Shown in pieces: positions 1 through 64,000 of a DNA stretch of 64,000 bases (position 1 is the first letter of the stretch; every line of letters starts with the position of its first letter). The DNA is from Candidatus Kaiserbacteria bacterium RIFCSPHIGHO2_01_FULL_53_29 (GTDB lineage: Bacteria; Patescibacteriota; Minisyncoccia; Phycocordibacterales; UBA2100). The DNA is taken from contig MFKT01000001.1 in NCBI GenBank assembly GCA_001781125.1, positions 3,630-67,629 of the forward strand. The letters run 5' to 3'. A program made the position numbers and the translations under genes. A model generated the notes under the pieces. That model was not told where the DNA came from, did no database searches, and saw only the letters and a list, made by a program, of their open reading frames with translations.

Positions 1-1588
1 TTTCAGGGTCGAGCTCCATAAGCCGGCCAGTGTTCGCTCCTTGGTAAATAGAGCCACCAATAACTACGGGTGTCGCAAATATCCGCGCGCCTGCATTCCA
101 TCGCCATTTCTCTTCGAATGTCTCGAGACCGATACAATATAGATTCTTGTCGAGCGATGCGGCGAGGACCGTATCGCCATAGATGACCGGCGTCGAATAA
201 AATCCGAATTCTGCTTTAAAGCGAGCCCGCTCCGTACCCACCTTTCTATTCACGAAGAAAAGTTCGCCCTTTCGATTCCCAAATATGACGAGGTCTCGTT
301 TCGCGTCATACGCGAATGATTCTTTGATATCGAAGCGACTAAAGCCGACGCCTCGTTCCTTCTCTGTAATCGCATGAGGCTCGAACTTCCATGCAAGCAC
401 ACCGGTTCTAGCGTCGAAGAGGTATGCGCAGCCGTCGTTGGAGCCGACGACCACTTGCCCGCACTCTTCGATGTAGCATGGCGAAGAGTGCGTATAGCAC
501 GGCATATCCGACATGCTCCATATTTTCTTGCCGCTCTTTGCGTCGATTGCCGCGAGACCGCCGCGTTTTCTCCAGAGGCCGAATTCGAGACCGACGAATA
601 CGATACCGAGGTCGCGCGCGACGGCCGGCGAAGAGCCTATCCAGTCCGCTTCAAAGTAGATCCAGCGTTTCTTTCCGGTCGCCGCGTCGAGCGCATAGAA
701 ATTGCCGTCGTATCCGCCGAAATACACCGTCCCGTCGAAAAGAGCCGGGGACGAAAAAATACCCTTTCCTTTTGTGTGCATGCCGATCTTGTACGACCAC
801 GCGACCTCTCCGCTTCTCTGCTCGAGGGCCCAGAGGGTCCCATTGTCAGAACCGACGTAGAGCCGCTCATCATCGATAGCGGGATCGGATTTCGGAACGA
901 CGTACTGGTAGCTCGGGTCTTTGCTTTGAAATTTCCAGAGCACGCGGTACGGTTGCGCGAGAACTTCTCTTTCTTTTTTCTCCAAATTCTCAGTCCCGAG
1001 CTCGTCATTGAAATCGTCGAGCGTAAAAAGGGAGATCACTCGGATACCTTTATCGTGAAAGTACGAATAATAATCTGCGTCGCGGAATCGCACGATCGTC
1101 CACACGGCAGAGATCTTGTGTCCGAGACCTTCCAATACCTCCACTTGCCTAATAAAGCTTTTGCCGCTGTTGATGAGATCGTCCACCAGGACGATCTCAC
1201 GGTCTCTCCTCAGCACTCCTTCAATCATTCGCATGAGTCCGTCTTTCTTGCGCGACTTCCGTATAAAAAATCCATTGACATCTTTTTTGCTACGTTTCCC
1301 ATGCCCATGCATCGTGAGCGCGGTCACCAAGGGGATGGCCGCGGTCTCTATGCCGCCGATCTGAAACGGATAGTGTGTGTCGAATTCATCCCAGAAAGCG
1401 TCGCCGATGTCGTCGAGGACGTGGGGCGTAAGCAGTATGCGGCGGAAGTCGAGAAGCCACCCTTTCTTTTTCTTTCGCTTGCGCGATCTCGAGACGATGA
1501 TCTCATCCTCAGCTTTGACATACGCGCCGCTCACCACAGCCTTTTTTATTCGACCTATACGCGCTTCTGACAGTGCATGCATGTCCAT
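1..1588 (-). CDS. Fusion protein: N-terminal phosphoribosyltransferase (orotate PRTase-like) domain plus C-terminal PQQ-like beta-propeller repeats; the 3' end runs off the window start
   Basis: Manual minus-strand translation from the ATG at 1588 gives MDMHALSEARIGRIKKAVVSGAY...IVLVDDLINSGKSF (PRPP-binding PRTase motif), then without an intervening stop ...DGTVYFGGYDGNFYALDAATGKKRW... (repeated PQQ/WD-like beta-propeller motifs) continuing to position 1. The ORF track omits it because it is open-ended. The listed 374..1570 + ORF is its antisense shadow. Confidence 0.5.
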   Translation of the reverse strand, partial: MDMHALSEARIGRIKKAVVSGAYVKAEDEIIVSRSRKRKKKKGWLLDFRRILLTPHVLDDIGDAFWDEFDTHYPFQIGGIETAAIPLVTALTMHGHGKRSKKDVNGFFIRKSRKKDGLMRMIEGVLRRDREIVLVDDLINSGKSFIRQVEVLEGLGHKISAVWTIVRFRDADYYSYFHDKGIRVISLFTLDDFNDELGTENLEKKEREVLAQPYRVLWKFQSKDPSYQYVVPKSDPAIDDERLYVGSDNGTLWALEQRSGEVAWSYKIGMHTKGKGIFSSPALFDGTVYFGGYDGNFYALDAATGKKRWIYFEADWIGSSPAVARDLGIVFVGLEFGLWRKRGGLAAIDAKSGKKIWSMSDMPCYTHSSPCYIEECGQVVVGSNDGCAYLFDARTGVLAWKFEPHAITEKERGVGFSRFDIKESFAYDAKRDLVIFGNRKGELFFVNRKVGTERARFKAEFGFYSTPVIYGDTVLAASLDKNLYCIGLETFEEKWRWNAGARIFATPVVIGGSIYQGANTGRLMELDPE

Positions 1589-1619
1589 GACTATACTATA
1601 AAGCTCTCCGGGATGAAGC

Positions 1620-2954
1620 GTGATCTGCTGCATTCTCCACGTGATAGTATCAAGACTAATGCTGCACGATGCATTGTCTTTGAGCAAATGGGAACAAAAA
1701 TTCCTCGCTGCGTATCGACGCGCTTTTTCGATACAAGAAATAGAAGAGAGCGTGCCGCTCCAGTGGGTTTTTGGGGCGTTGCTCTTCACTTTTTTTGTCA
1801 CGTTCGAGAAATGGGTCGGCTCCGGCGCCATTACCGTCTCGGCATACGTCGAGAATTCCTACGCATGCTGGCCCTATTTTCAGGATTGCGGCCGATTCTA
1901 CTTTCTGACGCGGCTGCCGGACGGCTATTCGCAGACAACGTTCTACGTCGTCCTCTTCGTCGTCATGCTCCTTGTCGCGTACTTCATGTACCGCAAGCAA
2001 TGGGTATACGCGCATGTGGGCATGCTTGCCCTCTGGCTCTGGAAAGTCGTCGTTATGTTCGGGCTCACCTATGCGACCATGTGGGGGAATTACGATTACT
2101 ACGATGTCGTGTTTCTCGTCGCCGTGCTCTTCCTGCCGCATAAAATGTTCTTCCTCCGCGCCTTGTTCGTGACGCTCTATTTCCTGGCATCGACGATAAA
2201 GATCCACGAAGGATGGGTACTCGGCACGTACTTCACGTCGCTCGAGACGGGGCTCCCCTTGTTCGGTAATACGCTCGCGCCGTTCGTCACGAATCTTGTG
2301 ATATTCATGCAGATGGTCGGTTCCGTCATGCTTTTGAGCACGCGACCCGTTCTGCAGCGCATCGCATTCTTCTATTTCCTTCTGTTCCATATGTACTCGG
2401 GCATCCTAGTCGAATATCGCTACCTTGTGACGTCACTGCCGATGCTCATCATTCTTTTCGGGGTGTTCAATCGAACGATCCCGCTTCCCAGGGGACGCAA
2501 GGCAGTGGTCGGCTGGATATTTTTACTGCTGCTCGCTGCGGTCCAGCTGATACCCATCATCATCATACGCGGCGATCAGAAAATGACTCTAGAGGGTAAT
2601 AAGTACGGACTCTATATGTTCGAAGCCAACCATCAGTGCATTTCTTCGGTGACGGTGTATACGATTGACGGGCAAACGGAGAGCTCAAGAGAAGAGTCAT
2701 GGAGCGCGAGGAAACGGTGCGATCCGTACCGGGAATGGTTCACTCTGCGACAGGCATGCGATCGAGCTCCCGCAATCGCGCGTATCAAATGGGAATACGA
2801 CCATTCGATAAACGGCGGGCCGTTCTACCGTATTGTCGATGAAAAAGACGCGTGCGCGCTGGAATATCACGCATTACGGCACAATGCGTGGATCAAATTG
2901 CCTGAGGATAGACCTCAGATCGTCGGATATCCGGTAAAGAATCTGTACCATTGA
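1620..2954 (+). CDS. Polytopic membrane protein (about 8 hydrophobic helices, then a C-terminal soluble Cys-containing domain; HTTM/VKGC-like architecture is a guess)
   Basis: 444-aa ORF with multiple long hydrophobic segments and a hydrophilic roughly 130-aa C-terminus. It is divergent from the upstream minus-strand gene. The start may be the internal ATG near 1659. Confidence 0.5.
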   Translation: MICCILHVIVSRLMLHDALSLSKWEQKFLAAYRRAFSIQEIEESVPLQWVFGALLFTFFVTFEKWVGSGAITVSAYVENSYACWPYFQDCGRFYFLTRLPDGYSQTTFYVVLFVVMLLVAYFMYRKQWVYAHVGMLALWLWKVVVMFGLTYATMWGNYDYYDVVFLVAVLFLPHKMFFLRALFVTLYFLASTIKIHEGWVLGTYFTSLETGLPLFGNTLAPFVTNLVIFMQMVGSVMLLSTRPVLQRIAFFYFLLFHMYSGILVEYRYLVTSLPMLIILFGVFNRTIPLPRGRKAVVGWIFLLLLAAVQLIPIIIIRGDQKMTLEGNKYGLYMFEANHQCISSVTVYTIDGQTESSREESWSARKRCDPYREWFTLRQACDRAPAIARIKWEYDHSINGGPFYRIVDEKDACALEYHALRHNAWIKLPEDRPQIVGYPVKNLYH

Positions 2955-3160
2955 TATGCGCGTGTATGGATGAAAAGAATATTCTGGCACTCCAATGCAT
3001 ACGGGGCAATTCCGTCGCGGAGCTCACGCCGTTGCAACTACTGATCGAGCCGTATGCCGACATTATCGTCGTTTTCTGGTGGATCCTATGGATAAGTGTC
3101 GTCGTATATATCTGTATCCGTATCATCGCGGCGTATGTCAGTGCGCGCGATGCTCCGTGA
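2951..3160 (+). CDS. Possible small hydrophobic protein (69 aa)
   Basis: The ORF contains one strongly hydrophobic segment (IIVVFWWILWISVVVYICIRIIAAY). No homology was recognised. Confidence 0.2.
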   Translation: MICACMDEKNILALQCIRGNSVAELTPLQLLIEPYADIIVVFWWILWISVVVYICIRIIAAYVSARDAP

Positions 3161-3214
3161 CGGTATCCACACCGAAGGCATAGTCGAGTCCGCCGATGTT
3201 GCTATACTTGCGAG

Positions 3215-3550
<336 letters not shown>

Positions 3551-3565
3551 TCTTTCGAGCAATAT

Positions 3566-4681
3566 ATGGAGCCGAATACCTCGAGTCCGAAGAATACTCG
3601 CCTACTCCTATCAGTAGGCGCTCTCGCCGTGGTCGCAGTTGCAGCTGCTCTATGGTGGTGGCAAGACGCCGCTCCCAAAGCCGGCACTTCGTACGAGGAC
3701 TTCATCGGCAATAATAGTGCGTTCGCGCAGGCTGAAGAGTTGCGCGTAGCGGGGAACAGGAGCGAAGCCGCGGCACTCTATCAAAAAGCCCTAGAAGGGT
3801 TCACGGATATTGAGGACGAAGGCCGCATCAAACTGCGTCTGGCGCTTGTCGATCCCGGTACCTACGCGCACAAGATCTCACTTCTAAAGGAAGTTGCGGC
3901 GGACGTTCGCTATTCCAGGATCACGCGAGCATATGCGGTATTCAATATGGCGGATCTGTTCTACTCGACATCCGATCCCGAGATCACCAAAGCAATATTC
4001 AGCGATGAGAAATACGCGAAATACAAAAAAAGTAATGATCTCACCTCCTACCGACGGCTCGCCGAATACGCAGCATCGCTCTATCCCATCGCGTTCGCGG
4101 AATTACGTATCGCGCAATGGCACGCAAGTCACATAGAACGCCTCTTAAAACAGCAAACACCGGACAAAGCGGAAATAGAAAGATCTACGGCAATCATTCA
4201 CGAGCGCATGGAAAAAGCTGATCGCGATATCGCGCGCATCGCACAGCAGCATGACAACTATTTCGTCGATATTCCGCGCATATTTCTGTTGCGTGCTCAA
4301 ATAATATCTAAACAAGAGAGAGTGGGAAATACGTCCTTTGGCACTACGGAAGACGCGTTCAGGCGAGCCTTAGATGCCTACGTACAGTATGGAAAGCCTG
4401 GCTCCGATGGATATGCACGCTTTTATTATTCGTCCGCATTGCAGAAAAAATATGGAAAGGAGCGTCAAAAGGAAATACAAACTCTGCTTGCGCCATTGTA
4501 TACGGGCACTGTGTACGAAAATACTCCGGTCATGACATATTTCAAGAATGAGCGCGCCAACTTGCTTGGTTCGAAGTCGCTGATCATTCAGGTGGCGGGT
4601 CTCGATCCTGATTTCAAAAGCATGCTCCGTTCTCTTGGATGGACTGAAGAGGATTTTGTACGGAGATCGACCTCAAGCTAA
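3566..4681 (+). CDS. Hypothetical signal-anchored, mostly alpha-helical protein
   Basis: 371-aa ORF with an N-terminal hydrophobic anchor (LLLSVGALAVVAVAAALWWW). The rest is charged and helical, and no specific family was recognised. Confidence 0.55.
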   Translation: MEPNTSSPKNTRLLLSVGALAVVAVAAALWWWQDAAPKAGTSYEDFIGNNSAFAQAEELRVAGNRSEAAALYQKALEGFTDIEDEGRIKLRLALVDPGTYAHKISLLKEVAADVRYSRITRAYAVFNMADLFYSTSDPEITKAIFSDEKYAKYKKSNDLTSYRRLAEYAASLYPIAFAELRIAQWHASHIERLLKQQTPDKAEIERSTAIIHERMEKADRDIARIAQQHDNYFVDIPRIFLLRAQIISKQERVGNTSFGTTEDAFRRALDAYVQYGKPGSDGYARFYYSSALQKKYGKERQKEIQTLLAPLYTGTVYENTPVMTYFKNERANLLGSKSLIIQVAGLDPDFKSMLRSLGWTEEDFVRRSTSS

Positions 4682-4686
4682 GGACC

Positions 4687-5475
4687 ATGCTCTCTTTCGC
4701 GCGCCGTCTTGCGCCCTACATTCTGGGCGCTTACGCTGTGATACTTATCGTATCGACCGCGACCGATTTCTACCCGTATGAGGATGTAGCCTTTTTCTTC
4801 GACGATTCTCCCGAGCGGGCATACGCATACGCCCTGAAACATTTCAGCGCACTCGATGCGCGCGAATACGATATCGATCGCGCGGAATTCTTCTACCTGG
4901 AAGCGGCGAAACGCAACCTGGATGTAGGGTATCCATATCACGAGCTCGCGCGTATCGCTTTTTTGCGCGGCGATTTCGAACGGGCGCTCGCGCTTATCAA
5001 GCTACAGATCGTGCTTCATGGTGATTCGATGCCAAACAGCTACTACATACGGGGACTCATCTTAGGCTTTATGGAGCGCTACGATGAGGCGGCACTCTCT
5101 TTTGAGAAATTCCTGAAATTTCACCCGACCAATTGGGCGGCGATGAACGACTACGCGTGGGTCCTTCTGAAAGCGGGCCGCGCCAAAGAAGCACGCCTCA
5201 TTACGGAAAAAGCACTCGAATATTTTCCGAATAATGTATGGGTCTTAAACAGCAATGCAATTGCCGCTTTCGAGATGGGCGATACTGCCGGAGCACTGGA
5301 AAGTGCGAGCAAGGCCGCGCAGTTCATCGATACCGTCGGTGTGGAAGATTGGTTGCGGGCGTACCCGGGCAATGATCCGAATATCGCGCATGAAGGCATC
5401 ACTGCTCTGCGGGGTTCGATATTGAAGAATATGCACATGCTCCGGGCCGCTTCAGCAAAAGATGCGGTAGAATGA
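4687..5475 (+). CDS. TPR-like repeat protein with an N-terminal transmembrane segment
   Basis: 262 aa with an N-terminal hydrophobic helix and repeated A/Y/L-rich helix pairs (AYAYALKHF..., ALALIKLQIVLHGD..., EAALSFEKFLKFHP..., EARLITEKALEYFPNN...) typical of TPR. Confidence 0.6.
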   Translation: MLSFARRLAPYILGAYAVILIVSTATDFYPYEDVAFFFDDSPERAYAYALKHFSALDAREYDIDRAEFFYLEAAKRNLDVGYPYHELARIAFLRGDFERALALIKLQIVLHGDSMPNSYYIRGLILGFMERYDEAALSFEKFLKFHPTNWAAMNDYAWVLLKAGRAKEARLITEKALEYFPNNVWVLNSNAIAAFEMGDTAGALESASKAAQFIDTVGVEDWLRAYPGNDPNIAHEGITALRGSILKNMHMLRAASAKDAVE

Positions 5476-7511
5476 ACATGTCTATGAAGACAGCACGACT
5501 TTCTGCGCGCGGGAATATTTTGTTCGGCATTGCCGTGCTTGTGCTTCTGCTCGGCACGATACAGTCGGACGGCGCATTCGTATCTTCTGAAGTACGTTTT
5601 GCTGACGATTCCGCACAGGGTCTTTCGATCGTGCCCGCATCATGTCCCTCAAGTCCGCATGAGACGCCGAGTGAATGTGACGAGCCCGGGTTCAATGAAT
5701 GTTTTCTTTCCGATACTCCACCGGGCATCATCGCAGAGGGCACCACCGCCACGCTGCATTGGGATGCCGGCAAGACAGACTTTACGTATTTGAGCGGAAG
5801 CATCTCTCAGGGCGTCGGTGCCGTCTCATCGGTCGGTTCCATTCCGGTAACGCCCGCGCAGACGACGCAATACGTATACACCGGCACCCGGCAGCATTAT
5901 CAGAGCAGGACCGGACAAGTTCTCTCCTTTTCGTGCAGCACGACGGTCGCGGTGGACTCGCCTCCTATCGACTACTGCCCCAATATCGCGGGCACACAAA
6001 CTTCGGTACCGAGCGGGTATCACACAGAAGACGGCCAATGCGTTCCCGACCCCCAAAAATACTCCTGCAACACGAACAATCAGTGTATAGCTGATTCCAG
6101 CGGTCCGTACACCAGCTCGAGTTGCGACAATGCGTGTGGTTCCGTCGTCCCAAAATACTCCTGCAACGCGAGCAATCAGTGTGTAGCTGATTCCAGCGGT
6201 TCATACACCAGCTCGAGTTGCGACAATGCGTGCGGCGGCGGTAGCAACTCATGTGAAATGTACTTTGAACCGGCATCAATCCCGCCCGACGGCAGCTCAA
6301 CCCTGTATTGGACCGCAGATCATCCGGGCACGATGTATCACTCCGGCGCTACATGGCAGGTTCCTGCGGTTGGCAGCGGAATAAGCGGAGACCTCGAATC
6401 GTATCAGCTCGTAGACAACGTCAACGGTGAGTCATGCACCGCAGAGCTCACGATCCAATGTCCCGCAGGCCAAACGTGGGACGGCACCCAGTGTGTCGGC
6501 CAAAAATACTCCTGCAACACGAACAATCAGTGTATAGCTGATCCCAGCGGTCCGTACACCACCTCAAGCTGCGGGGGCGCGTGTGCACCCGTCCAAAAAT
6601 ACTCCTGCAACACGAACAACCAGTGTGCGTTGGACTCGAACGGTCCGTACACATCCTCGAATTGCAACAACATCTGCGGCAGTGGCGGAGGATTTTCCTG
6701 CAACGCGGGCAATCAGTGCGTGGCGAGTCCCAGCGGTTCATACGCTACCTCGAACTGCAACAATGCGTGTGGCGGTGGCAGCTGCTCCAAGAGCCCCTAT
6801 TGCGACGACGATACCAACGCGCATTACAGCGTCAGCGCAAGCTGCCAGTACGTTTCAGACGGGGACTGTGATGGCGGTGGTTCCTGCACCAAAAAACCCT
6901 ACTGCGATGCCGGCACCAACAAGCAATACGGCGTAAGCGCTAGTTGCCAATATGTTGCAGGCGGCAGCTGCATCGAATGTCCAGGTAACCAAAGTAAGAT
7001 CTGGAACCCTACGACGCACCAATTTGAGTGTAGGGTAACCGGATGTCCATTACCGGTCTACTACTGCCAAGCTGACAACTTGTGCCACCGCACATACGGA
7101 AGCTCCCCGGAATGTCAACCAAACAACAGCTGTTCTGCCTGTGCATACGGATGCACGCAAAGCGGATCGAGCTCTTCATGCAATCCGCCGCCCGCGCCCG
7201 AGATCGTGACGTGGAACGTGCACCCGACTCTGGTTCACCGTGAGAGCACTGTGCAGGTTGAATGGGAAGCCAAAAACGTCCGATCGTGCACTGTTAGGGG
7301 CACGAATAGCGACGGCACAGGGAATAATGCCACCGGTGTGTGGGGCGGCACGGCCGGTAGCACTCACAATCTGAGCGGTACTAAAACATCAAGCCCTATT
7401 ACTGCGCAGACTATCTACACAATTGTCTGTCAGCCGGTTCCCGAGTCTGTATCCTCTCCCGTTAGCCGCTCGACGACTGTCAACATCATCCCCATTTTTC
7501 AGGAACAGTAG
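5472..7511 (+). CDS. Secreted cysteine-rich tandem-repeat protein
   Basis: Signal peptide (MKTARLSARGNILFGIAVLVLLLGTIQS) is followed by at least 5 copies of a roughly 39-aa unit KYSCNTNNQC[IV]ADSSGPYTSSSC[DN]NACG and 2 copies of a second unit PYCD..T...Y.VSASCQYV..G.C. The C-terminal region is also Cys-rich. Confidence 0.7.
   Translation: MNMSMKTARLSARGNILFGIAVLVLLLGTIQSDGAFVSSEVRFADDSAQGLSIVPASCPSSPHETPSECDEPGFNECFLSDTPPGIIAEGTTATLHWDAGKTDFTYLSGSISQGVGAVSSVGSIPVTPAQTTQYVYTGTRQHYQSRTGQVLSFSCSTTVAVDSPPIDYCPNIAGTQTSVPSGYHTEDGQCVPDPQKYSCNTNNQCIADSSGPYTSSSCDNACGSVVPKYSCNASNQCVADSSGSYTSSSCDNACGGGSNSCEMYFEPASIPPDGSSTLYWTADHPGTMYHSGATWQVPAVGSGISGDLESYQLVDNVNGESCTAELTIQCPAGQTWDGTQCVGQKYSCNTNNQCIADPSGPYTTSSCGGACAPVQKYSCNTNNQCALDSNGPYTSSNCNNICGSGGGFSCNAGNQCVASPSGSYATSNCNNACGGGSCSKSPYCDDDTNAHYSVSASCQYVSDGDCDGGGSCTKKPYCDAGTNKQYGVSASCQYVAGGSCIECPGNQSKIWNPTTHQFECRVTGCPLPVYYCQADNLCHRTYGSSPECQPNNSCSACAYGCTQSGSSSSCNPPPAPEIVTWNVHPTLVHRESTVQVEWEAKNVRSCTVRGTNSDGTGNNATGVWGGTAGSTHNLSGTKTSSPITAQTIYTIVCQPVPESVSSPVSRSTTVNIIPIFQEQ
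6040..6790 (+). repeat. About 117-bp tandem DNA repeats inside the Cys-rich protein gene
   Basis: Near-identical nucleotide blocks (aaatactcctgcaacacgaacaatcagtgtatagctgat...cagctcgagttgcgacaatgcgtg) recur at roughly 6058, 6166, 6490 and 6598. Confidence 0.7.
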
Positions 7512-7536
7512 CTTCTCTCAATGATATAGTCTGCGT

Positions 7537-8007
7537 ATGACACATACATCATCGATCCGGACGCTCACGATCGTCATCGTGATGTTTCTCTTCGCGTGGA
7601 TCGCGCTTGCGCACGTGGTGCAAGCACAAGAGTCCTCGGGCGATCTGCGTGCGACCATCCGCGCCGAATTGTTGAGCGATCCGCGCACGAGCAGCCTCTC
7701 GCAAGCACAGATCGAGGAAATGGTGGATGTCCTCTTACAGGAGGCACAAAAGCAGGGCGTGACCTCGCACGATATACAGTGGCGACCCGCACCGTCGGCA
7801 GATCCTGCCGAGGACTCCGGGTCAGCCGTTGCCTGCGGGAATGTGCCCTCAATTCTCTGTGCAATGAATACAGCGTTCGGCTTTGATGGATCGGATCTCA
7901 AGATTCCCATAGGTCTTGCCGCCAGCTCCATTCTCCTCATCGTCCTTATCGGGCTGATGATAGAAGAGCATCGCCGCCGCGCGGGAGCTATCGCGCGATC
8001 TCTTTGA
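7537..8007 (+). CDS. Hypothetical bitopic membrane/secreted protein
   Basis: 156 aa with an N-terminal signal-like helix and a C-terminal hydrophobic helix (IGLAASSILLIVLIGLMI). Confidence 0.45.
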   Translation: MTHTSSIRTLTIVIVMFLFAWIALAHVVQAQESSGDLRATIRAELLSDPRTSSLSQAQIEEMVDVLLQEAQKQGVTSHDIQWRPAPSADPAEDSGSAVACGNVPSILCAMNTAFGFDGSDLKIPIGLAASSILLIVLIGLMIEEHRRRAGAIARSL

Positions 8008-8024
8008 AGGGCGCGTACAACAAG

Positions 8025-8052
8025 TTGCTTTTTTAACCCGTTCGGCTATAGT
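8025..8052 (+). promoter_or_regulatory. Candidate sigma70-like promoter upstream of rplC (TTGCTT-N16-TATAGT)
   Basis: Read directly from the sequence. It sits roughly 80 nt upstream of the L3 start. A GTCGGCCTTGGGCCGAC hairpin lies in the leader. Confidence 0.3.
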
Positions 8053-8129
8053 GCCTCAACGCTACGTCGGCCTTGGGCCGACCAATGGTAAGATGCTTCT
8101 CGCGTCTACCAGGGCGCGTTTTTCATTTT

Positions 8130-8729
8130 ATGGCTAACAAATTCATGCTGGGCACCAAAGGGCGGATGACGCAGGTCTTCGATGAGAAGGGCGTTGTTTC
8201 TGCTGCGACCATTGTGAGCGCAGGGCCTCTCACCGTGACACAGATAAAGGGAAAAGAAACAGACGGTTACGACGGGGTACAGGTGGGTTTCCTCGCTGCA
8301 AAAGAGAAACACGTCAACAAAGCACAAAGTGGTAAACCGTTCACGTACCTCCGCGAATCATCCTTTGATGTCGCCCCGGAGATAGGCGCCTCGATCGACG
8401 TGTCAATTTTCGTCCCCGGCGACATGGTCACTGTTTCCGCCATCTCAAAAGGCAAAGGATTTCAAGGTGTTGTGAAGCGGCACGGATTCCACGGGGGCCC
8501 CAGAAGCCATGGTCAGAAAAATCGAGAGCGCTCTCCGGGCTCTATTGGCGGCGGCGGTCGCGCAGGCGGGCGTGTCGTGAAGGGAATGCGCATGGCAGGC
8601 CGCATGGGGGGCAGTAGGATCACCGTCAAAAATCTCAAGGTCTTGCAAGTAGACGTGGCCACCAATACACTCGTCATTTCGGGTGCCATTCCAGGGCGTC
8701 CCGGTACACTCGTCGAGATCAGAGGCTAA
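8130..8729 (+). CDS. rplC: 50S ribosomal protein L3
   Basis: MANKFMLGTKGRMTQVFDEKG...FQGVVKRHGFHGGPRSHGQKNRERSPGSIGG matches the L3 signature. The start is taken at the internal ATG of the 8073 ORF. Confidence 0.9.
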   Translation: MANKFMLGTKGRMTQVFDEKGVVSAATIVSAGPLTVTQIKGKETDGYDGVQVGFLAAKEKHVNKAQSGKPFTYLRESSFDVAPEIGASIDVSIFVPGDMVTVSAISKGKGFQGVVKRHGFHGGPRSHGQKNRERSPGSIGGGGRAGGRVVKGMRMAGRMGGSRITVKNLKVLQVDVATNTLVISGAIPGRPGTLVEIRG

Positions 8730-8761
8730 TTTTGTACCTGTCCCGTTAGAAACAAACGTAT

Positions 8762-9517
8762 ATGAACAACGAAACAAAACATACAGAGAAAGAGACAAGA
8801 ACCACTGCCTCGAAAAAGGCCGGGGTTTCTAATGGGATGGAATCAGTAATTTACAACGCACAAGGAAAAAAGCAGGGCTCGGTGAAATTACCCGAGAGTA
8901 TTTTCGGCGTCGCGTGGAATGATTCGCTCATGCACCAGGTGGTGACGGGGATGCAGGCCAACGCGCGCTCGATGGTCGCGCATGTGAAAAACCGCGGAGA
9001 AGTGAGAGGCGGCGGCAAAAAGCCGTGGGCCCAAAAAGGAACTGGCCGCGCGCGCCATGGCTCTACGCGTAGTCCGATTTGGAAAGGCGGTGGCGTTACG
9101 CACGGGCCCCGGAAGGACAAAAACTATTCGCAAGCGATCCCGAAAAAGATGCGCGCGAAAGGGCTTTTCATGGCGCTTTCGCGCAAGCTCAAAGACAGCG
9201 AGATCATCTTTGTTGATTCGTTCGGATTGAATGGGCCGAAGACCGCCGCCGCCCAAAAAGTACTCGCGATACTCGGAGGAGTATCGGGCTTTGCAAAACT
9301 TGCCACCAAAAGAAAGAACGCCGCGCTCATAGCGCTTGCCGATCCGACCGAAGCTGCACAAAAGAGTTTCCGCAATATCGGCAACGTCACGTGTGTTGCG
9401 GTGCGCAATTTGAACCCCGTGTCTGTCCTCGGCAATTCCTATCTCATCATCGAAAATCCCGAAGCCGCAGTGGCGATTATTGCGCAGCGCGTTCGGAAGC
9501 CAGTGGCTAAACCCTAG
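8762..9517 (+). CDS. rplD: 50S ribosomal protein L4 (the true start may be the internal ATG near 8837)
   Basis: ...RGEVRGGGKKPWAQKGTGRARHGSTRSPIWKGGGVTHGP... matches the L4 signature. Confidence 0.85.
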   Translation: MNNETKHTEKETRTTASKKAGVSNGMESVIYNAQGKKQGSVKLPESIFGVAWNDSLMHQVVTGMQANARSMVAHVKNRGEVRGGGKKPWAQKGTGRARHGSTRSPIWKGGGVTHGPRKDKNYSQAIPKKMRAKGLFMALSRKLKDSEIIFVDSFGLNGPKTAAAQKVLAILGGVSGFAKLATKRKNAALIALADPTEAAQKSFRNIGNVTCVAVRNLNPVSVLGNSYLIIENPEAAVAIIAQRVRKPVAKP

Positions 9518-9535
9518 TGGCGAACTACTATTCCT

Positions 9536-9892
9536 ATGGCACTATTTTCACGAAATAAGAAAAAAAACAAAATCGAATCGGCTCCGGCTTCTGTTTCGAT
9601 GAAGTCGAATACGCGAGACCTGTCGCACATCCTTCGTCATACCCGCATCACGGAAAAGGCAACCATGCACTCAGCCGATGGCGTCTATACGTTCGACATT
9701 GCCCCAAGTGCCACGAAGCGCGACGTCATGCAGGCGGTGCGGGCACTCTACAAGGTGACCCCGCGGCACGTAGCGGTCGTAAGCATTCCCACGAAGACGA
9801 AACGCAACGCACGAACGGGTAAAAGTGGCGTGAGGGGCGGAGGCAAAAAGGCCTATGTGTACCTTAAAAAAGGCGAGACCATAACGTTCTAA
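9536..9892 (+). CDS. rplW: 50S ribosomal protein L23 (possible N-terminal extension; alternative start near 9599)
   Basis: ITEKATMHSADGVYTFDIAPSATKRDVMQAVRALYKVTPRHVAVV matches the L23 signature. Confidence 0.85.
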   Translation: MALFSRNKKKNKIESAPASVSMKSNTRDLSHILRHTRITEKATMHSADGVYTFDIAPSATKRDVMQAVRALYKVTPRHVAVVSIPTKTKRNARTGKSGVRGGGKKAYVYLKKGETITF

Positions 9893-17566: not shown

Positions 17567-17767
17567 AGAAGATGTTATGAACAAAGTGAATTACATATTC
17601 TTTACCCTCCCAAATTTTGCGCTCAACGCGCTTGAGTCGAATGCAGCACTTTGTCAGAGACCCGTCTCAACAATGCGCTATGTATGGCAGTCAGTTGCGC
17701 GAGCGGAAAATTTAGGAGGGTGGAAGTTATTGCTAAACTCGCTTACACTCGTTAAGCAAAACTAACC

Positions 17768-18316
17768 ATGTCACGACTCGGCAAACTAGCTATAAAGATC
17801 CCCGCGGGCACCGACGTGTCCGTCGTGTCCCATGAGATCATCGTCAAAGGGAAGGGCGGGACTTTGAAGCGCATGCTTCATCCGGCAGTTTCCGTTGCTA
17901 TCGAAAATGGTGAGGCTTCTGTAACGCCCAAAGAGATGTCGCGCCTCGGCCGGGCACTCTGGGGTACCTACGCTGCGCACGTGCGCAATATGATTTCCGG
18001 AGTAAACACGCCGTTCGTAAAGAAGCTGCAGGTAGAAGGGATCGGCTACAAAGCGGAATTGTCGGGTAAATCTCTCAAACTTGCCGTGGGGTTCTCGCAT
18101 CCGGTCGTGCTTTCGATCCCCGAAGGCATTACCGCGGTGGTGGAGAAAAATATCATTACCGTGTCCGGTGCCGACAAGGAGCAGATCGGAGAATTTGCCG
18201 CATCCATCCGTGCGACCAGGAAGCCGGAGCCGTATAAGGGTAAGGGCATCCGATATGAGGGAGAGGTCGTACGGCAGAAGCAGGGCAAGAAAGCGGCTAC
18301 AGCGGCCGCCGCATAG
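17768..18316 (+). CDS. rplF: 50S ribosomal protein L6
   Basis: MSRLGKLAIKIPAGTDVSVVSHEIIVKGKGGTL... matches L6. Confidence 0.9.
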   Translation: MSRLGKLAIKIPAGTDVSVVSHEIIVKGKGGTLKRMLHPAVSVAIENGEASVTPKEMSRLGRALWGTYAAHVRNMISGVNTPFVKKLQVEGIGYKAELSGKSLKLAVGFSHPVVLSIPEGITAVVEKNIITVSGADKEQIGEFAASIRATRKPEPYKGKGIRYEGEVVRQKQGKKAATAAAA

Positions 18317-18337
18317 TTCGACGTTGCTCACTATAAA
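18314..18337 (+). promoter_or_regulatory. Conserved intercistronic motif TAGTTCGACGTTGCTCACTATAAA (begins with the rplF stop codon)
   Basis: The same motif follows the stop of rplO before secY and, in reverse orientation, the stop of rpmI before rplT. Confidence 0.5.
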
Positions 18338-18345
18338 CAAAATAT

Positions 18346-18690
18346 ATGTCACTTTCAAAATCAGCACAAAGAGACCGGCGCCACAAGCGAGTGCGCGCGA
18401 AGGTCATTGGCAGCGGAGCGCGGCCGCGTCTCTCTATCTACAAATCCAACACGCGTCTCACGGCGCAGATCATTGACGACGCGAAGGGTATCACTATCGC
18501 TGCTGTCTCGTCTGCCGAAGAGAAAGGCAAGACACCGCGCGAGCGGGCAGAAGCCGCTGCCGCAACACTTGCAAAGCATGCGGGCGCTAAGGGCGTGAAG
18601 ACGGTGGTTTTCGATCGTGGCGGTTTTCAATATCTTGGAACGGTGAAAGCGTTTGCCGATGCCGCGCGCGCTGCAGGACTCGAATTCTAA
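18346..18690 (+). CDS. rplR: 50S ribosomal protein L18
   Basis: ...RPRLSIYKSNTRLTAQIIDDAKGITIAAVSS...GVKTVVFDRGGFQYLGTVKAFADAARAAGLEF matches L18. Confidence 0.9.
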   Translation: MSLSKSAQRDRRHKRVRAKVIGSGARPRLSIYKSNTRLTAQIIDDAKGITIAAVSSAEEKGKTPRERAEAAAATLAKHAGAKGVKTVVFDRGGFQYLGTVKAFADAARAAGLEF

Positions 18691-18697
18691 TAATTAT

Positions 18698-19327
18698 ATG
18701 AATGTAGAACAAAATCCAGAACAGGAAGTAGCGACACCGGCAGACGAGGTTGTTGTGGAGGTGCCGGTTACGCCAGTAGAGCCACGTGCGCCACAGCAAG
18801 GCTTTGGAGGTGCTCGCGGGAATCGTGACCGGCGTGGCGGAGGTCGCGGGGGCCGTCCGGGTGGACAGCGTCGCGGGGGCGATGAGCGACGCTCGGAATT
18901 TGCGCAAAAATTGATCGGCATCCGGCGCGTCGCGCGCGTTATGGCAGGCGGTCGCCGCTTCAATTTCTCTGCGGCACTCGTGCTCGGCGACAAGAAAGGG
19001 CGGGTAGGAGTTGGCTTGGGCAAAGCCGCAGACACCGCGCAAGCGATCGAAAAGGCGACCCGTGCGGCAAAACGCGCCATGATTAATTTGAATCTGACGA
19101 AAACCCGCAGTCTCGCGCATAATGTCGAGGCCAAATACTGTGCATCGCGCGTCGAGATCCGACCTTCTCCCGGCCGGGGACTCGTCGCGGGTTCATCGGT
19201 GCGCACCGTGCTTGAGCTTGCCGGAGTCTCGGACGTCACGGCCAAGCTTCTTTCGCGCAGTAAAAATCCGGTCAACAACGCGCGCGCAGCTATCGAGGCC
19301 CTGAAGAGCATCTCGATCACACAATAG
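18698..19327 (+). CDS. rpsE: 30S ribosomal protein S5 (with an N-terminal G/R-rich extension)
   Basis: ...[47 protein letters not shown] matches S5. Confidence 0.9.
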   Translation: [209 protein letters not shown]

Positions 19328-19331
19328 ACAT

Positions 19332-19781
19332 ATGGCATCACTCAATGCACTCAAACGCATGACAAAGAGGGCATATCGCCGCGTTGGGCGGGGACAATCG
19401 AGTACGCGTGGCAAGCAATCAGGTCGTGGCGGCAAGGGGCAAACCGCGCGGGCCGGCAACAAACGCCGACCCGAGATGCGCGACATCATCAAGAAATTGC
19501 CCAAGCGCCGCGGATACGGCAAGAACCGTGGACGCACCGTAGACGGCACCAGGCCGGATGCGGTCGCTCTCTCGATCGAACGCCTCAACGCTCTCTTTGA
19601 TGCGGGGGCGGAGGTGACGCCGCGAGCGCTTCAGGAGAAGGGTATTCTCAAACGGCGCACAATGGTGCCCGTGAAGATCGTCGGCGCAGGTGTTGCAAGC
19701 GGGAAATTTTCCATAAAAGGGATCGCAGTTTCCGCGTCCGCCCGCGCAGCGATCGAGAAGGCAGGCGGAACAATTGCATAG
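19332..19781 (+). CDS. rplO: 50S ribosomal protein L15
   Basis: MASLNALKRMTKRAYRRVGRGQSSTRGKQSGRGGKGQ... matches L15. No L30 gene lies between S5 and L15. Confidence 0.9.
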   Translation: MASLNALKRMTKRAYRRVGRGQSSTRGKQSGRGGKGQTARAGNKRRPEMRDIIKKLPKRRGYGKNRGRTVDGTRPDAVALSIERLNALFDAGAEVTPRALQEKGILKRRTMVPVKIVGAGVASGKFSIKGIAVSASARAAIEKAGGTIA

Positions 19782-19802
19782 TTCGACGAAGCTCACTATA
19801 AA
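19779..19802 (+). promoter_or_regulatory. Second copy of the intercistronic motif TAGTTCGACGAAGCTCACTATAAA (begins with the rplO stop)
   Basis: Direct comparison with 18314..18337. Confidence 0.5.
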
Positions 19803-19807
19803 TATCT

Positions 19808-21082
19808 ATGATGGAAACATTCTTGCGCAAAGTAAAACTTGTCTTCGAAGACGAGACGCTCCGCACGCGCATTCTCTTCGTCTTAGGCGCACTCGTAGTG
19901 TTCCGGTTTCTCGCTGCGATCCCCATTCCGGGTATCGACGCCACACAGCTTGAAGCATTTTTGAGCAACAACCAATTTCTCGGACTGCTTAATATATTCT
20001 CGGGAGGCGGCTTCTCGAACCTTTCTATCATGATGATCGGTGTCTCTCCGTACATCACTGCGTCGATCGTCATGCAGCTCATGACCGTCCTTATCCCGAA
20101 GTTGAAGGAGATGTATCAGGAGGAAGGTGACGCCGGCCGGATGCGCTTTATGCAATATTCGCGCTATCTCACTGTGCCGCTCGCGTTCGTTCAGGCGTTT
20201 GGATTTCTCCTCTTGCTCCAACAGAACGGTATTGTACCGGCTCTTTCCCCCTTGGGATTTGCGACCAACGTCTTTGTAATAGCCGCCGGCGCCATGCTCA
20301 TCATGTGGATCGGTGAGCTCGTCTCGGAATTCGGTGTAGGCAACGGTATCTCGCTCATTATTTTTGCGGGCATTGTTGCGGGTATCCCGAGCAGCGTATC
20401 GCAGTTCGCATTCTCCTTCGATGTCTCGCAGATTCCCACATATGTCGGATTTACTGCGGCTGCGGCCCTCATCATCGCGGGTGTCGTCTTCATTACCGAG
20501 GCTGAGCGGCCCATTCCCGTCACCTATGCCCGCCGCGTGCGCGGGACGAAAGTCTTGGGCGGCATTTCCACGTATTTGCCGCTTCGTGTGAATCAGGCCG
20601 GAGTGATCCCGATTATTTTTGCGCTCTCGATACTTCTCTTTCCGCAAATGATCGCCACGTTCCTCGCAAAAAGCTCCATCCCCTTCATTGCGTCCGCCGC
20701 AAGCGCGGTTGTTTCCGGCCTTGCCAATCAATGGATCTACGGCGGGCTGTATTTCTTCCTGGTATTCATCTTTACTTACTTCTATACTGCGATCACTTTT
20801 GAGCCGCATCAAGTCGCCAAGAACCTGCAGAAGAACGGCGCCTTTATTCCCGGAGTCCGGCCCGGTGGCACAACGGCGGAATATTTGGGAAACATCATCA
20901 CACGCATCACGCTCGTGGGCGCGCTCTTCCTGGGTATCCTTGCGGTTCTGCCGATCATTCTTCAGGGTATCACCGGAATTACCGCGGTCACGATCGGTGG
21001 CACGGCGCTCCTCATCGTTGTCTCTGTGGTATTGGACCTTGTCAAAAAGATTGACGCGCAGACGTCTATCAGAGAGTATTAA
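19808..21082 (+). CDS. secY: Preprotein translocase subunit SecY
   Basis: A 424-aa protein with 10 TM segments in the SecY position after L15, with characteristic hydrophobic blocks. Confidence 0.9.
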   Translation: MMETFLRKVKLVFEDETLRTRILFVLGALVVFRFLAAIPIPGIDATQLEAFLSNNQFLGLLNIFSGGGFSNLSIMMIGVSPYITASIVMQLMTVLIPKLKEMYQEEGDAGRMRFMQYSRYLTVPLAFVQAFGFLLLLQQNGIVPALSPLGFATNVFVIAAGAMLIMWIGELVSEFGVGNGISLIIFAGIVAGIPSSVSQFAFSFDVSQIPTYVGFTAAAALIIAGVVFITEAERPIPVTYARRVRGTKVLGGISTYLPLRVNQAGVIPIIFALSILLFPQMIATFLAKSSIPFIASAASAVVSGLANQWIYGGLYFFLVFIFTYFYTAITFEPHQVAKNLQKNGAFIPGVRPGGTTAEYLGNIITRITLVGALFLGILAVLPIILQGITGITAVTIGGTALLIVVSVVLDLVKKIDAQTSIREY

Positions 21083-21087
21083 TTGGA

Positions 21088-21684
21088 ATGGAGGCGGTAA
21101 CAGTCAAGCAAGTTGTGGTAATCGCCGGGCCATCCGGATCGGGCAAGAACGTCGTTATCAACGAGATATTGAAGCGGTATCCCAATTGCGCGCGGCTCGT
21201 GACGGCGACAACACGCGCGATGCGTCCCGGTGAGCAGGAAGGCGTCGACTATTATTTTATGTCGCAGGAGCAATTCGATGAGCAATTGAGTGCGGGAAAT
21301 ATCCTCGAACATCGCTTCGTTCCCGCACTCAACACCTACTACGGCACCTACCTGCCTGATCTCGCGAAAAGGATGAGCGAGGGAAAGATCGTTTTCGCAC
21401 AAGTGGACATCGAGGGGGCCAGGCTTCTGAAGAGTCGCTATGGGGCAACGACGATCTTCATCATGCCGGAATCACTCGAACAATTCAGGGCTCGTCTGCA
21501 TGTGCGCAACCCCGAATGGTCAGAGATCGAATTCAAAGCACGTATGAAAGTGACGGAACAAGAATTACATGAACACGCACCGCAGTATGACTATCGTATT
21601 GTGAACGCCGACGGAAAGTTGGAGGACACGCTGCGCGAGGTCGTGGAAATAATGCAGAAAGAAGGCTACAATCTCTCAACATGA
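21088..21684 (+). CDS. gmk: Guanylate kinase
   Basis: P-loop VVIAGPSGSGKNVV, TTRAMRPGEQEGVDYYF, and a LID/NMP-binding pattern typical of Gmk. Confidence 0.85.
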   Translation: MEAVTVKQVVVIAGPSGSGKNVVINEILKRYPNCARLVTATTRAMRPGEQEGVDYYFMSQEQFDEQLSAGNILEHRFVPALNTYYGTYLPDLAKRMSEGKIVFAQVDIEGARLLKSRYGATTIFIMPESLEQFRARLHVRNPEWSEIEFKARMKVTEQELHEHAPQYDYRIVNADGKLEDTLREVVEIMQKEGYNLST

Positions 21685-21757
21685 ACCCCGTTAGAAAAAC
21701 GTTTTCAGGAATGTTGGCCAAAATAGTTTCTATGTGCAATACGAACGTTACTTTGAT

Positions 21758-22384
21758 ATGACAGATACATTTTCTAATGGGGTGAAACCCCTTACCGTTT
21801 TATTTTTCGGCTCACAGGGTGCTGGCAAAGGCACGCAGGTAAAGATGCTCATCGATTACCTCCGATCGAGATCGGATCGGGGTGTCGTCCATATCGACAT
21901 GGGCCAGCAACTCCGAAATCTCCGGGATACCGGCACATGGGCGGGGAAACTCACCGGTGAAATTATCGATGCGGGGGTACGCATCTATGATTTTATGGCG
22001 ATTTACCTCCAAACAAAACTGCTTGTGGATAATTTCACCGGCGAGCAGCATATCATCGCCGATGGCCTGGCGCGCGGGGAAGACCAGACACGAGGGTTCG
22101 ACGACATGATGCAATTTTTCAAGCGTGACGATCTTCAGGTCATCAACCTGGTAATTTCCGATGATACGGCAGTGAAGCGCCTCCTTGCGCGCGGCCGCAA
22201 CGACGATACGGAGGAAGCGATACGAAGGCGTCTCGCATGGACAAAAACGGACGTGATACCGCAGCTTGAACTTTTGAAAGGTCGCGGCCGCGCGATCCAC
22301 GAGATCGACGGTGAACCGGATGTCGCGTTGATACACAAGAGTATCCTGAAAGTTCTGGAATTGGCGCCCATAAAGGGGATCTAA
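21758..22384 (+). CDS. adk: Adenylate kinase
   Basis: FFGSQGAGKGTQ P-loop and ...DGLARGEDQTRGFD... The start is taken at the internal ATG (MTDTFSNG). Confidence 0.8.
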   Translation: MTDTFSNGVKPLTVLFFGSQGAGKGTQVKMLIDYLRSRSDRGVVHIDMGQQLRNLRDTGTWAGKLTGEIIDAGVRIYDFMAIYLQTKLLVDNFTGEQHIIADGLARGEDQTRGFDDMMQFFKRDDLQVINLVISDDTAVKRLLARGRNDDTEEAIRRRLAWTKTDVIPQLELLKGRGRAIHEIDGEPDVALIHKSILKVLELAPIKGI

Positions 22385-22424
22385 GAATTTCCAACTCGTA
22401 TATGCTCGTAAGAACTTCTAAGAC

Positions 22425-23195
22425 ATGATCGCAAAGACCACGGATGATATCGAGGCGCTCCGTGAAGGAGGGCGCCGGCTCGCGCGGCATTTGCGCATCC
22501 TTTCCGGCATGGTTCTACCCGGCGTATCTGCGCGCGAACTCGAAGACAAGGCCCGCAAGATGGTGAAAGCGGAGGGCGATATACTCGCATTCTATGGTCA
22601 CACCGAAGGGAAAAAGGACAAGCCGTATCCATCCGGGCTGTGTCTTTCGGTCAATGATGTGATCGTGCACTCTCCCGCAAGCGACAATGGCGCGACCATC
22701 CACGATGGTGATGTGGTGTGCCTCGATTTTGGCATCAAACACAAAGGGCTCTATACCGACCACGCGGTCACGGTCATTGCGGGGACTGCGCGCGATCCTC
22801 ACGACGAGAGATTAGTGCGCGGCACCTATGAGGCGCTTGCTGCGGGGATCGCACAGGCGAAAGTGGGCAACACGACCGGCGACATTGGCTATGCGGTGCA
22901 AAAAGTTGCCGAGAAATATCATTTTGGATATCCAAAAAATCTCTCAGGCCATGGCGTGGGGCAGAAGGTGCATGAGGAGCCGCACATTCCGAATTTTGGC
23001 ACACCCCACACGGGCACGAAGCTCGAAGAAGGCATGGTCATCGCCATCGAGCCCATGATGACACTCGGAAGTGGCGAGCTTTTCATCGACAAAGACGGCC
23101 ACTCCTACCGCACAAAGGACGGCTCCCGCACTGCCCACGCCGAGCACACGGTACTTATCACAAAAGACGGTCCTGAGATTCTGACAGAAGAATAA
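22425..23195 (+). CDS. map: Type I methionine aminopeptidase
   Basis: ...CLSVNDVIVHSPA...DGDVVCLDFG...GHGVGQKVHEEPHIPNFG...IEPMMTLGSG shows the MetAP metal-ligand pattern. Confidence 0.9.
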   Translation: MIAKTTDDIEALREGGRRLARHLRILSGMVLPGVSARELEDKARKMVKAEGDILAFYGHTEGKKDKPYPSGLCLSVNDVIVHSPASDNGATIHDGDVVCLDFGIKHKGLYTDHAVTVIAGTARDPHDERLVRGTYEALAAGIAQAKVGNTTGDIGYAVQKVAEKYHFGYPKNLSGHGVGQKVHEEPHIPNFGTPHTGTKLEEGMVIAIEPMMTLGSGELFIDKDGHSYRTKDGSRTAHAEHTVLITKDGPEILTEE

Positions 23196-23200
23196 GTTCT

Positions 23201-23611
23201 ATGAAAATTATCATCTGCGGCTCCATCAGTGCAGCGGATGAGATTTTGTCTGCAAAGAAAATTCTGGAAGACACCGGTCATGTTGTTGAGGTCCCTGAAG
23301 GTGTCAAAAATAATGAGCTTCGTGCTCGAACGGACATCAGCAATGAAGAAAAAGCAAATGACAAAATCGCGCACGATCTCATCCGTAAGTATTTTGAGAA
23401 GGTCAAACAGTGCGATGTCGTTTTGGTGGTAAATCCGGAGAAGAGGGGAATAAAAGGGTATATCGGTGGTAATTCGCTCATCGAAATGGCGTTCGCGCAC
23501 GTTCTCGGTAAACCGCTCTATGTCCTCCATCCCATACCCCAACTCCCGTACACTGCAGAAATAATTGCTATGCAGCCCGTAATTTTGAACGGCGACCTGT
23601 CCCTCATCTGA
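23201..23611 (+). CDS. Nucleoside 2-deoxyribosyltransferase-like (Rossmann-like) small protein
   Basis: MKIIICGSIS...VVLVVNPEKRG..GYIGGNSLIEMAFAHVLGKPLYVL is typical of this fold. The family assignment is tentative. Confidence 0.5.
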   Translation: MKIIICGSISAADEILSAKKILEDTGHVVEVPEGVKNNELRARTDISNEEKANDKIAHDLIRKYFEKVKQCDVVLVVNPEKRGIKGYIGGNSLIEMAFAHVLGKPLYVLHPIPQLPYTAEIIAMQPVILNGDLSLI

Positions 23612-23659
23612 TGATGGTACAATGTACTCATTTCAAGCTATAGCGTAAGATAGGTACGT

Positions 23660-24229
23660 ATGGGGACGATGGAAGTTGAAAGTAGAAAGAGAACAAAGAA
23701 GAATCAACTAAAGGGGATGATTCTGGAAACCGTTAAGATAGCGGGTCTCATTAGCCTGTTTGTTGTTGCCCCCAATGTTATTGGAGCAATGGCAAAGATT
23801 GGTCTCATCGCGTCTCCTCGCCAGAAAGACGTGATACAACGCGCATCCCAGCGACTTGTTCGGCAGGGTTTGATGGAGTGGAGGCAGGGGAAGTTGCGTT
23901 TGACCGAAAAAGGGGAGAGGGAACTGCGTATACTGCAACTTCGCGAATTGGCGCGGAATCGGCCCCGAAAGTGGGACAAAAAGTGGCGGGTATTGATCTT
24001 TGACATTCCCGAACATCGTAAAGTATTGAGAGACAAAATCCGTACGACATTGCAAAAAATCGGCTTTGAACACTTACAGGATAGCGTATGGGTTTATCCC
24101 TATGACTGCGAAGACCTGATGGCGCTCCTGAAAGCTGAATTCCACGTCGGTGACGCGGTGCGCTACCTCATCGCGGATGCAATAGAGCGCGACGAGGGAC
24201 TGCGTCGGCATTTCAAGCTGTTATCGTAA
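23660..24229 (+). CDS. PaaX C-terminal-domain-like protein with an N-terminal hydrophobic segment
   Basis: KWDKKWRVLIFDIPEHRKVLRDKIRTTLQKIGFEHLQDSVWVYP matches the PaaX_C signature (W..W....DIPE..R..R..L...GF..L..SVW..P). Confidence 0.5.
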   Translation: MGTMEVESRKRTKKNQLKGMILETVKIAGLISLFVVAPNVIGAMAKIGLIASPRQKDVIQRASQRLVRQGLMEWRQGKLRLTEKGERELRILQLRELARNRPRKWDKKWRVLIFDIPEHRKVLRDKIRTTLQKIGFEHLQDSVWVYPYDCEDLMALLKAEFHVGDAVRYLIADAIERDEGLRRHFKLLS

Positions 24230-24303
24230 CGTACTTATCTCATGCTATAGCAGAGAATAAGTACGATGTGAAATAAGGAGAATTGTTCTGGTACAATTCT
24301 TCA

Positions 24304-25575
24304 ATGGATGTGTTACTTGTTGGTGGTGGTGGAAGAGAACACGCGCTCGCGTGGAAATTGAAACAATCGCCACGTATCGGGAAGCTTTATATTGCTCCGG
24401 GAAACGGCGGCACGCGGCTCCTTGGCGAAAATGTGCCGATAGGTGCGATGGAATTTGAGAAATTGGCGGACTTTGCAGAGGAAAAGAAAATCGGGCTTAC
24501 CGTTATTGGGCCCGATGATCCACTTGCGGGTGGCATTGTTGATGTGTTTAAGGCGCATGGCTTGCGCGTGTGGGGACCGACGAAAGAGGCGGCGCAGATC
24601 GAGGGCTCGAAAGCATTTTCAAAGCAGTTGATGCGCGAAGCCGGAATTCCGACGGGCGAGTTTGGTGTGTTCACCGAATATGAAAAAGCATTCGCCTACG
24701 TGCGTGAAAGAGGCCTGCCCATCGTGGTTAAAGCAAGCGGGCTTGCGCTTGGCAAGGGCGTCTATGTATGCCAGACGCTCGCGGATGCTGAAGCGGCACT
24801 CAATGAGGTCATGGTCAGGAAAATTCACAAAGACTCCGGCGACCAAGTCGTGATCGAAGAGTTCTTGGACGGACAAGAAATCTCGCTCCATGCACTTTCC
24901 GACGGGAAAAATTATTTGATGTTTCCGTCATCGCAGGACCACAAGACTATTGGTGAAGGGGATACGGGAAAAAACACCGGCGGAATTGGTACTATTGCGC
25001 CCGTACCGTGGGTTACTGCCGAGATGATGGGCACACTTGAAACTAATGTCGTCCGTCCGACGCTCAATGCACTTGCCGCGAAAGGCTCACCATTTGTCGG
25101 GATTTTATATCCGGGCCTTAAGATGAGTTCCAAGGGTCCGAAAGTCCTCGAATTCAACGCGCGGTTCGGCGATCCAGAGACGCAGGTGTATATGCGGCTG
25201 CTAAAAAACGATATCCTCGATCTTTTCGAGGCATGCATAGACGGAACACTCGACAAACAAATACTTGAATGGAATTCCGGATTCGCCGTCAACATCGTTC
25301 TGTGTTCCGGCGGCTATCCCGATGAATACAAAAAAGGATTTCCGATTACTGGGATCGAAGAAGCGGGGAAAGTCGATGGCGTCATCGTTTTTCACGCGGG
25401 CACCGTATTCGATGGTCAATTGAAGACCTCCGGTGGTCGCGTCCTCGGTGTATCTGCGGTCGGCGGCACCCTCAAAGAAGCGCTCGACCGCGCCTATAAA
25501 GCCGCGGACAAGATCCAATTTGAAGGAAAATACTACCGCCGCGACATCGGTGCGAAGGCGCTTGCGTTAGAGTGA
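24304..25575 (+). CDS. purD: Phosphoribosylamine--glycine ligase
   Basis: MDVLLVGGGGREHALAWKL...the ATP-grasp core...EFNARFGDPETQ matches PurD. Confidence 0.9.
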   Translation: MDVLLVGGGGREHALAWKLKQSPRIGKLYIAPGNGGTRLLGENVPIGAMEFEKLADFAEEKKIGLTVIGPDDPLAGGIVDVFKAHGLRVWGPTKEAAQIEGSKAFSKQLMREAGIPTGEFGVFTEYEKAFAYVRERGLPIVVKASGLALGKGVYVCQTLADAEAALNEVMVRKIHKDSGDQVVIEEFLDGQEISLHALSDGKNYLMFPSSQDHKTIGEGDTGKNTGGIGTIAPVPWVTAEMMGTLETNVVRPTLNALAAKGSPFVGILYPGLKMSSKGPKVLEFNARFGDPETQVYMRLLKNDILDLFEACIDGTLDKQILEWNSGFAVNIVLCSGGYPDEYKKGFPITGIEEAGKVDGVIVFHAGTVFDGQLKTSGGRVLGVSAVGGTLKEALDRAYKAADKIQFEGKYYRRDIGAKALALE

Positions 25576-25587
25576 TATACTTTCTCC

Positions 25588-28407
25588 ATGCCTCCCATGA
25601 TGGAGAAGCCGCGTGTTGCGGCACCAGAGAAATTTAAATCTCCCGAAGAGGAGTTGGCCTATTTGCGCGAGCGGGTGCGGGAAAAAGAGTCGGAAATGGA
25701 AGCGCCGGATAATCGCTTCGAGAGTGACCGCATCGCGAAACGCGAAGTTGCCGCATATGCCGATACGCCGGCGGCGACCATCCTTCACGAGACGGTGGTC
25801 ATGGCTGAGCACGACATTCTCAAAAATGTCCTCAAGCTCGAACCGGAAACTCACGACAAGCAGGTAGACGAGATTTTGAAACTGGTCGCCGAGCGCGGGA
25901 TCAGGAACGCACTTTCGGTTGCCGCACGGATGAAGAATCCGCATTTGGAAGATGATATTCACCGCGCGCTCGTGCGCTACCTTGCGGAAGGCCTGCCCGA
26001 TAAAGGGATGGGGGTTCCGGAGAAAGTGCGCCGCGCGCTCAATATGGTGCTGTTCGAGATTCAGCCGCAGGCGTATGGTGAGGATACTACGCGCAGTCGT
26101 GATCAATACAAACTTGAGCAGATGCTCTCGTCAACTGAACAGCTTTATGCGGGGCTCACCTCACTTATCGATCCGCACGAGGGATTTTCACTTGAGATCG
26201 CTGTACAAGAGGGCACCGAAGAAGCGTTTTTATACCTCGCGGTGCCGCGGGTGAAAAAAGTCCTCGCGGAGCGCCTTATTTCTTCCGTTTTCCCCAACGC
26301 GCACATGTCGGAATCACGCGGCGACTACAACATCTTCAATTACGAAGGCGAGCATGCCGCAGCCTACGCTACTCTTGCTGAACACCCCTCGCTGCCCCTG
26401 AAGACGCCCGAGCTTTTTGAGCACGACCCTATGAATATTCTTCTTGCTGCGTTCGCGAAGATCGCGAAGCACGGCGAGGGAGCTGCGCTTCAGATCACGG
26501 TCTCGACCGAAGGTGACCGTTACAACCTTCACTACAAGAAAATCCTGCGTCAGCTCGAGAAAGGCAAGATCTTTCACAAAGCCATCAGGATCCCCGAGAC
26601 GACGATTATGGAAGCGGTTTACGTGATGACAAAGAAAGTATTCATGCCCAAGGAGTATGAAATGGAGGTTGAAAAACAGTTTCGCCGCACGAGCGATCAA
26701 GTGGCAACCGAGGAGATTACCAAAAAACTCAAAAGTCGTATCGCGCCGGTTTCGATCCGTATCGTTGCATCGGCGCCCACCAAGTCTCGTGCGCAGGAAA
26801 TTTTGGATAATCTGAAGGCGCCATTCAACCAATACGACGATCCGAGAGGTAACCAACTGAAATTTAAAGATATAGGCAGCTGGGGACTGACTGATTTTTT
26901 GCGCAGTTTTACCTATCGCGAATTTGACCACTCGATCTCGATGCCGCTCTCGCTCGCTGAAGTGACCTCGATGTTTCACTTTACGGCAGAGCGCCTCACG
27001 ACCTCGCGAGAGCTCAAGCGCAGCTTTGCCAAGCAAGCCCCCGCGCCGATCGAGACTCCCGCAGATGGCATTACGATCGGTATCAACAAATATGGCGCGG
27101 ACGAAACCCCCGTGCACTTCGGGGCAAGCGATAGGCTGCGACACGCGTACGTGATAGGGCAGACGGGTACGGGAAAGACCGGATTCCTCAAGAATATGAT
27201 CATCCAAGATATCAAGAACGGCGAAGGCATTGCATTTATCGATCCACACGGCAACGACATTGAGGATATACTCGCGTGTATCCCGAGAGAGCGTATGCAG
27301 GACGTAATTTATTTCGATCCCGCCTACACCGCGCGACCGATGGGCCTCAACATGCTCGAGTACGACCGCTCGAAGCCCGAAATGAAGACGTTCGTCGTCG
27401 ATGAAGTGTATGGCATCTTCCGCAAACTCTACGCCGATGTGCCCGAGGCTTTCGGTCCGATGTTCGAGCAGTATTACCGCAACGCCGTGCAGCTTGTCGT
27501 TGAAGATCCCGATACCGGCAGTACATTTGTCGAGATCCCGCGCGTATTCGCCGATACCGCATTCCGCAATCTCAAGCTCTCGCACTGCAATAACCCCATC
27601 ATCGTACAATTCTGGCGCAAGATCGCGGAGCAAGCACAAGGTGATCCCAGTCTCGAAAATGTCGCTCCCTACATCACGAGCAAATTCGACGTCTTCCTCA
27701 CCAACGACATTATGCGGCCGATCGTAGCCCAAGAAAAATCGGCATTCAATTTCCGCGAGATCATGGACAAGAAGAAGATATTTCTCGCGAATCTCTCCAA
27801 GGGGCGTTTGGGCGATCGTAATACCTCGCTTCTCGGCCTCATTCTCGTTTCCAAATTCCTGCAGGCTGCTTTCTCGCGCGTCGATACCCGTGGCGATGTG
27901 TTACCCGTCTTCTATCTCTACATCGACGAGTTCCAAAACTTCGCGACACCGAGTATCGCAACCATTCTCTCCGAAGCCCGCAAATACAAACTTTCGCTCA
28001 CCATCGCGCACCAATTCATTGCCCAGCTTGAAGAAGACATTCGCGATTCGGTCATCGGCAACGTGGGCACCAAGGCAGCCTTTCGCATCGGCACGCAGGA
28101 TGCTGAATTTTTGGAGAAGCAGTTCACGCCGATCTTTATGCAGCAGGACCTTGAGAACCTTCCTAACAGAACCGCGGTCCTCTCGCTTCTGGTCAATGGC
28201 GTCCCCGCGCGGCCCTTCACCATACAAACGCAAGACCTTCCTACGATGGACTACAGCAAGACGGATGCTATGAAGGAACTTTCATACGCGACCTACGGGA
28301 AGGATAGGGAAGAGGTGGAAGCCGACATCCGCCGCAAGTTCGAAGCCGCCTACGGCAAAAAGCCCGCTCCACTGGTGCCCGAATCCCCTACACCGTTGTA
28401 TCAATAG
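25588..28407 (+). CDS. Large P-loop NTPase of the TraD/VirD4/HerA-FtsK-like (DUF87-like) superfamily with a long N-terminal non-ATPase region
   Basis: Walker A IGQTGTGKTGFLKNMI and a Walker B-like VFYLYIDEFQNF. This architecture is typical of T4SS coupling-protein or archaeal-type HerA-like ATPases. The 939-aa ORF has a large antisense shadow ORF (26314..27732) inside it. Confidence 0.6.
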   Translation: MPPMMEKPRVAAPEKFKSPEEELAYLRERVREKESEMEAPDNRFESDRIAKREVAAYADTPAATILHETVVMAEHDILKNVLKLEPETHDKQVDEILKLVAERGIRNALSVAARMKNPHLEDDIHRALVRYLAEGLPDKGMGVPEKVRRALNMVLFEIQPQAYGEDTTRSRDQYKLEQMLSSTEQLYAGLTSLIDPHEGFSLEIAVQEGTEEAFLYLAVPRVKKVLAERLISSVFPNAHMSESRGDYNIFNYEGEHAAAYATLAEHPSLPLKTPELFEHDPMNILLAAFAKIAKHGEGAALQITVSTEGDRYNLHYKKILRQLEKGKIFHKAIRIPETTIMEAVYVMTKKVFMPKEYEMEVEKQFRRTSDQVATEEITKKLKSRIAPVSIRIVASAPTKSRAQEILDNLKAPFNQYDDPRGNQLKFKDIGSWGLTDFLRSFTYREFDHSISMPLSLAEVTSMFHFTAERLTTSRELKRSFAKQAPAPIETPADGITIGINKYGADETPVHFGASDRLRHAYVIGQTGTGKTGFLKNMIIQDIKNGEGIAFIDPHGNDIEDILACIPRERMQDVIYFDPAYTARPMGLNMLEYDRSKPEMKTFVVDEVYGIFRKLYADVPEAFGPMFEQYYRNAVQLVVEDPDTGSTFVEIPRVFADTAFRNLKLSHCNNPIIVQFWRKIAEQAQGDPSLENVAPYITSKFDVFLTNDIMRPIVAQEKSAFNFREIMDKKKIFLANLSKGRLGDRNTSLLGLILVSKFLQAAFSRVDTRGDVLPVFYLYIDEFQNFATPSIATILSEARKYKLSLTIAHQFIAQLEEDIRDSVIGNVGTKAAFRIGTQDAEFLEKQFTPIFMQQDLENLPNRTAVLSLLVNGVPARPFTIQTQDLPTMDYSKTDAMKELSYATYGKDREEVEADIRRKFEAAYGKKPAPLVPESPTPLYQ

Positions 28408-28443
28408 TTTCGTTTGCCCCTCAAACGTGATACATTATCGCTC

Positions 28444-29046
28444 ATGGAACATCCGAAAGACGAACGAACGCTGGTCATCATCAAACCCGATGGCGTGCAG
28501 CGCGGGCTCATAGGAGAAATAATAAAACGATATGAGCGCACGGGCCTCAAGATGGTCGCTCTGCGATTTGGCGTCGCGGATGAGAAGAAATTTTGGGAGC
28601 ACTACAACAAAGACGACGCGTGGTTCTTGAAAAAAGGATCGAAAATTGTGGAAGATAAGAAAGCCAACGGCCTGCCTGCGGACAAAGAGCCGCTCGAGTA
28701 CGGCAAAGACATCATCCGGCAGCTCGTGAAATTCATGACAAGCGGCCCGACCATATTTATGGTCTGGGAGGGCAATCAGGCGGTCGCAGTTGTGAAGAAA
28801 TTGACGGGCGACACCGAGCCGGCTACCTCGGATGTGGGAACGATCCGCGGCGATCTCACACTCGACTCGTACACCATCGCGGCGGTGGACGATCGCGCGG
28901 TGCGCAACCTGATCCACTGTTCCGAGAATGTCGACGAAGCGAAACGCGAACTTGCGATTTGGTTTACCGACGCAGAAATCACTGAATACCGTCTCGTCAC
29001 CGAGCAAATTTTGTACGACGTGAACCTTGATGGTATCCTTGAATAA
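28444..29046 (+). CDS. ndk: Nucleoside diphosphate kinase (with an internal insertion)
   Basis: ERTLVIIKPDGVQRGLIGEIIKRYERTGLKMVAL...NLIHCSENVDEAKRELAIWF matches NDK. The active-site His context is at the NxxH motif. Confidence 0.85.
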   Translation: MEHPKDERTLVIIKPDGVQRGLIGEIIKRYERTGLKMVALRFGVADEKKFWEHYNKDDAWFLKKGSKIVEDKKANGLPADKEPLEYGKDIIRQLVKFMTSGPTIFMVWEGNQAVAVVKKLTGDTEPATSDVGTIRGDLTLDSYTIAAVDDRAVRNLIHCSENVDEAKRELAIWFTDAEITEYRLVTEQILYDVNLDGILE

Positions 29047-29058
29047 TTTCCTTCACAC

Positions 29059-29085
29059 TTGCTTCTTTTAGGGCGGTGGTATAAT
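29059..29085 (+). promoter_or_regulatory. Candidate promoter with an extended -10 (TTGCTT..TGgTATAAT)
   Basis: Read directly from the sequence. It would give a roughly 165-nt structured leader before the 29257 gene. Confidence 0.3.
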
Positions 29086-29208
29086 CGGAGATAGCGGTAG
29101 GTATAACACCTGCTGGTGCTATAAAGGGAGCTCGAATCGCTCTACGCTTTGGTGTAGATGCTGAGAGCACCCACCTGGTTTCACCCAGGCTTGCCGTACT
29201 TGCCGCTT

Positions 29209-29240
29209 CCGAAAAGTCCTGCGATGAGCAGGACTTTTGG
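29209..29240 (+). other. Near-perfect 12-bp stem-loop (CCGAAAAGTCCTGC-GATGA-GCAGGACTTTTGG) 17 nt upstream of the next start codon
   Basis: Read directly from the sequence. It could be an ndk terminator with an embedded U-tract, or a leader or attenuator structure. Confidence 0.4.
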
Positions 29241-29256
29241 GTGCTAAAATCGTTCG

Positions 29257-30636
29257 ATGGCATCAAAAATCACATTTCATGGCGGTGCGGGGACGGTGAC
29301 GGGAGCGGATTTTCTTTTGGATACCGGTTCTAGCAAAATATTGATCGATTGCGGCGTCTTGCAGCGCGAGCCCCGCTATGAGCGGGGCGAACACGTGTGC
29401 GACACGGCAAATGCTGCCGCCTTCCCATACGATCCGAAAGACATCGATGTACTTGTGGTGACGCACGCGCATGCCGACCACATCGGGCGCATCCCGAAGC
29501 TCGTGCGTGATGGATTTAAGGGTGCAATACATTCGACAGCCGCCACAAAGGACCTCACGGCTCTGATGTTCGACGATGCGCTCAATGTGATGCACGAAGA
29601 GGCGAAGCGTCATGGCTGCCAATTACTGTATGAAAAAGAGGATGTGGAGCGCACGCTTTCACTGTGGCATGTACACGAATACCATGAGGTATTTTCGATA
29701 GGGGACGTATCCGTTGAACTTCTTGATGCGGGACATATCCTGGGCTCGGCGATGATCCGTGTCAAACGCGGTGAGAAAAGCATTATTTTCACCGGCGACC
29801 TCGGCAATTCCCCCGAGCCCCTCTTGCACGACACAGAAGATCCAACGGGCGCGGAGTATCTTGTAATGGAAAGCGTGTATGGTGACCGGCTGCATGAGGG
29901 GCGTAAAGAGCGGCGGGAACACTTACGAGCTTCCGTGGAAGGAACGCGGGCACGAAGGGGCGTTTTGCTCATCCCCTCATTTTCGATCGAACGCACGCAA
30001 GTGCTTCTGTACGAGCTCAATGCAATGATAGAAGAGCGGATCATGCATCCAATCCCCGTCTACCTCGACGCGCCGCTTGCGATACGGGTCACCGACGTGT
30101 TCCGGAAACATTCGAACCTCTTGAATCCGGCAGCACGAGAACATTTTGAGCATGGCGCCGACCCGTTCTCCTTCAAACATCTCACCCTCACACGGCACAC
30201 CGGCGAATCGCAGGCAATCCACAAGGCGCCAAATCCGAAGATCATCATTGCCGGCGCAGGAATGTCCGGGGGCGGCCGCATCCGTGAGCACGAAAAGTAC
30301 TATCTGGGCGACAAACATGCGACTGTTCTTTTCGTCGGCTATCAAGCACCCGGCTCTTTGGGCCGGCACATTCAGGACGGAGCAAAAAAAGTGGAGATCG
30401 ACCGCGGACATATCCGTATCCGTGCACGAATTGAGACACTTTCCGGATACTCCGGCCATGCCGACCGTGATCAGCTGCTCAATTTTGTAGAGAATGCGGG
30501 AGAAGGACTCCGGCGGGTGTTCGTTACAATGGGCGAGCCCAAGGCGTCGCTTTTTCTTGCGCAGCGTATCCGTGATTTTCTCGGAGTGGACACAGTTGTG
30601 CCGGAAGCGGGAGAATTTTTTGATATTGAGTGGTAA
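29257..30636 (+). CDS. Beta-CASP family MBL-fold ribonuclease (RNase J/CPSF-like)
   Basis: VVTHAHADHIG (HxHxDH) metallo-beta-lactamase motif, followed by beta-CASP region motifs (ESVYGDR, GHADRDQL). Confidence 0.8.
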   Translation: MASKITFHGGAGTVTGADFLLDTGSSKILIDCGVLQREPRYERGEHVCDTANAAAFPYDPKDIDVLVVTHAHADHIGRIPKLVRDGFKGAIHSTAATKDLTALMFDDALNVMHEEAKRHGCQLLYEKEDVERTLSLWHVHEYHEVFSIGDVSVELLDAGHILGSAMIRVKRGEKSIIFTGDLGNSPEPLLHDTEDPTGAEYLVMESVYGDRLHEGRKERREHLRASVEGTRARRGVLLIPSFSIERTQVLLYELNAMIEERIMHPIPVYLDAPLAIRVTDVFRKHSNLLNPAAREHFEHGADPFSFKHLTLTRHTGESQAIHKAPNPKIIIAGAGMSGGGRIREHEKYYLGDKHATVLFVGYQAPGSLGRHIQDGAKKVEIDRGHIRIRARIETLSGYSGHADRDQLLNFVENAGEGLRRVFVTMGEPKASLFLAQRIRDFLGVDTVVPEAGEFFDIEW

Positions 30637-30685
30637 GGGGGTGCTCGACGGATGTTATCTTTTTCCGTCGCTATTCTAGCGGCTG

Positions 30686-31471
30686 GTGCCGCAGCGCTCG
30701 GTCTCGCCGCCGACGCGGCTGCGAAGCCGGAAAAAGACAACACCCGCACTCGCTTTTACTGGAAAATTCAATGATACAATCTTCTTCATGGGAAAAAGGA
30801 ATCTCCATCCAAACCACACGGCACCACCGCTCAATTTTTGTCGACTGCCCGACGGCTACGGCGTCGTGAAGATCGGCATCTCGGGCGCAGCCGAGACTGG
30901 TGCATGCGGGCTCGATGCATATGAGAAGGCAAAGGAGTTGGGACGTGAGATCGCAAAGCAGGGTAGCATCATCACCACGGGTGCCACGACCGGATTTCCC
31001 ATGTACGCCGCGATGGGCGCGAAGGACGAGTGCGGTTTCTCTATTGGTTTTTCGCCCGCCGCGAACGAACGCGAACATGTCGAGACATACAAACTCCCGC
31101 TTGAATTCATGGATGTCATTGTATATACGGGCTTCGGCTATGCGGGGCGCGATCTGCTCTTTGTGCGCTCCTCCGACGCAATGATTATCGGGTGCGGACG
31201 CATCGGGACCCTCAACGAATTTGCGGTTGCGTTCGAAGATCGCCGCCCCATCGGCATTCTCGAAGGCACATGGGAGACTGATGAGATTCTGCGGCACGTC
31301 ATCAAAGAAGCGCACCGGCCCAACAAAAAGATCGTCTTCGACTCTGATCCCAAGGCACTCGTCGAGAGGCTCATCGAAATGGTAACCAAAGAAAAGGAGA
31401 CGACGATGCTCGTCTACAACAACCATGACAGCCGGAGTGCCTCCGGCAAAAATCAGGAGGTGGTTTTGTAA
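30686..31471 (+). CDS. LOG/TIGR00725-family Rossmann-fold protein (the start may be the internal ATG near 30789)
   Basis: VKIGISGAAETG...AKELGREIAKQGSIITTGATTGFPMYAAMGAKDECGFSIGFSP is typical of the TIGR00725/LOG-like family. Confidence 0.65.
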   Translation: MPQRSVSPPTRLRSRKKTTPALAFTGKFNDTIFFMGKRNLHPNHTAPPLNFCRLPDGYGVVKIGISGAAETGACGLDAYEKAKELGREIAKQGSIITTGATTGFPMYAAMGAKDECGFSIGFSPAANEREHVETYKLPLEFMDVIVYTGFGYAGRDLLFVRSSDAMIIGCGRIGTLNEFAVAFEDRRPIGILEGTWETDEILRHVIKEAHRPNKKIVFDSDPKALVERLIEMVTKEKETTMLVYNNHDSRSASGKNQEVVL

Positions 31472-31481
31472 ACTTTCCCGT

Positions 31482-31829
31482 CTAGCCGTGGAGCTGTTTC
31501 GTCAGCCGTTCGAACACTGCAGGATGGTCTTTGGCGAGTTCGGAGAGAACCTTGCGGTCGAGGGGGATGTTGGCTTTCTTGAGTGCGCCGATGAATTTGG
31601 AATACGAGAACCCGAGCGGGCGCACGGCGGCATTGATGCGGAGTGTCCAAAGATTGCGAAATTCGCGTTTCTTTGCGCGGCGGTGACGGAACGCATGTGC
31701 GCCGGCATGGCGGATCGCTTCCTTGGCAACCCGCTCCTTGCGCGAACGATCGAAACGATAGCCTTTGGTCTGGGCCAGAATATTCTTGCGCCGCTTATTC
31801 TTTTGTACACCCCGTTTTACTCTCGACAT
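31482..31829 (-). CDS. rplT: 50S ribosomal protein L20
   Basis: MSRVKRGVQKNKRRKNILAQTKGYRFDRSRKERVAKEAIRHAGAHAFRHRRAKKREFRNLW matches L20. Confidence 0.92.
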   Translation of the reverse strand: MSRVKRGVQKNKRRKNILAQTKGYRFDRSRKERVAKEAIRHAGAHAFRHRRAKKREFRNLWTLRINAAVRPLGFSYSKFIGALKKANIPLDRKVLSELAKDHPAVFERLTKQLHG

Positions 31830-31836
31830 AAATTAC

Positions 31837-31858
31837 TTGTAGTGAGCTAGTCGAACTA
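31837..31858 (-). promoter_or_regulatory. Third copy (minus strand) of the intercistronic motif TAGTTCGACTAGCTCACTACAA, starting at the rpmI stop codon and preceding rplT
   Basis: Reverse complement of plus-strand 31837-31858. Confidence 0.5.
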
Positions 31859-32038
31859 ATTCGGCAAAAACCGACTGCGGTTTTGTGGTGTCATTTGCAT
31901 GCTGCTGGCGCGATTGTTGCGCATCTTCTCGCTGCCGGAGCGCTTGGCATTGAAGTGATTGTGCCCGGGCACCCGCGAAACGATCTTGCCCCGACGCGTT
32001 ACCCGCAGGCGCTTGCTGAATGATTTGTTGGTTTTCAT
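31856..32038 (-). CDS. rpmI: 50S ribosomal protein L35
   Basis: MKTNKSFSKRLRVTRRGKIVSRVPGHNHFNAKRS matches L35, in the canonical position upstream of rplT. Confidence 0.88.
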   Translation of the reverse strand: MKTNKSFSKRLRVTRRGKIVSRVPGHNHFNAKRSGSEKMRNNRASSMQMTPQNRSRFLPN

Positions 32039-32140
32039 GGAAAAACCGCACTTCGGCGGTCAGGGCATTATGCCCGAAAGGGGACAAAAAGCAAATTCGT
32101 GTACGTCCGGTCCCTTTGGCACTCCTCGGCTGATAGATGG

Positions 32141-34204
32141 CTAGCGATAGCGATAGTACGGGAGTTGTGGGTAGTTTGTTCCAAACAAGTAGTTTGAGAA
32201 AGCTCTACCAGCATTGAATCCGCCTAGGATTTGATTTGTCACGAAAGCATCGACGTTGCCTATGTTTGGTGGCAGACTGACACGGTTACCAATCAGTGAA
32301 TCCGGTACCCGGTTTGCGATGGGTACGGGGTCAAGAGTTGAAACTTCCCTGTAGTAGTCGTAGTTGGTGCGGTTTGGCTCTGCGGGTGTCTCTCCGAGCA
32401 GTGGAGAAGATGCCTGTATTCCCGAGGATCCGTCGGGATTTACGAACGTTGCTCTGGGGGCTTCCGCACGACCATCGAAAGAGGGAGGGAGTTGACCATT
32501 ACTATTGCCATTTGTGAAGTTAGAGCTCCCTGAATCGTTCGACTCCGGCGCAAGGCCAAATCCTGGTCTGTTACTAAACTCTTGCGGTGAGAAGTTTTGA
32601 GCGTCTGTTACGTAGCTAGGAAATTCATTGGGTCCGGTCGTCACATACGGATTCAGCGGCAAATTGTCACCCGCGTTCGCGTAGAATAAATCGTTCGGTT
32701 GACCCGACTGAGCGGGCGGCGCCCACGGGGCATCAAAGGGGCCGTAAGTCGAAACGTCACTGTTCGGCCCGAATGTATCAATTCCCGACACCTCCACATC
32801 CCTCCATGAGCTGAGAGTCGTTTGCATACACATGCCGCAACTATTCTCGAAACTACGTTCGGGTTGTGGGGACACTTGGTCAGGAGCAAGTAATTGATTT
32901 TGCGTTTCCGCTCCATCGCTTGAACCGGTCTTGTATATTGTATCGGGATTCTCGAGCATATCCCTACGCGGGTTAGGGCTCTCATTCGCTAGCTCTTGAT
33001 TTTGTGATTGAGCCTCCAAGGAACTTCGATCATTGGTCGGCAGGTCTTCGGTGGGGGGAGGGGTTGGAAGATCCGCCGCATTCTCATTGACCATCAGGAC
33101 TTCGGCTCGTTGGAGTTCATCCATCGATTGAAATTCGGTAGACTGGTCCAGCTGAATACTCTCTAGTCCGGATGTATCGGCTTGGTTGATGCCTAAGTAG
33201 TCCATTGCCCCTTCCCATGCGCTTGCAGTTGTGTCCCGAACTGCATTCCATGTACTTGCAGCAGCATCGCGGATCGAATCTACCCATCCCGACGTCTCTT
33301 GGTTTGACGAATCGAAGCCCCCCGTTTGCTCCTGTGAGAAAGTACTCCCGGAAGAAAACTGCTGCGTCATCGTGTATGCGCCGCTCCTCTTGAAGGCTTC
33401 TTCGGCATCACTTCCGCCGACACCACTACCACTCTGTTCAGCCATGAGGCGCTGGATATTCTCAGGGGCCACACCCTGGGTCGGTTGCGCGTTTTGCGGT
33501 ATCGACGCTTCGTCCTGATAATCCTCTCCTCCATATTCGTCGGCATCGCTTTCAATGTCACTGAATGATCCATTTTCAGGTAGCGGAGCTTTACTCTCCG
33601 AAGAGTCCTTCGCTTCCAAACGTGCGTCGAGTGGCTGGAGTTGGAGGTTGGCTGCACTCTGCTGCAAAGGCCCGGTATCATTCCCCCCTTTACCCGCAGC
33701 ACTCGGAATTTGCGGCGCTCCGGGAGATCCGCTACCTGCCTGTTGTGTACCACCCGGCTTGCTCCCCGGCGGTACGCATTTCCCGTCGAGCAGCTTTGTA
33801 CACTTATTGCTATGCTTCGGACCACCAACACAGCATCCCAAAATGCCGCTCTGACTGTATGCGGCTTCTGTGCATGACGATTCACAATCAGGATCTTTGG
33901 GACACTGCTCGATGCCTTTTGCCGTCTTCTCCCGGCACTTTGGTATTACGCAGTTCCGCCAATTTGTCTCGCACATATTCTTGTCTTTCTCGTTGGGATC
34001 AGTCATACATTTGTTATACGCCTGTTCGCATGCCCCGCCCGAAGTAGCTGCGGCGGCGGCGGCTTGCGCAAGAAACGCAGAGCGGTCGGGTGCAGTGCTG
34101 GTGAATTGTGTCAGACCGAAATTCGCGAGGCCGAGAATTGCCACCAATACGAGCAACGGATGAATAGCGATGTTGTCGCGCAAATTCGGACCCTCTCCAG
34201 GCAT
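32141..34204 (-). CDS. Large secreted/membrane-anchored low-complexity protein (Cys-rich N-terminal module, S/G/Q/N/P-rich remainder) inserted between infC and rpmI
   Basis: A 687-aa ORF. An N-terminal hydrophobic helix is followed by a roughly 120-aa region with about 17 Cys. The rest is polar low complexity ending in ...YPQLPYYRYR. Confidence 0.6.
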   Translation of the reverse strand: MPGEGPNLRDNIAIHPLLVLVAILGLANFGLTQFTSTAPDRSAFLAQAAAAAATSGGACEQAYNKCMTDPNEKDKNMCETNWRNCVIPKCREKTAKGIEQCPKDPDCESSCTEAAYSQSGILGCCVGGPKHSNKCTKLLDGKCVPPGSKPGGTQQAGSGSPGAPQIPSAAGKGGNDTGPLQQSAANLQLQPLDARLEAKDSSESKAPLPENGSFSDIESDADEYGGEDYQDEASIPQNAQPTQGVAPENIQRLMAEQSGSGVGGSDAEEAFKRSGAYTMTQQFSSGSTFSQEQTGGFDSSNQETSGWVDSIRDAAASTWNAVRDTTASAWEGAMDYLGINQADTSGLESIQLDQSTEFQSMDELQRAEVLMVNENAADLPTPPPTEDLPTNDRSSLEAQSQNQELANESPNPRRDMLENPDTIYKTGSSDGAETQNQLLAPDQVSPQPERSFENSCGMCMQTTLSSWRDVEVSGIDTFGPNSDVSTYGPFDAPWAPPAQSGQPNDLFYANAGDNLPLNPYVTTGPNEFPSYVTDAQNFSPQEFSNRPGFGLAPESNDSGSSNFTNGNSNGQLPPSFDGRAEAPRATFVNPDGSSGIQASSPLLGETPAEPNRTNYDYYREVSTLDPVPIANRVPDSLIGNRVSLPPNIGNVDAFVTNQILGGFNAGRAFSNYLFGTNYPQLPYYRYR

Positions 34205-34326
34205 GTCAGCATTATGACAACATTTCTAACTGTCTGATGCCCCCCTGTGTACAAGCTGATGCCCCCGCGCGGTTACGAACATCCGCACGGGAAGCATGTA
34301 TAGAGAGCTCAAGCAAGATCTGGCCA

Positions 34327-34938
34327 CTATGCGTGGTCTTCGGCTGGTGCGACAGGATCAGGCGTTTTCGGCGCCTTCGGCGCGGATGTTTTTTTGGACG
34401 GATCCCGCTCGATCGATACGGAAAGCCCCTTGAGACCCTTTTGGATCGGCTCGGCTATTTTGTAACCCTCGGGAATGACCGCAAGAAAACGCTCGAGGCG
34501 CTCCTTGAGGAAGCCAAACTCCATATACTTGTACCGGCCCCAGAGAAAAAGATCGACGCGCACGCGATGTCCCTCTTTGAGCCAGGCCGCAGCTTTGCCG
34601 GCTTTGATCTGCATGTCACGTTCGCTCGTGCCGATCTTCACCTGTGTCACTTTGGTTTCCGTCACATGCGCTTTTGATTTTATTTCCTTGTCTTTTTTCT
34701 TTTGTTCGTATTTGAATTTGCCATAATCGGTAATTTTGCACACCGGCGGCTGCGCGTTGGGGGATATCTCAATGAGGTCGAGTCCCAACTCTTGTGCCTT
34801 TGCGATAGCTGCGCTTATCGCGAGGATCCCGAAATTTTCCCCCTCTGGCCCAATGACTCGCACCTCCGGCGCGCGAATGCCCTCATTCATCCGTGCGCGA
34901 GTCTTTTCGGCCTGTGATGTGTACTTGGTGAATCCCAT
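34327..34938 (-). CDS. infC: Translation initiation factor IF-3 (with a C-terminal K/P-rich tail)
   Basis: EVRVIGPEGENFGILAISAAIAKAQELGLDLIEISPNAQPPVCKITDYGKFKYEQKKK...KEGHRVRVDLFLWGRYK matches IF3. The true start codon is uncertain; IF3 genes often use atypical starts. Confidence 0.85.
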   Translation of the reverse strand: MGFTKYTSQAEKTRARMNEGIRAPEVRVIGPEGENFGILAISAAIAKAQELGLDLIEISPNAQPPVCKITDYGKFKYEQKKKDKEIKSKAHVTETKVTQVKIGTSERDMQIKAGKAAAWLKEGHRVRVDLFLWGRYKYMEFGFLKERLERFLAVIPEGYKIAEPIQKGLKGLSVSIERDPSKKTSAPKAPKTPDPVAPAEDHA

Positions 34939-35114
34939 CCCGTTAGAGGTAGGAAGCTTGCGCTTCCGACGCGAGTATAAACTTTTGTGAGTAGAGTTTC
35001 ATCTGTTGCAAATGTATCATCCGCATACTACTACGAAACTTCCGTAACCTCTAACGGGACCCATTTGTTAGGGGGACTATAGCACGAGATAGGGGCCCGA
35101 TACAATTGTTTGCA

Positions 35115-36713
35115 TTAGAGCGCAAGCACTTGAGTCTGGGCACTTCCATACGGTCTCACAGATCTCAAGTAGTTGAGTGCGTACAGGAGAACGTTCTTGA
35201 ATATCTCAAGAATTTGTATTAGCGCCCCGTTTTGCTTCGTTGCATTGACCGGGACAGGGTTTCCGGCAAGGTCGGGAGATGTGAACGTCTGCTGCGAGAT
35301 CGGCGGCGCCATGATGATGGGACGGGCGGGTGGTGCGGAGGCGAGGGTATTGGGATTTTGTGCTGTCACGTCGGAGTTTCCCGCAGTATCTACGGAGCTC
35401 GAAACATCAGTCCCCGTTACGGCTTGCAGCTCCACAGAATTCAAGAGGTCGTTGTTGAGGGAGAGGGGCGTTGTTGTCGTCATGATCGGCTGATTGACCG
35501 GATCCATCTGATTTTCGAACTGCCGGATGAGGTCGAAGGCGGAGAGGCTGCTCGTCGCTGTCCTTGACCCATCGTTACTATTCAGATTGAGCGCGAGCGG
35601 TTCTCCGGTGGTCGTTGAGGTCGCGGTAAGAAGATTGAGGAGCGAATTCTGCGAAGAATTTGCCGGTGTCAGTAAATTTGCAATTGACGATTGAGTCCCC
35701 AATGCCTCCGAGGAAATGCTGGATTGCGCAGGAAGTATCGGTTGCGCAGAGGATTGAGGCTGTTGCGGAAGCTGCTGCTGCATCTGTGGTTGCTGCATTT
35801 GAGGTGGGGGCAGTGGCGGTGGAGGAGGTGGGGGTGGCTGCATACCAAGTGCTTGGCGAATTTGATCGGCAAGTCCGGAGGAGGGCGATCCGCGCTCTGG
35901 AGCAGGGAGAAAACCATTTCCGCTCCCGCCACTGTTGCATGCGCCGCATTGTCCATGCCTGCCCTCCGCATTTTGGAAATGACCCGGGTCCCATCCATTG
36001 ACGCCGGTAATGGTACGGAGTCCAGATCTGCCAGCGTTGGCGTGCATCCATGGCAACAGTGCCTTGTTTGCGTTGAAGTCGGCCGCGAGTCCGTAATTAT
36101 GGTACGACTGGCAAGGGCCTGCTTTTGAGGCCCTGCTGGCGACGAGACCGTTTTGTTTCTCGGGGCCTCTATATGCGTCCGTGATTTTTGGCGGGCCGCC
36201 AGGAACTGCTTCCATGAATTTTTTCAACTTTTCCGCGAATTGTGTGTTGAGGCACGAGATATTCGCGTCTTTAGTCGCATGCTGTCGCAGCCAGAGTTTT
36301 GCTTCTCCGGCAGCTTGGCCGGTATTCGGATCTTTCGTATTCCACGGCATGCCGACTTGCGGATCCGGTATGCCAGCTGACTCCATTTTCGGTATATCGG
36401 CCGCTGTCGCGGGTCGTGTACCGACTGGAGTGCTGCCAGAGGTTTCTGGGGGTTCCGGTGACAGTAGTGTTGGGATAGTGGATAGGCTATCTTTCCAGCC
36501 ACTACAGAGCTGGTGTTTTGTTCCGGGGGGCGGTGCGACGTTGTACATCACGATGGGTCCCCACCCTTTGTTGAGGAGGTCGTTGTACTCTGCGCTCTCC
36601 CACACGACATCTTTACACTCCGCTCTGACATACAGCGGAACCGTAACCACTAGGACTGCGACGATAAGAAAAAACACGAACACTCCAGTGTCGTTCAGGT
36701 CAGTTCGAAACAT
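35115..36713 (-). CDS. Membrane-anchored peptidase M15-family (VanY/endolysin-like zinc D-Ala-D-Ala / L-Ala-D-Glu peptidase) domain protein with a Pro/Gln-rich linker and a conserved C-terminal domain; paralog 1
   Basis: N-terminal TM (VFVFFLIVAVLVVTVPLY). Motifs ITDAYRGPEKQ...SYHNYGLAADFN...DPGHFQ fit the M15 zinc-ligand pattern (S.[FY]R..Q / S.H..G.A.D / H). The PPPPPPPPLPPPQMQQPQMQQQ linker is followed by a C-terminal roughly 170 aa about 70% identical to the neighbour. The start is taken at the ATG; the listed ORF starts at an upstream GTG. Confidence 0.6.
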   Translation of the reverse strand: MFRTDLNDTGVFVFFLIVAVLVVTVPLYVRAECKDVVWESAEYNDLLNKGWGPIVMYNVAPPPGTKHQLCSGWKDSLSTIPTLLSPEPPETSGSTPVGTRPATAADIPKMESAGIPDPQVGMPWNTKDPNTGQAAGEAKLWLRQHATKDANISCLNTQFAEKLKKFMEAVPGGPPKITDAYRGPEKQNGLVASRASKAGPCQSYHNYGLAADFNANKALLPWMHANAGRSGLRTITGVNGWDPGHFQNAEGRHGQCGACNSGGSGNGFLPAPERGSPSSGLADQIRQALGMQPPPPPPPPLPPPQMQQPQMQQQLPQQPQSSAQPILPAQSSISSEALGTQSSIANLLTPANSSQNSLLNLLTATSTTTGEPLALNLNSNDGSRTATSSLSAFDLIRQFENQMDPVNQPIMTTTTPLSLNNDLLNSVELQAVTGTDVSSSVDTAGNSDVTAQNPNTLASAPPARPIIMAPPISQQTFTSPDLAGNPVPVNATKQNGALIQILEIFKNVLLYALNYLRSVRPYGSAQTQVLAL

Positions 36714-36771
36714 ACAGAGAAGTATACAGAGAAAATCACTGCTCACTTCCGGCGACTGTACAAGTACTCAC

Positions 36772-38421
36772 TTATATTTGCACGGCTGCACGGCTTCCGA
36801 ACGGTTTCAAATACTCAAGCGCGAGGAGCAGCGTATCCCTGAAGATCGTAAGAATTCTTATGAGCACCGCATCGTTTTGCTTCGCTGCTGGTATATTGGC
36901 AGACACAGGAGCATTGCCAAGGTCGGGAGATGTGAACGTCTGCTGCTGCGAGATCGATGGCGCCATGATAATGGGACGTGTTGCTGGCGTCGCCGTCGCA
37001 TAGACGATGCGACCACTGATATTTTCGGGCGCTGTTGCATCCGAAGAAGGCCCAATGTCAATTGGAATATAAACATCAGTCCCCGTTGCCGCATTTAGTG
37101 CACGGGGGAAAGCAGCTTGCAGCTCCACAGAATTCAAGAGGTCGTTGTTGAGGGAGAGAGGGGTTGTTGTTGTCATGATCGGCTGATTGACCGGATCCAT
37201 CTGATTTTCGAGTTGCCGGATGAGGTAGAAGGCGGAGAGGCTACCCGTCGCTGCCCCCGACCCATCGTTACTATTCAGATTGAGCGCGATCGGTTCTCCG
37301 GTGGTCGTTGAGGTCGCGGTCAGAAGATCGAGAATTGAATTCTGCCCAGCTGAAATTGGTGAATTTGGTATCGTCAGGAGACTTGCGGGTGATGATTGAA
37401 TCGGTAGATTCGAAGAGACCGTCGGCTGTGTAGAAAGAGTTGGTTGAGCCTGAAGCGTTGGTTGAGTGGAGAGCGCCGGTTGTATCGACGACTGAGGCTG
37501 TTGGGGAAACTGCTGCTGTGGCGGCATCTGCGGTTGCTGCATTTGAGGTGGTGGCGATGGCTGCTGAGGCGCGGGCGGTTGCGGCGGGAGTTGAGGTTGT
37601 TGTCCCTGTCCGTTAGTTAGGCACTGCGATTGCTGGACCGTCCCGGGTGGCGCGATGACGGGAGGATTGAGACTCGTGAAGCACTCCGCGGTGTTCATGG
37701 CTGATGAACCCTGCGCCCAATCCCGTATCCCGCTCGTTATTCCGGAAGTAGGTGTGGTTTGAGATGTTTGAGGAGGTGGGGTGTTGGCTGGGGTACCCGC
37801 AACCCCACTGCATGACGGGCTGCGCATGTTCGTTGGTTGCATGTGCGGCCTGTCGCCCATGCCGAGCGGAAAGCCGACGCCAAATTGCGGACTCGCTCTC
37901 GCGAACGCATGCAGTTGCGCATAGTTGCCGCTTGCCGGATTCACGTCCATAGCCATTCCTATTTGGTGGTTGGAATTCGTCGCTCCTCTGGCCCTCGCAT
38001 TCTCCGTGCGGTCGCATTGGATGCTTGCAGGCGAGCGCGGCCCGCATCGGAAGGCCGACACGACAAAGATAGGCCCGTATTTCTGTGCGTATGCTTTGAG
38101 AAAATTAGCCGCGCACGTTGCAAACGCGTTGTTTAGCTTGTCGATACGACCTCCTGAGGTCGGTGGAGCTTTTGAATTCCGCAGGTCTCTCGCTATGCTC
38201 TGTAAATATGCTTTCGCTGCTCCGGCGTCGTTGGTGATTCCCGCTTTGGTATCACCGGGACAAACGGGTCTTCCCGGTAGAGCACCTGCGCGGACTTCAC
38301 CTGGAGTAGCCGTATGACCCGCCGAGCCATCAGCACAAGGACCTGCCGATTCCGTGAAAAGCGGGCCGAGGATCACTAGTGCAAAAGGGACGGCCAATAG
38401 GGCAGATACCTTGAGAGACAT
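36772..38421 (-). CDS. Secreted peptidase M15-family domain protein with a Pro/Gln-rich linker and a conserved C-terminal domain; paralog 2
   Basis: Signal peptide MSLKVSALLAVPFALVILGPLFTESA. Motifs VVSAFRCGPRSPASIQ...SNHQIGMAMDVN...DRPHMQ fit the M15 pattern. The linker is PQPPAPQQPSPPPQMQQPQMPPQQQ. The C-terminal domain (TTTGEPIALNLNSNDGS...NQPIMTTTTPLSLNNDLLNSVELQA) is shared with 35115..36713. A shared upstream motif CTGTATACTTC sits just before both start codons. Confidence 0.6.
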   Translation of the reverse strand: MSLKVSALLAVPFALVILGPLFTESAGPCADGSAGHTATPGEVRAGALPGRPVCPGDTKAGITNDAGAAKAYLQSIARDLRNSKAPPTSGGRIDKLNNAFATCAANFLKAYAQKYGPIFVVSAFRCGPRSPASIQCDRTENARARGATNSNHQIGMAMDVNPASGNYAQLHAFARASPQFGVGFPLGMGDRPHMQPTNMRSPSCSGVAGTPANTPPPQTSQTTPTSGITSGIRDWAQGSSAMNTAECFTSLNPPVIAPPGTVQQSQCLTNGQGQQPQLPPQPPAPQQPSPPPQMQQPQMPPQQQFPQQPQSSIQPALSTQPTLQAQPTLSTQPTVSSNLPIQSSPASLLTIPNSPISAGQNSILDLLTATSTTTGEPIALNLNSNDGSGAATGSLSAFYLIRQLENQMDPVNQPIMTTTTPLSLNNDLLNSVELQAAFPRALNAATGTDVYIPIDIGPSSDATAPENISGRIVYATATPATRPIIMAPSISQQQTFTSPDLGNAPVSANIPAAKQNDAVLIRILTIFRDTLLLALEYLKPFGSRAAVQI

Positions 38422-38459
38422 TCTCGAAGTATACAGAAGAAAAACTCCAGCCCCTTTTC

Positions 38460-39050
38460 CTATGTGGACTGTTTTGTCGTATTGCCCAGGCACACTCCGT
38501 CGGCCCAGAGACCTCGTTTAGCCGCTTGCGCTTCCTGTTCTGCTGCTTTGAATTCGGCTTGGTATTTGTACGGAAGGCGATAGGTGTATTCGTGGCCGAA
38601 GCCATTCTCGATCATGAATTTCTCGTAGTTTGTTCCATTGAGCAGAAAGACATAGGCGAGCGTACGGCCGTACTTATCATATGTATCTTGCGAAGCGTCA
38701 TATTCGAGTCGCACATACTGGCTGTCGAGAAGTTTGTGCCCCTCATCGGAAGCTTCGCGCGCAAAACATTGTACGGGTTTGCGCGGGTCGACAATCTCCG
38801 GCGTGTCGAGTCCGATAATGCGGATGCGGGTCAGTGCGGCGTCCATCACGACGTCGATCGTATCGCCGTCGATGACCTTGGCAACGGGGTAAACATCGGG
38901 CGTTGTGGTTGCAGGCTGTATCGTTGCAGCCGCAAGCGCGCTTTGCGCCGCTTTATGATTCGCAATCGGCGCAAGGGCGGTGCGGCCTGCAAGAATGGCG
39001 AGTGTAGCAAAAATCACCGCGGCTCCGTACAAAAGTGAACGCACATTCAT
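38460..39050 (-). CDS. Secreted thermonuclease (staphylococcal nuclease/SNase-like)
   Basis: Signal peptide, then VIDGDTIDV...RIRIIGLDTPE...YGRTLAYVFLLNGTNYEKFMIENGFGHEYTY...AKRGLWAD matches the SNase fold signature. Confidence 0.8.
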   Translation of the reverse strand: MNVRSLLYGAAVIFATLAILAGRTALAPIANHKAAQSALAAATIQPATTTPDVYPVAKVIDGDTIDVVMDAALTRIRIIGLDTPEIVDPRKPVQCFAREASDEGHKLLDSQYVRLEYDASQDTYDKYGRTLAYVFLLNGTNYEKFMIENGFGHEYTYRLPYKYQAEFKAAEQEAQAAKRGLWADGVCLGNTTKQST

Positions 39051-39064
39051 TTCGAGATTATACG

Positions 39065-39112
39065 CATAAAAAATCGTGGGCGCGGCGGAGAGGTTCTACT
39101 CCCGCCGCGCCC
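39065..39112 (-). terminator. Strong rho-independent terminator (minus strand) after gene 39127..39693
   Basis: 11-12-bp GC stem GGGCGCGGCGG...CCCGCCGCGCCC followed on the minus strand by a TTTTTTATG run. TATAAT lies immediately upstream of the nuclease start. Confidence 0.7.
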
Positions 39113-39126
39113 GTTCGCGCCACCAG

Positions 39127-39693
39127 TCAGGCCGCAATGCCAAGTGCGGACAGAAGCGCGTGCCCCCTCTCATCGTCCGAAGGGGGAGGTTTCCAGGATC
39201 CCGGCTCGCTCTTGACCGTATGGCCGAGTGCCATCAGGAGGTCGATCGTGAGTGCCGCCGCGTCTGCAGTCATGCCGGGAGCAAAGGCGATCTGCTCCAG
39301 CGTGAGCGGGTTCTTGCCTTTCTCGCCGGGGATCACCGTTCTTTGTGTGACCTTTTTCTTCCCGACGATGTCTTCGACTGTCATCACGCCGATGAACGAT
39401 AGGGCGTTTCGCGCACATTCGCCGTGCTTCTTCAACTCCTCGTCGCTCCAGCGCGTGTTCAAGAGGATCACTCTTGTGAATGTGAACGCGAAGAACCCCC
39501 GAATCGGAGCATTTTTCAGGAGCTCGGGCCTGTTCGCTTCTTTCGTAGGCTTCAGCGTGTGGAGCTGGTTCGAGACGCATCTCGCGGCACTGACCAGCTC
39601 TAACCTATCGCGACGTTCTATCATTTTCCACCTCACATTTCGGACATCGGTGTCCGCCAATGAAACACTGCCCGAATGAGAAGCTCGTGTCAA
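39127..39693 (-). CDS. Hypothetical protein (possible start at the internal ATG near 39622)
   Basis: A 188-aa ORF ending at a strong terminator. No family was recognised. Confidence 0.45.
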   Translation of the reverse strand: MTRASHSGSVSLADTDVRNVRWKMIERRDRLELVSAARCVSNQLHTLKPTKEANRPELLKNAPIRGFFAFTFTRVILLNTRWSDEELKKHGECARNALSFIGVMTVEDIVGKKKVTQRTVIPGEKGKNPLTLEQIAFAPGMTADAAALTIDLLMALGHTVKSEPGSWKPPPSDDERGHALLSALGIAA

Positions 39694-39739
39694 ACTTTCT
39701 GCATCAGTTGGAATATAACTAAATGAACGATACTATCAT

Positions 39740-41164
39740 TTGATGCGCTATATCTCGACGCGCGGAGGGGGCATTCCGCAGCCGTTTCTCAAAATACTGC
39801 TCGAGGGTCTTGCGCCCGATGGTGGTCTGTATGTGCCGGAAGAATATCCGAAACTCTTGGCCGAAGAACTTGAGGCGATGCGCAGCATGACATACCCCGA
39901 ACTTGCGTTTGCGATTCTCTCGAAATATATCGACGATATTCCGTCCGCTGACCTGCGGAAAATTATCTTTGATACGTATACAAAAGAGATATTTGGCAGC
40001 GAGACAATAGTGTCGCTTAAAAAACTCGAAGACAATCTCTATCTTCTCGGCCTCTCGGAGGGTCCGACGCTTGCATTTAAGGATATCGCGCTCCAGCTTC
40101 TCGGCAGACTCTTCGAGTACGCACTGGCATCCGCCGGAGGAAAAGACAAGGGAACTTTGAACATCCTCGGTGCGACGTCGGGCGACACGGGAAGCGCCGC
40201 GGAGTATGCGATGCGTGGGAGAGCAGGTATTCGCATCTTTATGCTCTCACCGCTCGGTCGTATGAGCGATTTCCAGCGCAAGCAGATGTACACGCTTCAA
40301 GATAAAAATATTTTCAATATCGCCATCAAGGGTACTTTCGATGATTGTCAGGATATTGTGAAGAAAGTGAATGAAGATGGGGAATTCAAGCACGCACACC
40401 ACCTCGGGGCGGTGAATTCGATAAATTGGGCCCGCATCCTTGCGCAGACCGTTTATTACTTTTGGGGATACTTTCGAGCGACGCGCGCAAATACCGAACA
40501 TGTCTCTTTTGCGGTGCCGACAGGGAATTTTGGTGATATCCTCGCGGGCTGTATCGCGCGGCGTATGGGTCTCCCTATCAAACACCTCATTCTTGCGACC
40601 AATGAAAACAACGTGCTCGAAGAATTCTTTACGACCGGTGTCTACCGCCCGCGCACCGGCGCGGAAGTTGCAGTTACGTCGAGCCCATCGATGGATATCT
40701 CGAAAGCGTCTAATTTTGAACGCTATGTATTCGATCTTGTCGGCCGCGATGCTTCCCGTATGCAAAAGCTCTGGAGTGACCTCGCAGAGAAAGGCGCGTT
40801 CGATATTTCCGGCTCGCCGGATTTTGCACGCATTCCGGCAACCGGCATCGTTGCGGGCAGAAGTACGCACGCTGATCGTCTTGCGACAATTCGCTCGGTC
40901 CACGAAAAATACGGCGCCCTCGTCGATCCGCATACCGCCGACGGAGTTACAACTGGACTCAAGCACCGCGAGGACAGTGTGCCTCTGATATGCCTTGAGA
41001 CCGCGTTGCCCGCAAAATTTGCCGACACCATCCGCGAAGCGATCGGTATCAATCCCGATTTGCCGGCAAGTTTTCAGACTCTTGCAACCCTTCCCGAACG
41101 ATTTGAGATTTTGGCTACGAACGTCGATCTAATCAAGAAATACATAGCCGCACACACCTACTAG
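39740..41164 (+). CDS. thrC: Threonine synthase
   Basis: The PLP-lysine motif GPTLAFKDIALQ and a 474-aa length fit the long-form threonine synthase family. Confidence 0.85.
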   Translation: MMRYISTRGGGIPQPFLKILLEGLAPDGGLYVPEEYPKLLAEELEAMRSMTYPELAFAILSKYIDDIPSADLRKIIFDTYTKEIFGSETIVSLKKLEDNLYLLGLSEGPTLAFKDIALQLLGRLFEYALASAGGKDKGTLNILGATSGDTGSAAEYAMRGRAGIRIFMLSPLGRMSDFQRKQMYTLQDKNIFNIAIKGTFDDCQDIVKKVNEDGEFKHAHHLGAVNSINWARILAQTVYYFWGYFRATRANTEHVSFAVPTGNFGDILAGCIARRMGLPIKHLILATNENNVLEEFFTTGVYRPRTGAEVAVTSSPSMDISKASNFERYVFDLVGRDASRMQKLWSDLAEKGAFDISGSPDFARIPATGIVAGRSTHADRLATIRSVHEKYGALVDPHTADGVTTGLKHREDSVPLICLETALPAKFADTIREAIGINPDLPASFQTLATLPERFEILATNVDLIKKYIAAHTY

Positions 41165-41218
41165 TTGCGCATTACCAGAGCGAGTGAGAGACTAAAAGGA
41201 CTTAGCAACGTAAAAATA

Positions 41219-41752
41219 ATGAGTATGCCAGATGGAAGTACGAATGCGCCCGCTACGTCGGGCTCGGGGAACAAGATGTGGTACATTATCGGCGGCATTG
41301 TAATCCTGCTTCTGCTTGGATGGGTGCTGATGCGCGGCGCTCCATCCATGATGGGAGCGGCGGGAGTGAATACGGACCGGAATACGGACGGCTCAACCAC
41401 CTATAGCAACAGCGAAGGGAGCGTAACGGTCGGCGCCACCAGCATGCCGGACAACTGGCCCTCGGACGCCCCCGCCATCTACTCCGGCGGCACCATCCAG
41501 TATTCCGGTTCTTCGAATCCGCAGACGGGGCAAGCGGGCTCGGTGGTCGTGTATTCGGCGAAGGCAACGGTCTCGAGCGTCGTTGAGTATTACAAAGCGC
41601 AACTTGCACAAGCCGGATGGACACTCGAGGGTACGGCAAATTCCGCCGGAACTACGATAATTTCCGCCAAGAAGGACACGCGCACGTTTGGGATTTCTGT
41701 TGCAGACACCGGGACCGGGACGGTCCAGGTGACGGCGGGGATCGGGATGTAG
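41219..41752 (+). CDS. Hypothetical membrane-anchored protein with an S/T/G-rich extracellular domain
   Basis: TM helix WYIIGGIVILLLLGWVLM. The remainder is polar and resembles DUF4352-like beta-rich lipoprotein domains (tentative). Confidence 0.5.
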   Translation: MSMPDGSTNAPATSGSGNKMWYIIGGIVILLLLGWVLMRGAPSMMGAAGVNTDRNTDGSTTYSNSEGSVTVGATSMPDNWPSDAPAIYSGGTIQYSGSSNPQTGQAGSVVVYSAKATVSSVVEYYKAQLAQAGWTLEGTANSAGTTIISAKKDTRTFGISVADTGTGTVQVTAGIGM

Positions 41753-41828
41753 CGTCTTTGGCTTTGGAGGTGGTAGAGGGGTATACCCCGTAGTAGAGCC
41801 TTGCTTCACTACAGGGTATACTTAAGGC

Positions 41829-42530
41829 ATGAGTCGCCTGTTCACGTACCTCGTCGCTCTGGTCGTCTTTCTCGGGGCGGGGTATTTTCTCGTGACTCGC
41901 TTGCAGGCGCCGCAGATCTCAACTGTTGCTACGACCACACCACAGGTGCAAGTGCAAGTGCAAGACAGCGTTCGAATTACGACGGCGAATGTGCAGGAAG
42001 AAACGCCGCAATACAAAATTGACGTGCAGTACCCGCAATTTGGGATGCCCGTTATTGATGCGCAGATAAAAAAGAATGTTGACGAGACAATAACCGAGGT
42101 CAAAGGCTTTCCCGCCAATCCGCCCGACTTGTCGAGCCCGCAAAATGAGCTCACGATGCGGTTTGATTCCGCGTATATCGGACCCGACGTGATAAGCGTC
42201 AAGCTCATCATTTCGCAGTACACCGGCGGCGCACACCCCAACACGCTCTTTAGCGGACTCAATTTCGACCGCGCTTCCAATCAGCAACTTCTTCAAGACG
42301 ATGCGTTCAAGATGATAGGACTCACGGTCGCTCAAGTGTCTGTGGCGGCGACCGAACAGCTCAAGTCCAAACTCGGCGAGGGAATGTTTACCGAGGGCGC
42401 CAATTCCAATCCCGGAAATTTCAGCTCGTTTGTGATCTCCGCCGAAAAAGTCACCTTTATTTTCCAACCATACCAAGTGGCCGCCTACGCTGCTGGTCCG
42501 CAGGAGGTATCGTTTGCGAGAGTGAAATAG
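41829..42530 (+). CDS. DUF3298/DUF4163 (RsiV/PdaC N-terminal-like) domain protein, membrane-anchored
   Basis: N-terminal TM plus the QYTGGAHPN motif characteristic of DUF3298. Confidence 0.6.
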   Translation: MSRLFTYLVALVVFLGAGYFLVTRLQAPQISTVATTTPQVQVQVQDSVRITTANVQEETPQYKIDVQYPQFGMPVIDAQIKKNVDETITEVKGFPANPPDLSSPQNELTMRFDSAYIGPDVISVKLIISQYTGGAHPNTLFSGLNFDRASNQQLLQDDAFKMIGLTVAQVSVAATEQLKSKLGEGMFTEGANSNPGNFSSFVISAEKVTFIFQPYQVAAYAAGPQEVSFARVK

Positions 42531-42536
42531 AAACCA

Positions 42537-42761
42537 GTGGGGCTGTATGGTATAATGGCTCGTATGAAGCAAAAAAAGACGCGGACAAGTACTGGGAAAA
42601 AACAAAAAGAGGGATACGCACCGAAAGAACTTCATGCCCTGATGCATGCGTATATCGACGAGTCTGCTGAACAATTGCGCAAAGAACTACGGGCGGCATG
42701 GAAAAAGCAAGCCGTCCCTCGACGAGCTCGGCCTCGAGACCGACATGCAATTACAGTATAG
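42537..42761 (+). CDS. Small basic protein; possibly the antitoxin-like partner of the next ORF, or the 5' part of a frameshifted gene
   Basis: A 74-aa ORF overlapping the next ORF (42646..43095) in another frame. Confidence 0.25.
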   Translation: MGLYGIMARMKQKKTRTSTGKKQKEGYAPKELHALMHAYIDESAEQLRKELRAAWKKQAVPRRARPRDRHAITV

Positions 42762-43095
42762 GGATCAAGCGCAGTTTGAGCTCCAATCGTTCGTCGATGC
42801 GTACAAGACTCTCTTTCGAGAGATCTATCTCGATTCAGGCTTGTGGAATGAGAAGCAAATTATAGAGGGGTATGCCGCGAACGCGCACAAAATCTACGAT
42901 AACATCACGAAGACAATCGACACACACCTTTCCGAATCCAGAGTGACTGGACGTAAGCGAGTGAAGGGCAACCGGTACACGATACTTTTGAATGTCGGCA
43001 GTCGGTTGGTCATTGTCTACTATTCGGAAGACAAAAAACAGAATATTCGCTGGGTCGAATCAATCTCCATCGACCGCAAGCCAATCATTTTTTGA
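42646..43095 (+). CDS. Hypothetical protein with a RelE/ParE-like C-terminal region (tentative)
   Basis: The C-terminal ...GRKRVKGNRYTILLNVGSRLVIVYYSEDKKQNIRWVESISIDRK resembles RelE/ParE toxin beta-strands. The evidence is weak. Confidence 0.3.
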   Translation: MRISTSLLNNCAKNYGRHGKSKPSLDELGLETDMQLQYRDQAQFELQSFVDAYKTLFREIYLDSGLWNEKQIIEGYAANAHKIYDNITKTIDTHLSESRVTGRKRVKGNRYTILLNVGSRLVIVYYSEDKKQNIRWVESISIDRKPIIF

Positions 43096-43356
43096 TATTA
43101 AACAGCTACCAAGTCGGCCCTCATTACACCGGACCGCAGGAGGTTTTGTTCGATAGGGGAAAATAGCACTTTACAGGATAAGCGTTGGGTATACGATTGC
43201 GGTATTAGCGGCGTAACTTTTTATGAGTATGGATGAATGTAATTGCGGGGAGCACTCGACGTGCAAGCCGGGCGATGAGAAGTGCACCGGATGCGGCAAG
43301 ACCTGCCCCACGAATCGTTCGAAGATAGAAGCGGAAGAGTAGGAGGAATGTGTAAC

Positions 43357-43395
43357 CAAAAGCCGCCGCGTCAGACGCGGCGGCTTTTGGTTTTG
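43357..43395. terminator. Bidirectional rho-independent terminator
   Basis: AAAAGCCGCCGCG-TCAGA-CGCGGCGGCTTTTGGTTTT has a perfect 9-bp GC stem flanked by an A-run and a T-run. Confidence 0.7.
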
Positions 43396-43577
43396 TGGAA
43401 ACTAGTGAATGACGTTAGAACCTTTGTCGAGGAAATCGAAAATACGACGTACATACTTGGTTTTGTGGAATTTGCAAAAACATGTGAGCAGAGGGTTGTC
43501 TAGCCAGGTTGTGGGAGTTCAGTAGAACCTACCCAAAAAGGTATATACTCGCCTAATAGATTAATAATTATTTGAAT

Positions 43578-43932
43578 ATGAATACAAATAATTATTTTAG
43601 GTATCGTAGTTGTCATTCTTGTTGGAGGAGGCATTTATTTTTATTCACAAAAGCAAAACACTTCTGCGGATGGCTGGTCGCAGTACACCAACGATTGGAG
43701 TATTACATTTAACCATCCTTCAGATTGGGAACGCACAGGGTTCGGTACTAAAGAAAGTGATGAGGCTACTTCGGCGATTCGTGTGGCAGGAGATGGATCA
43801 AGTGTCACATTCAACAAAAACGGAGAAGGAACTGCGCTTTCTGGCTGCAATGGAATGAGTGCCGTTGTCGTTGGCGCATCAGAAACTACAAATAAGATTA
43901 TTGCCTCGGTGAGATGTTCGATAGGGGAATAG
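43578..43932 (+). pseudogene. Frameshifted small membrane-anchored protein gene in a low-GC decaying region
   Basis: The ATG at 43578 (MNTNNYF...) is out of frame, by one base at a TTTT run, with a long stop-free frame 43582..43932. That frame encodes a TM helix (GIVVVILVGGGIYFY) plus a soluble domain ending ...CSIGE*. No in-frame start codon exists. Confidence 0.3.
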
Positions 43933-44474
43933 AAACAAAACAAAGCCAGAAAAACTCTGTCCTGTCGATCTTTATAGAACCTTTATTCCGTAATGCTGCG
44001 CAAAACAGAATATGGAAGAACGTGAATAACATGTACTTATGTGGAGATGGCGAGAATTGCACTCGCGTCCAGAGAAGAGAATATGAACGATTCTACACAA
44101 CGTAGATTATTCTGAATTTTCGTCGCGGTGCATCAAGAACAATCAAAAGTGCATCGCGCTTACCTCTCTTTCTTGAAAGCAGTGCGCGGAGTGACGCAGA
44201 GCTCGAGTCAATTGATTATGGCGTTCGAATCAGAGCAAATGACAACTGCTGATTGAACGGTCGTTCGAGCTGTTTAGGCAAAAACGAGGCCGAGGTCTTT
44301 CGCCTGAATCGGAGAAAGAACCCCCCGTGCTACTTTGTTCGCACTTGAGTTTTGAGGCAGTTTAAAAAGATGCCACAACTTTGTTGCGCACAGACATATT
44401 CCTATTTCCCTGTCGAAACTGATCATCCCCCACCCACGATTCTACGAGAGAATCATGGGTGGGGAAGGACAAGG

Positions 44475-44915
44475 TTATTTTTTCAACGTACGTTCGATCC
44501 GACGTTTCTCCTCACGCGCCCGTATGCTATGACGTTTGTCCTGGCTTTTCTTTCCGCGCGCGATTGCTATCAGGAGTTTCAGCTTTCGATTGCTATTGTA
44601 CACCTTGAGTGGCACAATTGTCAATCCCTTCTCACCCTCTGCCGAGGCAACGTGGGCGATTTCCTTGCGCGAGAGAAGCAATCGGCGCGTGCGCTCGGGG
44701 TCGTAGGATTTTGGCGCGTTCTTTATCTGCCATGCAGGGATACTCGCTCCCACAAGATATGCCTCACCGCCGCGCGCAACGACACGTGCGCCCTTTAAGG
44801 AACCCCGTCCGGCGCGCAGAGACTTCACTTCAAATCCGAGCAATTCCAGCCCCGCCTCGATCTCCTCGAGGATCGTATAGTCAAAACCAATTTTTTTGTT
44901 TTCAACGACGGTCAT
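44475..44915 (-). CDS. smpB: SsrA-binding protein SmpB
   Basis: ...NKKIGFDYTILEEIEAGLELLGFEVKSLRAG...YDPERTRRLLLSRKEI...KGLTIVPLKVY...IARGKKSQDKR matches SmpB. Confidence 0.88.
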   Translation of the reverse strand: MTVVENKKIGFDYTILEEIEAGLELLGFEVKSLRAGRGSLKGARVVARGGEAYLVGASIPAWQIKNAPKSYDPERTRRLLLSRKEIAHVASAEGEKGLTIVPLKVYNSNRKLKLLIAIARGKKSQDKRHSIRAREEKRRIERTLKK

Positions 44916-45748
44916 GCAAACAGTGTACGCAATTCTTGCGCCCGCGCGAGCGCGTCCGCGATGCCCATCTGAAATATGGCACGGATCTTGCGAGGATTTT
45001 TTGTTGCGGGCCAGATCGGCAACTCCGGGTGTATAACAACGCATTGCGCATCTCCCACTCGCGGCGCCTTTCCATGGTGAGCGGTCCAGTGCCGGATCGC
45101 TTTTTGAGTTGCTCTTGTGGCGAGGAGGCGCTCATATATGAGTAGTATGAGACGTTTCCCAAAGGTCAGACGAGTTCTATTGTCAATCACGAGGATTCTC
45201 TTTGCGCCCTTCTGTATCGCATACTCGACCATGTCATGCGCGGTGAGCGCAATGCCCCCGTCCATATATGAGTGACCAAGCAGGGAAACGGCCTTTCCGA
45301 AGAAGAAGGGCATGGACTTTGATGCACGCAAGAGTTCATATGGGTCGACACCATCTTCACGGCCGACGTATCGGACCTCTCCGGTCTTTACATCGAGAAG
45401 AGGCACAAAATATTCCGTCTTACTCTCTGCAAGGAGGTCTGTCCTCAAAGGGAATCGGTTTTTTAAGACATCGTCCACCAGATAATCAATATCCATGATA
45501 GGTCGACGTGTCCACGAAATGAATCGCGGAGTAGGGAGGAGTTCACCCCAAACATGCTCTGCGGCCTCACTTTGTCCGGTTATAAAATACAACGCATTTC
45601 CGGTACCGCCCGAACTCGCGACGATGATATCGGCGTGGGGAATACCGAGCATCGTCTTGAGCGCGTAGAGAAATCCCGCACCATAGGCACTTCGCATGCC
45701 GCCGCCTATCGAGATGATGGCGGTTTTATTTTCCTGTGACATGCGCAA
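44912..45748 (-). CDS. Patatin-like phospholipase
   Basis: IGGGMRSAYGAGF (oxyanion GGGxR) and ASSGG (GxSxG nucleophile elbow). Its stop overlaps the smpB start (ATGA). Confidence 0.8.
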   Translation of the reverse strand: MRMSQENKTAIISIGGGMRSAYGAGFLYALKTMLGIPHADIIVASSGGTGNALYFITGQSEAAEHVWGELLPTPRFISWTRRPIMDIDYLVDDVLKNRFPLRTDLLAESKTEYFVPLLDVKTGEVRYVGREDGVDPYELLRASKSMPFFFGKAVSLLGHSYMDGGIALTAHDMVEYAIQKGAKRILVIDNRTRLTFGKRLILLIYERLLATRATQKAIRHWTAHHGKAPRVGDAQCVVIHPELPIWPATKNPRKIRAIFQMGIADALARAQELRTLFA

Positions 45749-45811
45749 ATCATACTATGCTGAATCGGAAGCTTCTTTTCATAACAGGCTAAATATGTAT
45801 AATGCACGTCC

Positions 45812-47743
45812 ATGGCAAACTCTAGGAAAGAAGCGTCCCGCAAGCCACGCGGGGGAGGTGAGCCAGCTGGCGCGGGGGGCCCTTCTATCTGGATACAGCT
45901 CGCGGCGGCATTCGCGGTATTTCTCGTGCTCTCCACCGGCTATTCGCTGGTGCGGCAATACTTCCTCGATAAAAGCGAAGAGGTGCCACTTTCCCAGATC
46001 GCAGTCGACATTAGTGCAGGAACGGTGGTCTCGATAGAAGTATCAGGGGACAAAATTACTGCCGTCTATACGGACGAAACGAAAAAGACGTCGCGCAAAG
46101 AAACGGAATCAGCACTTTTGCAGACCCTCTCGGATTATTCCATCGAGCCTGAAAAATTGGCTAGGGTGGTGATCGAGATAAAAGATGAGGGGGGGTTGCG
46201 TTTCTGGGCGCTCACACTTTTGCCCATCCTCGTGCCGGTCGTATTTCTTTTTGGCGTCATCTGGTACCTCTCGCGGCAGCTGCGTGGCGGCGGCATGCAG
46301 GCATTTAGCTTCGGTAAATCGATGGCGCGGCTCGTGAATCCGGAAGATGAGGTGCAGAAAGTAACATTTAAAGATGTGGCAGGAGCGAAGGAAGCAAAAA
46401 GCGAACTCCTTGAGATAGTCGACTTCTTGAAAAATCCCAAGAAATTCATCCAGATCGGCGCGCGCATTCCAAAAGGCGTACTTCTTATGGGTGCGCCGGG
46501 TACGGGCAAGACATTGCTTGCACGCGCTGTTGCGGGTGAAGCAGGCGTACCGTTCTTTTCCATCTCCGGCTCTGAATTCGTCGAGATGTTCGTCGGGGTG
46601 GGGGCATCCCGTGTGCGTGATCTTTTCCAAACTGCGAAGAAAGCCGCACCCGCCATCGTTTTCATCGATGAGATAGACGCGGTTGGGCGCGTGCGCGGCA
46701 CGGGAGTGGGCGGAGGCAATGACGAGCGTGAACAGACACTCAATCAGATCCTCGTCGAGATGGACGGCTTCGAGCCGAATGAAAAAGTCATCGTGATGGC
46801 GGCGAGCAACAGACCCGACGTGCTCGATCCCGCGCTCTTGCGCCCGGGCCGATTCGATAGGCGCGTTACCATCGATTTGCCCGACCGCAAAGACCGTGAA
46901 GAGATACTCAAAGTCCACGCGCGCTCAAAGCCGCTCGGCCCCGACGTAAACCTCATCGTCATTGCTGAACGCACGCCGGGATTCTCCGGTGCAGATCTCG
47001 CAAGCCTCATGAACGAAGGCGCCATCCTCGCCGCGCGCGAGGATAGGAAGGAACTCACGCAGTACGACCTTATCCGCTCCATCGAGAAGGTCATGCTCGG
47101 ACCCGAGCGAAGGTCGCACGTGTTGAACAAAAAAGAAAAAGAGATAACCGCGTACCACGAGGCCGGCCACGCACTCATTGCGTCGGTTTTGCCGTACGCT
47201 GATCCGGTGCACAAAATTTCCATCATTAGCCGCGGACGTGCTGCGGGCTACACGCTTAAGCTGCCCTTTGAGGATCGCCGCATGCAGTCGCGCAAAGAAT
47301 TTTTGGACGATATTGCGGTTTCCCTCGGCGGCTATATCGCCGAGAAATTGGTATTCGATGACATCACGACGGGCGCCTCGAATGATCTTCAGGTATTGAC
47401 CGCGCTCGCTCGCAATATGGTCGCCCGTTATGGCATGTCGGAAAAAATGGGTCCGATCGCGTTTGCCACCTCGGCCCAGCGCACCATCTTCGGCGAGGGG
47501 GTCGAGGGAGAACAATCGCAGGAAGTTGCGTCACAGCTCGATGAGGAAGTGAAGAAAATAATCTCCGGCGCACACAAGATCGCTCTCGGCGTCATCACCA
47601 AACACCGCAAAGCGCTCGACGCGATCGCGAGCCGGTTGGTAGTGGTGGAAACCATCGAACGCGAGGAATTTGAGAACATCCTTATCGCCAACGGCATAAC
47701 TCCCAAAAAGAAAGAGGATATAGAACATCAACCACTGGTATAG
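45812..47743 (+). CDS. ftsH: ATP-dependent zinc metalloprotease FtsH
   Basis: N-terminal TMs, the AAA module [28 protein letters not shown], and an M41 HEAGHA zinc motif. Confidence 0.92.
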
Positions 47744-47820
47744 GTGTCAGCTGTCAGGTTTCAGCTATCAGCAAAATCGTGCAAAATATTTTCTGAAATC
47801 TGAAAGCTAGCACCTGAAAG

Positions 47821-48891
47821 CTATTTTTTGATTTGCCAGTGTATCGTCTCGTTGCCAAGCCCCATGTCTTTGTGGTAGATGGGCCATACTTTCACACCTT
47901 CGTCGGTGACGACCGGCTCTGTGACCTGCCAATCTTTTTTCACGAGCGTTATTGTTTCGCTGCTCGGCTCGAGTCCGAAGAATCGTGGACCGTTCACTGA
48001 CAAAAAGTTCTCGAGCTTATCGAGGCACCCCAGTTCATCAAATACTTGCGTATAGAGTTCAACCGCAACCGGCGCGCTGAAAATGCCGAACGCCGCGGTC
48101 GTCGCGAATTTCTTGGATTCGGGATGCGGGGCCGAATCACTTCCCGCGGATACGAAAGGCAGTCCTTTTTTAACGAGCGCTCGGATCTTATCCCTATTCG
48201 ATCTTTCTTTTATCAGAGGTTTTACCCGAAGGAGGGGACGAGGCTCGGCATCGCCGCGATCGTACAAGAGATGGTGCACCGTTATGGTCGCGACGAGTCT
48301 TCCTTCCTTTCCGTTCTTCTCTATAAAATCCACCGCTTCCGCCGAACTCGCATGTTCGAGCGATACCTTGAGCTTGGGGTACGAGGTGAGAAGTTCCGGC
48401 AGAATACCTTTAATGAACGTTTGCTCTCCGCGATACGGGTCTACTTCCTCGTTGCGTTCGTCCACATGCACTTCACCGTGGAGGAGCAGGGGAAGGCCGA
48501 CCCCTTCCATCTTTTTAAGCACGTCTTTCGCCTCCAAAATATTCTGGTAGCCCCACTGCGAGTTCGTCGTCGCGCCCCATGGATAGTACTTGACGCCGTA
48601 GACGCCGCTCCCGGCTGCTTTTTCGATCTCTGCAGGCGTAAGGTTTTTCGTAAGATAGAGAGTCATCAGTGGCTCAAACCGAGAGGCGTCGCCTCTCGGT
48701 ATAGCAGCAAGAATTTCTTTTTTGTACTCCGCAGCTTGTTCGACGGTCTCTATCGGCGGGTCGGTATTGGGCATCACGATGGCACGAGAGAATTTCTCTG
48801 CCGTTATCGGCGTCACCGCTCGCAACATAGCTCCGCGCCGCAGGTGCACGTGGGCATCGAAGGGTTTTTTGAGGGTTATTGTGTCAATCAT
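47821..48891 (-). CDS. pyrC: Dihydroorotase (type II, E. coli PyrC-like)
   Basis: MIDTITLKKPFDAHVHLRRGAMLRAVTP...AIVMPNTDPP...PLMTLYLT...LLLHGEV is closely parallel to E. coli PyrC (DDWHLHLRDG...AIVMPNLAPP...LLVHGEV). Confidence 0.88.
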   Translation of the reverse strand: MIDTITLKKPFDAHVHLRRGAMLRAVTPITAEKFSRAIVMPNTDPPIETVEQAAEYKKEILAAIPRGDASRFEPLMTLYLTKNLTPAEIEKAAGSGVYGVKYYPWGATTNSQWGYQNILEAKDVLKKMEGVGLPLLLHGEVHVDERNEEVDPYRGEQTFIKGILPELLTSYPKLKVSLEHASSAEAVDFIEKNGKEGRLVATITVHHLLYDRGDAEPRPLLRVKPLIKERSNRDKIRALVKKGLPFVSAGSDSAPHPESKKFATTAAFGIFSAPVAVELYTQVFDELGCLDKLENFLSVNGPRFFGLEPSSETITLVKKDWQVTEPVVTDEGVKVWPIYHKDMGLGNETIHWQIKK

Positions 48892-48916
48892 CCAAGAAGT
48901 ATACACTGGCGGCAAT

Positions 48917-50080
48917 ATGGCAAAAAAAGATGTTGCAAAACAGGCGCTGGCGCTCCACAAGAAGCTTGGGGGGAAGATACGGATCGTGCCGGCGGCGCCT
49001 ATTACCAATCGCGCCGAGCTCTCCCTCGTGTATACGCCCGGTGTTGCTGCTGTTTCTTCATATGTTGCAAAACATCCAAAAGAGGCAAGGGTTTATACGA
49101 TGAAGGGTCGCAGCGTCGCGGTCATTTCCGACGGTTCCGCTGTACTCGGCCTCGGCAACATCGGCGCGCTTGGCGCGCTTCCGGTGATGGAAGGGAAGGC
49201 TGCGATTTTTAAAACATTTGCAGATATCGATACGGTGCCGATCGTTCTTGATACACAAGACCCTGATGAAATTGTAAAAACGGTCATCGCTATCGCGCCG
49301 GCCTTCGGCGGCATCAATCTCGAAGACATCGCCGCGCCGAAGTGTTTTGAGATAGAACGCCGCGTTATCGAAGCACTTGATATTCCGGTGATGCACGACG
49401 ACCAGCACGGGACCGCGATCGTGGTACTTGCTGGCATCATCAATGCGCTCAAAGTCGTCAAAAAGAAATTATCGTCAGCTCGCGTCGTTATCCTCGGAGC
49501 TGGAGCTGCGGGTACGGCGACCGCAAGACTTCTCAGGGCGGCCGGAGCAAAAAACATCATCGTTCTTGATAGCAAGGGGATCGTTAATCGCTCAAGACCC
49601 GAGCCGCACAAAAGAGAACTCGCGAAGTTCAATACAAAGGGTGTCAAAGGTGGATTGCGAGAAGCGCTCTCCGCCGGAGGCGGATCCTCCTCCGGAGGAA
49701 AAGGTGCCGATGTGCTTCTTGGTGTCTCCGGCCCCAATCTTGTAAGGGCGGAAGACATACGGCTGATGGCGAAGAAGGCAATCGTCTTTGCGATGGCGAA
49801 TCCGACTCCCGAGATCATGCCTGACGAAGCGAAAAAGGGCGGAGCCATGGTGGTGGGCACCGGACGCTCGGATTTCCCGAATCAGGTAAATAATTCACTC
49901 GCGTTCCCCGGCGTTTTCCGCGGCGCCTTGGATCATGGTGTGACGAAGATAACCGACGCGATGAAATTGAAGGCGGCACGCGCGATAGCCGCACTCGTGA
50001 AAAAGCCGACAGCCAACAAAGTCATTCCCGACATGTTCGACAAACGCGCTCCCATCGCCGTGGCTAGAGCAATACGCTAA
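48917..50080 (+). CDS. NAD(P)-dependent malic enzyme (short form)
   Basis: ...LSLVYTPGVAAV...AVISDGSAVLGLGNIGALGALPVMEGKAAIFK...VILGAGAAGTATARLL matches the malic enzyme N- and NAD-binding domains. Confidence 0.85.
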   Translation: MAKKDVAKQALALHKKLGGKIRIVPAAPITNRAELSLVYTPGVAAVSSYVAKHPKEARVYTMKGRSVAVISDGSAVLGLGNIGALGALPVMEGKAAIFKTFADIDTVPIVLDTQDPDEIVKTVIAIAPAFGGINLEDIAAPKCFEIERRVIEALDIPVMHDDQHGTAIVVLAGIINALKVVKKKLSSARVVILGAGAAGTATARLLRAAGAKNIIVLDSKGIVNRSRPEPHKRELAKFNTKGVKGGLREALSAGGGSSSGGKGADVLLGVSGPNLVRAEDIRLMAKKAIVFAMANPTPEIMPDEAKKGGAMVVGTGRSDFPNQVNNSLAFPGVFRGALDHGVTKITDAMKLKAARAIAALVKKPTANKVIPDMFDKRAPIAVARAIR

Positions 50081-50233
50081 GGGACATGAATGAGCCTGTT
50101 CGAGTTGTCATAACCGGAGGGACCGGCGTATACGTTGCCATGAATGGAAAGGTATTCCTCTGGAACAATGTCAGGAAGAATAGAGATAAGCAAGTGTTTG
50201 AAAACTTGCAAAAGACGGTAGAGTAGTACTGTT

Positions 50234-50304
50234 GCGCCCATAGCTCAATGGTAGAGCGACCGTCTTATACACGGTCTACCTAGGTTCGATTCCTAGTGGG
50301 CGTA
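50234..50304 (+). tRNA. tRNA, apparent anticodon UAU (Ile, AUA-reading) by manual cloverleaf folding; CCA not encoded
   Basis: GCGCCCA-TA-GCTC-AATGGTA-GAGC-G-ACCGT-CTTATAC-ACGGT-CTAC-CTAGG-TTCGATT-CCTAG-TGGGCGT-A. There is a G1·U72 wobble. A TTGAAA..TAGAGT promoter-like sequence lies upstream. Confidence 0.7.
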
Positions 50305-50358
50305 TAAGTGAACTTTGCTGTGAATTGCGAGGTTGCACCCTCGGCTCGCCGTGCGACA

Positions 50359-52701
50359 ATGAGTGGCATGCGATACGTTGTTCGGATTCCTGCGCTAGCT
50401 GCATGTCTAGCCGCTTTTCTCTTTCTCTTCCTCCCTCATGCAAGCTTTGCGGCGACTGTCACGGTAACGATGGGGGCAAATTCTTTCTCGCCCAAAAATA
50501 TCACGGTCAATTCCGGCGACACGGTCACGTGGGTCAACAGCAGCAGCATGGCGCACACTGCAACGGCCGACAACGGCAGCTTCGATAGCGGAACGGTGGC
50601 TGCGGGACAGAGCTACGGAGCGATATTCAATGCACCCGGCATCTACGCGTATTATTGCAAACTCCACGGTAGCCCCGGTGGGATAAGTATGGCAGGTACT
50701 ATTACGGTTGTCGCGGGCGCAACCCCGACGAGCGGAGCTGTCGGGGCCCCACCCAGTGCGTCGGGGCTGCAGGCGCAAGCACAGGCACTCCTCAATCAAA
50801 TTGCGGCACTCAAGCAACAGCTGGGATATGGTGGCACTTCGGGAACCGCGATCACGACGACTTCAGGGAGCGGCATCTCCACGTATTCGGCCGCGTGTCC
50901 GCTCATCGGGAGGAATCTCTCACAGGGCGCGAGCGGTGACGATGTGTCGCGTCTCCAGCAATTTCTCGCGCAGGACACTGCGGTCTATCCGGAGGCGATC
51001 GTGTCGGGATATTATGGAAGTTTGACTCAGACGGCAGTGCAGCGATGGCAGGCGAAGTACAATATCGTCTCGTCAGGTACGCCAAGCTCGACCGGCTACG
51101 GTGTCGTCGGTCCGCGCACGGCGGCAGCGATCGCTATCATTTGTGCCGGCGGCAGCATCAATGGCATCTCCGCAACGGCAGTGAGCCCGCCTCCTGCATC
51201 TGTCAGCGGTGTTGTCAGCGTGACACCGATCGTGGGGGACGCACCCCTTACGGTCAATGTTACCGCGACACTCAATACGGCCGGCTCATGCGCCGGCGGC
51301 CTTTACACACTCGATTTTGGCGATGGCGCTCCTGTGCAGCAAATTACTGTTCCGGCTGGTAATTGTGGACAATTGAGTCAGACCTATCCGCATACGTTCC
51401 GATACGGTGGCAGTTACTCCATCACTCTTTCGGCAGGAGTGCACCGTCAATCCGCGACAGTCACCGTCACCGGTCCTGCAGCGCCTCCGCCGCGGAAAAC
51501 AACGCCCGGTCTGCCGAAAGAATCTTTCAAGGTCTCTCCTACCTCGGGTACAACACCGCTTACCGTTACGTTCTCGGGCGTCGTCAACAGCAACGATGCG
51601 GGATTCTGTAACGGCGGTTGTGCCTCTGTTCTCGACTTTGGCGATGGCACGTCCGGGACGGTCGATCTTCCCGCCTCTGTCGGGGGATGGCTTGAGTACA
51701 GCATCACGCATACCTATACGACGGCGGGGGGATTCAAGACGACTCTGTATCAGGGCGGTGCGGGCGTCTCACAGCCGAAGGTCGGGTCGGCAACGATCGT
51801 TGTCTCGGTCGGCACCCCGTCGTTTTCTGCGATACCCGCATCCGGTCCCTCGCCACTTGCTGTCGGCTTTTCTGCGACTGGTCTTTCTCCAAGCGGCCTC
51901 TACGGGATCAATTATGCCGATGGAACGGCCATTGCGCGCTTCACGGGAAGCGCCGCTCCCGGCACGCAAAGCCCGTGGACGCATACCTACTCGACTCCTG
52001 GCACATTCTCGGCCCAACTTCTCTCGTATCAGGCGTCCACGAGTGGCTGCCAAGGCAGTTGTGCCTCGACCCCGACGGTCATAGGCACGGTACCGGTCAA
52101 TGTTTCCGGCACCCCCGCCGGCTCTGCCGCGCTCTCGGTATATCCGACCTCCGGCGTGGCGCCAGTCAACGTTTCATTCACGGCGAATATCAGCCCGACA
52201 AGCGGCACGCACAGCATTAATTTTGGCGATGGCTCTCCGGCGCAAACCTTCGGCTGCGCGACCGGCTCAACGTGTGCCACGCACTGGCAGATCAATCACA
52301 CGTACGCGACGGGCGGCACATTTGTGGCGCGGCTCAGCACGGGATCGGGCTCTCAAGTCGGGGCGGCCACGGTTACCGTTTCCGGCGGTTCGACGAATCC
52401 GACGAATCCCACAAATCCTCCAAATTCTTATCCGTACAATCCGCCCCTGCTCTCCGGTGGCAGTGACTCGCTTTCATTCAATGTGCAGTTTGACCTGCCA
52501 TCCTCGTGCACGGGCTACGATCTCTCTTGGGGCGATGGCACGTCTCATGTCGTGCAGAGTGACGGAGGCTCCTCGTGTGCGCAGAGTATTGCTACTCCAT
52601 CTCTTTCTCACACGTATAGTTCCGAGGGCTCATACACCATCGTTTTGAAACGTGGACCGACGCTTTCCCAGATCAACGACATCGAAATAACCACTCAATA
52701 A
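50359..52701 (+). CDS. Secreted multidomain protein: cupredoxin (blue-copper) domain, a peptidoglycan-binding (PG_binding_1-like) domain and about 5 PKD-like (FGDG) domains
   Basis: Signal peptide. Cupredoxin ligands HTATADNG...YYCKLHGSPGGISMAG. The PG-binding motif is GASGDDVSRLQQFLAQ...YYGSLTQTAVQRWQAKYNI. Repeated ...LDFGDGxxx.../INYADGT/SINFGDGS/DLSWGDGTS units are present. The listed ORF begins at an upstream GTG. Confidence 0.7.
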   Translation: MSGMRYVVRIPALAACLAAFLFLFLPHASFAATVTVTMGANSFSPKNITVNSGDTVTWVNSSSMAHTATADNGSFDSGTVAAGQSYGAIFNAPGIYAYYCKLHGSPGGISMAGTITVVAGATPTSGAVGAPPSASGLQAQAQALLNQIAALKQQLGYGGTSGTAITTTSGSGISTYSAACPLIGRNLSQGASGDDVSRLQQFLAQDTAVYPEAIVSGYYGSLTQTAVQRWQAKYNIVSSGTPSSTGYGVVGPRTAAAIAIICAGGSINGISATAVSPPPASVSGVVSVTPIVGDAPLTVNVTATLNTAGSCAGGLYTLDFGDGAPVQQITVPAGNCGQLSQTYPHTFRYGGSYSITLSAGVHRQSATVTVTGPAAPPPRKTTPGLPKESFKVSPTSGTTPLTVTFSGVVNSNDAGFCNGGCASVLDFGDGTSGTVDLPASVGGWLEYSITHTYTTAGGFKTTLYQGGAGVSQPKVGSATIVVSVGTPSFSAIPASGPSPLAVGFSATGLSPSGLYGINYADGTAIARFTGSAAPGTQSPWTHTYSTPGTFSAQLLSYQASTSGCQGSCASTPTVIGTVPVNVSGTPAGSAALSVYPTSGVAPVNVSFTANISPTSGTHSINFGDGSPAQTFGCATGSTCATHWQINHTYATGGTFVARLSTGSGSQVGAATVTVSGGSTNPTNPTNPPNSYPYNPPLLSGGSDSLSFNVQFDLPSSCTGYDLSWGDGTSHVVQSDGGSSCAQSIATPSLSHTYSSEGSYTIVLKRGPTLSQINDIEITTQ

Positions 52702-52723
52702 CGAGTATCAAATTTAGGCCCCG

Positions 52724-52869
52724 ATGATATGCCCGGTAGGACAATTTCGAATCGCCTTGATATGAATATTTACCAGCGTATGACGAGAAAAATTGATTCG
52801 AGAATTTTGCAGCCATTCGTCGTTGATACCGCGGCAAGAATTATTCGAAATTGTACTGACCGGGTATGA
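52724..52869 (+). repeat. Copy D of the roughly 140-bp cassette, outside the ribosomal cluster, upstream of a secreted PG-binding protein gene
   Basis: gaTATG|CCCGGTAGG...CTGACCGGG|TATGa. The 35-aa uORF MNIYQRMTRKIDSRILQPFVVDTAARIIRNCTDRV has an ATGA overlap with the downstream ATG. Paired substitutions (C to T in the 5' arm, G to A in the 3' arm) keep the closing helix intact. A 1-nt insertion fuses uORF1 and uORF2 in frame. Confidence 0.8.
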
Positions 52870-53717
52870 GAAAAATACGGTTCGCAGGAATTGCAACGCT
52901 GCTCGCAGGTATTTGTGCGACGCCATTCTTTGCGGCAGCTTTGAGCGGCGACGATATCAAGGCGCAGATTGCGGCAATCCTTGCTCAGATCGCTGCGACC
53001 CAGGGGAAAGCGCAGTCCGTACCATCTGTCCAGTCCGTCCAATCTCTTCCCCCCGTGCAGCCGCTTTCCCCGAACCAATCGCAGGGAGGGGCGTGTCCGG
53101 TACTTTCCCGCTCGCTCTCGCTTGGTGCACAGGGCCTGGATGTGCTCTCGCTCCAGCAATTCCTCATCGCGCAGAATTCCGCGAGTACCGGATCGGCGAC
53201 CGGCTACTTCAACGCGCAGACCGAAGTTGCCGTACAAAAATGGCAATCATCGCACGGGCTCGTCTCCTCCGGTGACGCGGGATCGACCGGATGGGGAGTG
53301 GTGGGTCCGCGCACAAGAATGCTCATTTCTCTCAATTGTAACCTTCCAACGTCATCTCCGGCGTCGGCTGTCACCGGAAGCCGGTGCCCGAGTGCGCTCC
53401 CGCCTGTGATGCTCTGCTCGACTACTTGGAAGCCGGTCTTGGACGTATACGGTTGTACCACTTCCTACCAATGCTCGGTCCCGCTTTCAGGCGCCACGTC
53501 ACAGAAATCGGTGCAATCAACGACGACAACACCGGCAACAGGCTCGGTCATATCGATCGGTATCCTCTCAAGCAGCTATTGTGTAACTCCGTGGGGCAAC
53601 ATTACGCGGGTTAACGGACAAAGTATCAGCTATATCCCGTATTTCACGAACGGACTAAATAACGGGGGACGCAATCCAAGTGTTTTATGCGACAAAGGCG
53701 TTTGGACGGTGCAGTGA
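52866..53717 (+). CDS. Secreted protein with a PG_binding_1-like domain and a Cys-containing C-terminal domain
   Basis: Signal peptide. LSLGAQGLDVLSLQQFLIAQ...GYFNAQTEVAVQKWQSSHGL is a peptidoglycan-binding-type motif. Confidence 0.65.
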   Translation: MRKIRFAGIATLLAGICATPFFAAALSGDDIKAQIAAILAQIAATQGKAQSVPSVQSVQSLPPVQPLSPNQSQGGACPVLSRSLSLGAQGLDVLSLQQFLIAQNSASTGSATGYFNAQTEVAVQKWQSSHGLVSSGDAGSTGWGVVGPRTRMLISLNCNLPTSSPASAVTGSRCPSALPPVMLCSTTWKPVLDVYGCTTSYQCSVPLSGATSQKSVQSTTTTPATGSVISIGILSSSYCVTPWGNITRVNGQSISYIPYFTNGLNNGGRNPSVLCDKGVWTVQ

Positions 53718-53720
53718 TGT

Positions 53721-54710
53721 ATGCGCTCAAACCGTTGTGTTGCTCTCATCACAGCTGCCGCATTGTTCTTTCCGCTTGCCGCAAGCGCTCTCACGGATGC
53801 TGGTTCATGTCCGAATATCGCTTACGCTCTCTCACGCGGTTCGCGCGGCACTGACGTTGTTCAATTGCAGCAGTTTCTCATCGCGCAGGGTTCTCTTCAG
53901 GCTGGATTAGCGACCGGATATTTCGGCGCTCTTACCGAAGCGAGTGTAAAATCCTGGCAATCACAAAATGGGGTAGATTCTATCGGCATTGTTGGACCAA
54001 AAACCCGCGCGGCGATAGCAAGAGCGTGCGGCACAGATCCCATAGACTTTCAGGCCTCAAGACAATCCGGGACGGTACCAACTTCGTTGCAATTCTCGTG
54101 GAAGTTAGGCTCGAATAAGCAATCGTACTACGGTGTCGATTTTGGCGACGGCACTTCCTGTTCTGGCTATGATTGTGTTTTCGGCTACGTTGTTCACTTC
54201 TCGGCGGATTACACGCCAGAGAGTCTGGAGTTCCAGCTTCACGGCAGAGGTCAAGCCAACCATCAATATACGTCTCCAGGTACCTACACAGCTCGGCTAA
54301 TCGGAACGGGGAATGCGACACTTGCTAGCCAAACCACGATATTCTTCGCGGGTCAGCAAGGTCAGCCGGCTGTAGGCATGTGGGTTTCTCCGACATCCGG
54401 ACATGTTCCGTTGGTTACTTCGATCGGATGGCAAGGGTATGGTAGAGAGAGTGTCGAAAACTACAGCGTTGATTATGGTGACGGTTCGCACAGTACAAAC
54501 GCAACTATGAAGTGTCGGGTTGCTTCGGCTGCTGCACATACTATCTTTTCTTACATCTTGCAGCTGATGATCCCGGTTGCTTCTGCGAATACAGCTGTCG
54601 CACCAAATTGCTCGGCTAATCACACCTATACCACGCCGGGCACTTACACTGTTCGCCTACTTTCGCCAGACGGGTCTCTCGCAGGTTCAGTAGTGGTCAC
54701 CGCCAAGTAA
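53721..54710 (+). CDS. Secreted protein with a PG_binding_1-like domain and two PKD-like domains
   Basis: Signal peptide. LSRGSRGTDVVQLQQFLIAQ...GYFGALTEASVKSWQSQNGV is followed by GVDFGDGTSCSG and SVDYGDGSHST units. Confidence 0.65.
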   Translation: MRSNRCVALITAAALFFPLAASALTDAGSCPNIAYALSRGSRGTDVVQLQQFLIAQGSLQAGLATGYFGALTEASVKSWQSQNGVDSIGIVGPKTRAAIARACGTDPIDFQASRQSGTVPTSLQFSWKLGSNKQSYYGVDFGDGTSCSGYDCVFGYVVHFSADYTPESLEFQLHGRGQANHQYTSPGTYTARLIGTGNATLASQTTIFFAGQQGQPAVGMWVSPTSGHVPLVTSIGWQGYGRESVENYSVDYGDGSHSTNATMKCRVASAAAHTIFSYILQLMIPVASANTAVAPNCSANHTYTTPGTYTVRLLSPDGSLAGSVVVTAK

Positions 54711-54770
54711 TTATTCTGCGATGATTTCTTGCGTCCCGTCGCGTGCGCCACGGGATGCTACCATGGGGCG

Positions 54771-55031
54771 ATGAAGATTGAGTTTACCAATCATGCACAA
54801 CGAAGAATGCGTGAACGGAATTTGAGTCGCAGGCAACTTGAAAGATTCGTCAGCAAACCCGACAGCGTTGAAGTTTCAAGCAAGAACTCGTTGAGATTTT
54901 TACTCAAGAAACGGTATCGTCACCGCACATCCGGGAAGGACCACTTGCTTATGGCGATTTGCGAGCGCCATGGTGACGTACTTGTTGTGGTGACTATCGT
55001 TGACACTTCACAGATCAGGAAATACAGTTAG
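54771..55031 (+). CDS. DUF4258-family protein (putative toxin/RNase-like)
   Basis: MKIEFTNHAQRRMRERNLSRRQLERFV... is typical of the DUF4258 N-terminus. Confidence 0.55.
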   Translation: MKIEFTNHAQRRMRERNLSRRQLERFVSKPDSVEVSSKNSLRFLLKKRYRHRTSGKDHLLMAICERHGDVLVVVTIVDTSQIRKYS

Positions 55032-55034
55032 GGT

Positions 55035-55256
55035 ATGGTAAAAATTGGCTATGATAAGGAAGCACGAGTATTGTCGTTCCGCATCGGCCGTGGAAAGAGC
55101 GTTGATTCCGATGTAGAAGACTCCGTTGTGATTGATCGCGACAAGAAAGGCCGCATTGTGAATGTGGAAATCATGGACATCAGTATTGACGAATTCAGGA
55201 AGGCGCAGCCGCATATGCGCAAAATCGCGCATCTCGATCCGGCAGAAGTGCGGTAA
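55035..55256 (+). CDS. DUF2283-family protein (putative antitoxin partner of DUF4258)
   Basis: MVKIGYDKEARVLSFRIGRGKSVDSDVEDSVVIDRDKKGRIVNVEIMD is typical of DUF2283 (YDKE.D.L...; GVI.D.D..G.IVGIEI). Confidence 0.55.
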   Translation: MVKIGYDKEARVLSFRIGRGKSVDSDVEDSVVIDRDKKGRIVNVEIMDISIDEFRKAQPHMRKIAHLDPAEVR

Positions 55257-55266
55257 AGCGAGCGAT

Positions 55267-57435
55267 CTATTCCCCGTGCAATTCTTGTCCTGCGCTTTCT
55301 ACGCGCGCTGCGAGTGCGGGGTAGTTTGAAAGCGTTGAGTCTTTTGCGATGAGCGCTTGCGCCTCTTCGCGCGCGGCGCGGATTAATTTTACGTTTTTTA
55401 GGGCTTCCATGCCGAGGTCGCTCACACCCCATTGTTTGCGCCCAAAAAGATCGCCCGCGCCGCGCGCTTCGAGGTCGGCTTCGGCGAGTTTGAACCCATC
55501 GTCGGTACCCGCGAGCGCTCTCAAGCGCTTCAGAGAGATATCGCTCTTCGTATCGGGCAGGAGAAAACAGTAGGGTCTGTACGAGCTTCGCATGATACGC
55601 CCACGCAGTTGGTGCAATTGCGCCAATCCAAATCGCTCGGCGCCTTCGATGAGCATCACGGTCGCGTTGGGCACGTTGATGCCGACTTCGACCACCGATG
55701 TGGCAACGAGGATATCGATCTTGTGTGCCGCAAATTGCGCCATGACCCTGTCTTTCTCCTGTGGCTTGACGCCACCGTGTAAAAGGCCGATGCGGTATTC
55801 GGGGAACACATCCTTTTGCAATCGTTGTGCTTCGGCTTTTGCCGACTTCGCCTGCAGCGCGTTTATTTTTGCAGGATCAGGCTCTTCAATGCGCGGGCAG
55901 ATGACGAATGCCTGCCGTCCGGCTTTCAATTGCTCGCGTACACGCTCGTATGCACTCGCTCGGCTCGAGGGGCTAACGATTTCGGTTGTAATTTTTGCGC
56001 GTCCGGGCGGCAGCTCGTCCAAAAGAGAGATATCGAGGTCGCCATAGATGGTAAGTGAGAGCGTGCGGGGAATTGGCGTTGCAGTCATAGATAAAAAGTG
56101 AGGGGCTGCATCTCCTTTATGCGCAAGAGCACGTCTTTGCTTGGTGCCAAACCTGTGTTGTTCGTCCACTATCGCGTAGGCGAGGTGCTGGAACTTCACG
56201 GATTTTTGGATAAGCGCATGGGTGCCGACGAGCATGGCGATCTCGCCGCCCGCGACCCATTTCAAAAGCTGCGCGCGCGAAATATCGGTCGCTCCATCTC
56301 GGTCCACTTTCGACGGGAATTTTTTGCAGCCGCTTCCGGTCATAAGCGCGATATTGATCGGCAGATGCTCGAAGTATTCGATGAAGGATTGGAAGTGCTG
56401 CGCCGCCAGTATTTCCGTCGGCGCCATATAGGCAACTTGCAAGGTCCCGCTTGTACGATTCGGTGGACGTGAGTTTACTACCGCATAAGCACTCGCTGCG
56501 GCGACCAGAGTCTTGCCGCTTCCTACATCGCCCTCCAAAAGCCGCGCCATCGGGTGTAGCTTGCCGAAATCGGCAAGAATGTCGGCGATAGCGCGCCGCT
56601 GGGCTACGGTCGGCGGGAAAGGAATGGTGGCGAGGAATTTCTCTGCGAGTGCATCGCCATCCTTCATTGGAAATGACGCCTGTGAATCGTTCTCGGCACG
56701 TTCGCGGGCGCGTGCGATCTGGATCGCAAAAATTTCTTCGAATGCGAATCGTTTTCGCGCGGCTTCTGCATGCTTGAGCTCGTCCGGTTTATGAATATAC
56801 AAGAGTGCGTTCGCAAGTGGGGGCAAATTGTAGCGCTTCACGATTTCCGCAGGAATGGGATCTTGCATGGGATCCAAAATGTTTGCAGCAAATACTTTGT
56901 CGAGGGCATGGCGGAACCAAAGCGATGTGACGCCCCGGCTTTCGGGATAGACAGCAAAGAGAGAGCTTTCAGCTTTCAGCTTTGAGCTTTCAGGAGAAGA
57001 AAAAAGACCCGCTTCGACAGGATCCGCGGCTTCGACATGCGGGTTTGCGAGATACGGTTTTCCGCCTTTACCCCCCACAGTGCCGACCGCTTTTACAAAT
57101 TGCCCTTCCGAAAATTTCTTGGCGAGATACGGCTGGTGGAACCACATGATCTTGATCGAGCCCGACGAATCGGTGATAACCGCTTCGCCGACGGGAATTC
57201 TCCTCTTCCACGATCTTCGCGTGTCGAGTTTGCTGATGGTGCCGAAGATCGTCACTGAAGCGCCCGCGACGAGTCCTGTAATAGCTGAATCCATTCCACC
57301 CTGATCGTAGCGAACGGGGAAGTGATACAGGAGCTGACGAACCGTCAAAAGCCCTAGTTTTTTCAAACCACTGAGCTGTACAGGTGTAAGTCGGAAGTAT
57401 TTCGTGAGGGCGTCGTTGGGGTGCATTGGAGGCAT
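55267..57435 (-). CDS. recG: ATP-dependent DNA helicase RecG
   Basis: Wedge/OB N-terminal region and the helicase motifs LLEGDVGSGKTLVAAASAY and IVDEQHRFG. The start is set at the internal ATG (MPPMHPNDAL). Confidence 0.88.
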   Translation of the reverse strand: MPPMHPNDALTKYFRLTPVQLSGLKKLGLLTVRQLLYHFPVRYDQGGMDSAITGLVAGASVTIFGTISKLDTRRSWKRRIPVGEAVITDSSGSIKIMWFHQPYLAKKFSEGQFVKAVGTVGGKGGKPYLANPHVEAADPVEAGLFSSPESSKLKAESSLFAVYPESRGVTSLWFRHALDKVFAANILDPMQDPIPAEIVKRYNLPPLANALLYIHKPDELKHAEAARKRFAFEEIFAIQIARARERAENDSQASFPMKDGDALAEKFLATIPFPPTVAQRRAIADILADFGKLHPMARLLEGDVGSGKTLVAAASAYAVVNSRPPNRTSGTLQVAYMAPTEILAAQHFQSFIEYFEHLPINIALMTGSGCKKFPSKVDRDGATDISRAQLLKWVAGGEIAMLVGTHALIQKSVKFQHLAYAIVDEQHRFGTKQRRALAHKGDAAPHFLSMTATPIPRTLSLTIYGDLDISLLDELPPGRAKITTEIVSPSSRASAYERVREQLKAGRQAFVICPRIEEPDPAKINALQAKSAKAEAQRLQKDVFPEYRIGLLHGGVKPQEKDRVMAQFAAHKIDILVATSVVEVGINVPNATVMLIEGAERFGLAQLHQLRGRIMRSSYRPYCFLLPDTKSDISLKRLRALAGTDDGFKLAEADLEARGAGDLFGRKQWGVSDLGMEALKNVKLIRAAREEAQALIAKDSTLSNYPALAARVESAGQELHGE

Positions 57436-57903
57436 TCTACACCGAGGCCGGCACGTGCTCGTGCCGGCATGACCCCTCTCGCATCGGCAGTAGCCGACAC
57501 TCGAGCCGCTTGGCGGCGCGCTCACGCGCGGGGTCAGTTATTCACACTCTCGTCATTTGTAATATTGCACGCTGCGGGGGTGTAGGTAAAATGGTCGTGT
57601 CCCGGTACCGCACATCTATAAAAAAGATGTGGCTACGGGACGAGAAGTGGTGTCTCGCGCTTTGAATTGGGCAATTCGCGCCCCGTAGTTGTTGAGCGTG
57701 CGAGACATACTTCGGGGTTTGTTAGTAGCGTTAACAAATATATATGGCGTATCATGACGATGAAGAAAGACAGGGAAGCGATCTTCTCGAGGGTGCGGTA
57801 GACGAGGTTCTCGAAAAACCGGATATTGATGACGAGGATGAGGACACCCCGGTGAGCGAAATGCTTGATGAGGACAAATACGAATAAGTGCTAGAATGCT
57901 CCA

Positions 57904-58239
57904 ATGCGTACCATCCTTCGCTATCTGGGCACTGTCGCGGCGGTTTTTCTCACAGTCAATCTCGTTCCGGGAATTACGGTTGCGGGCGGCTGGACGACGA
58001 TCTTGCTCGTCGCGCTCGTGTGGTCTGTGATCATGATGATTATTAAGCCGGTGCTCACCATTCTCACGCTCCCGATCACCATTCTCACGCTCGGCCTGTT
58101 CTCATTTATCTTGAACGCGCTCCTCTTTTGGGCGATGACACTCATCGTCCCCGGTTTTATCGTCGCGGGATTTTTGCCGGCGCTTCTGGGCGCGCTTGTG
58201 CTGTCAGTTTTGACATGGCTCATTCACCAGATTCTTTAA
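57904..58239 (+). CDS. DUF360 / phage-holin-4-like 4-TM membrane protein
   Basis: Four hydrophobic helices with ...IKPVLTILTLPITILTLGLFSFILNALLFWAMTLIVPGFIV..., characteristic of pfam04020-like proteins. Confidence 0.6.
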   Translation: MRTILRYLGTVAAVFLTVNLVPGITVAGGWTTILLVALVWSVIMMIIKPVLTILTLPITILTLGLFSFILNALLFWAMTLIVPGFIVAGFLPALLGALVLSVLTWLIHQIL

Positions 58240-58249
58240 GGCTTCTTTC

Positions 58250-59320
58250 ATGAGCGAACCCATATCCGGTCCCGCATTTTTCATAGGCAAGGGTGACGAT
58301 ACGCTCATCTCGTTCGGCTCCGGCCAGCCGGATTTGCCGCCGCCCGTGGAAGCCTTTGATATCCTGAAAACGTACACGAGCTTCAAGTACGGTCTCGTGC
58401 AAGGGGAACAATCTCTGCGCTCCGCGCTTGCCTCCCAGTACCCGCAGGCCACGGCAGAGCACTTTGTCATCACCAACGGCGCCTCGGAGGCGATAGACCT
58501 CGTCTTGCGCTCAATTTCCGTTCCCAGGGGAAAAGTCCTCTTGCCGCGGCCGTACTACTATTCGTATCCGTTCAATGTGCTTTACGCGGGCATGACGCCT
58601 TGCTACTACGACTTGGACAAAAACGGCAAAGTAGATTTCACGGTCTTTGAAAGAATAGTGCAAGGATGCGTTGCGGTGATGATCAATTCACCGTCCAATC
58701 CCACGGGCACGGTGCAGGACATTGATACACTCAAAAAGATCGAGGCGCTGTGCGATAAGCTTGGTGTGTATGTGATCTCCGACGAAGTCTACAAAGACAT
58801 TATTTATGTGCGCGAGAATTATCTCATTCAGGGCTCACGCGTCATCACCGTCAACTCTTTTTCAAAAACCTACGCCATGTGCGGCTTACGCGTGGGCTAT
58901 GCGTACTCAACGAACAAAGAACTTATAGAAAAGATCGTGGAGATGAAGACGCACACCGCGATGAACACGAGTATCGTGGGACAGGTAATGGCGCTCGCGG
59001 CGCTCTCGGCTCCCCAAAGTTACATAGGACACAATGTAGAGGTCTGGCATGCGCGGCGCGATCTGATGTACAACGGAATGCGCGAGCTCGGGCTTCTGCT
59101 CTGGAAGCCGGAAGGCGCATTCTACGTCCTGCCGAAGTTCAAGAATTCGGGGCGCGCGGTGAACGACCTCTATTACACCTATAAGGTGATTACCTACGAC
59201 GGCGCGTGGTTTGGTGCGCCGGAGCGCATCCGCTTCAGCTATGCTCTCGATGCCACTAAGATCCAGGAAGGCCTGCGCCGCCTCAAAGAATTTATGGGGA
59301 AGGAATACGCCTCCTACTGA
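58250..59320 (+). CDS. Class I/II PLP-dependent aminotransferase (aspartate/aromatic aminotransferase-like)
   Basis: ...VMINSPSNPTGTV...VISDEVYKD...NSFSKTYAMCGLRVGYA is the PLP-lysine SxSK motif region. Confidence 0.85.
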   Translation: MSEPISGPAFFIGKGDDTLISFGSGQPDLPPPVEAFDILKTYTSFKYGLVQGEQSLRSALASQYPQATAEHFVITNGASEAIDLVLRSISVPRGKVLLPRPYYYSYPFNVLYAGMTPCYYDLDKNGKVDFTVFERIVQGCVAVMINSPSNPTGTVQDIDTLKKIEALCDKLGVYVISDEVYKDIIYVRENYLIQGSRVITVNSFSKTYAMCGLRVGYAYSTNKELIEKIVEMKTHTAMNTSIVGQVMALAALSAPQSYIGHNVEVWHARRDLMYNGMRELGLLLWKPEGAFYVLPKFKNSGRAVNDLYYTYKVITYDGAWFGAPERIRFSYALDATKIQEGLRRLKEFMGKEYASY

Positions 59321-59348
59321 TTCGTACCCGTCTTCATGCTACTATTAA

Positions 59349-60404
59349 GTGGCTATGTCACTCAATCAAACTGAAACTCCGCACGGTCGCAAACCATGGC
59401 TCACTATTAGCTTGGCGCTTCTCGCGCTCGTTACATTTTTTATGATGTCTGGAGGCGGACAGACGATTTCGAGAATGGGTGGCGGGTACGGAGTTTCAAG
59501 CTCAAATACAATGGCGCCGACACCGCCGACCATGGGGATAGCCGAAAGCGCACAGGGTGTGCCGCGAGCGACTCAAGTCATGGCCCCGGATTATTATCCG
59601 CAGCCGTACTATGGCGGCACGCCTGCGGCCACTGATACGCGCGAATTCAATAAGATCTCATACAGCGCCGTGATGCGCACGCGTAGTGTGCAGGATCTCG
59701 TGCGCCGCACCGAGACCACCGTTCGCGGATTTGATGGTCGTGTCGATCAGACATCGAGCGCGGAAAAGTACGGGTATGTGAGCTTCGTCATACCGGCAAC
59801 GAAATTTGAAGAATTTAGAACCGAAATCGAATCGTTCGTCCGACCGCGATTTTTGAAAGTCGATATCTCATCTCAGAATCTTTTGTCACAGAAGCAGAGC
59901 ATTGAGGAGACGCAAAAGCAGGTGGAGAAGAATATCGCCGACCTGCAGACCGAGCGCAAGCAGCTTGTCGCCAGTCATGCAAGCGCCGTCAAATCGCTCC
60001 AATCACAGATCGACGCAAATACGAACACGCAGACAGCACTGCGTGCGGAAGTCACGAATGATCCCGCAAGGCAGGCATCAATTGCGCTACAACTTAACCA
60101 ATTGTCGGCAGAACTCATCACACTTAAATCGCGTTTGGCCAATGAAAATTCAAATTATGTGAACAATATCGCCTCGATCGATTCACAGATCAAATACACC
60201 AACGAAAATCTGACGGGCGTGAAGCAGCAGGACCAGAATCTTCTCGACAATGTCGCTACCGTGAATGGCACGATTTCTTTCAACTGGATCTCGCTGTGGG
60301 AAATCATGCAGCTGTATCTGCCCGGATACTGGATCCCGTCTATTCTGGCTGTATCAGCTATGCTTGCGTACCTGTGGGAGCGCCGGCGAGGTCACTTTCA
60401 ATAA
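59349..60404 (+). CDS. Hypothetical bitopic membrane protein with a central coiled-coil (DUF4349-like architecture)
   Basis: N- and C-terminal hydrophobic helices. The middle is Q/N/L-rich coiled-coil-like sequence. Confidence 0.5.
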   Translation: MAMSLNQTETPHGRKPWLTISLALLALVTFFMMSGGGQTISRMGGGYGVSSSNTMAPTPPTMGIAESAQGVPRATQVMAPDYYPQPYYGGTPAATDTREFNKISYSAVMRTRSVQDLVRRTETTVRGFDGRVDQTSSAEKYGYVSFVIPATKFEEFRTEIESFVRPRFLKVDISSQNLLSQKQSIEETQKQVEKNIADLQTERKQLVASHASAVKSLQSQIDANTNTQTALRAEVTNDPARQASIALQLNQLSAELITLKSRLANENSNYVNNIASIDSQIKYTNENLTGVKQQDQNLLDNVATVNGTISFNWISLWEIMQLYLPGYWIPSILAVSAMLAYLWERRRGHFQ

Positions 60405-60886
60405 TATTTCGAAGAAGCCGCGTGTTTGCCAAAGGCATTCCACGGCAGTTGCATGCCGGATTCGGGAAATTGGTCGAGCACCCACTGGACGTATGTGTTG
60501 CTGTTGGGGCCGGGCAAAGAATAGGTGTAACAGTATGGATATGTGTGCGGTGAGTTCTCGATACATTCTGCCATTCGTGCGGCCAGTGAGTTTTCCTCGC
60601 CTTCAATACCTCCCAGCAGAGTTCCTTCGCCCCACAGGTATTTCTCGGTAAAGAGAAATTTCGCGATTCCCTGCAGCGGAGTATAAAAATCCTTGTGCAG
60701 ATGTCCCCAGCGTGCCTCCCATTCTTGCGGCCGCCAGAACACTTCCCATCGCGAGACTACTCCACGTCTGTTCACGACGAACCACGGGTGGCAGCTGAAA
60801 CTAAAAGGCAGTGTTGCCGGACAGGTGAACAGAAAGACCTGATACCTGTCGTTCTTTAGCAGACGGTTGAGATTTTGCTCACTCAC
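60398..60886 (-). CDS. Hypothetical protein (the family was not recognised with confidence)
   Basis: A 162-aa ORF, convergent with a 7-nt overlap to the previous gene. Confidence 0.45.
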   Translation of the reverse strand: MSEQNLNRLLKNDRYQVFLFTCPATLPFSFSCHPWFVVNRRGVVSRWEVFWRPQEWEARWGHLHKDFYTPLQGIAKFLFTEKYLWGEGTLLGGIEGEENSLAARMAECIENSPHTYPYCYTYSLPGPNSNTYVQWVLDQFPESGMQLPWNAFGKHAASSKYY

Positions 60887-60898
60887 AAAGGTGCCATG

Positions 60899-61906
60899 TT
60901 AGTTGATCTCGATGTCGATGTGGCGCACCGCGGGGAAGCGCTTGCGCAGCATTGCCTCGATCTCGTCTATTTTCTTGCCCATCAAGCGCGGGATGCGGTC
61001 GGCATAATCCACACAAAAACGCTTGAACGCCTCGTAATCGTCTTTGATCTCCTCGTATCGCTCTTGCAGATATTTATTCTGATATGCACCCTTGAGAAGG
61101 GCGTTGCCGTTGAATTCGACTTCACACTTGATGCGGTATACACCGATGCCGAGCACGCTTGATTTGAAATCGATGACGCGCTCTATCGCGGGCTCTGCCA
61201 CGAGTGCGGCGATTATTTCCTCCCGCTCGTCTTCCGGAATTGAGCGGCCAAGGAGATAGGAGTGGTTTTTGCGGATGAGAACGATGGCGATGGTCGCAAG
61301 CAAAAGACCCACGACTACAGAGCCGAGGGCGTCCCACAGGGTATTGCCCGTGTAATACGACGCAGCAATACTTAGTGCCGCAACGCCAATGCCGATGAGC
61401 GCGACGCCATCTTCGAGATACACGGCGAGGGTCGACGGATCGGCAAGCGCGAGCCGTTCTCGCCACGATGCATCCGGGTACGACCGTTTGAGTCCGCGTG
61501 CGGCTATCCAGAATGTCAGCAATTCGATGACGAAGGATGCACCCAAGACGACGAACAGAAGCCCGTGGATTTCGATCGGATGGGGATTGAGGAGCGAGGA
61601 GACGCCCTTATAGAGCGAGATACCTGCACCGAGGAAAAATATCCCGCACGCCGAGAGGAGTGCCCAGAAGAAACGCTCTTGGCCGTATCCGTAGTCAAAG
61701 TCGTCGTCGGCTTTCTTGAACGAACGGCCGACACCGATGAGGAGAAAAAGTTGATTGAGCGTATCGGCAAGGCTGTGCACCGCTTCGGAAAACATCACAC
61801 TTGAGCCCGATGTGGCTGCGGCGCCCGCCTTGATGATCGTAACCAAAAGATTCCCGACGAACGCCGCCGCGACGGGAATGAGCCCCACTGTCCGCCTCTC
61901 TGCCAT
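60899..61906 (-). CDS. Cation diffusion facilitator (CDF) family divalent metal efflux transporter
   Basis: TM region with HSLADTLNQ... and D/H metal-site motifs, plus a C-terminal cytoplasmic CDF domain. A 335-aa length is typical. Confidence 0.85.
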   Translation of the reverse strand: MAERRTVGLIPVAAAFVGNLLVTIIKAGAAATSGSSVMFSEAVHSLADTLNQLFLLIGVGRSFKKADDDFDYGYGQERFFWALLSACGIFFLGAGISLYKGVSSLLNPHPIEIHGLLFVVLGASFVIELLTFWIAARGLKRSYPDASWRERLALADPSTLAVYLEDGVALIGIGVAALSIAASYYTGNTLWDALGSVVVGLLLATIAIVLIRKNHSYLLGRSIPEDEREEIIAALVAEPAIERVIDFKSSVLGIGVYRIKCEVEFNGNALLKGAYQNKYLQERYEEIKDDYEAFKRFCVDYADRIPRLMGKKIDEIEAMLRKRFPAVRHIDIEIN

Positions 61907-62000
61907 ACCGACACTTTAGCATAACGCGCTCTTACGAAGCGTACGTTATCTGCTCTTCGAATTGAGAATAGATATAACCCGGATCGCACCTGAGTAAAAA

Positions 62001-62909
62001 TCAAAATATCAAATCTTCGTCCTTTACTGACCGTGTCATAAGTTCCTTTAGCGCTGTTTGTGGAGATCTTTCCCCCGCAACTACTTTTGCGATCTGTGAG
62101 AAAAGAGGAAGATCAAGCCGGTTTCGCTCACTTAATTTGAGGACAAGCTGAGCGTTACGAATACCCTCCACGGTGATACCCCTCTTACGTCCGACACTTC
62201 CTGATCTGCCGATTGAGAATCCAGTCGAATAATTTCTACTTTTTACGCTCGTGCACGTTAGGATCAGGTCGCCTATCCCCGATAAGCCACGCAAGGTCTG
62301 CTCACGTGCTCCCTCGGCCCTGGCCAAAATTACCATTTCGCGAAATCCGCGGGTGATAAGCGCTGCTCGGGCGTTGTCGCCACAGCCCATGCCATCACTG
62401 ATGCCGGCGGCAAGGGCGACAATGTTTTTCAACATCCCGCCTAATTCAACACCGATGACGTCTTTGGTCCGATAGACACGGAAATTTTCAGTGCAGAATA
62501 ATCTCTGCACTTTTTCCGACGCTTCCGAAGAATGAGAGGCCGCAACAACCGCAGTTGGTTTGCGCTGTGACACTTCCCCGGCAAAACTCGGGCCGGACAA
62601 TACGGTAAATTTTCGCGCGTGATGCGGGCTCAATTCTTCAACGATCTGGGATGTTCGCATCAGCGAAGCATCTTCCAGTCCTTTTGTTACAGAGATGACA
62701 ATCGTGTGAGGACTAAGCTTGGGTAAGACATCAGCCGCAATCTCACGGAAAATTGCAGAAGGGGGAGCCAGAATAAGAAATTCAACGTTTGCAATCGCTT
62801 CCATTTTCGCCCTTTTTTGCCACAGCACTACGTCGCGGCCGTTGTCTCTGAGTGGCACTGCCAAGGCGGTACCCCACTGCCCGGCTGGGATAATTACAAC
62901 TTTAGACAT
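62001..62909 (-). CDS. gpsA: NAD(P)H-dependent glycerol-3-phosphate dehydrogenase
   Basis: MSKVVIIPAGQWGTALA... (Rossmann GxGxxG) ...LGGMLKNIVALAAGISDGMG... matches GpsA. The start is set at the internal ATG. The listed ORF extends a further 55 codons upstream through hairpin-rich sequence. Confidence 0.85.
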   Translation of the reverse strand: MSKVVIIPAGQWGTALAVPLRDNGRDVVLWQKRAKMEAIANVEFLILAPPSAIFREIAADVLPKLSPHTIVISVTKGLEDASLMRTSQIVEELSPHHARKFTVLSGPSFAGEVSQRKPTAVVAASHSSEASEKVQRLFCTENFRVYRTKDVIGVELGGMLKNIVALAAGISDGMGCGDNARAALITRGFREMVILARAEGAREQTLRGLSGIGDLILTCTSVKSRNYSTGFSIGRSGSVGRKRGITVEGIRNAQLVLKLSERNRLDLPLFSQIAKVVAGERSPQTALKELMTRSVKDEDLIF

Positions 62910-63463
62910 ACGTGGATGGCGTTGACCTTTATTTTTTGAGTAATTCATCCGCAAGATCCTGTCTGGCGGTGTAATCATATCCTTTGCGCGAACCTTTTTC
63001 GAGCGGAACTGACTTCGCACGCTCCGCGTGCGTGGTGGCTTGAAACTGCATCGTACGCTCCGATCGCGTGGCAACTCTGAATCCCGCCACGCGCGGAGTA
63101 CCGCGCGTCCCGCCCTCTCGCCTTGCCGCTCCTCTCCATTCTGATTTTTTGCGGGGGGGGAATTTGAAAAAAGGAATGGGCGGCAAAGGCGAGGGGCGGC
63201 GCTTCCTTTTCAAGATTCCAAGAAAAGGAAGCGGACGGGATTCAAATACAACAAGGAGCAAACGGCTCGAATGCACTAAACGAGCCGTTTGCACAAAATC
63301 AGGAATACAAAGCGGAGCCTCGCCATACAAAATTCTTCAAGGAATGGCGAGGCGCAAAATCTATATGTGTTTGCCCCTCCCTCCCAGCGCACACATCATC
63401 CCCGCCGTTTTAGGAAAACATTTTAAAACGGCGGGGATGGCTCCCTGAAGAATTATCAACGCG
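62910..63463. other. A 550-nt noncoding tract packed with at least 5 near-perfect GC-rich stem-loops
   Basis: Hairpins: 63088-63106 CGCGCGG/AGTA/CCGCGCG; 63198-63238 CGCTTCCTTTT...AAAAGGAAGCG; 63261-63290 AAACGGCTCG...CGAGCCGTTT; 63317-63352 GCCTCGCCAT...ATGGCGAGGC; 63400-63436 CCCCGCCGTTTTA...TAAAACGGCGGGG. A G8 run sits at 63153-63160. Confidence 0.5.
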
Positions 63464-63907
63464 TTAGCTTTGTCTGACATTTGCTTTCTCCAATTTTCTT
63501 ACTGCTTTCAAACGATGTGGTTTTCTACCCTGGTATTTCGTTTCTAAAAATCGCATTGCGATTTTTATATTCTTCTCGACTGGTGTAAATGCGGACAAAC
63601 ACAAAACATTTGCGTTGTTTATGATTTTTGCGTTCTTTGCGTGCGTGAGCTCATAGCACGCGACGGCGTATATCCCTTTGTGCTTGTTCGCACATATCGC
63701 TGTCCCACTTCCCGTTCCGCACATCAAAATACCTTCTGTCTTGTGCTTTTTCACCAGTCGAGAAACCTCTTTCGAAATATCAATGTAGTTATCGAGTGCC
63801 GGATTTTTCTCGACGACATCTACCACTTTGCCAACGTGCGACAGCGCGCGTTTCATGCGCTCGACTTGTTTTTTGCCCTGATAGTCCGACCCAAATATAA
63901 TTTTCAT
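63464..63907 (-). CDS. rpiB: Ribose-5-phosphate isomerase B (RpiB/LacAB family)
   Basis: MKIIFGSDYQGKK...GILMCGTGSGTAICANKHKGIYAVAC matches RpiB. Confidence 0.88.
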   Translation of the reverse strand: MKIIFGSDYQGKKQVERMKRALSHVGKVVDVVEKNPALDNYIDISKEVSRLVKKHKTEGILMCGTGSGTAICANKHKGIYAVACYELTHAKNAKIINNANVLCLSAFTPVEKNIKIAMRFLETKYQGRKPHRLKAVRKLEKANVRQS

Positions 63908-64000
63908 ACAATGTGAAGAATATCGTCTACCGCCTTGGTAAATCCTCGCATATCTTTTTCGGACAAAAATCCCATCGTCGAAACCTCGAATGTTTTTCCT
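63904..64000 (-). CDS. 3' end of an unidentified upstream minus-strand gene (5' end outside the window)
   Basis: The frame ...EVSTMGFLSEKDMRGFTKAVDDILHIV* has a TGA that overlaps the rpiB ATG (ATGA). Confidence 0.35.
   Translation of the reverse strand, partial: GKTFEVSTMGFLSEKDMRGFTKAVDDILHIV

Follow-up and report, generated by a model that had tools for sequence, protein, structure and literature searches.

A widespread phosphoribosyltransferase-propeller fusion protein of Paceibacteria and its possible role in a putative peptide-maturation island

Introduction

The ultra-small Paceibacteria (CPR) are some of the commonest bacteria that have yet to be cultured, and for the majority of the genes specific to their lineage no function has been assigned. 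At one edge of the 64,000 nt stretch of Candidatus Kaiserbacteria DNA analysed here (the window), a minus-strand frame runs from a phosphoribosyltransferase (PRTase) domain into a PQQ-type beta-propeller. Three questions are raised by this locus: whether the fusion is a real gene, whether the architecture is peculiar to this genome, and what such a protein might do among its neighbours.

Results

Intactness of the fusion gene

The PRTase-propeller fusion is a genuine and intact gene. From the ATG at 1588 to window position 2 the minus strand was translated through 529 codons with zero stops, in agreement with the sequence-only reading of an uninterrupted frame; an ATG at 1633 is a possible other start. 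That reading also took the protein to be cut at the window edge with the propeller running on, and suggested extending the contig past position 1. Two contigs, L088 (100% identical to the window over 3,496 nt) and L087 (99.97% identical), supplied the missing C-terminus of 43 residues, TGDEISFLTLSERITNKAVYNPVTKRFFVPTFANEIYCLKKTP, followed by a stop, and completed the gene to a protein of 572 aa. A frameshift or stop at about 890–1010 would have spoken against the fusion and none was found: residues 193–233 (nt 889–1009) are collinear with the closest orthologues and equal in length, with no indel. From this collinearity we conclude that the gene contains no frameshift. The AF2 model of the two-domain protein reached pLDDT 93.9 and pTM 0.78.

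The 398-aa plus-strand ORF opposite the gene was ruled out as a true gene and is an antisense shadow, as had been supposed. The longest antisense open frame had a median of 150 codons in 82 orthologous genes, and reached at least 300 codons in three of them. An artefact, in which two genes had been merged through a frameshift in sequencing or assembly or the frame was an antisense one without coding function, had been raised from the odd architecture and the long opposite-strand ORF alone; no support for it was found and it is already refuted, with practically no probability left, by more than 120 independent orthologues carrying the fusion at identical length, by the match of two independent assemblies, by the collinear linker and confident two-domain model, and by the unconserved antisense ORF.

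Table 1. Features of the PRTase-propeller locus in the window
Feature	Position	Strand	Basis or remark
CDS, PRTase-propeller protein (T)	2..1588	-	Translation; 529 codons in window, C-terminal 43 codons outside
PQQ-like beta-propeller, blades 1-7 (7 incomplete; 8 beyond window edge)	2..883	-	Pfam, Foldseek, blade map
Antisense shadow ORF, 398 aa, not a gene	374..1570	+	Open frame not conserved in 82 orthologues
Inter-domain linker, conserved	884..997	-	Residues 198-235; W218, F220, P225, V230, K233, S234; pLDDT 76-87
OPRT-like type I phosphoribosyltransferase domain	998..1588	-	Residues 1-197
PRPP-binding loop VLVDDLINSGKS	1157..1192	-	Residues 133-144
OPRT-type flexible catalytic loop RKSRKKDG	1238..1261	-	Residues 110-117
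Short divergent intergenic region, T / membrane-protein operon	1589..1658		Sequence
F5, CPR-specific polytopic membrane protein, conserved Cys-rich C-terminal domain	1620..2954	+	Divergent from T
F11, small membrane protein after F5	2951..3160	+	BLASTP E 2e-14 to L028 member
Tail peptide: TM helix, IAHAEAP, extreme poly-Asp/Gly tail	3215..3550	+	1 Cys, 4 Ser in tail
F3, TM + TPR-like protein	3566..4681	+	F3-like gene in 94% of fully visible loci
F1, TPR protein	4687..5475	+	Pfam TPR families; 77% of fully visible loci
Two more island genes, 679 aa and 156-aa F9	5472..8007	+	tblastn matches in 25 and 19 related loci
rplC, into which the island genes run	8073-8729		L3/L4/L2 by Pfam

N-terminal PRTase domain

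The N-terminal domain had been called OPRT-like from its PRPP loop, and domain searches assigned it to the PRTase fold. It shows the five-stranded parallel-sheet PRT core fold and the PRPP-binding motif (VLVDDLINSGKS) that characterize the type I phosphoribosyltransferase superfamily. The best sequence and structure matches were all OPRTs; PurR was detectable as a relative, and OPRTs ranked above it in every search. Curated pyrE models (TIGR00336, NF-series) stayed below threshold, one reaching 57.4 bits where 106.8 are required and the others lying still further under their cut-offs.

The active site is strongly conserved among 116 sequences. D136 and D137 of the PRPP loop, K111 and R113 of the flexible loop, and E123 and G124 are invariant, and L134, V135, N140 and G142 in the former loop and R110, S112, K114, K115 and G117 in the latter are kept in at least 90% of the sequences. 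The flexible loop RKSRKKDG aligns with RKSAKAHG of the M. tuberculosis OPRT and RKETKDYG of the human OPRT. It has the conserved Arg/Lys of the mobile catalytic loop of PyrE, and is the sole low-pLDDT stretch in the model, as expected of a mobile loop. In E. coli PyrE, the hood residues that bind orotate are K26, in SGRKS, and F34/F35. In the hood of the present protein, an aromatic-x-F-D segment is kept (W44, F46, D47), whereas the stretch just ahead of this segment varies among family members.

No signal peptide or hydrophobic leader was found on the protein, the N-terminus of which is the OPRT alpha1 helix, and the two-domain protein, composed of PRTase head, linker and propeller, is predicted to be cytoplasmic. 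A role in anti-phage defence was considered and rejected: PADLOC returned no match for the protein, and the Pfam match to PRTase-CE (E 0.008) was far under threshold.

C-terminal propeller

Residues 236–572 make up a PQQ-repeat propeller of eight blades, cofactor-less and similar to BamB and YxaL. At least four PQQ-type blades had been expected after the PRTase domain; the window contains six blades in full and the greater part of a seventh, and the AF2 model with the 43-residue extension gives eight four-stranded blades. Pfam matches were obtained to PQQ_2 (E 1e-27; 97.7 bits, cut-off 27.6), PQQ (E 1e-14; 54.4 bits, cut-off 26.7) and Beta-prop_ACSF4 (PF13570; E 1e-36), the last being the best match with 139.7 bits against a cut-off of 133 for the full-length protein. 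Foldseek grouped the propeller with the eight-bladed Cake8/Bagel8/BamB/YxaL structures, with TM 0.78–0.81 to eight-bladed designs.

In its eight blades, its length of about 330–350 residues and the lack of cofactor-binding insertions, the propeller is like those of BamB, YxaL and archaeal PQQ-like proteins (PDB 3prw, 7dxn, 3hxj). It is not a BamB equivalog: it scored 87.6 bits where 285 are required, and the protein begins with a PRTase domain that lacks a hydrophobic, lipoprotein-type leader. Unlike BamB, the protein has no signal peptide or lipobox, is predicted to be cytoplasmic, and has its propeller tied covalently to an enzyme-like domain. BamB acts with the outer membrane, and CPR bacteria are thought to have none. 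The model of PQQ-dependent dehydrogenases, TIGR03075, gave 61.6 bits, below its cut-off of 480; the propeller is about 340 aa long compared with about 550–600 aa for the quinoprotein domain, and the structures nearest to the propeller have no cofactor. ACSF4/AASDH-type enzymes (PF13570) likewise carry a PQQ-like propeller behind a cytoplasmic enzyme domain, although their enzyme part consists of an adenylation and a carrier domain instead of a PRTase, and we know of no context shared by the two groups.

Family and distribution

The architecture is uncharacterised yet not rare, and the protein belongs to a large family of Paceibacteria (Parcubacteria). More than 120 full-length orthologues were listed, of 545–595 aa and 46–67% identity. 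With the PRT domain as query, 191 clusters formed at 50% identity reached E<=1e-30, and of the 150 listed the majority were 520–590 aa long. At least 490 matching stretches were confirmed in species-representative genomes, those listed being nearly all from Paceibacteria. Records labelled Methanosarcinales, Bdellovibrionales, Gammaproteobacteria and “Saccharibacteria” were treated as binning or labelling noise; L077 and L081, checked from records with such labels, showed typical Paceibacteria island neighbours.

A literature search found no characterised protein or paper with this architecture, and no paper joining YcaO or Parcubacteria with a PRTase and a propeller; YcaO genes of CPR were met there solely in an antiSMASH census. 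Public database names for the family are generic (“PQQ-binding-like beta-propeller repeat protein”, “BamB/orotate phosphoribosyltransferase”). The earlier remark that the architecture is not a standard one holds for characterised proteins, among which it was not found, but not for Paceibacteria, where it is widespread and conserved. Rare members of the family are further fused to Asp/Asn beta-hydroxylase, HlyC acyltransferase, Stf0 sulfotransferase, formyltransferase or radical-SAM domains.

Neighbouring genes in the window

The window locus is a variant without YcaO, in which the PRTase-propeller gene is divergent from an F5-F11-tail-F3-TPR series and the tail peptide is poly-Asp and Cys-poor. 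No sigma-70 consensus was found in the intergenic region. The likely start of F5 is ATG 1659, and its slot is filled by YcaO in other genomes. F5 had no Pfam or PDB match above threshold, and all 120 database relatives listed were “hypothetical” or unnamed and without a Pfam domain. A relationship of F5 to HTTM/vitamin-K-carboxylase proteins was not supported, with no PDB match and with VKGC_lumenal_dom, at E 0.075 in two of 23 members, as the sole Pfam signal. A paralogue of F3 is located past the window edge.

YcaO and SagB were absent from the 64-kb window in tblastn searches with up to 50 members per family as queries, and also from 2.5 kb beyond the window edge. The adjacent YcaO and SagB genes of an azole-forming YcaO cluster are thus missing at this locus, and the role of the PRTase-propeller protein is therefore not strictly YcaO-dependent.

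The island in related loci

Frequencies were counted in 31 fully visible loci, those flanked by 6 kb or more on each side. A F3-like gene was present in 94% of them, YcaO in 74%, YcaO or F5 in 90%, a tail ORF in 71% and SagB in 55%. In many loci YcaO (TIGR03604, 9e-53) and SagB (TIGR03605, 128 bits, cut-off 78) lie directly upstream of the PRTase-propeller gene with gaps of 2–7 nt, and this adjacency persists through inversions and order changes; the contig of the closest homologue has both genes. The island is conserved yet rearranging, and contains tail peptides and TM-TPR proteins plus YcaO (often with SagB) or F5. At locus L055 the genes YcaO>SagB>T>radical-SAM>tail>F23>TPR form one operon, and the F23 family representative has a Peptidase_C39_2 match just over cut-off. 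Locus L011 has two tandem modules with one PRTase-propeller gene each, one module with F5 and the other with YcaO. Homologues of the Asp-hydroxylase and radical-SAM domains were found as stand-alone neighbours at other loci.

The island peptides are small and membrane-anchored, with an A[HYSN]AD[AV]P motif (AHAD(A/V)P) and a Gly/Asp/Ser/Cys-rich tail. A candidate tail ORF was identified at 40 of the 85 loci; that of the window has its single Cys and four Ser in a poly-Asp run. With phylogeny ignored, tails adjoining YcaO had more Cys (median 3 vs 2, p=0.018) and were less acidic (p=2e-4). The charge of the hood loop correlated with the acidity of the tail (rho 0.43, p 0.007). As evidence of contact this co-variation was rejected: in a sliding-window control many segments were equal in strength, in both directions, and the correlation reflects clade structure, not contact.

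No E1-like or ThiF-like partner was found among the annotated recurrent island families, several families being without annotation, and the families annotated in 80 neighbourhoods included no recognisable gene of the pyrimidine pathway. As judged from its gene content, the island, in which members of the family lie in nearly all cases, resembles a peptide-modification (RiPP-like) system.

Discussion

Proposed role of the PRTase-propeller protein

We consider it somewhat more probable than not that the protein serves, perhaps with dependence on PRPP, as the core docking subunit of a peptide-maturation system specific to CPR. As a conserved core subunit of that system it would dock the precursor peptide and/or variable tailoring enzymes through the propeller, while the PRTase head would bind PRPP or a nucleotide and probably catalyse or gate a step. 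The protein may thereby take the place of the E1-like partner (McbB/SagC) of known azole-forming synthetases. Like McbB in McbBCD, the microcin B17 synthetase, and like SagC, it is encoded by the third conserved gene beside YcaO and SagB, and the Gly/Ser/Cys-rich cores of the putative island precursors are reminiscent of McbA; both likenesses are analogy only. In contrast to McbB and SagC, with which it has no sequence or fold kinship, the protein is also present in modules without YcaO and keeps an apparently functional PRPP site.

Some observations run against a docking subunit. YcaO and SagB are missing from the window and from the 2.5 kb next to it. Most island partners look extracytoplasmic, while the PRTase-propeller protein is cytoplasmic by prediction, and a catalytic loop of the OPRT type in near-perfect conservation would suit a standard nucleotide enzyme just as well. 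Part of the synteny may also be inherited and not selected, because all genomes come from one class.

A bolder form of the docking-subunit proposal, which we regard as possible and rather doubtful, is that the protein is the class-defining maturase of an unrecognised family of Paceibacteria peptides, which would be ribosomal, membrane-anchored or exported, with AHAD(A/V)P and a G/D/S/C-rich tail. Such a maturase might draw on PRPP for phosphoribosylation or some other activation of the peptide, or might be a new non-E1 partner presenting substrates to YcaO/SagB and other tailoring enzymes. To our knowledge, PRPP-driven phosphoribosylation or activation of peptides is not a known chemistry in RiPPs.

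Alternative roles

The protein may instead be the housekeeping phosphoribosyltransferase for orotate, or for another pyrimidine or purine base, in these reduced genomes, with a propeller that was added in this lineage and serves oligomerisation or localisation, and with an incidental gene neighbourhood. This is improbable in our judgement, even though the nearest matches are OPRTs throughout and the key residues of both the PRPP loop and the flexible loop never vary. Identity of the domain to PyrE of the M. tuberculosis and human type (PDB 5hkf/5hkl, 2wns) is about 21–22%, and the protein differs from PyrE in a phosphate-binding loop NSG(K)S in place of T-x-G-(T/S), in a variable, basic hood loop, in the fused propeller of 340 residues, and in a context of a putative peptide-maturation island and not of pyrimidine genes, none of which was recognised among the families annotated in the 80 neighbourhoods. 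The score of 57 bits against the curated pyrE cut-off of 106.8 argues against the housekeeping role, as does the variability, within the family, of the hood segment that would correspond to SG(R/K)KS of E. coli PyrE. PRPP metabolism exists in some Paceibacteria, where IMP made from PRPP was reported (PMC9166423), but de novo nucleotide synthesis was reported as generally absent in Parcubacteria (PMC4508563). The linkage to the peptide island, moreover, persists where the locus has been rearranged or its module duplicated and where members are fused to peptide-tailoring domains.

Equally improbable is a non-catalytic sensor of PRPP or nucleotides, whose propeller would bind partners and couple nucleotide status to peptide maturation or export. 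Such a sensor would have parallels in PurR of B. subtilis, PyrR and archaeal GfcR, where a type I PRTase domain is likewise joined to a second, non-catalytic module. However, the partner here is a propeller, no DNA- or RNA-binding domain is present, and the OPRT catalytic loop is fully conserved, with K111, R113, K114 and K115 invariant or nearly so, beyond the usual demand of ligand binding. The ranking of OPRTs above PurR also speaks against a sensor.

Significance for Paceibacteria

One of the larger conserved protein families of Paceibacteria is now tied to a specific and testable system, a recurrent island of tail peptides and TM-TPR proteins that mostly has YcaO/SagB but in which no usual E1-like partner was recognised. 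If the PRTase-propeller protein is a partner or scaffold, the known modes of YcaO substrate recruitment would widen; if its PRPP site acts on the peptide, a new post-translational chemistry would be at hand. Either of these outcomes would offer a handle on surface display or secretion in CPR bacteria, and even the more cautious reading, in which the protein is an OPRT that carries an interaction domain, would be relevant to the nucleotide supply of these organisms.

Completeness of the fusion gene

The gene under study (T) encodes a phosphoribosyltransferase (PRTase) domain followed by a beta-propeller, and it is a real gene. From ATG 1588, from which residues are numbered here, it runs for 529 codons on the minus strand to window position 2 without a stop, as the sequence-only reading had translated it; an upstream ATG at 1633 is an alternative start. 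No frameshift was found at about 890-1010, where that reading had placed the critical check: the linker is of the same length as in the closest orthologues and collinear with them, with W218, F220, P225, V230, K233 and S234 conserved in the orthologue alignment.

Through a protein 100% identical to the membrane-protein neighbour of T, we reached two contigs that extend beyond the window edge, L087 (99.97% identical to window 1-3445) and L088 (100% identical to window 1-3496). In both contigs the window part of T is identical and 43 further residues, TGDEISFLTLSERITNKAVYNPVTKRFFVPTFANEIYCLKKTP, precede a stop. This extension, proposed earlier along with a propeller running past the edge, yielded a complete T of 572 aa; gene callers take the upstream ATG and annotate 587 aa. 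The 398-aa plus-strand ORF opposite T was rejected as a gene and is an antisense shadow, as had been suspected. Among 82 orthologous genes, the median length of the longest open frame on the antisense strand is 150 codons, and just three genes reach 300 codons.

Coordinates of T, its neighbours and other features (a tail ORF is a small gene encoding a transmembrane helix and a low-complexity C-terminal tail)
Feature	Sequence	Position	Strand	Remark
T	window	2-1588	minus	window part
Linker of T	window	889-1009	minus	residues 193-233
PRPP loop	window	1157-1192	minus	residues 133-144, VLVDDLINSGKS
Flexible loop	window	1238-1261	minus	residues 110-117, RKSRKKDG
Antisense ORF	window	374..1570	plus	398 aa, rejected
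F5	window	1620/1659-2954	plus	polytopic membrane protein, 434 aa
F11	window	2951-3160	plus	membrane protein, 65 aa
Tail ORF	window	3215-3550	plus	ends in an extreme poly-Asp run, one Cys
F3	window	3566-4681	plus	TM plus TPR-like protein
F1	window	4687-5475	plus	TPR protein
679-aa protein	window	5472-7511	plus
F9	window	7537-8007	plus
tRNA-Ile	window	50233-50305	plus	anticodon TAT
MNT-HEPN pair	L087	201-804		~1.7-2.3 kb beyond window position 1
Two T copies	L011	9977-11722; 20168-21547
Teichoic-acid-type region at T	L086	11631-19119
Tail ORF	L049	5835-6185
Tail ORF	L051	5955-6272
Tail ORF	L061	3133-3949

PRTase and propeller domains

T folds into an orotate phosphoribosyltransferase (OPRT)-like PRTase and an eight-bladed PQQ-type propeller. 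The AlphaFold2 model (116 aligned sequences) has a mean pLDDT of 93.9 and a pTM of 0.78, and its confidence drops in two places only, the flexible and hood loops. T is cytoplasmic, because it has no signal peptide and its N-terminus is the OPRT alpha1 helix.

At the N-terminus Pfam gave only a sub-threshold Pribosyltran match (E 1.2e-3), and NCBIfam TIGR00336 (pyrE) matched residues 61-208 of the longer T query at E 1.5e-15, below the curated cut-off. The top matches of the T family profile among PDB sequences were OPRTs only, with PurR further down, in agreement with the PRTase domain first proposed; the PRPP loop quoted for it was located, and an OPRT-type flexible loop is also present. Compared with canonical PyrE, the family scores well under the pyrE cut-offs, its phosphate loop is N-S-G-x-S and the hood segment preceding W44 is variable. 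Published accounts of Parcubacteria nucleotide metabolism are mixed: Parcubacteria are reported to lack de novo nucleotide synthesis in general (PMC4508563), and some Paceibacteria are reported to make IMP from PRPP (PMC9166423); with this mixed literature, a housekeeping OPRT stays a live rival, which we rate as unlikely.

Across the 116 aligned sequences, conservation of the PRPP and catalytic motifs is high: E81, K111, R113, E123, G124, D136 and D137 are invariant, and W44, F46, D47, Q76, P86, R110, S112, K114, K115, G117, N140 and G142 are at least 90% conserved. From this conservation, both the PRPP site and the catalytic loop look functional. That T is a non-catalytic PRPP sensor seems to us just as improbable as the housekeeping role.

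The C-terminal two thirds of T matched Pfam PQQ_2 (E 1e-27), PQQ (1e-14) and Beta-prop_ACSF4 (1e-36), and full-length T passed PF13570 with 139.7 bits against a threshold of 133. At least four blades had been claimed in the window; six and most of a seventh are there, and the remainder lies in the 43-residue extension. Structurally nearest are Cake8 and Bagel8, two eight-bladed designs (TM 0.78-0.81), along with BamB and B. velezensis YxaL; these are all cofactor-less scaffolds.

Family size and distribution

The family is large. A search of 5.8 billion proteins revealed more than 120 full-length orthologues (545-595 aa, 46-67% identity), and those with a source name came from Candidatus Paceibacterota, Kaiserbacteria, Parcubacteria or Peribacteria. 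NCBI calls the orthologues 'PQQ-binding-like beta-propeller repeat protein', and JGI 'BamB/orotate phosphoribosyltransferase'. A profile of the PRTase domain only matched 191 clusters at E<=1e-30 among 1.84 billion cluster representatives, and the majority of those listed (150) measure 520-590 aa and are the same fusion. With one genome per GTDB species, at least 490 matching stretches were confirmed; the names of the 80 listed are of Paceibacteria type (Kaiser-, Wolfe-, Campbell-, Giovannoni-, Moran-, Nomura-, Adler- and Doudnabacteria). That T is an artefact is hardly conceivable.

A few contigs with T came from MAGs labelled Methanosarcinales, Bdellovibrionales, Gammaproteobacteria and Azotimanducaceae (L077, L081, L082 and L073). 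L077 and L081 carry neighbours typical of Paceibacteria and so look mis-binned; the other two contigs, L073 and L082, are too short for a judgement.

Gene neighbourhood

ORFs were called in 85 T loci and clustered into families. Besides F1, F3, F5 and F11, the recurrent neighbourhood (island) includes F2 (SagD-type YcaO; TIGR03604, E 9e-53), F4 (SagB dehydrogenase; TIGR03605, 128 bits against a cut-off of 78), F8 (rhodanese), F13 (PaaK-like adenylating enzyme), F14 (DsbA-like protein), F19 (AMMECR1 fusion), F23 (Peptidase_C39_2, a weak match of 28.1 bits against a cut-off of 24), F24 (a paralogue of F3) and F49 (Asp/Asn beta-hydroxylase). Where 6 kb or more could be seen on each side of T (31 loci), neighbours were F3-like (94%), TPR (77%), YcaO (74%), YcaO or F5 (90%), small tail ORF (71%) and SagB (55%).

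T is tightly linked with the island, and the linkage persists through rearrangements. The most frequent order is TPR< F3< small-ORF< / YcaO> SagB> T>, with 2-7 nt between SagB and T, and the adjacency to YcaO/SagB is kept when order or orientation is altered. L055 forms one co-directional operon (YcaO>SagB>T>radical-SAM>tail>F23>TPR), and YcaO is divergent from the closest T homologue (67% identity). L011 contains the whole module twice in tandem, T being with F5 in one and with YcaO in the other. The duplicated content is tail, F3, DsbA-like, rhodanese, TPR, YcaO or F5, plus T. A second two-copy genome (L062/L065) has its copies ~17 kb apart on the same contig.

In the window, T is divergent from the plus-strand operon F5-F11-tail-F3-TPR-679-aa protein-F9, which leads straight into rplC, rplD and rplB; L001, L003, L005 and L086 also have an F5-type arrangement. 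The island lies among S10-operon genes in several genomes (window 1-10873, L086, L001 and L003), in L086 between rpsJ and rplC. In L086, a close relative, teichoic-acid-type genes come after T (Glyphos_transf, an IspD/TarI-like cytidylyltransferase and a short-chain dehydrogenase), with an arylsulfotransferase as well, before rpsJ is reached. No YcaO or SagB was found in the 64-kb window or its extension beyond the edge.

F5 has invariant Cys residues and takes the position that YcaO has in other genomes. Its profile found 618 database relatives; those listed (120) have no Pfam domain and are either unnamed or 'hypothetical', the named ones being from CPR bacteria. A faint hint of the vitamin-K-carboxylase lumenal domain appeared in 2 of 23 members (E 0.075). 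Past the window edge, a 162-aa Cys-rich protein that looks secreted and a second F3 paralogue (E 2e-34) adjoin a nucleotidyltransferase/HepT-like (MNT-HEPN) toxin-antitoxin pair, all convergent with T. The window also encodes a tRNA-Ile with a UAU anticodon, which is uncommon, as most bacteria decode AUA by a lysidine-modified CAU tRNA.

Tail ORFs and additional fusions

Tail ORFs (65-150 aa) are present in most loci and always lie directly upstream of F3. Their N-terminal TM helix is followed by the conserved motif A[HYSN]AD[AV]P and then by a low-complexity tail in which Gly, Asp and Ser are abundant, and often Cys too (for example CGACGCGGSCGDCACGGGDGGGDCGDCG). The composition is reminiscent of the Gly/Ser/Cys core of microcin B17. 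With statistics that ignore phylogeny, tails in YcaO loci have a median of 3 Cys against 2 (p=0.018) and an acidic fraction of 0.15 against 0.28 (p=2e-4). The tail ORF products resemble RiPP precursors or acidic peptides anchored at the surface.

Fusions of T to tailoring domains exist. Asp/Asn beta-hydroxylase and HlyC acyltransferase were found as extra C-terminal domains (two clusters each), and Stf0 sulfotransferase, formyltransferase and radical SAM as N-terminal ones in rare members. All five domain types are known from peptide- or protein-modifying enzymes, and homologues of the hydroxylase and radical SAM are separate genes adjoining T in other loci. Proteins with an extra domain or long extension are P0190, P0263, P0239, P0243, P0252, P0149, P0265, P0240 and P0268. 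Two members have a C-terminal extension of ~670 aa; that of P0240 is AMMECR1-like by eye, with no match to Pfam or, by tblastn, to the F19 family.

Possible function

Both domains of T are of already known kinds. We found no description in the literature of their combination and its class-wide conservation, nor of its linkage to partner-less YcaO/SagB and a new-looking precursor family. A RiPP element recurrently fused to differing tailoring enzymes is normally a substrate-recognition element. With moderate confidence, we take T to be a conserved subunit, core or docking, of a system for peptide maturation, in which it would occupy the place of the E1-like partner in known azole synthetases; the propeller would bind the precursor and/or partner enzymes, and the PRTase head would add a step that depends on PRPP or senses it. 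The structural result is firm, and the functional lead is unproven, specific and testable.

Follow-up and report, generated by a model that had tools for sequence, protein, structure and literature searches.

A miniature hairpin repeat, probably tolerated at stop codons, at three gene junctions of a Candidatus Kaiserbacteria genome

Why should three gene junctions in one bacterial genome carry the same short motif, beginning on the stop codon of one gene and ending just before the start codon of the next? The question is raised by a 64-kb stretch of DNA (64,000 nucleotides, hereafter the window) from the genome of a Candidatus Kaiserbacteria (Parcubacteria, CPR), a tiny groundwater bacterium of the Rifle aquifer, in which TAGTTCGAC-N2-3-GCTCACTA occurs three times against 0 expected. 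A first-pass annotation had described this motif as conserved before rplR, secY and rplT, and had proposed that it enhances translation re-initiation, marks an RNA processing site or binds a protein. Re-reading of the window found the three sites exactly as described, with their gene pairs (L6/L18, L15/SecY and L35/L20) confirmed by Pfam. The claim that the motif is too conserved for chance also held, as the pattern TAGTTCGACN{2,3}GCTCACTA matches the window at 18314-18333 and 19779-19798 on the forward strand and at 31840-31858 on the reverse strand, against 0.00 matches in 100 dinucleotide-preserving shuffles. The observation is thus real and non-random, and its best explanation is a small repeat whose presence at stop codons is tolerated, rather than a signal peculiar to rplR, secY and rplT.

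The repeated unit is about 24 nt long and reads TAGT-TCGAC-N2-3-GCTC-ACTA followed by a 4-nt tail, either TAAA or CAAG (Table 1). As first annotated, each intact copy begins at the in-frame TAG stop of the upstream gene (rplF, rplO or rpmI), and GGAGG is absent from all three junctions. The gap between the motif and the next ATG had been given as 8-11 nt and is in fact 5-8 nt, being 8 nt before rplR, 5 nt before secY (8 nt if counted to the second ATG of its ATGATG) and 7 nt before rplT. The internal spacer is 3 nt in the rplR and secY copies, which end in CACTATAAA (the TAAA tail), and 2 nt in the rplT copy, which ends in CACTACAAGTA (the CAAG tail). A covariance model built from 32 family members recovered only the three intact copies from the window, with E-values of about 1e-8 to 1e-7. 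The three copies first reported are thereby all accounted for, and a fourth had been overlooked, a decayed copy at the rplP/rpmC junction that escapes the model in the window scan and has intact counterparts at the same junction in three relatives (L007, L009 and L013). All window copies are singlets, with no doublets among them. Within 14 kb both strands of the window carry copies, against a steady climb in cumulative GC skew, so their orientation follows the gene and not the strand.

Table 1. Window positions of the hairpin-repeat copies, of the genes flanking the intact copies and of two further element families
Feature	Position	Strand	Sequence	Score (bits)	Remarks
Intact copy 1	18314..18337	+	TAGTTCGACGTTGCTCACTATAAA	36.2	rplF/rplR junction; rplF stop TAG at 18314-18316
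Intact copy 2	19779..19802	+	TAGTTCGACGAAGCTCACTATAAA	39.4	rplO/secY junction; rplO stop TAG at 19779-19781
Intact copy 3	31836..31858	-	TAGTTCGACTAGCTCACTACAAG	37.5	rpmI/rplT junction; rpmI stop TAG at 31858-31856; rplT ATG at 31829-31827
Decayed copy 4	13793..13818	+	TAGTTCGACCACCGCATCACTCTAAA		rplP/rpmC junction; rplP stop TAG at 13793-13795
rplF (L6)	17768..18316	+			Upstream of copy 1; Pfam
rplR (L18)	18346..18690	+			Downstream of copy 1; Pfam
rplO (L15)	19332..19781	+			Upstream of copy 2; Pfam
secY	19808..21082	+			Downstream of copy 2; tandem ATGATG start; Pfam
rpmI (L35)	31856..32038	-			Upstream of copy 3; Pfam
rplT (L20)	31482..31829	-			Downstream of copy 3; Pfam
~140-nt element	9894-10033		CCCGGCAGGACAATTTCGAAT...		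~21-nt terminal inverted repeats; rplW/rplB
~140-nt element	12019-12158				rpsS/rplV
~140-nt element	14697-14836				rplN/rplX
~140-nt element	52728-52868				Before ORF at 52866
~190-nt element	17567-17767				Between rpsH and rplF; holds 62-aa ORF (no Pfam hit)

When relatives were searched with the core alone (TCGAC-N2-4-GCTC), the flanks were found to covary, with the pairs ATAGT/ACTAT, ACCCT/AGGGT, ACCCC/GGGGT, ATCCT/AGGAT, ATTCC/GGAAT and TGGT/ACCA; six copies from this unbiased search have stems other than TAGT/ACTA and keep 5/5 flanking pairs. This covariation indicates a small hairpin with the conserved loop UCGAC-NN(N)-GCUC, and because the stem spans the flanks, the TAG forms its 5' half. 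Copy 1, for example, pairs ATAGT (18313-18317) with ACTAT (18330-18334) around the loop TCGAC-GTT-GCTC. Across 32 instances the hairpin is composed of a 5-bp outer stem, a UC/UC internal loop, a G-C pair, a bulged A, a C-G pair and a variable apical loop; 88.8% of cells are paired in this register, against 13-38% in slid registers, 7/7 pairs have changed on both sides, and 0 of 500 shuffles match the observed score. The conserved loop is constant across sequence classes while the stem varies freely, and with five outer and two inner covarying pairs the element is, as REPs and REPINs are, a short imperfect palindrome able to form a hairpin.

A conserved loop on a variable, covarying stem is also the usual anatomy of a hairpin recognized by a protein, as RNA or as single-stranded DNA, and in that form the protein-binding site first proposed may stand. 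It brings in an alternative that we hold to be possible but unlikely, namely a functional, perhaps co-opted RNA hairpin whose loop is a putative site for an RNA-binding protein or nuclease at cistron boundaries. Such a hairpin could enable or control internal initiation, uncouple cistrons, or define or stabilize processed mRNA ends, and the tandem arrays found elsewhere could act as decoys. In keeping with such a role, the end of the hairpin and the ATG are 9-21 nt apart, which places it inside a ribosome footprint. Its class-1 stem, however, is no more stable than that of shuffled sequence, and there is no known candidate for the binding protein.

The distribution of the element among relatives bears on both readings. 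The comparison covered 80 SecY loci, one per species, and four closer relatives, giving about 85 Kaiserbacteria/Paceibacteria operons, with L-numbers as labels for the relatives' loci and contigs. Conservation before rplR, secY and rplT, as first proposed, is not borne out, since most relatives have junctions of 5-15 nt there (TAAnnnATG, typically GCATAAnnnnATG, at rplF/rplR and rplO/secY) and carry the element at other junctions instead. Across species its occurrence is sporadic and takes in L23/L2, S19/L22, L16/L29, L24/L5, S8/L6, L6/L18, S5/L15, L15/SecY and L35/L20. Filled junctions measure 27-33 nt, against medians of 8-15 nt for the empty orthologous ones, and two pairs of relatives differ by exactly 24 nt: rplF/rplR is 32 nt in L009 (filled) and 8 nt in L007 (empty), and rplO/secY is 30 nt in L007 (filled) and 6 nt in L017 (empty). 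Flanking proteins end and start at identical residues whether the junction is filled or empty, and the rplF C-terminus of the window is equal in length to that of relatives without the element.

Over the same operon region in 85 genomes the covariance model finds 0-7 copies, nearly all positives falling in the Kaiserbacteria clade, for a total of 46 matches at E-values up to 1 over 1.5 Mb of operon sequence, or 0-7 per 20 kb. A distance tree joins the window with L208, whose rplO/secY junction holds a copy with the same GAA spacer as copy 2, and then with L207 and (L209,(L007,L009)). Presence differs between sister species, and orthologous junctions may be filled, empty or decayed. L007 has three copies in the operon and L009 seven, at shifting junctions; L209 and L207 have none, and their junctions are mostly very short (e.g. 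TAATATG). The absence from these sister genomes shows the element to be dispensable. Decayed copies also occur at junctions that are intact elsewhere (L16/L29 in the window, L6/L18 in L207 and L210, S8/L6 in L210) and persist between essential genes; the decayed S8/L6 copy of L210, a genome that holds decayed and intact copies together, has a GAT spacer in common with L017. Dispensability, decay and the shift of junctions between L007 and L009 all speak against a functional RNA hairpin. On the other side of the balance, strain-level presence/absence polymorphism was not seen among six near-identical contigs, all of which carry the copies, and this counts against a mobile repeat. Some empty junctions consist of two stem halves without a loop, TAGTACTATG or TAGTATG (rplO/secY in L009; rpsS/rplV in L017 and L028), and could be excision footprints or chance.

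The element is one member of a wider family of repeats; when metagenomes were scanned for its TAGT/ACTA class, at least 120 contigs matched. The expected tie to gene boundaries in relatives was found for the TAAAT-tailed copies, 21/33 of which, among the matches listed, are accompanied within 30 nt by both a stop in frame and an ORF starting with ATG, against 0/79 of the listed copies with other tails. Among these matches the non-junction copies have longer stems, lie beside an inverted partner that pairs with them, stand in tandem or are nested. Tandem arrays with a 24-nt period occur in related contigs, and copies sit inside another copy's loop at S5/L15 of L009 and in L151, L121 and L158. 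Inverted doublets are found in the rpsN leaders of L017 and L208, in L130, L093, L112 and L174, and in unrelated cultured bacteria that have the same core, Sphingobium and Moraxella, where inverted pairs lie in intergenic regions of Sphingobium and Moraxella osloensis plasmids. Stem-bearing copies are intergenic or at junctions, and the loop is shared by CPR bacteria, Alpha- and Gammaproteobacteria and one actinobacterium.

The first-pass annotation had further remarked that L18 and L20 are rRNA-binding or autoregulatory proteins. Junction copies also separate PilB/PilC, CsoR/Cu-ATPase (two contigs), successive pilin genes and LigA, ABC/MacB, Ndk/NUDIX and CDF/DUF134, so the link to ribosomal proteins is incidental, and specificity for them is ruled out.

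The family thus defined, with its conserved loop in CPR bacteria, Proteobacteria and an actinobacterium, had no description that could be found in Rfam or the searchable literature. Rfam 15 returned no family for the window at the gathering threshold, nor for 16600-20000 and eight repeat-rich loci under permissive settings; near-threshold matches to Acido-Lenti-1 in L113 were set aside, as they fall on a different, neighbouring repeat. Literature searches with the sequence string TTCGACAAGCTCA and with peptide strings such as FDKLRV and PELVEG gave no relevant description, and BLAST of phage genomes gave no match to the repeat. Spurious ORFs in public annotations, such as 'PFDKLRxxG' or 'VVSLSNHE', may be translations of this family, with which the Sphingobium and Moraxella records are consistent.

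A loop shared across phyla could also be read as the mark of an ancient partner. That the hairpin is the putative recognition site of a conserved RNA-binding factor, through which translation or the processing of mRNA would be organized between cistrons in those Parcubacteria from which the anti-Shine-Dalgarno (anti-SD) sequence has been lost, seems to us rather improbable; were it so, single hairpins by start codons would be targets and tandem arrays decoys, and the loop would reflect that partner and not a transposase.

Three further observations would suit a functional RNA hairpin and are counted against a mobile repeat, or fit both. First, where two species share a junction, 21 core positions are 76-100% identical while fourfold degenerate sites in the flanking genes are only 30-53% identical (saturated) and the spacers differ. 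Cores kept despite saturated silent sites count in favour of an RNA hairpin, and purifying selection fits this identity as well as repeated insertion does; it may reflect selection on the core, repeated hits on the same junction or homogenization between copies. Second, the rpsN-leader copy shows a stepwise compensatory series, from CCCC/GGGG through CCCC/GAGG to CCTC/GAGG. Third, junction copies are strongly biased towards the sense strand, with 33 forward and 3 reverse, and in the three reverse copies the ATG is formed with the element's last base.

The lack of Shine-Dalgarno (SD) motifs at the three junctions extends to the window as a whole, where GGAGG is almost absent from upstream regions. 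Many first genes have a -10-like TAnnnT box 5-8 nt before the ATG (e.g. at 10928, 45812 and 57904, and on the reverse strand at 32141 and 38460), which, judged from the sequence, suggests that leaderless mRNAs are widespread in this organism. The 16S rRNA of an element-carrying relative, not that of the window organism itself, has a 3' tail ending ...GCUGCUCGUGGAGUAAUUCAAUUU, without CCUCC; in this gene (L177, 9670-12124, reverse strand), ...CTTGTAC is followed by a CPR-type insertion of about 850 nt. The tail agrees with a published account in which roughly half of Parcubacteria have no anti-SD (PMC9297842).

The same absence of SD and anti-SD is in keeping with a functional RNA hairpin, and it would also leave room for an SD substitute. 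An element between stop and start could enhance re-initiation by tethering the terminating ribosome through pairing with rRNA, as calicivirus TURBS do, a proposal for which complementarity to the 16S 3' tail had been put forward as a check. The check yielded no consistent pairing between element and tail: predicted duplexes with the relative's 16S tail are no better than those of shuffles for three of the four window copies, and their registers differ. As the stem is free to vary between classes while the loop alone is constant, and the element is dispensable in sister genomes, we regard rRNA tethering as very improbable. The strongest duplexes predicted with the L177 tail, at -10 to -11 kcal/mol, are those of the right arms of the 140-nt element described below, and may be mere AT-rich palindromes.

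Scarcely any credence, and slightly less than for tethering, can be given to an internal promoter, either of the sigma-70 type, with TATAAA as -10 element and near-leaderless mRNAs, or of the phage T7 type, with CTCACTATA, a 9-nt identity to the T7 promoter consensus core. The TAnnnT boxes of the window genes, sometimes with TTGACA 17 nt upstream, lend the former some plausibility. A sigma-70 consensus scan gave no match at rplR or rplT, however, and 9/12 at secY only by using the ATG itself; the essential T at the end is missing from both TATAAA and TACAAG, and TTCGAC is only 9 nt upstream. The sigma-70 promoter was rejected, its -35/-10 hexamers and 16-18 nt spacing being absent. The T7-like promoter was rejected because other family members alter exactly the CTCACTATA part, CACTATA being replaced by CAGGGTA, CAGGATC or CACCACA. 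Moreover, no single-subunit RNA polymerase is among the window proteins scanned against Pfam (a minority of the window ORFs), each of which matched an unrelated family or none. A sigma-54 promoter, a boxA/Nus site, a tRNA T-arm mimic and SECIS/PYLIS-type recoding were dropped by inspection, as the rules of spacing or pairing are not obeyed and the 32 nt from TAG to ATG are out of frame.

The motif is therefore, in our judgment, probably a copy of a miniature REP/MITE-like hairpin repeat that did not evolve in place and is tolerated at stop codons because it supplies an in-frame TAG of its own. Sitting on stop codons, at junctions that differ between relatives, it looks like a small mobile element and not like a dedicated translation signal. 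Copies would be pasted by some enzyme into the few sites tolerated in a very compact genome, and the putative enzyme may, like RAYT/IS200-type transposases, use hairpins of single-stranded DNA as substrate. On landing on a TAA stop, possibly with duplication of TA, the first three bases of the element would become the in-frame TAG, so that the upstream protein would be unchanged; the A/T-rich tail and the old spacer would remain before the next ATG, and both proteins would thus be left as they were. In a reversed copy the tail would be read as part of the upstream frame, and the orientation bias of the junction copies could be explained in this way. The repeat would be co-transcribed with the operon, and with so weak an AU-rich stem in the window copies (-2 to -3 kcal/mol) it probably affects expression little. 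The 24-nt difference in length would suit a TA...TA duplication, but this is inseparable from the element's own ends, and the boundaries of the element are ambiguous. The only inverted repeat in the element is the hairpin stem. Against a mobile repeat stands the lack of any identified transposase, RAYT or other; none of the Y1 kind is among the window proteins scanned against Pfam.

Two other insertion-like families occupy junctions of the same operon, which suggests that these junctions act as landing sites in this lineage, and both abut or duplicate a start codon (Table 1). The 140-nt element folds into a long hairpin (-45.6 kcal/mol, z = -5.5) and is flanked by direct TATG, so that the downstream gene takes its start codon from the right end of the element; the left TATG opens an 11-codon mini-ORF (MPGRTISNC..) in 3/4 copies. 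The empty site reads TAATC-TATG in L008 and L032, the element is also present in L207, and a member in L015 has the same termini around a different core. The left arm of its rpsS/rplV copy contains TTCGAATTGCTCACTATGAA, two mismatches from the hairpin motif, where the other copies differ. The 190-nt element ends in ...TTGCTAAACTCGCTTACACTCGTTAAGCAAAACTAACCATG and has 13 copies in nine taxa, all abutting an ATG, at different junctions.

Several other features of the window were recorded in passing. Short CTAG-rich repeats (CTAGTCCCTAGCACCTAG; CTACAAGCTACAAGC) lie at other operon junctions (11631-11665, 12567-12615, 13334-13368 and 14270-14312) and carry TAG in all three frames, and relatives have other low-complexity, G-poor repeats there, such as CCCTAAA, GATTAGAAC or ATTCGTA units. 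Toxin-antitoxin modules are set inside the ribosomal-protein operon (10928-11523 and 15687-16228): between rplB and rpsS sits mazE-mazF, whose canonical promoter, TTGACA-17-TACAAT, lies 6 nt upstream of the ATG, and between rplE and rpsN, on the opposite strand, a relB/yafQ-like pair. Upstream of rpsN lie a promoter of its own (TTGACT-17-TATATT) and a leader of some 140 nt (16715-16881), the promoter being followed at once by a terminator-like hairpin (16750-16763, then a T-run). Blocks of this leader are conserved in L017 and L207-L209; the leader gives no Rfam hit, contains an inverted doublet of the hairpin repeat in some relatives and may be an undescribed ribosomal-protein leader. Elsewhere the window holds a tRNA-Ile with a TAT anticodon, unusual in bacteria (50233-50305), a tmRNA gene (44039-44430), a tract rich in Asp, encoded by GAC/GAT (3376-3574), five repeats of 93-96 nt (6039-6767) within a 679-aa ORF and two neighbouring paralogous genes (35244-37600) that share 231 nt at 93% identity (35422-35652 and 37115-37345).

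If the motif is indeed such a repeat, compact CPR genomes still take in repeats, and insertions survive where the signal they disrupt is regenerated, in this case the stop codon. Repeated intercistronic motifs in streamlined genomes should accordingly not be taken automatically for regulatory signals. As their hosts do without SD/anti-SD pairing, these junctions also offer a good test ground for the translation of internal cistrons.

How the element stands among known systems can be judged from its anatomy and its dynamics. Protein-binding RNA hairpins share with it a conserved loop or bulge on a free stem, a place just upstream of start codons and arrays elsewhere, but the repeat has neither a binding protein nor the logic of a regulon, and its sites are dispensable and decaying; phage coat-protein operators, CsrA sites and CsrB-type decoys serve as analogies for the RNA-hairpin reading only. 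Rickettsia palindromic elements (RPEs) are likewise small, palindromic and repeated, occur in reduced genomes and persist only where insertion leaves proteins functional. RPEs are about 100-150 bp long and are inserted in frame inside coding regions, whereas the hairpin repeat closes the reading frame at once with its own TAG. MITEs with TA duplication (e.g. Correia, Stowaway-type) resemble it as small non-autonomous insertions that are seen as filled and empty sites, nest in one another, are co-transcribed with their neighbours and may duplicate TA, although the 24-nt unit is far below their usual size of about 100-400 bp and has no terminal inverted repeats beyond the hairpin.

The closest likeness is to REPs and REPINs, whose published traits (PMC3337134) were compared with those of the repeat. 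Both are imperfect palindromes of about 20-25 nt that form hairpins and lie between genes, usually just past a stop codon; both come in several sequence classes per genome and as singlets, inverted doublets and clusters; and in both the spacer is unconserved, old singlets decay and copy number depends on the lineage (PMC3337134). The repeat differs from REPs in its conserved loop and variable stem, in a loop that spans phyla where classical REPs are lineage-specific, and in overlapping and supplying the stop codon within tiny host genomes. In every trait that could be tested here, the RAYT transposase apart, the hairpin repeat matches the REP/REPIN pattern.

What the first reader, a model, noticed from the sequence alone, without database searches (positions are those of the whole stretch)
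35115..39112. A minus-strand cluster of two paralogous M15 zinc-peptidase-domain proteins plus a secreted thermonuclease: a candidate cell-wall- and DNA-degrading toolkit
Genes 38421-36772 and 36713-35115 share architecture. Each has a signal or TM segment, an M15 (VanY/endolysin-like) catalytic domain with S-x-[FY]-R / S-x-H-x-x-G-x-A-x-D / H motifs, and a poly-Pro/Gln linker (PPPPPPPPLPPPQMQQPQMQQQ). Each ends in a roughly 170-aa C-terminal domain that is highly similar between the two (TTTGEP[LI]ALNLNSNDGS...NQPIMTTTTPLSLNNDLLNSVELQA). Both have the same CTGTATACTTC box just upstream of the ATG. Immediately upstream on the same strand is an SNase-type secreted nuclease with TATAAT at its start, preceded by a strong terminator that insulates the trio. 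In a reduced-genome, possibly episymbiotic organism, peptidoglycan-hydrolase paralogs plus a nuclease would fit attack on, or scavenging from, a host cell envelope. The shared C-terminal domain may be a targeting or binding module.
Basis: partly seen in the sequence, partly recalled or inferred. Interest (0 to 1): 0.7.

Follow-up and report, generated by a model that had tools for sequence, protein, structure and literature searches.

The report
Paired cell-wall peptidases with shared tails
Two neighbouring genes in a Kaiserbacteria-like (CPR) chromosome encode exported zinc peptidases of a known cell-wall-cutting type, each carrying an undescribed C-terminal tail that gene conversion keeps alike between the two copies; the nuclease gene next door is a real but separately promoted neighbour.

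Summary

- The tail is not a globular domain. AlphaFold2 gives disorder plus short conserved motifs and a C-terminal amphipathic helix with leucines at heptad spacing. It is not a low-complexity artefact either: 378 cluster representatives carry it, always C-terminal, and nearly always behind an M15 head.
- Heads group by ortholog type across genomes, while tails group by genome, in 4 of 4 genomes with two copies. This indicates repeated gene conversion of the tails.
- The CTGTATACTTC box contains a -10-like element 6-7 nt before the ATG. This is the common layout in this window, so each gene probably has its own leaderless promoter.

The locus [SNase]-M15(1-2 copies)-infC is syntenic across Kaiserbacteria within a housekeeping neighbourhood. 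Nothing tested supports host attack specifically. My best reading is surface-tethered peptidoglycan peptidases, possibly for the cell's own wall.

The parts
38460..39050 (-). SNase-type (thermonuclease-like) nuclease, 196 aa, with an N-terminal hydrophobic signal or anchor
   Evidence: Pfam SNase 2.6e-22. NCBIfam NucI scores 115 bits, below the 250 equivalog cut-off. The alignment to S. aureus nuclease keeps D21, R35, D40, T41, E43 and R87. A hydrophobic segment spans roughly residues 3-27, from 19-residue windows starting at 1-12.
39057..39062 (-). TATAAT -10-like hexamer, 6 nt before the nuclease ATG (probable leaderless promoter)
   Evidence: Sequence read. The same spacing is seen before many genes of the window.
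39068..39112 (-). GC-rich hairpin (39112-39078) plus T-run (39073-39068), read as the intrinsic terminator of the upstream ORF that ends at 39127
   Evidence: -33.9 kcal/mol, z -3.8, and none of 200 shuffles folds as well.
36772..38421 (-). Gene B, 549 aa: signal peptide, B-type M15 head, Pro/Gln linker with a two-Cys insert, conserved tail
37792..38334 (-). Gene B M15/LAS catalytic head (about residues 30-210), with R125, H152, D159, D190 and H193
   Evidence: pLDDT 80-97. Foldseek to Ply500, BaLdcB and VanY at E about 1e-3, probability 1.00. Pfam M15_3 above cut-off. These residues are invariant or nearly so.
36775..37281 (-). Gene B conserved tail (last 169 aa). Motifs: SAFYLIRQLEN..P, QQTFTSPDL, and the C-terminal helix AVLIRILTIFRDTLLLALEYLKPFG (36879-36796).
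   Evidence: Tail profile search, consensus. In the AlphaFold2 model only helix 515-542 is moderately confident (pLDDT about 70-76).
38428..38435 (-). TGTATACT -10-like element, whose hexamer TATACT ends 6 nt before the gene B ATG
35115..36713 (-). Gene A, 532 aa: signal peptide (VRA|E), extra small N-terminal subdomain, A-type M15 head, poly-Pro/Gln linker, conserved tail
35934..36620 (-). Gene A M15/LAS head (about residues 32-260), with R182, H205, D212, D242 and H245
35118..35588 (-). Gene A conserved tail (last 157 aa), with the C-terminal helix at 35228-35160
   Evidence: helix 496-518; pLDDT 87 and 75 for its two 10-residue blocks.
36721..36728 (-). TGTATACT -10-like element, whose hexamer ends 7 nt before the gene A ATG
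35422..35652 (.). Core of the gene-conversion tract in gene A, 93% nt identity to 37115-37345 in gene B. Elevated identity (60-97%) spans about 35230-35850.
37115..37345 (.). Matching conversion-tract copy in gene B

Best explanation
Genes B and A encode Sec-exported zinc peptidases of the M15/LAS superfamily that cut peptidoglycan stem peptides. Their catalytic set is Arg, His-x6-Asp and Asp-x-x-His, the Ply500/LysB4 arrangement.

Each head is followed by a long, disordered stalk rich in Pro, Gln, Ser and Thr, and then by a conserved tail. The tail has three short motifs and ends in an amphipathic helix with leucines at heptad spacing.

I infer the following topology. The signal peptide is cleaved, and the C-terminal helix keeps the enzyme at the cell surface, either on the outer face of the membrane or through self- or partner-association. 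The stalk lets the head reach into the wall. This matches E. coli PBP5: cleaved signal peptide, catalytic domain, stalk, C-terminal amphipathic anchor.

The two genes are old paralogs with different heads. Recurrent gene conversion keeps their tails alike within a genome, so different heads are addressed to the same place or partner.

The most likely physiological role is trimming or remodelling of the organism's own peptidoglycan. The adjacent SNase is a separate, leaderless transcription unit. It encodes an extracellular or membrane-anchored nuclease, plausibly for nucleotide scavenging, and I can link it to the peptidases only by conserved gene order.

Shown: fold, motifs, architecture, family distribution, concerted evolution, synteny. 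Inferred: signal-peptide cleavage, tethering by the helix, substrate bond, self versus foreign wall.
For: M15 membership:
- Pfam M15_3 above cut-off for B.
- Family profile against PDB sequences: LdcB 8e-12, Ply500 1.8e-11, VanYB 7e-11.
- The catalytic Arg, His, Asp, Asp and His are invariant or nearly so. They correspond to LysB4 R50, H80, D87, D129 and H132, where the D129A and R50Q mutations abolish activity (PMC6354061).

Export:
- 99 of 111 full-length members have an N-terminal hydrophobic segment.
- 60 of them have a strict A-x-A site after it.
- Cysteines are conserved in the head.

Tail:
- 378 representatives at E<=1e-3 and 253 at E<=1e-10, always C-terminal.
- 102 of 113 full-length hits carry S.H..G.A.D. 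Short hits are fragments.
- No Pfam or NCBIfam model covers it.
- AlphaFold2 with 21 or 111 sequences gives disorder plus a confident terminal helix.
- Invariant or nearly invariant leucines sit 7 residues apart.
- The helix has a high hydrophobic moment.

Concerted evolution:
- Heads are 41-76% identical between orthologs and 20-27% within a genome.
- Tails are 58-78% identical within a genome and 25-47% between genomes, in 4 of 4 genomes.
- DNA similarity is confined to the 3' parts.
- Head and tail identity are uncorrelated family-wide, r = 0.06 over 5050 pairs.

Context:
- Housekeeping synteny.
- Each gene has its own -10-like element 6-7 nt before the ATG and no Shine-Dalgarno sequence.
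- PBP5 analogy: PMC2909392.
Against: - No experiment or expression data exist.
- Signal-peptide cleavage is judged only by simple rules. Gene B has Pro at +1 of the likeliest cleavage site.
- The helix is followed by a conserved PFGG and, in 75% of family members, an acidic last residue. Together with two further conserved motifs upstream, this suggests a specific protein interaction rather than plain membrane binding.
- Own-wall and foreign-wall targets cannot be separated by sequence. The closest structural matches are phage endolysins, which are lytic enzymes.
- SNase is adjacent in 6 of 9 genomes (7 if the window itself is counted), which could still mean co-function.
Confidence: 0.55

Rival explanations
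1. Host-attack toolkit. The two peptidases breach a host bacterium's wall and the nuclease degrades its DNA. The tail targets the host envelope.
For: - All three proteins are exported.
- The heads are closest in fold to lytic L-Ala-D-Glu endolysins Ply500 and LysB4 and use the Asp-x-x-His variant.
- The tails evolve fast and are genome-specific, as expected for interaction surfaces.
- SNase is adjacent in 6 of 9 related genomes, and in the window too.
Against: - No secretion or contact-delivery genes, no immunity gene and no mobile-element context lie nearby.
- The locus sits within conserved housekeeping synteny.
- Each gene has its own promoter-like element.
- SNase is absent from L005 and L009.
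- M15 enzymes such as LdcB, CwlK and VanY are commonly housekeeping. LdcB is the top sequence-profile hit.
- No host is known for Kaiserbacteria.
Confidence: 0.2
2. DNA-uptake and nutrient-scavenging module. The peptidases open the wall locally for a pilus or competence machine, and the anchored SNase processes incoming DNA, in the manner of NucA or EndA in competent Gram-positives.
For: - SNase and M15 are co-oriented with a 38-nt gap, and the adjacency is conserved.
- The SNase has an N-terminal hydrophobic anchor.
- CPR bacteria generally depend on scavenged nucleotides (general knowledge, not tested here).
Against: - No com or pil genes are next to the locus in the window. T2SSE and T2SSF genes lie near one truncated homolog only (L012).
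- purD is present in the window, so purine synthesis is at least partly encoded.
- The genes have separate promoters.
Confidence: 0.12
3. The tail is a regulatory or secretion element rather than a tether. It could be an autoinhibitory pseudo-substrate, with its free C-terminal Y-x-E carboxylate docking into the carboxylate-binding Arg site of the M15 head. Or it could be a C-terminal signal for an unknown export or sorting step.
For: - The last residue is Glu in 64% and Asp in 11% of members, with Tyr often at -3.
- M15 enzymes use the conserved Arg at the scissile site.
- The tail is disordered and long enough to fold back onto the head.
Against: - The two proteins in this window lack the acidic terminus; they end in QI and LAL.
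- AlphaFold2 gives no confident tail-head contact.
- The helix and the QQTFTS motif are better conserved than the terminus itself.
- The tail does not fit sortase or exosortase signals. The helix contains charged residues, so it is not a transmembrane helix, and there is no basic end.
Confidence: 0.08
4. Prophage remnant: degenerate endolysin genes.
For: Weak PHROG endolysin and tape-measure hits to the heads.
Against: - No phage genes are nearby.
- The position next to infC is conserved across genomes that share only 36-60% protein identity.
- The proteins carry signal peptides and belong to a family-specific architecture with 378 cluster representatives.
Confidence: 0.02

Closest known systems
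Ply500 / LysB4 endolysin catalytic domains (M15C-type L-alanoyl-D-glutamate endopeptidases; PDB 2vo9, 6akv)
   Different: Only 17-20% identity. These are chromosomal, signal-peptide-bearing proteins, not phage lysins. The C-terminal partner is a disordered stalk plus the novel tail, where the endolysins carry an SH3_5-type or other cell-wall-binding domain.
LdcB / DacB LD-carboxypeptidases and VanY DD-carboxypeptidases (M15B; PDB 4ox3, 4jid, 4mph, 5zhf)
   Same: Best sequence-profile matches, 8e-12 to 7e-11. They are exported or anchored housekeeping enzymes that trim stem peptides. The Zn ligands and Arg are conserved.
   Different: LdcB and VanY use Glu-x-x-His, whereas this family has a nearly invariant Asp. 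LdcB is anchored at the N-terminus and has no long stalk or C-terminal tail.
E. coli PBP5 (DacA) topology
   Same: Analogy of layout only: cleaved signal peptide, catalytic domain, stalk, and a C-terminal amphipathic helix that tethers the enzyme to the outer face of the membrane and is needed for localisation (PMC2909392).
   Different: The fold is unrelated (serine penicillin-binding protein versus zinc LAS peptidase). The PBP5 stalk is a folded beta domain. Here the stalk is disordered and the tail carries extra conserved motifs.
Staphylococcal nuclease (PF00565; thermonuclease Nuc / NucI)
   Same: Pfam 2.6e-22. Matches S. aureus nuclease at 1.3e-14 with D21, R35, D40, T41, E43 and R87 kept. 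Has an N-terminal export segment.
   Different: Scores below the NucI equivalog cut-off, 115 against 250 bits, so it is a distant family member.

Membership tests
Peptidase family M15 / LAS zinc metallopeptidases | Zn ligands His-x6-Asp ... His within an SxHxxGxAxD context | tested here: met
   B has SNHQIGMAMD plus H193. A has SYHNYGLAAD plus H245. 102 of 113 full-length family members match.
Peptidase family M15 / LAS zinc metallopeptidases | Catalytic acid three residues before the last His (Glu in VanY, LdcB and VanX; Asp in Ply500, LysB4 and ChiX), plus the catalytic Arg | tested here: met
   D190-x-x-H193 and R125 in B. D242-x-x-H245 and R182 in A. All are nearly invariant. Roles are taken from LysB4 mutants (PMC6354061).
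Peptidase family M15 / LAS zinc metallopeptidases | LAS fold | tested here: met
Peptidase family M15 / LAS zinc metallopeptidases | Score above a curated Pfam threshold | tested here: inconclusive
   B scores 26.4 on M15_3 against a 23.2 cut-off, so it is met. A scores 15.9 on M15_4 against a 25 cut-off, so it is not met. A is placed by profile and fold instead.
Peptidase family M15 / LAS zinc metallopeptidases | Zn-dependent hydrolysis of a peptidoglycan stem-peptide bond, and which bond | not testable with these tools
   Needs enzyme assays on muropeptides.
Staphylococcal nuclease (SNase, PF00565) | Domain score above threshold, and Ca-binding and catalytic residues D21, D40, T41, R35, E43, R87 | tested here: met
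   79.7 bits against a 21 cut-off. All six residues align.
NCBIfam thermonuclease NucI equivalog (NF047694) | Score at or above 250 bits | tested here: not met
   115.2 bits.
Sortase / exosortase / rhombosortase C-terminal sorting signals | Short signature motif, then an uncharged transmembrane helix, then a basic cluster at the C-terminus | tested here: not met
   The helix contains Arg, Asp, Glu and Lys, and the terminus is acidic in 75% of members. No NCBIfam sorting-domain hit.
Contact-dependent or polymorphic antibacterial effectors | Adjacent immunity gene and a delivery system or trafficking domain | tested here: not met
   The neighbours are thrC, a small ORF, infC and housekeeping genes. 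The same holds in related loci.
PBP5-like C-terminal amphipathic membrane anchor (functional analogy, not homology) | Cleaved signal peptide plus a terminal amphipathic helix that binds membrane | tested here: inconclusive
   A-x-A sites occur in 60 of 99 members. The terminal helix is amphipathic with a high moment. Membrane binding itself was not testable.

The most novel reading that the evidence does not exclude
The tail is a previously undescribed, lineage-specific 'address module' for wall hydrolases in Kaiserbacteria-like CPR bacteria. Several anciently diverged M15 heads in one genome are kept on interchangeable tails by gene conversion. Through the leucine-heptad helix and the QQTFTS and FDLI motifs, they then assemble with each other or dock onto one fast-evolving surface partner, forming a multi-specificity peptidoglycan-processing complex at the cell surface. 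That complex might sit at the contact site with a host.
Probability: 0.25. Interest if true: 0.6.

Novelty: new variant of a known kind. Interest (0 to 1): 0.4.

Why it matters
Very little is known about how CPR/Patescibacteria build, remodel and decorate their envelope.

This analysis defines a sizeable family confined so far to Kaiserbacteria/Paceibacterota-type genomes: 378 clusters at 50% identity. It combines a well-understood catalytic head with an uncharacterised tail. That tail shows a clean signature of within-genome concerted evolution.

The signature gives a concrete handle for finding the tail's partner, through co-evolution analysis or pull-downs. It also offers a way to test how exported enzymes are retained at the surface of these cells.

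The analysis tempers the host-attack reading, because the three-gene arrangement is largely inherited synteny. As a side result, it suggests that leaderless transcription from a -10 box 6-7 nt before the ATG is the norm in this genome.

Tried and rejected
Searches and tools that gave little or failed:
- Word-indexed homolog search with the tail profile returned only 4 proteins, probably because low-complexity words filled the candidate list. The same search with the B head alone returned only 2. The exhaustive representative search was the informative one.
- The search for related loci with the 21-sequence alignment failed for lack of a conserved stretch. With a closer set it found only 3 genomes.
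- A Pfam scan of the 111-member alignment exceeded the size limit. I used motif counts instead.
- The AFDB library was unavailable.
- The consensus promoter and terminator scanner found neither the hairpin nor the -10 boxes because of its spacing rules. I checked them by folding and by direct reading.
- Literature searches found nothing on M15 peptidases in Patescibacteria.

Ideas tested and rejected:
- AlphaFold2 with 111 sequences still did not fold the tail into a domain, so 'globular binding domain' is rejected.
- Tail-only proteins, or the tail on other heads: all short hits are fragments.
- A third tail-bearing gene in the window: none found.
- Prophage origin: no phage context.
- Sortase-type sorting signal: wrong helix composition and wrong terminal charge.
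- 'Low-complexity artefact': rejected by 253 hits at E<=1e-10 with position-specific motifs.

Full report
**Observation**

On the minus strand, ORFs 39050-38460 (196 aa), 38421-36772 (gene B, 549 aa) and 36713-35115 (gene A, 532 aa) are present as described. Public gene calls on identical metagenomic contigs give the same three products.

Pfam results:
- The first ORF scores 2.6e-22 on SNase.
- Gene B scores 26.4 bits on Peptidase_M15_3, above the 23.2 cut-off.
- Gene A gives only a sub-threshold M15_4 hit of 15.9 bits.

The two long proteins are 42% identical overall. Identity is low in the N-terminal halves and near-complete over the quoted tail segment. At the DNA level, a 231-nt tract (35422-35652 against 37115-37345) is 93% identical.

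The box CTGTATACTTC lies 4-5 nt before both ATGs. TATAAT lies 6 nt before the nuclease ATG. A strong hairpin with a T-run precedes it, folding at -33.9 kcal/mol, z -3.8. The hairpin starts 15 nt after the stop of the upstream ORF, so it is that gene's terminator.

**Organism and context**

The closest homologs come from Candidatus Kaiserbacteria and Paceibacterota metagenome-assembled genomes.

The window is chromosomal and carries housekeeping genes:
- secY, adk, map, purD and ndk
- a VirD4/TraG-like ATPase
- infC, thrC, smpB and ftsH
- tmRNA

I found no phage, plasmid or secretion-system cluster next to the trio.

**The heads are M15/LAS peptidases**

A profile of 111 family members, including A and B, matches PDB sequences only through the head:
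- LdcB/YodJ at 8e-12
- Ply500 at 1.8e-11
- VanYB at 7e-11
- LysB4 at 2.5e-10

AlphaFold2 models give confident heads with pLDDT 80-97.
- Foldseek places B next to Ply500, BaLdcB and VanY, and A next to BaLdcB and LysECD7.

The catalytic residues are invariant or nearly so:

| Role | Gene B | Gene A |
|---|---|---|
| Arg | R125 | R182 |
| His | H152 | H205 |
| Asp | D159 | D212 |
| Asp | D190 | D242 |
| His | H193 | H245 |

They map onto LysB4 R50, H80, D87, D129 and H132. In LysB4, the D129A and R50Q mutations abolish activity (PMC6354061).

The acid before the last His is Asp, as in Ply500, LysB4 and ChiX. In VanY and LdcB it is Glu. Which peptide bond is cut cannot be decided from sequence.

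**Export**

- Both proteins begin with a hydrophobic segment.
- Across the family, 99 of 111 full-length members have one, and 60 of those have a strict A-x-A site just after it. Gene A has VRA|E.
- Conserved cysteines in the heads fit an extracytoplasmic location.

**The tail**

A profile of the last 130-170 residues was searched against 1.84 billion cluster representatives.
- It found 378 proteins at E<=1e-3 and 253 at E<=1e-10, always with the match at the C-terminus.
- 102 of 113 full-length hits carry the S.H..G.A.D motif.
- The short hits are truncated gene calls, many still showing remnants of the head.
- No other ORF in the window carries the tail.
- Pfam and NCBIfam have no model for it.

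The consensus has three conserved elements:
- TS.xDLIxxxxNP...TPIxLN
- QQTFTSxDL
- QnTfxxxiLexlKqxLLxaLxYLrPFGG

After these come 7-21 further residues. The last residue is Glu in 64% and Asp in 11% of members. The two proteins in this window lack this acidic ending.

AlphaFold2 predicts no compact domain with either 21 or 111 sequences.
- Most of the region has pLDDT below 50.
- A short helix covers the first motif.
- A long terminal helix is the best-predicted tail element: pLDDT about 70-76 in B (residues 515-542), and 87 and 75 for the two 10-residue blocks covering it in A (residues 496-518).

That helix is strongly amphipathic. It has invariant or nearly invariant leucines exactly seven residues apart: L524, L531 and L538 in B, and L502, L509 and L516 in A.

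So the 'C-terminal domain' is real and conserved. It looks like a disordered stalk with linear motifs and one helix, not a folded binding module.

**Concerted evolution**

I compared the two copies in four genomes that each have two: the window, L001/L002, L004 and L005.

| Region | Between orthologs or genomes | Within one genome |
|---|---|---|
| Heads, B-type orthologs | 44-76% | 20-27% |
| Heads, A-type orthologs | 41-63% | 20-27% |
| Tails (last 130 residues) | 25-47% | 58-78% |

- In the window, DNA identity between A and B is about 40% over the 5' two-thirds. It jumps to 60-97% from about 35850 downwards.
- In the other three genomes, detectable DNA similarity between the paralogs is likewise confined to the 3' parts, at 70-80% over 330-550 nt.
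- Over 5050 pairs of family representatives, head identity and tail identity are uncorrelated (r = 0.06). Many pairs have tails 60-84% identical on heads 22-31% identical, and many show the converse.

I read this as recurrent gene conversion that keeps tails matched within a genome while they diverge quickly between genomes.

**Promoters**

TGTATACT contains the hexamer TATACT, which ends 6 nt (B) or 7 nt (A) before the ATG. The nuclease has TATAAT at the same distance.
- At least seven other genes in the window have a TAnnnT hexamer ending 6-8 nt before the start codon, and Shine-Dalgarno-like sequences are rare.
- The same TGTATACT element precedes orthologs in L004, L005 and L007, and also precedes unrelated genes.

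The 'box' therefore contains a generic -10-like element, probably for leaderless mRNAs. Each gene of the trio appears to have its own.

**Synteny**

| Locus | Gene order |
|---|---|
| Window | SNase-B-A-infC |
| L001/L002/L003/L006 | SNase, a third head type, B, infC |
| L004 | SNase-B-A-infC |
| L005 | A-B-infC, no SNase |
| L007 | B-infC, upstream not resolved |
| L008 | SNase-B-infC |
| L009 | M15-infC, no SNase |
| L010 | SNase-M15-infC |
| L011 | SNase-M15, contig ends |

The surrounding genes are also conserved: ftsH, smpB, PdaC/DUF3298, AF_1845, rpmI, rplT, LDcluster4, ndk and the TraG-like gene. The SNase adjacency is therefore frequent, but it may simply be inherited gene order.

**Nuclease**

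The alignment to S. aureus nuclease retains D21, R35, D40, T41, E43 and R87, so I predict it is active. It scores below the NucI equivalog cut-off.

**Mechanism proposed**

The proteins are exported, and the signal peptide is probably cleaved. The M15 head hydrolyses peptidoglycan stem peptides.

The stalk and tail retain or address the enzyme. This could work by the amphipathic helix lying on the membrane's outer face, as in PBP5, where that helix is required for localisation (PMC2909392). It could also work by helix-mediated self-association or by docking to a partner.

Matching tails would send different heads to the same site. I consider own-wall maturation the most likely role, because the locus is a core, syntenic, housekeeping-embedded one and the top profile hit is LdcB. 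Attack on a host wall is not excluded.

**Novelty and verdict**

The catalytic domains and the nuclease are ordinary members of known families. The tail, its obligate coupling to M15 heads in one CPR lineage, and its within-genome homogenisation do not match any Pfam or NCBIfam model, and I found no description in the literature searched. This is a new variant of a known kind, of moderate interest.

Noticed in passing
window 50233-50305 (+): A tRNA-Ile gene with anticodon TAT (Rfam tRNA). This is an uncommon way to read AUA, instead of a lysidine-modified CAT tRNA.
   Followed up: no
window-wide, e.g. starts at 7537, 25588, 29257, 41829, 45812, 60899 and the trio: Many genes lack a Shine-Dalgarno sequence and have a TAnnnT hexamer ending 6-8 nt before the start codon. 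This suggests leaderless mRNAs are common in this genome.
   Followed up: partly
window 34204-32141 (-): A 687-aa exported or anchored protein that is Cys-rich at its N-terminus and otherwise low-complexity, with no Pfam hit. It lies directly downstream of infC, where related genomes have rpmI and rplT.
   Followed up: no
window 10031-10873 (+) and 52866-53717 (+): Two genes share an almost identical 35-nt sequence just upstream of the ATG (…aattattcgaaattgtact.gccgggtATG). They are probably paralogs with a conserved 5' region.
   Followed up: no
window 50308-52701 (+): A 797-aa protein combining cupredoxin/plastocyanin, PG_binding_1 and PKD domains. This is another wall-associated surface protein.
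   Followed up: no
window 25588-28407 (+); also L001 13524-16382 and L009 10247-11395: A 939-aa VirD4/TraG-like ATPase (TraG-D_C, DUF8128). It is conserved in the same neighbourhood in two of the related loci, with no other type IV secretion genes beside it.
   Followed up: no
gene A residues about 32-100 (window about 36414-36620): Within the 21-sequence alignment, gene A alone has an extra 70-residue N-terminal insert (ECKDVVWESAEYNDLLNKGW...). AlphaFold2 models part of it with pLDDT up to 87 as a small strand-and-helix unit.
   Followed up: no
linker of gene B (MNTAECFTSLNPPVIAPPGTVQQSQCLTNG; window about 37599-37688) and homologs P0002, P0004, P0019, P0020: A conserved two-Cys insert sits in the linker of some members. 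Others (P0005, P0008, P0009, P0010, P0020) have a different 6-7-Cys mini-module at the same place.
   Followed up: no
family-wide C-termini (P-series proteins): 75% of family members end in Glu or Asp, often as Y-x-E. The window's two proteins and their nearest tail relative, P0014, have lost this ending.
   Followed up: partly

What the first reader, a model, noticed from the sequence alone, without database searches (positions are those of the whole stretch)
50359..54710. Three consecutive secreted peptidoglycan-binding proteins; the first combines a blue-copper (cupredoxin) domain with PKD repeats
The 50359-52701 product has a plastocyanin/amicyanin-like ligand set (H...C..H....M in HTATADNG / YYCKLHGSPGGISMAG). 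It continues with a PG_binding_1-type helical domain and about five FGDG/PKD-like beta domains. The next two genes again begin with a signal peptide plus the same PG-binding domain type. Tethering a redox-active copper domain to the cell wall is uncommon. It could mediate extracellular electron transfer or oxidative chemistry at the envelope.
Basis: partly seen in the sequence, partly recalled or inferred. Interest (0 to 1): 0.6.

Follow-up and report, generated by a model that had tools for sequence, protein, structure and literature searches.

The report
Wall-tethered blue-copper protein in Kaiserbacteria
An ultra-small groundwater bacterium (Candidatus Kaiserbacteria) encodes three adjacent secreted cell-wall-binding proteins, and the first carries an intact plastocyanin-like copper domain; this design is conserved across the lineage, yet the published trait tables for this genome list no enzyme that could use the electrons.

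Summary
Three co-oriented ORFs (50359/50368-52701, 52866-53717, 53721-54710) each encode a signal peptide followed by a Cys-flanked PG_binding_1 domain.

The first protein also has:
- an N-terminal cupredoxin domain (Pfam Copper-bind, 38 bits; AF2 pLDDT about 97; best PDB matches are plastocyanin, amicyanin and the cupredoxin tails of NirK-like enzymes);
- a complete type-1 ligand set (H66, C100, H103, M111);
- five PKD-like domains.

The window comes from Candidatus Kaiserbacteria RIFCSPHIGHO2_01_FULL_53_29 (CPR/Patescibacteria). The architecture is not a one-off. The same RecG-adjacent locus holds a PGB-PKD protein in 80 of 80 related species genomes. 32 of these loci carry the copper head, and about 70% of the heads keep an intact His-Cys-His core. 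Ligands or the whole head were lost many times.

No NirK, oxidase, cytochrome or copper chaperone lies in the window or within 10 kb in 87 related loci. Published trait tables list this 95%-complete genome as fermentation only, with no NO2->NO and no O2 metabolism.

Best reading: a one-electron copper carrier held at the wall of a cell thought to lack an outer membrane, with an unknown partner. I rate it a new variant of a known kind, of moderate interest.

The parts
50333..50360 (+). Promoter-like element: TTGCAC (-35-like, 50333-50338), a 16-nt spacer containing TG (50352-50353), then GACAAT (-10, 50355-50360). It lies 7 nt before the ATG at 50368, which implies a leaderless or near-leaderless mRNA.
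   Evidence: Sequence read. The same TTGCG...TGCGA[CG]AAT-N6-7-ATG layout appears upstream of at least 14 orthologues. The generic scan missed it because the -35 is weak. Function is inferred, not shown.
50359..52701 (+). Gene 1: signal peptide, cupredoxin, tether with helix, PG_binding_1 and five PKD-like domains. 780 aa from ATG 50359; 777 aa from the likelier start at 50368.
   Evidence: ORF; Pfam. [quoted passage not shown]'. Gene callers on metagenome contigs use the 780-aa form.
50359..50451 (+). Signal peptide (residues 1-31), with cleavage predicted after SFA.
   Evidence: Sequence. The motif LPH(T/A)SFAA|Q is conserved at the same position in homologues. No signal-peptide predictor was available, so this was read by eye.
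50452..50718 (+). Type-1 copper (cupredoxin) domain, residues 32-120. Ligand codons: H66 at 50554-50556, C100 at 50656-50658, H103 at 50665-50667, M111 at 50689-50691.
   Evidence: PF00127 at 38 bits. AF2 pLDDT 93-98. Foldseek probability 1.00 to 9CCK, 5FC9, plastocyanins and amicyanins, with rmsd 1.6-1.9 A over 90 residues for amicyanin. phmmer E = 2e-15 to 9CCK and 1e-10 to 1BXU, with all ligands aligned.
50758..50826 (+). Conserved amphipathic helix (residues 134-156, LQAQAQALLNQIAALKQQL) with a heptad pattern. Low-complexity linkers flank it (121-133 and 157-179). Together they form a tether of about 60 residues between the copper domain and the PGB domain.
   Evidence: AF2 helix at model residues 103-125 with pLDDT 63-72; linkers below 50. 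The helix is conserved family-wide, including in members without the cupredoxin. Coiled-coil oligomerisation is inferred only.
50896..51144 (+). PG_binding_1 domain of protein 1, bracketed by C180 and C262 (a probable disulfide).
   Evidence: PF01471 at 24.8 bits. AF2 three-helix bundle, pLDDT about 95. Both Cys are invariant in the 70-sequence alignment. The nearest solved relative is the N-terminal domain of 1LBU (E = 1.8e-4), followed by weaker matches (E 0.15-0.31) to SleB PG-binding domains.
51205..52698 (+). Five diverged PKD-like beta domains: 51205-51474, 51520-51810, 51814-52107, 52126-52383 and 52441-52698.
   Evidence: Whole-protein PKD score 55.4 bits. Each segment alone hits PF00801. 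Motif positions.
52866..53717 (+). Gene 2 (283 aa): signal peptide, helix 28-49, Cys-bracketed PG_binding_1 (C77-C158; 53094-53339), a 4-Cys mini-module (about residues 173-204; 53382-53477) and a second Cys module (about 239-281).
   Evidence: Pfam. AF2: PGB pLDDT 92-96, 4-Cys hairpin 75-91, C-terminus below 50. The modules recur in other CPR PGB proteins. The C-terminal 128 aa have no Pfam hit.
53721..54710 (+). Gene 3 (329 aa): signal peptide, Cys-bracketed PG_binding_1 (C30-C103; 53808-54029) and two PKD-like domains. It starts 3 nt after the stop of gene 2.
   Evidence: Pfam: PG_binding_1 46 bits, PKD_4 41.2, PKD 30.8. Its PGB domain is 47% identical to that of protein 2, and it aligns with the PGB and PKD regions of protein 1. 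The exact protein occurs on 22 metagenome contigs.

Best explanation
The locus encodes three secreted surface proteins. Each is built on one shared anchor module: a signal peptide, usually an amphipathic helix, and a Cys-bracketed (probably disulfide-clamped) PG_binding_1 domain. The module probably holds the proteins non-covalently on the peptidoglycan of a cell that, as CPR bacteria are thought to, lacks an outer membrane.

Protein 1 adds two things. One is a stalk of five PKD-like domains. The other, on a flexible tether of about 60 residues at its N-terminus, is a genuine type-1 (blue) copper domain of the plastocyanin/amicyanin kind.

The most likely mechanism runs as follows:
1. Sec export and signal-peptide cleavage.
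2. The PGB domain docks on the wall.
3. The copper centre (His66, Cys100, His103, Met111) cycles between Cu(II) and Cu(I).
4. It passes single electrons between a donor at the membrane and an acceptor in the wall zone.
In short, it would be a soluble-type electron carrier kept from diffusing away by a wall tether.

In relatives that have NirK, the acceptor is plausibly that enzyme, as the literature proposes for CPR 'plastocyanins'. In this genome no NirK or oxidase has been reported, so the partner is unknown.

Shown here: domain identities, the ligand set, family conservation and locus conservation. Inferred: copper binding, wall binding, electron transfer, and the partner.
For: Cupredoxin identity:
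- Pfam above cut-off.
- AF2 pLDDT about 97.
- Foldseek top hits are all cupredoxins.
- All four ligands align with plastocyanin.

Selection on the site:
- Of 83 family domains, 57 keep the His-Cys-His core.
- The axial position is Met in 47 and Gln in 8. Gln is the known alternative axial ligand of stellacyanin.
- Two loop lengths occur (C-x2-H-x7-M and C-x2-H-x2-M), and both keep the ligands.
- Species-level counts are similar: 23 of 33 intact.

Closest solved relatives are cupredoxin domains tethered to NirK-type enzymes: 9CCK (38% identity, E = 2e-15) and 6HBE.

Anchor module:
- The PGB domain is the most conserved part of the protein, with two invariant flanking Cys.
- pLDDT about 95.
- Related to the PG-binding domain of 1LBU and, more weakly, to those of SleB.
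- No C-terminal TM segment or LPXTG motif is visible at the end of the sequence.
- The same anchor carries other passengers in CPR, including PKD, cohesin and M23 peptidase domains.

Locus: it has its own conserved promoter-like element and sits in a conserved position next to RecG in 68 of 80 species loci.

Literature: two papers propose CPR cupredoxins as NirK electron donors in the same order, o__UBA9983_A (PMC5581439; PMC12931201). One Rifle Kaiserbacteria genome with an intact copy (LOWO2_01_FULL_54_13) is scored NO2->NO positive.
Against: No partner was found:
- No NirK, multicopper oxidase, c-type cytochrome or copper-chaperone motif in the window.
- No NirK within 10 kb in 87 related loci, 1.29 Mb in all, using a validated NirK query.
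- No gene family is enriched beside intact copies.

The source genome (95.3% complete) is listed with fermentation as its only positive trait in SD9. NO2->NO, N cycling and O2 metabolism are all 0. Two other Rifle genomes with intact copies are also NirK-negative.

About 30% of domains have lost Cys and His2, and many orthologues lack the head entirely. These forms are interleaved on the tree. The protein core therefore works without copper.

Copper binding, peptidoglycan binding and the predicted Cu-site geometry could not be measured. Model coordinates are not exposed by the tools.
Confidence: 0.5

Rival explanations
1. The trio are wall-anchored adhesion or surface-architecture proteins, for example for holding an episymbiont to its host or building a surface layer. 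On this view the cupredoxin head is one more beta-sandwich module. Its metal site, where kept, stabilises the fold or binds a metal, but it carries no electrons.
For: The PGB-PKD core is present in 80 of 80 related species loci. The head is present in only 32 of those loci, and its His-Cys-His core is intact in only 23 of 33 heads. Ligands and head were lost repeatedly and independently. Genes 2 and 3, and the many tandem paralogues elsewhere, have no redox domain. No partner gene was found. The genome is listed as fermentative only.
Against: In about 70% of heads all three equatorial ligands are kept, and the axial position is confined to Met or Gln across two loop lengths. That is hard to explain without selection on copper chemistry. 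The domain is 38% identical to a NirK-linked cupredoxin domain.
Confidence: 0.22
2. It is the dedicated electron donor to a copper nitrite reductase (NirK). The nirK gene was simply missed in this metagenome-assembled genome.
For: This role is proposed for CPR cupredoxins in PMC5581439 and PMC12931201. The closest solved relatives are NirK-tethered cupredoxins. Several Rifle Kaiserbacteria are NO2->NO or N-cycling positive, including 54_13, which has an intact copy. The genome is about 95% complete, so roughly 5% is missing.
Against: The trait tables give NO2->NO = 0 and N cycling = 0 for this genome. The same holds for two of the three other Rifle genomes with intact copies. No NirK is adjacent in any of 87 loci. 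The screen did detect NirK in other CPR genomes, so the method is not blind to it.
Confidence: 0.13
3. The domain handles metals rather than shuttling electrons. It could work in copper buffering or resistance (like CopI) or oxidise Fe(II) for uptake (like the cupredoxins of FtrB and EfeO) at the cell wall of an aquifer organism.
For: Foldseek lists EfeO (7WGU) and FtrB (8VUK) among its hits. There is a weak partial hit to NCBIfam CopI (E = 0.01). A cation-efflux (CDF) gene lies about 6 kb downstream, at 60899-61906.
Against: The CopI score of 15.6 is far below its cut-off of 280 and covers only 33 residues. FtrB shares only 18% identity. No Ftr1/EfeU permease or other metal-uptake gene was listed among the neighbours. 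From general knowledge, a single buried type-1 site is a poor metal buffer, and a classic His/Cys/His/Met set is typical of electron carriers.
Confidence: 0.08

Closest known systems
Plastocyanin and amicyanin (small soluble type-1 copper electron carriers; Pfam PF00127)
   Same: Same fold and the same His/Cys/His/Met ligand set in the same order. Pfam score above the cut-off. Foldseek probability 1.00, with rmsd 1.6-1.9 A to amicyanin. Part of the family has the amicyanin loop C-x2-H-x2-M.
   Different: It is not a free periplasmic or lumenal protein. It is the N-terminal head of a 780-aa wall-anchored multidomain protein. The loop in this copy is C-x2-H-x7-M, longer than in the classical proteins. 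Scores fall far below the NCBIfam equivalog cut-offs for plastocyanin, amicyanin, pseudoazurin and halocyanin. No photosystem, cytochrome f or methylamine dehydrogenase context is present.
Cupredoxin domains fused to NirK-type enzymes (Nitrosopumilus maritimus 9CCK; Thermus scotoductus NirK 6HBE)
   Same: These are the best solved sequence and structure matches (38% identity, E = 2e-15). In both cases the carrier is tethered rather than free.
   Different: Here the tether leads to a peptidoglycan-binding domain and a PKD stalk, not to the enzyme. No NirK is reported in this genome.
Predicted 'plastocyanin (pcy)' or cupredoxin electron donors of Patescibacteria NirK (Danczak 2017, PMC5581439; Adv Sci 2025, PMC12931201)
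   Same: Same superphylum and, for C7867-001, the same GTDB order o__UBA9983_A. Same annotation as a single cupredoxin domain protein. Same proposed role as an extracytoplasmic electron carrier in organisms without complex III.
   Different: Those papers mention neither a PG-binding nor a PKD fusion. I could not tell whether their proteins belong to this family. Their hypothesis needs NirK, which this genome is not reported to have.
Membrane-anchored cupredoxins of organisms without a closed periplasm (halocyanin, sulfocyanin, auracyanin); comparison from general knowledge
   Same: The same logic applies: a small copper carrier has to be fixed to the envelope so that it is not lost.
   Different: Those proteins are held by a lipid or a transmembrane anchor. 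This one is held by a non-covalent peptidoglycan-binding domain. NCBIfam halocyanin scores 31.2 against a cut-off of 93.8.
PG_binding_1 wall-targeting domains of cell-wall enzymes (Streptomyces Zn D-Ala-D-Ala carboxypeptidase 1LBU; SleB)
   Same: Three-helix PG_binding_1 domain. The best solved sequence match is 1LBU residues 8-66; matches to SleB PG-binding domains are weaker.
   Different: No catalytic domain is attached in any of the three proteins. The domain is bracketed by two invariant cysteines and usually preceded by a conserved Gln/Ala-rich helix.
Tandem multi-cupredoxin proteins of Chloroflexi (Aggregatilineales) and Actinomycetota
   Same: These are the nearest non-CPR relatives of the copper domain (40-53% identity per repeat). 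They are also large proteins labelled in public records only as cupredoxin domain-containing or plastocyanin.
   Different: They carry 2-12 cupredoxin repeats. The two whose Pfam domains were listed (P0071, P0092) have no PG_binding_1 or PKD core.

Membership tests
Type-1 copper proteins, plastocyanin/azurin family (Pfam PF00127 Copper-bind) | Sequence match above the Pfam gathering score | tested here: met
   38.0 bits against a cut-off of 21.2, residues 34-117, profile positions 5-98 of 99.
Type-1 copper proteins, plastocyanin/azurin family (Pfam PF00127 Copper-bind) | Greek-key beta-sandwich cupredoxin fold | tested here: met
   AF2 model with pLDDT 93-98 and an all-beta domain. The Foldseek top 50 are all cupredoxins or cupredoxin-domain proteins, probability 1.00, TM (target-normalised) 0.66-0.82 for single-domain targets. 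This is a prediction, not a solved structure.
Type-1 copper proteins, plastocyanin/azurin family (Pfam PF00127 Copper-bind) | Ligand set: an upstream His, then Cys, His and Met (or Gln) in the C-terminal loop | tested here: met
   H66, C100, H103 and M111 align with the ligands of plastocyanin 1BXU. The same columns read HCHM or HCHQ in 55 of 83 family members.
Type-1 copper proteins, plastocyanin/azurin family (Pfam PF00127 Copper-bind) | Trigonal Cu-site geometry in three dimensions | not testable with these tools
   Model coordinates are not exposed. Support is indirect only: high pLDDT and low rmsd to amicyanin.
Type-1 copper proteins, plastocyanin/azurin family (Pfam PF00127 Copper-bind) | Binds copper, with blue (about 600 nm) absorption, small A-parallel EPR and a reversible Cu(II)/Cu(I) couple | not testable with these tools
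   Needs purified protein.
Named subfamilies: plastocyanin (TIGR02656), amicyanin (TIGR02657), pseudoazurin (TIGR02375), halocyanin (TIGR03102) | Score above the NCBIfam curated cut-off | tested here: not met
   Scores of 39.9 vs 87.85, 28.7 vs 110.2, 17.3 vs 109.85 and 31.2 vs 93.8. It is a cupredoxin, but not a member of any of these named subfamilies.
PG_binding_1 (Pfam PF01471) | Sequence match above the gathering score in all three proteins | tested here: met
   24.8, 33.6 and 46.0 bits against a cut-off of 23. Protein 1 only just passes, but its domain is the most conserved block of the family alignment.
PG_binding_1 (Pfam PF01471) | Three-helix bundle fold | tested here: met
   AF2 helices 163-173, 190-202 and 221-231 (model numbering), pLDDT about 95, in protein 1. 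Helices 91-102, 117-129 and 148-158, pLDDT 92-96, in protein 2.
PG_binding_1 (Pfam PF01471) | Binds peptidoglycan | not testable with these tools
   Needs a pull-down with purified sacculi. Whether the target is the cell's own wall or a host's is also open.
PKD domain (Pfam PF00801 / PF18911) | Sequence match above the gathering score, with a repeated beta-sandwich | tested here: met
   Protein 1: 55.4 and 53 bits. Protein 3: 30.8 and 41.2 bits. All five segments of protein 1 hit PF00801 individually, two of them at or above the cut-off. The fold of the PKD region was not modelled.
Electron donor to copper nitrite reductase (role of pseudoazurin, azurin or CPR 'pcy') | A NirK gene in the same genome | tested here: not met
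   No NirK in the window or within 10 kb in 87 related loci (query validated). The published trait tables give NO2->NO = 0 and N cycling = 0 for RIFCSPHIGHO2_01_FULL_53_29. Caveats: the genome is 95.3% complete and the screen was HMM-based.
Electron donor to copper nitrite reductase (role of pseudoazurin, azurin or CPR 'pcy') | Co-occurrence of intact copies with NirK across genomes | tested here: inconclusive
   Only four Rifle genomes have both data types. One is NirK-positive (54_13) and three are negative (54_20, 54_11b, 53_29).
CopI-type copper-resistance cupredoxin (NF051440) | Score above the curated cut-off | tested here: not met
   15.6 bits against a cut-off of 280, with only residues 27-59 matched.

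The most novel reading that the evidence does not exclude
Kaiserbacteria, which are listed as purely fermentative and lack any reported respiratory enzyme, display a functional blue-copper centre on their wall in order to exchange electrons with something outside the cell. The counterpart could be a host cell's surface redox proteins or a dissolved or mineral substrate. That would be an extracytoplasmic redox interface in a CPR episymbiont, working independently of NirK. A side possibility is that the recurrent His-Asp-Tyr-Met variants are a natural non-thiolate metal site in a cupredoxin scaffold.
Probability: 0.1. Interest if true: 0.8.

Novelty: new variant of a known kind. Interest (0 to 1): 0.42.

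Why it matters
CPR/Patescibacteria are generally described as fermenters without electron-transport chains. Even so, a large Kaiserbacteria-centred family keeps an apparently functional type-1 copper site on a cell-wall protein, and it does so in at least some genomes where no NirK or oxidase is reported.

If the domain is redox-active, two things follow. First, a peptidoglycan tether would be a way, not described in the papers searched, to retain a soluble-type electron carrier in a cell without an outer membrane. Second, there would have to be an unidentified extracytoplasmic redox partner, which bears on how these episymbionts interact with hosts and with nitrogen or metal cycling in aquifers.

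The family also offers a natural experiment. Intact, Gln-axial, Cys-to-Asp and head-less forms all sit at the same locus, which makes comparative tests straightforward. If the head proves inert, the finding reduces to a lineage-specific surface-protein family, which is ordinary.

Tried and rejected
- Partner search in the window. tblastn with a NirK sequence, plus motif scans for type-1 loops, HCH, CxxCH, MxCxxC and CPC/CPH. Only gene 1 itself matched in a plausible gene.
- Neighbour annotation of the whole window through precomputed Pfam. It showed ribosomal operon, SecY, FtsH, malic enzyme, RecG and similar genes, with nothing redox- or copper-related.
- NirK within 10 kb in 87 related loci: none.
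- Gene-family enrichment beside intact, degenerate and head-less copies: only housekeeping synteny.
- Exact look-up of P0001: not on record. Protein 3 was used instead.
- Representative-library search with the copper domain alone. I hoped to see NirK fusions. The top 150 were swamped by tandem multi-cupredoxin proteins whose repeat scores add up, so it said nothing about partners.
- afdb50 fold search: library unavailable.
- Generic promoter and terminator scan: at or below chance level and missed the conserved element. A manual comparison of orthologous upstream regions found it.
- AF2 of protein 2: the C-terminal module is below pLDDT 50, so no fold search was attempted.
- Lipoprotein reading of protein 1 (LAAC at residues 13-16): rejected. 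The Cys is not conserved, and a long hydrophobic stretch plus a conserved A-x-A cleavage site follow it.
- GTG start at 50308: rejected because it abuts tRNA-Ile at 50233-50305.
- A direct genome-wide NirK co-occurrence test could not be run. I could not obtain a CPR NirK sequence to use as a query, and whole genomes are not retrievable with these tools. Published trait tables were used instead.
- The third homologous-protein search was left unused because no query would have answered the partner question.

Full report
**What is there**

The region holds three co-oriented ORFs on the + strand: 50308/50359-52701, 52866-53717 and 53721-54710. A tRNA-Ile(TAT) ends at 50305, so the GTG at 50308 is not a credible start.

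Pfam gives the following:
- Protein 1: Copper-bind (38.0 bits, cut-off 21.2), Cupredoxin_1, PG_binding_1 (24.8 vs 23), PKD (55.4) and PKD_4 (53).
- Protein 2: PG_binding_1 only (33.6).
- Protein 3: PG_binding_1 (46.0) plus PKD and PKD_4.

The layout of protein 1 is:
- signal peptide, residues 1-31;
- cupredoxin, 32-120, with H66, C100, H103 and M111;
- a Thr/Ser/Pro linker;
- a helix, 134-156;
- a Gly/Ser/Thr linker;
- PG_binding_1, bracketed by C180 and C262;
- five PKD-like segments, each of which hits PF00801 when scanned alone.

Proteins 2 and 3 share the same Cys-bracketed PGB domain (47% identity to each other). Protein 3 also aligns with the PKD region of protein 1.

**Is the copper domain real?**

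An AF2 model of residues 32-271, built on a 70-sequence alignment, gives pLDDT 93-98 for the cupredoxin and about 95 for the PGB domain. The linkers are disordered.

Foldseek against the PDB returns only cupredoxins at the top:
- the C-terminal cupredoxin of a Nitrosopumilus NirK-like multicopper oxidase (9CCK, 38% identity);
- the Nitrosopumilus purple cupredoxin 5FC9;
- cyanobacterial plastocyanins;
- amicyanins (rmsd 1.6-1.9 A over 90 residues);
- the cupredoxin tail of Thermus NirK (6HBE).

phmmer against PDB sequences agrees (9CCK E = 2e-15; plastocyanin 1BXU E = 1e-10). The printed alignment places H66, C100, H103 and M111 on the plastocyanin ligands.

The loop is C-x2-H-x7-M, longer than in the classical proteins. 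Scores fall well below the NCBIfam cut-offs for plastocyanin, amicyanin, pseudoazurin and halocyanin. It is thus a cupredoxin of the plastocyanin/azurin family but belongs to no named subfamily. The Cu-site geometry itself could not be measured, because model coordinates are not exposed.

**Whose genome, and how common is the design?**

[quoted passage not shown]. The only matching name in the source paper's tables is ..._53_29: 1.11 Mb, 53.5% GC, 95.3% complete.

More than 80 protein clusters share the Cu-PGB-PKD architecture. They are typically 550-610 aa with fewer PKD repeats. Some public records name them 'plastocyanin/azurin family copper-binding protein' or 'cupredoxin domain-containing protein'.

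A scan of 185,579 species-representative genomes found 137 relatives. The best 80 loci are all from Patescibacteria (Kaiserbacteria, Paceibacterota, Parcubacteria and similar labels).

All 80 sit in the same chromosomal position: SmpB, FtsH, dihydroorotase-like, malic enzyme, then 1-4 tandem PGB genes, then RecG on the other strand, then a holin-like gene. RecG is present in 68 of 80 loci, malic enzyme in 48 and FtsH in 47. When the copper head is present, it is as a rule on the first gene of the array.

**The copper site is kept by selection in most, but is dispensable**

Among 83 head-bearing proteins the four ligand columns read:
- HCHM in 47;
- HCHQ in 8 (Gln is the known alternative axial ligand);
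- HCHH or HCHF in 2;
- 26 have lost Cys (mostly to Asp, some to Ser) and/or the second His (to Tyr, Asn, Thr and others).

Two loop lengths occur, x7 and the amicyanin-like x2. Among species representatives, 23 of 33 heads keep the His-Cys-His core.

On a neighbour-joining tree built only from the PGB and first PKD region, intact, degenerate and head-less proteins are interleaved. Ligands and heads were therefore lost, or possibly gained, many times. Head-less forms occupy the same locus.

So the PGB-PKD core is the constant. The copper head is an accessory module that is under selection in many lineages, this one included.

**The anchor module is general**

Homologues of protein 2 show the same signal peptide, Gln/Ala-rich helix and Cys-bracketed PGB domain. 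In other CPR proteins this module is fused to PKD repeats, cohesin, M23 peptidase and unknown Cys-rich modules. The two flanking Cys are invariant in the protein-1 family.

The nearest solved relative of the PGB domain is the N-terminal domain of Streptomyces Zn D-Ala-D-Ala carboxypeptidase (1LBU), followed by weaker matches to SleB PG-binding domains. No LPXTG motif or C-terminal TM segment is visible at the end of protein 1.

From general knowledge, CPR bacteria make peptidoglycan and are thought to lack an outer membrane. A secreted soluble carrier would then be lost unless it is tethered.

**Search for a partner**

- The window has no NirK, multicopper oxidase, c-type cytochrome or copper-chaperone signature. 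Precomputed annotation of the window shows ribosomal, SecY, FtsH, malic enzyme, RecG and other housekeeping genes.
- A validated NirK query finds nothing within 10 kb in 87 related loci covering 1.29 Mb.
- No gene family is enriched beside intact copies.
- Two papers propose a single-domain cupredoxin as the electron donor to NirK in Parcubacteria, including GTDB order o__UBA9983_A. Neither mentions a PGB or PKD fusion (PMC5581439; PMC12931201).
- The trait tables of the paper that released this genome list it as positive only for fermentation. NO2->NO, N cycling and O2 metabolism are all 0 (Supplementary Data 9 and 10 of PMC5079060). SD10 also flags N fixation = 1, which SD9 contradicts.
- Four Rifle Kaiserbacteria have both an intact copy and trait data. 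One (LOWO2_01_FULL_54_13) is NO2->NO positive and three are negative.

The NirK-donor role is therefore plausible for some relatives but is not supported for this genome. The caveats are the 95% completeness of the genome and the HMM threshold used in that study.

**Most likely mechanism**

I commit to a wall-retained one-electron carrier:
1. Sec export.
2. Non-covalent docking of the PGB domain on peptidoglycan.
3. A type-1 copper head on a flexible tether of about 60 residues, cycling between Cu(II) and Cu(I) and passing electrons between a membrane-side donor and an acceptor in the wall zone.
4. PKD repeats forming a stalk or adhesive array.

Proteins 2 and 3 are paralogous wall proteins without the redox head. 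The heptad pattern of the conserved helix hints at oligomerisation, but this is inference only.

Confidence is about 0.5. Fold, ligands and conservation are shown. Copper binding, wall binding, electron transfer and the partner are not.

The rivals are:
- a non-redox surface or adhesion protein with a vestigial or merely structural head (0.22);
- a NirK donor whose nirK gene was missed (0.13);
- a role in metal handling (0.08).

**Novelty and verdict**

Each domain is well known. The proteins are already in public databases under generic names, and CPR cupredoxins have been discussed as NirK donors. What I did not find described is:
- the fusion of a type-1 copper domain to a peptidoglycan anchor and a PKD stalk;
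- its conservation at one locus across a CPR lineage;
- its repeated decay.

This is a new variant of a known kind, of moderate interest. Its main value is that it makes one question testable: what does a blue-copper centre do on the wall of an organism listed as purely fermentative?

Noticed in passing
window 50321-50370; also L001, L008-L010, L020, L022, L027, L033, L037, L040, L041, L052 upstream of the orthologous gene: A conserved promoter-like element lies upstream of gene 1: TTGC(A/G)-type -35, a spacer of about 16 nt, then an extended -10 TGCGA[CG]AAT, followed by 6-7 nt and the ATG. This implies a leaderless or near-leaderless transcript starting at 50368. It also explains the odd 'PCDN..M' N-terminal extensions in mis-called homologues.
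   Followed up: partly
family members P0022, P0035, P0043, P0069, P0084, P0088, P0095, P0111, P0113 and others; loci L025, L029, L038: About 30% of the family's cupredoxin heads replace the copper Cys with Asp (or Ser) and the second His with Tyr, Asn or Thr, while keeping the first His and the Met. The pattern is a recurrent His-Asp-Tyr-Met set that arose several times. It could be plain decay or an alternative, non-thiolate metal site.
   Followed up: partly
window 53382-53477 and about 53580-53714 (protein 2, residues about 173-204 and 239-281): Two small Cys-containing modules have no Pfam match. The first is CPxxxPPxxxCxxxWxxxxDxxGCxxxxxC, directly after the PGB domain (AF2 beta-hairpin, pLDDT 75-91). 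It is repeated up to three times in other CPR proteins and is the only passenger in many 164-192-aa proteins. The second is CVTPWG...PYF...C..G.W, which also occurs in P0129, P0138, P0126 and P0130.
   Followed up: partly
window 54729-55031 and the next small ORF up to about 55260: A DUF4258 / DUF2283 gene pair (toxin-antitoxin-like) is inserted between gene 3 and RecG. The other Kaiserbacteria loci examined do not have it.
   Followed up: no
L008-L087 (genome-contig loci): The number of tandem PGB genes at this locus varies from 1 to 4 between species. Head-bearing and head-less proteins can be near neighbours on a tree of the shared core (for example P0014 with P0036, and P0009 with P0033), which suggests recent domain loss or exchange between tandem paralogues. 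One genome (UBA10103; L020 and L024) has two intact copies on separate contigs, and L035 has two in tandem.
   Followed up: partly
window 32141-34204, 35115-36746 and 36772-38493 (- strand): Three large adjacent ORFs (about 690, 530-540 and 550-570 aa) have no Pfam hit, or only a faint one (Peptidase_M15_3). They may be further envelope proteins.
   Followed up: no
window 44039-44430 (-) and 50233-50305 (+): A tmRNA gene (Rfam, 86.7 bits) lies next to SmpB, and a tRNA-Ile with anticodon TAT lies immediately upstream of gene 1.
   Followed up: no
PMC5079060 Supplementary Data 9 versus Data 10, row RIFCSPHIGHO2_01_FULL_53_29: The published trait tables disagree for this genome. 'N fixation' is 1 in SD10 but 0 in SD9. 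This is probably a marker false positive, but it is a reminder that these tables are screening-level evidence.
   Followed up: no
P0211-P0359 (representative-library hits): This cupredoxin subtype is very abundant: 28,822 representatives at E <= 1e-3. It often occurs as 2-12 tandem copies in proteins of up to 3,670 aa, from Actinomycetota, Aggregatilineales and unnamed metagenome sources. Those proteins are labelled only as cupredoxin domain-containing or plastocyanin.
   Followed up: partly
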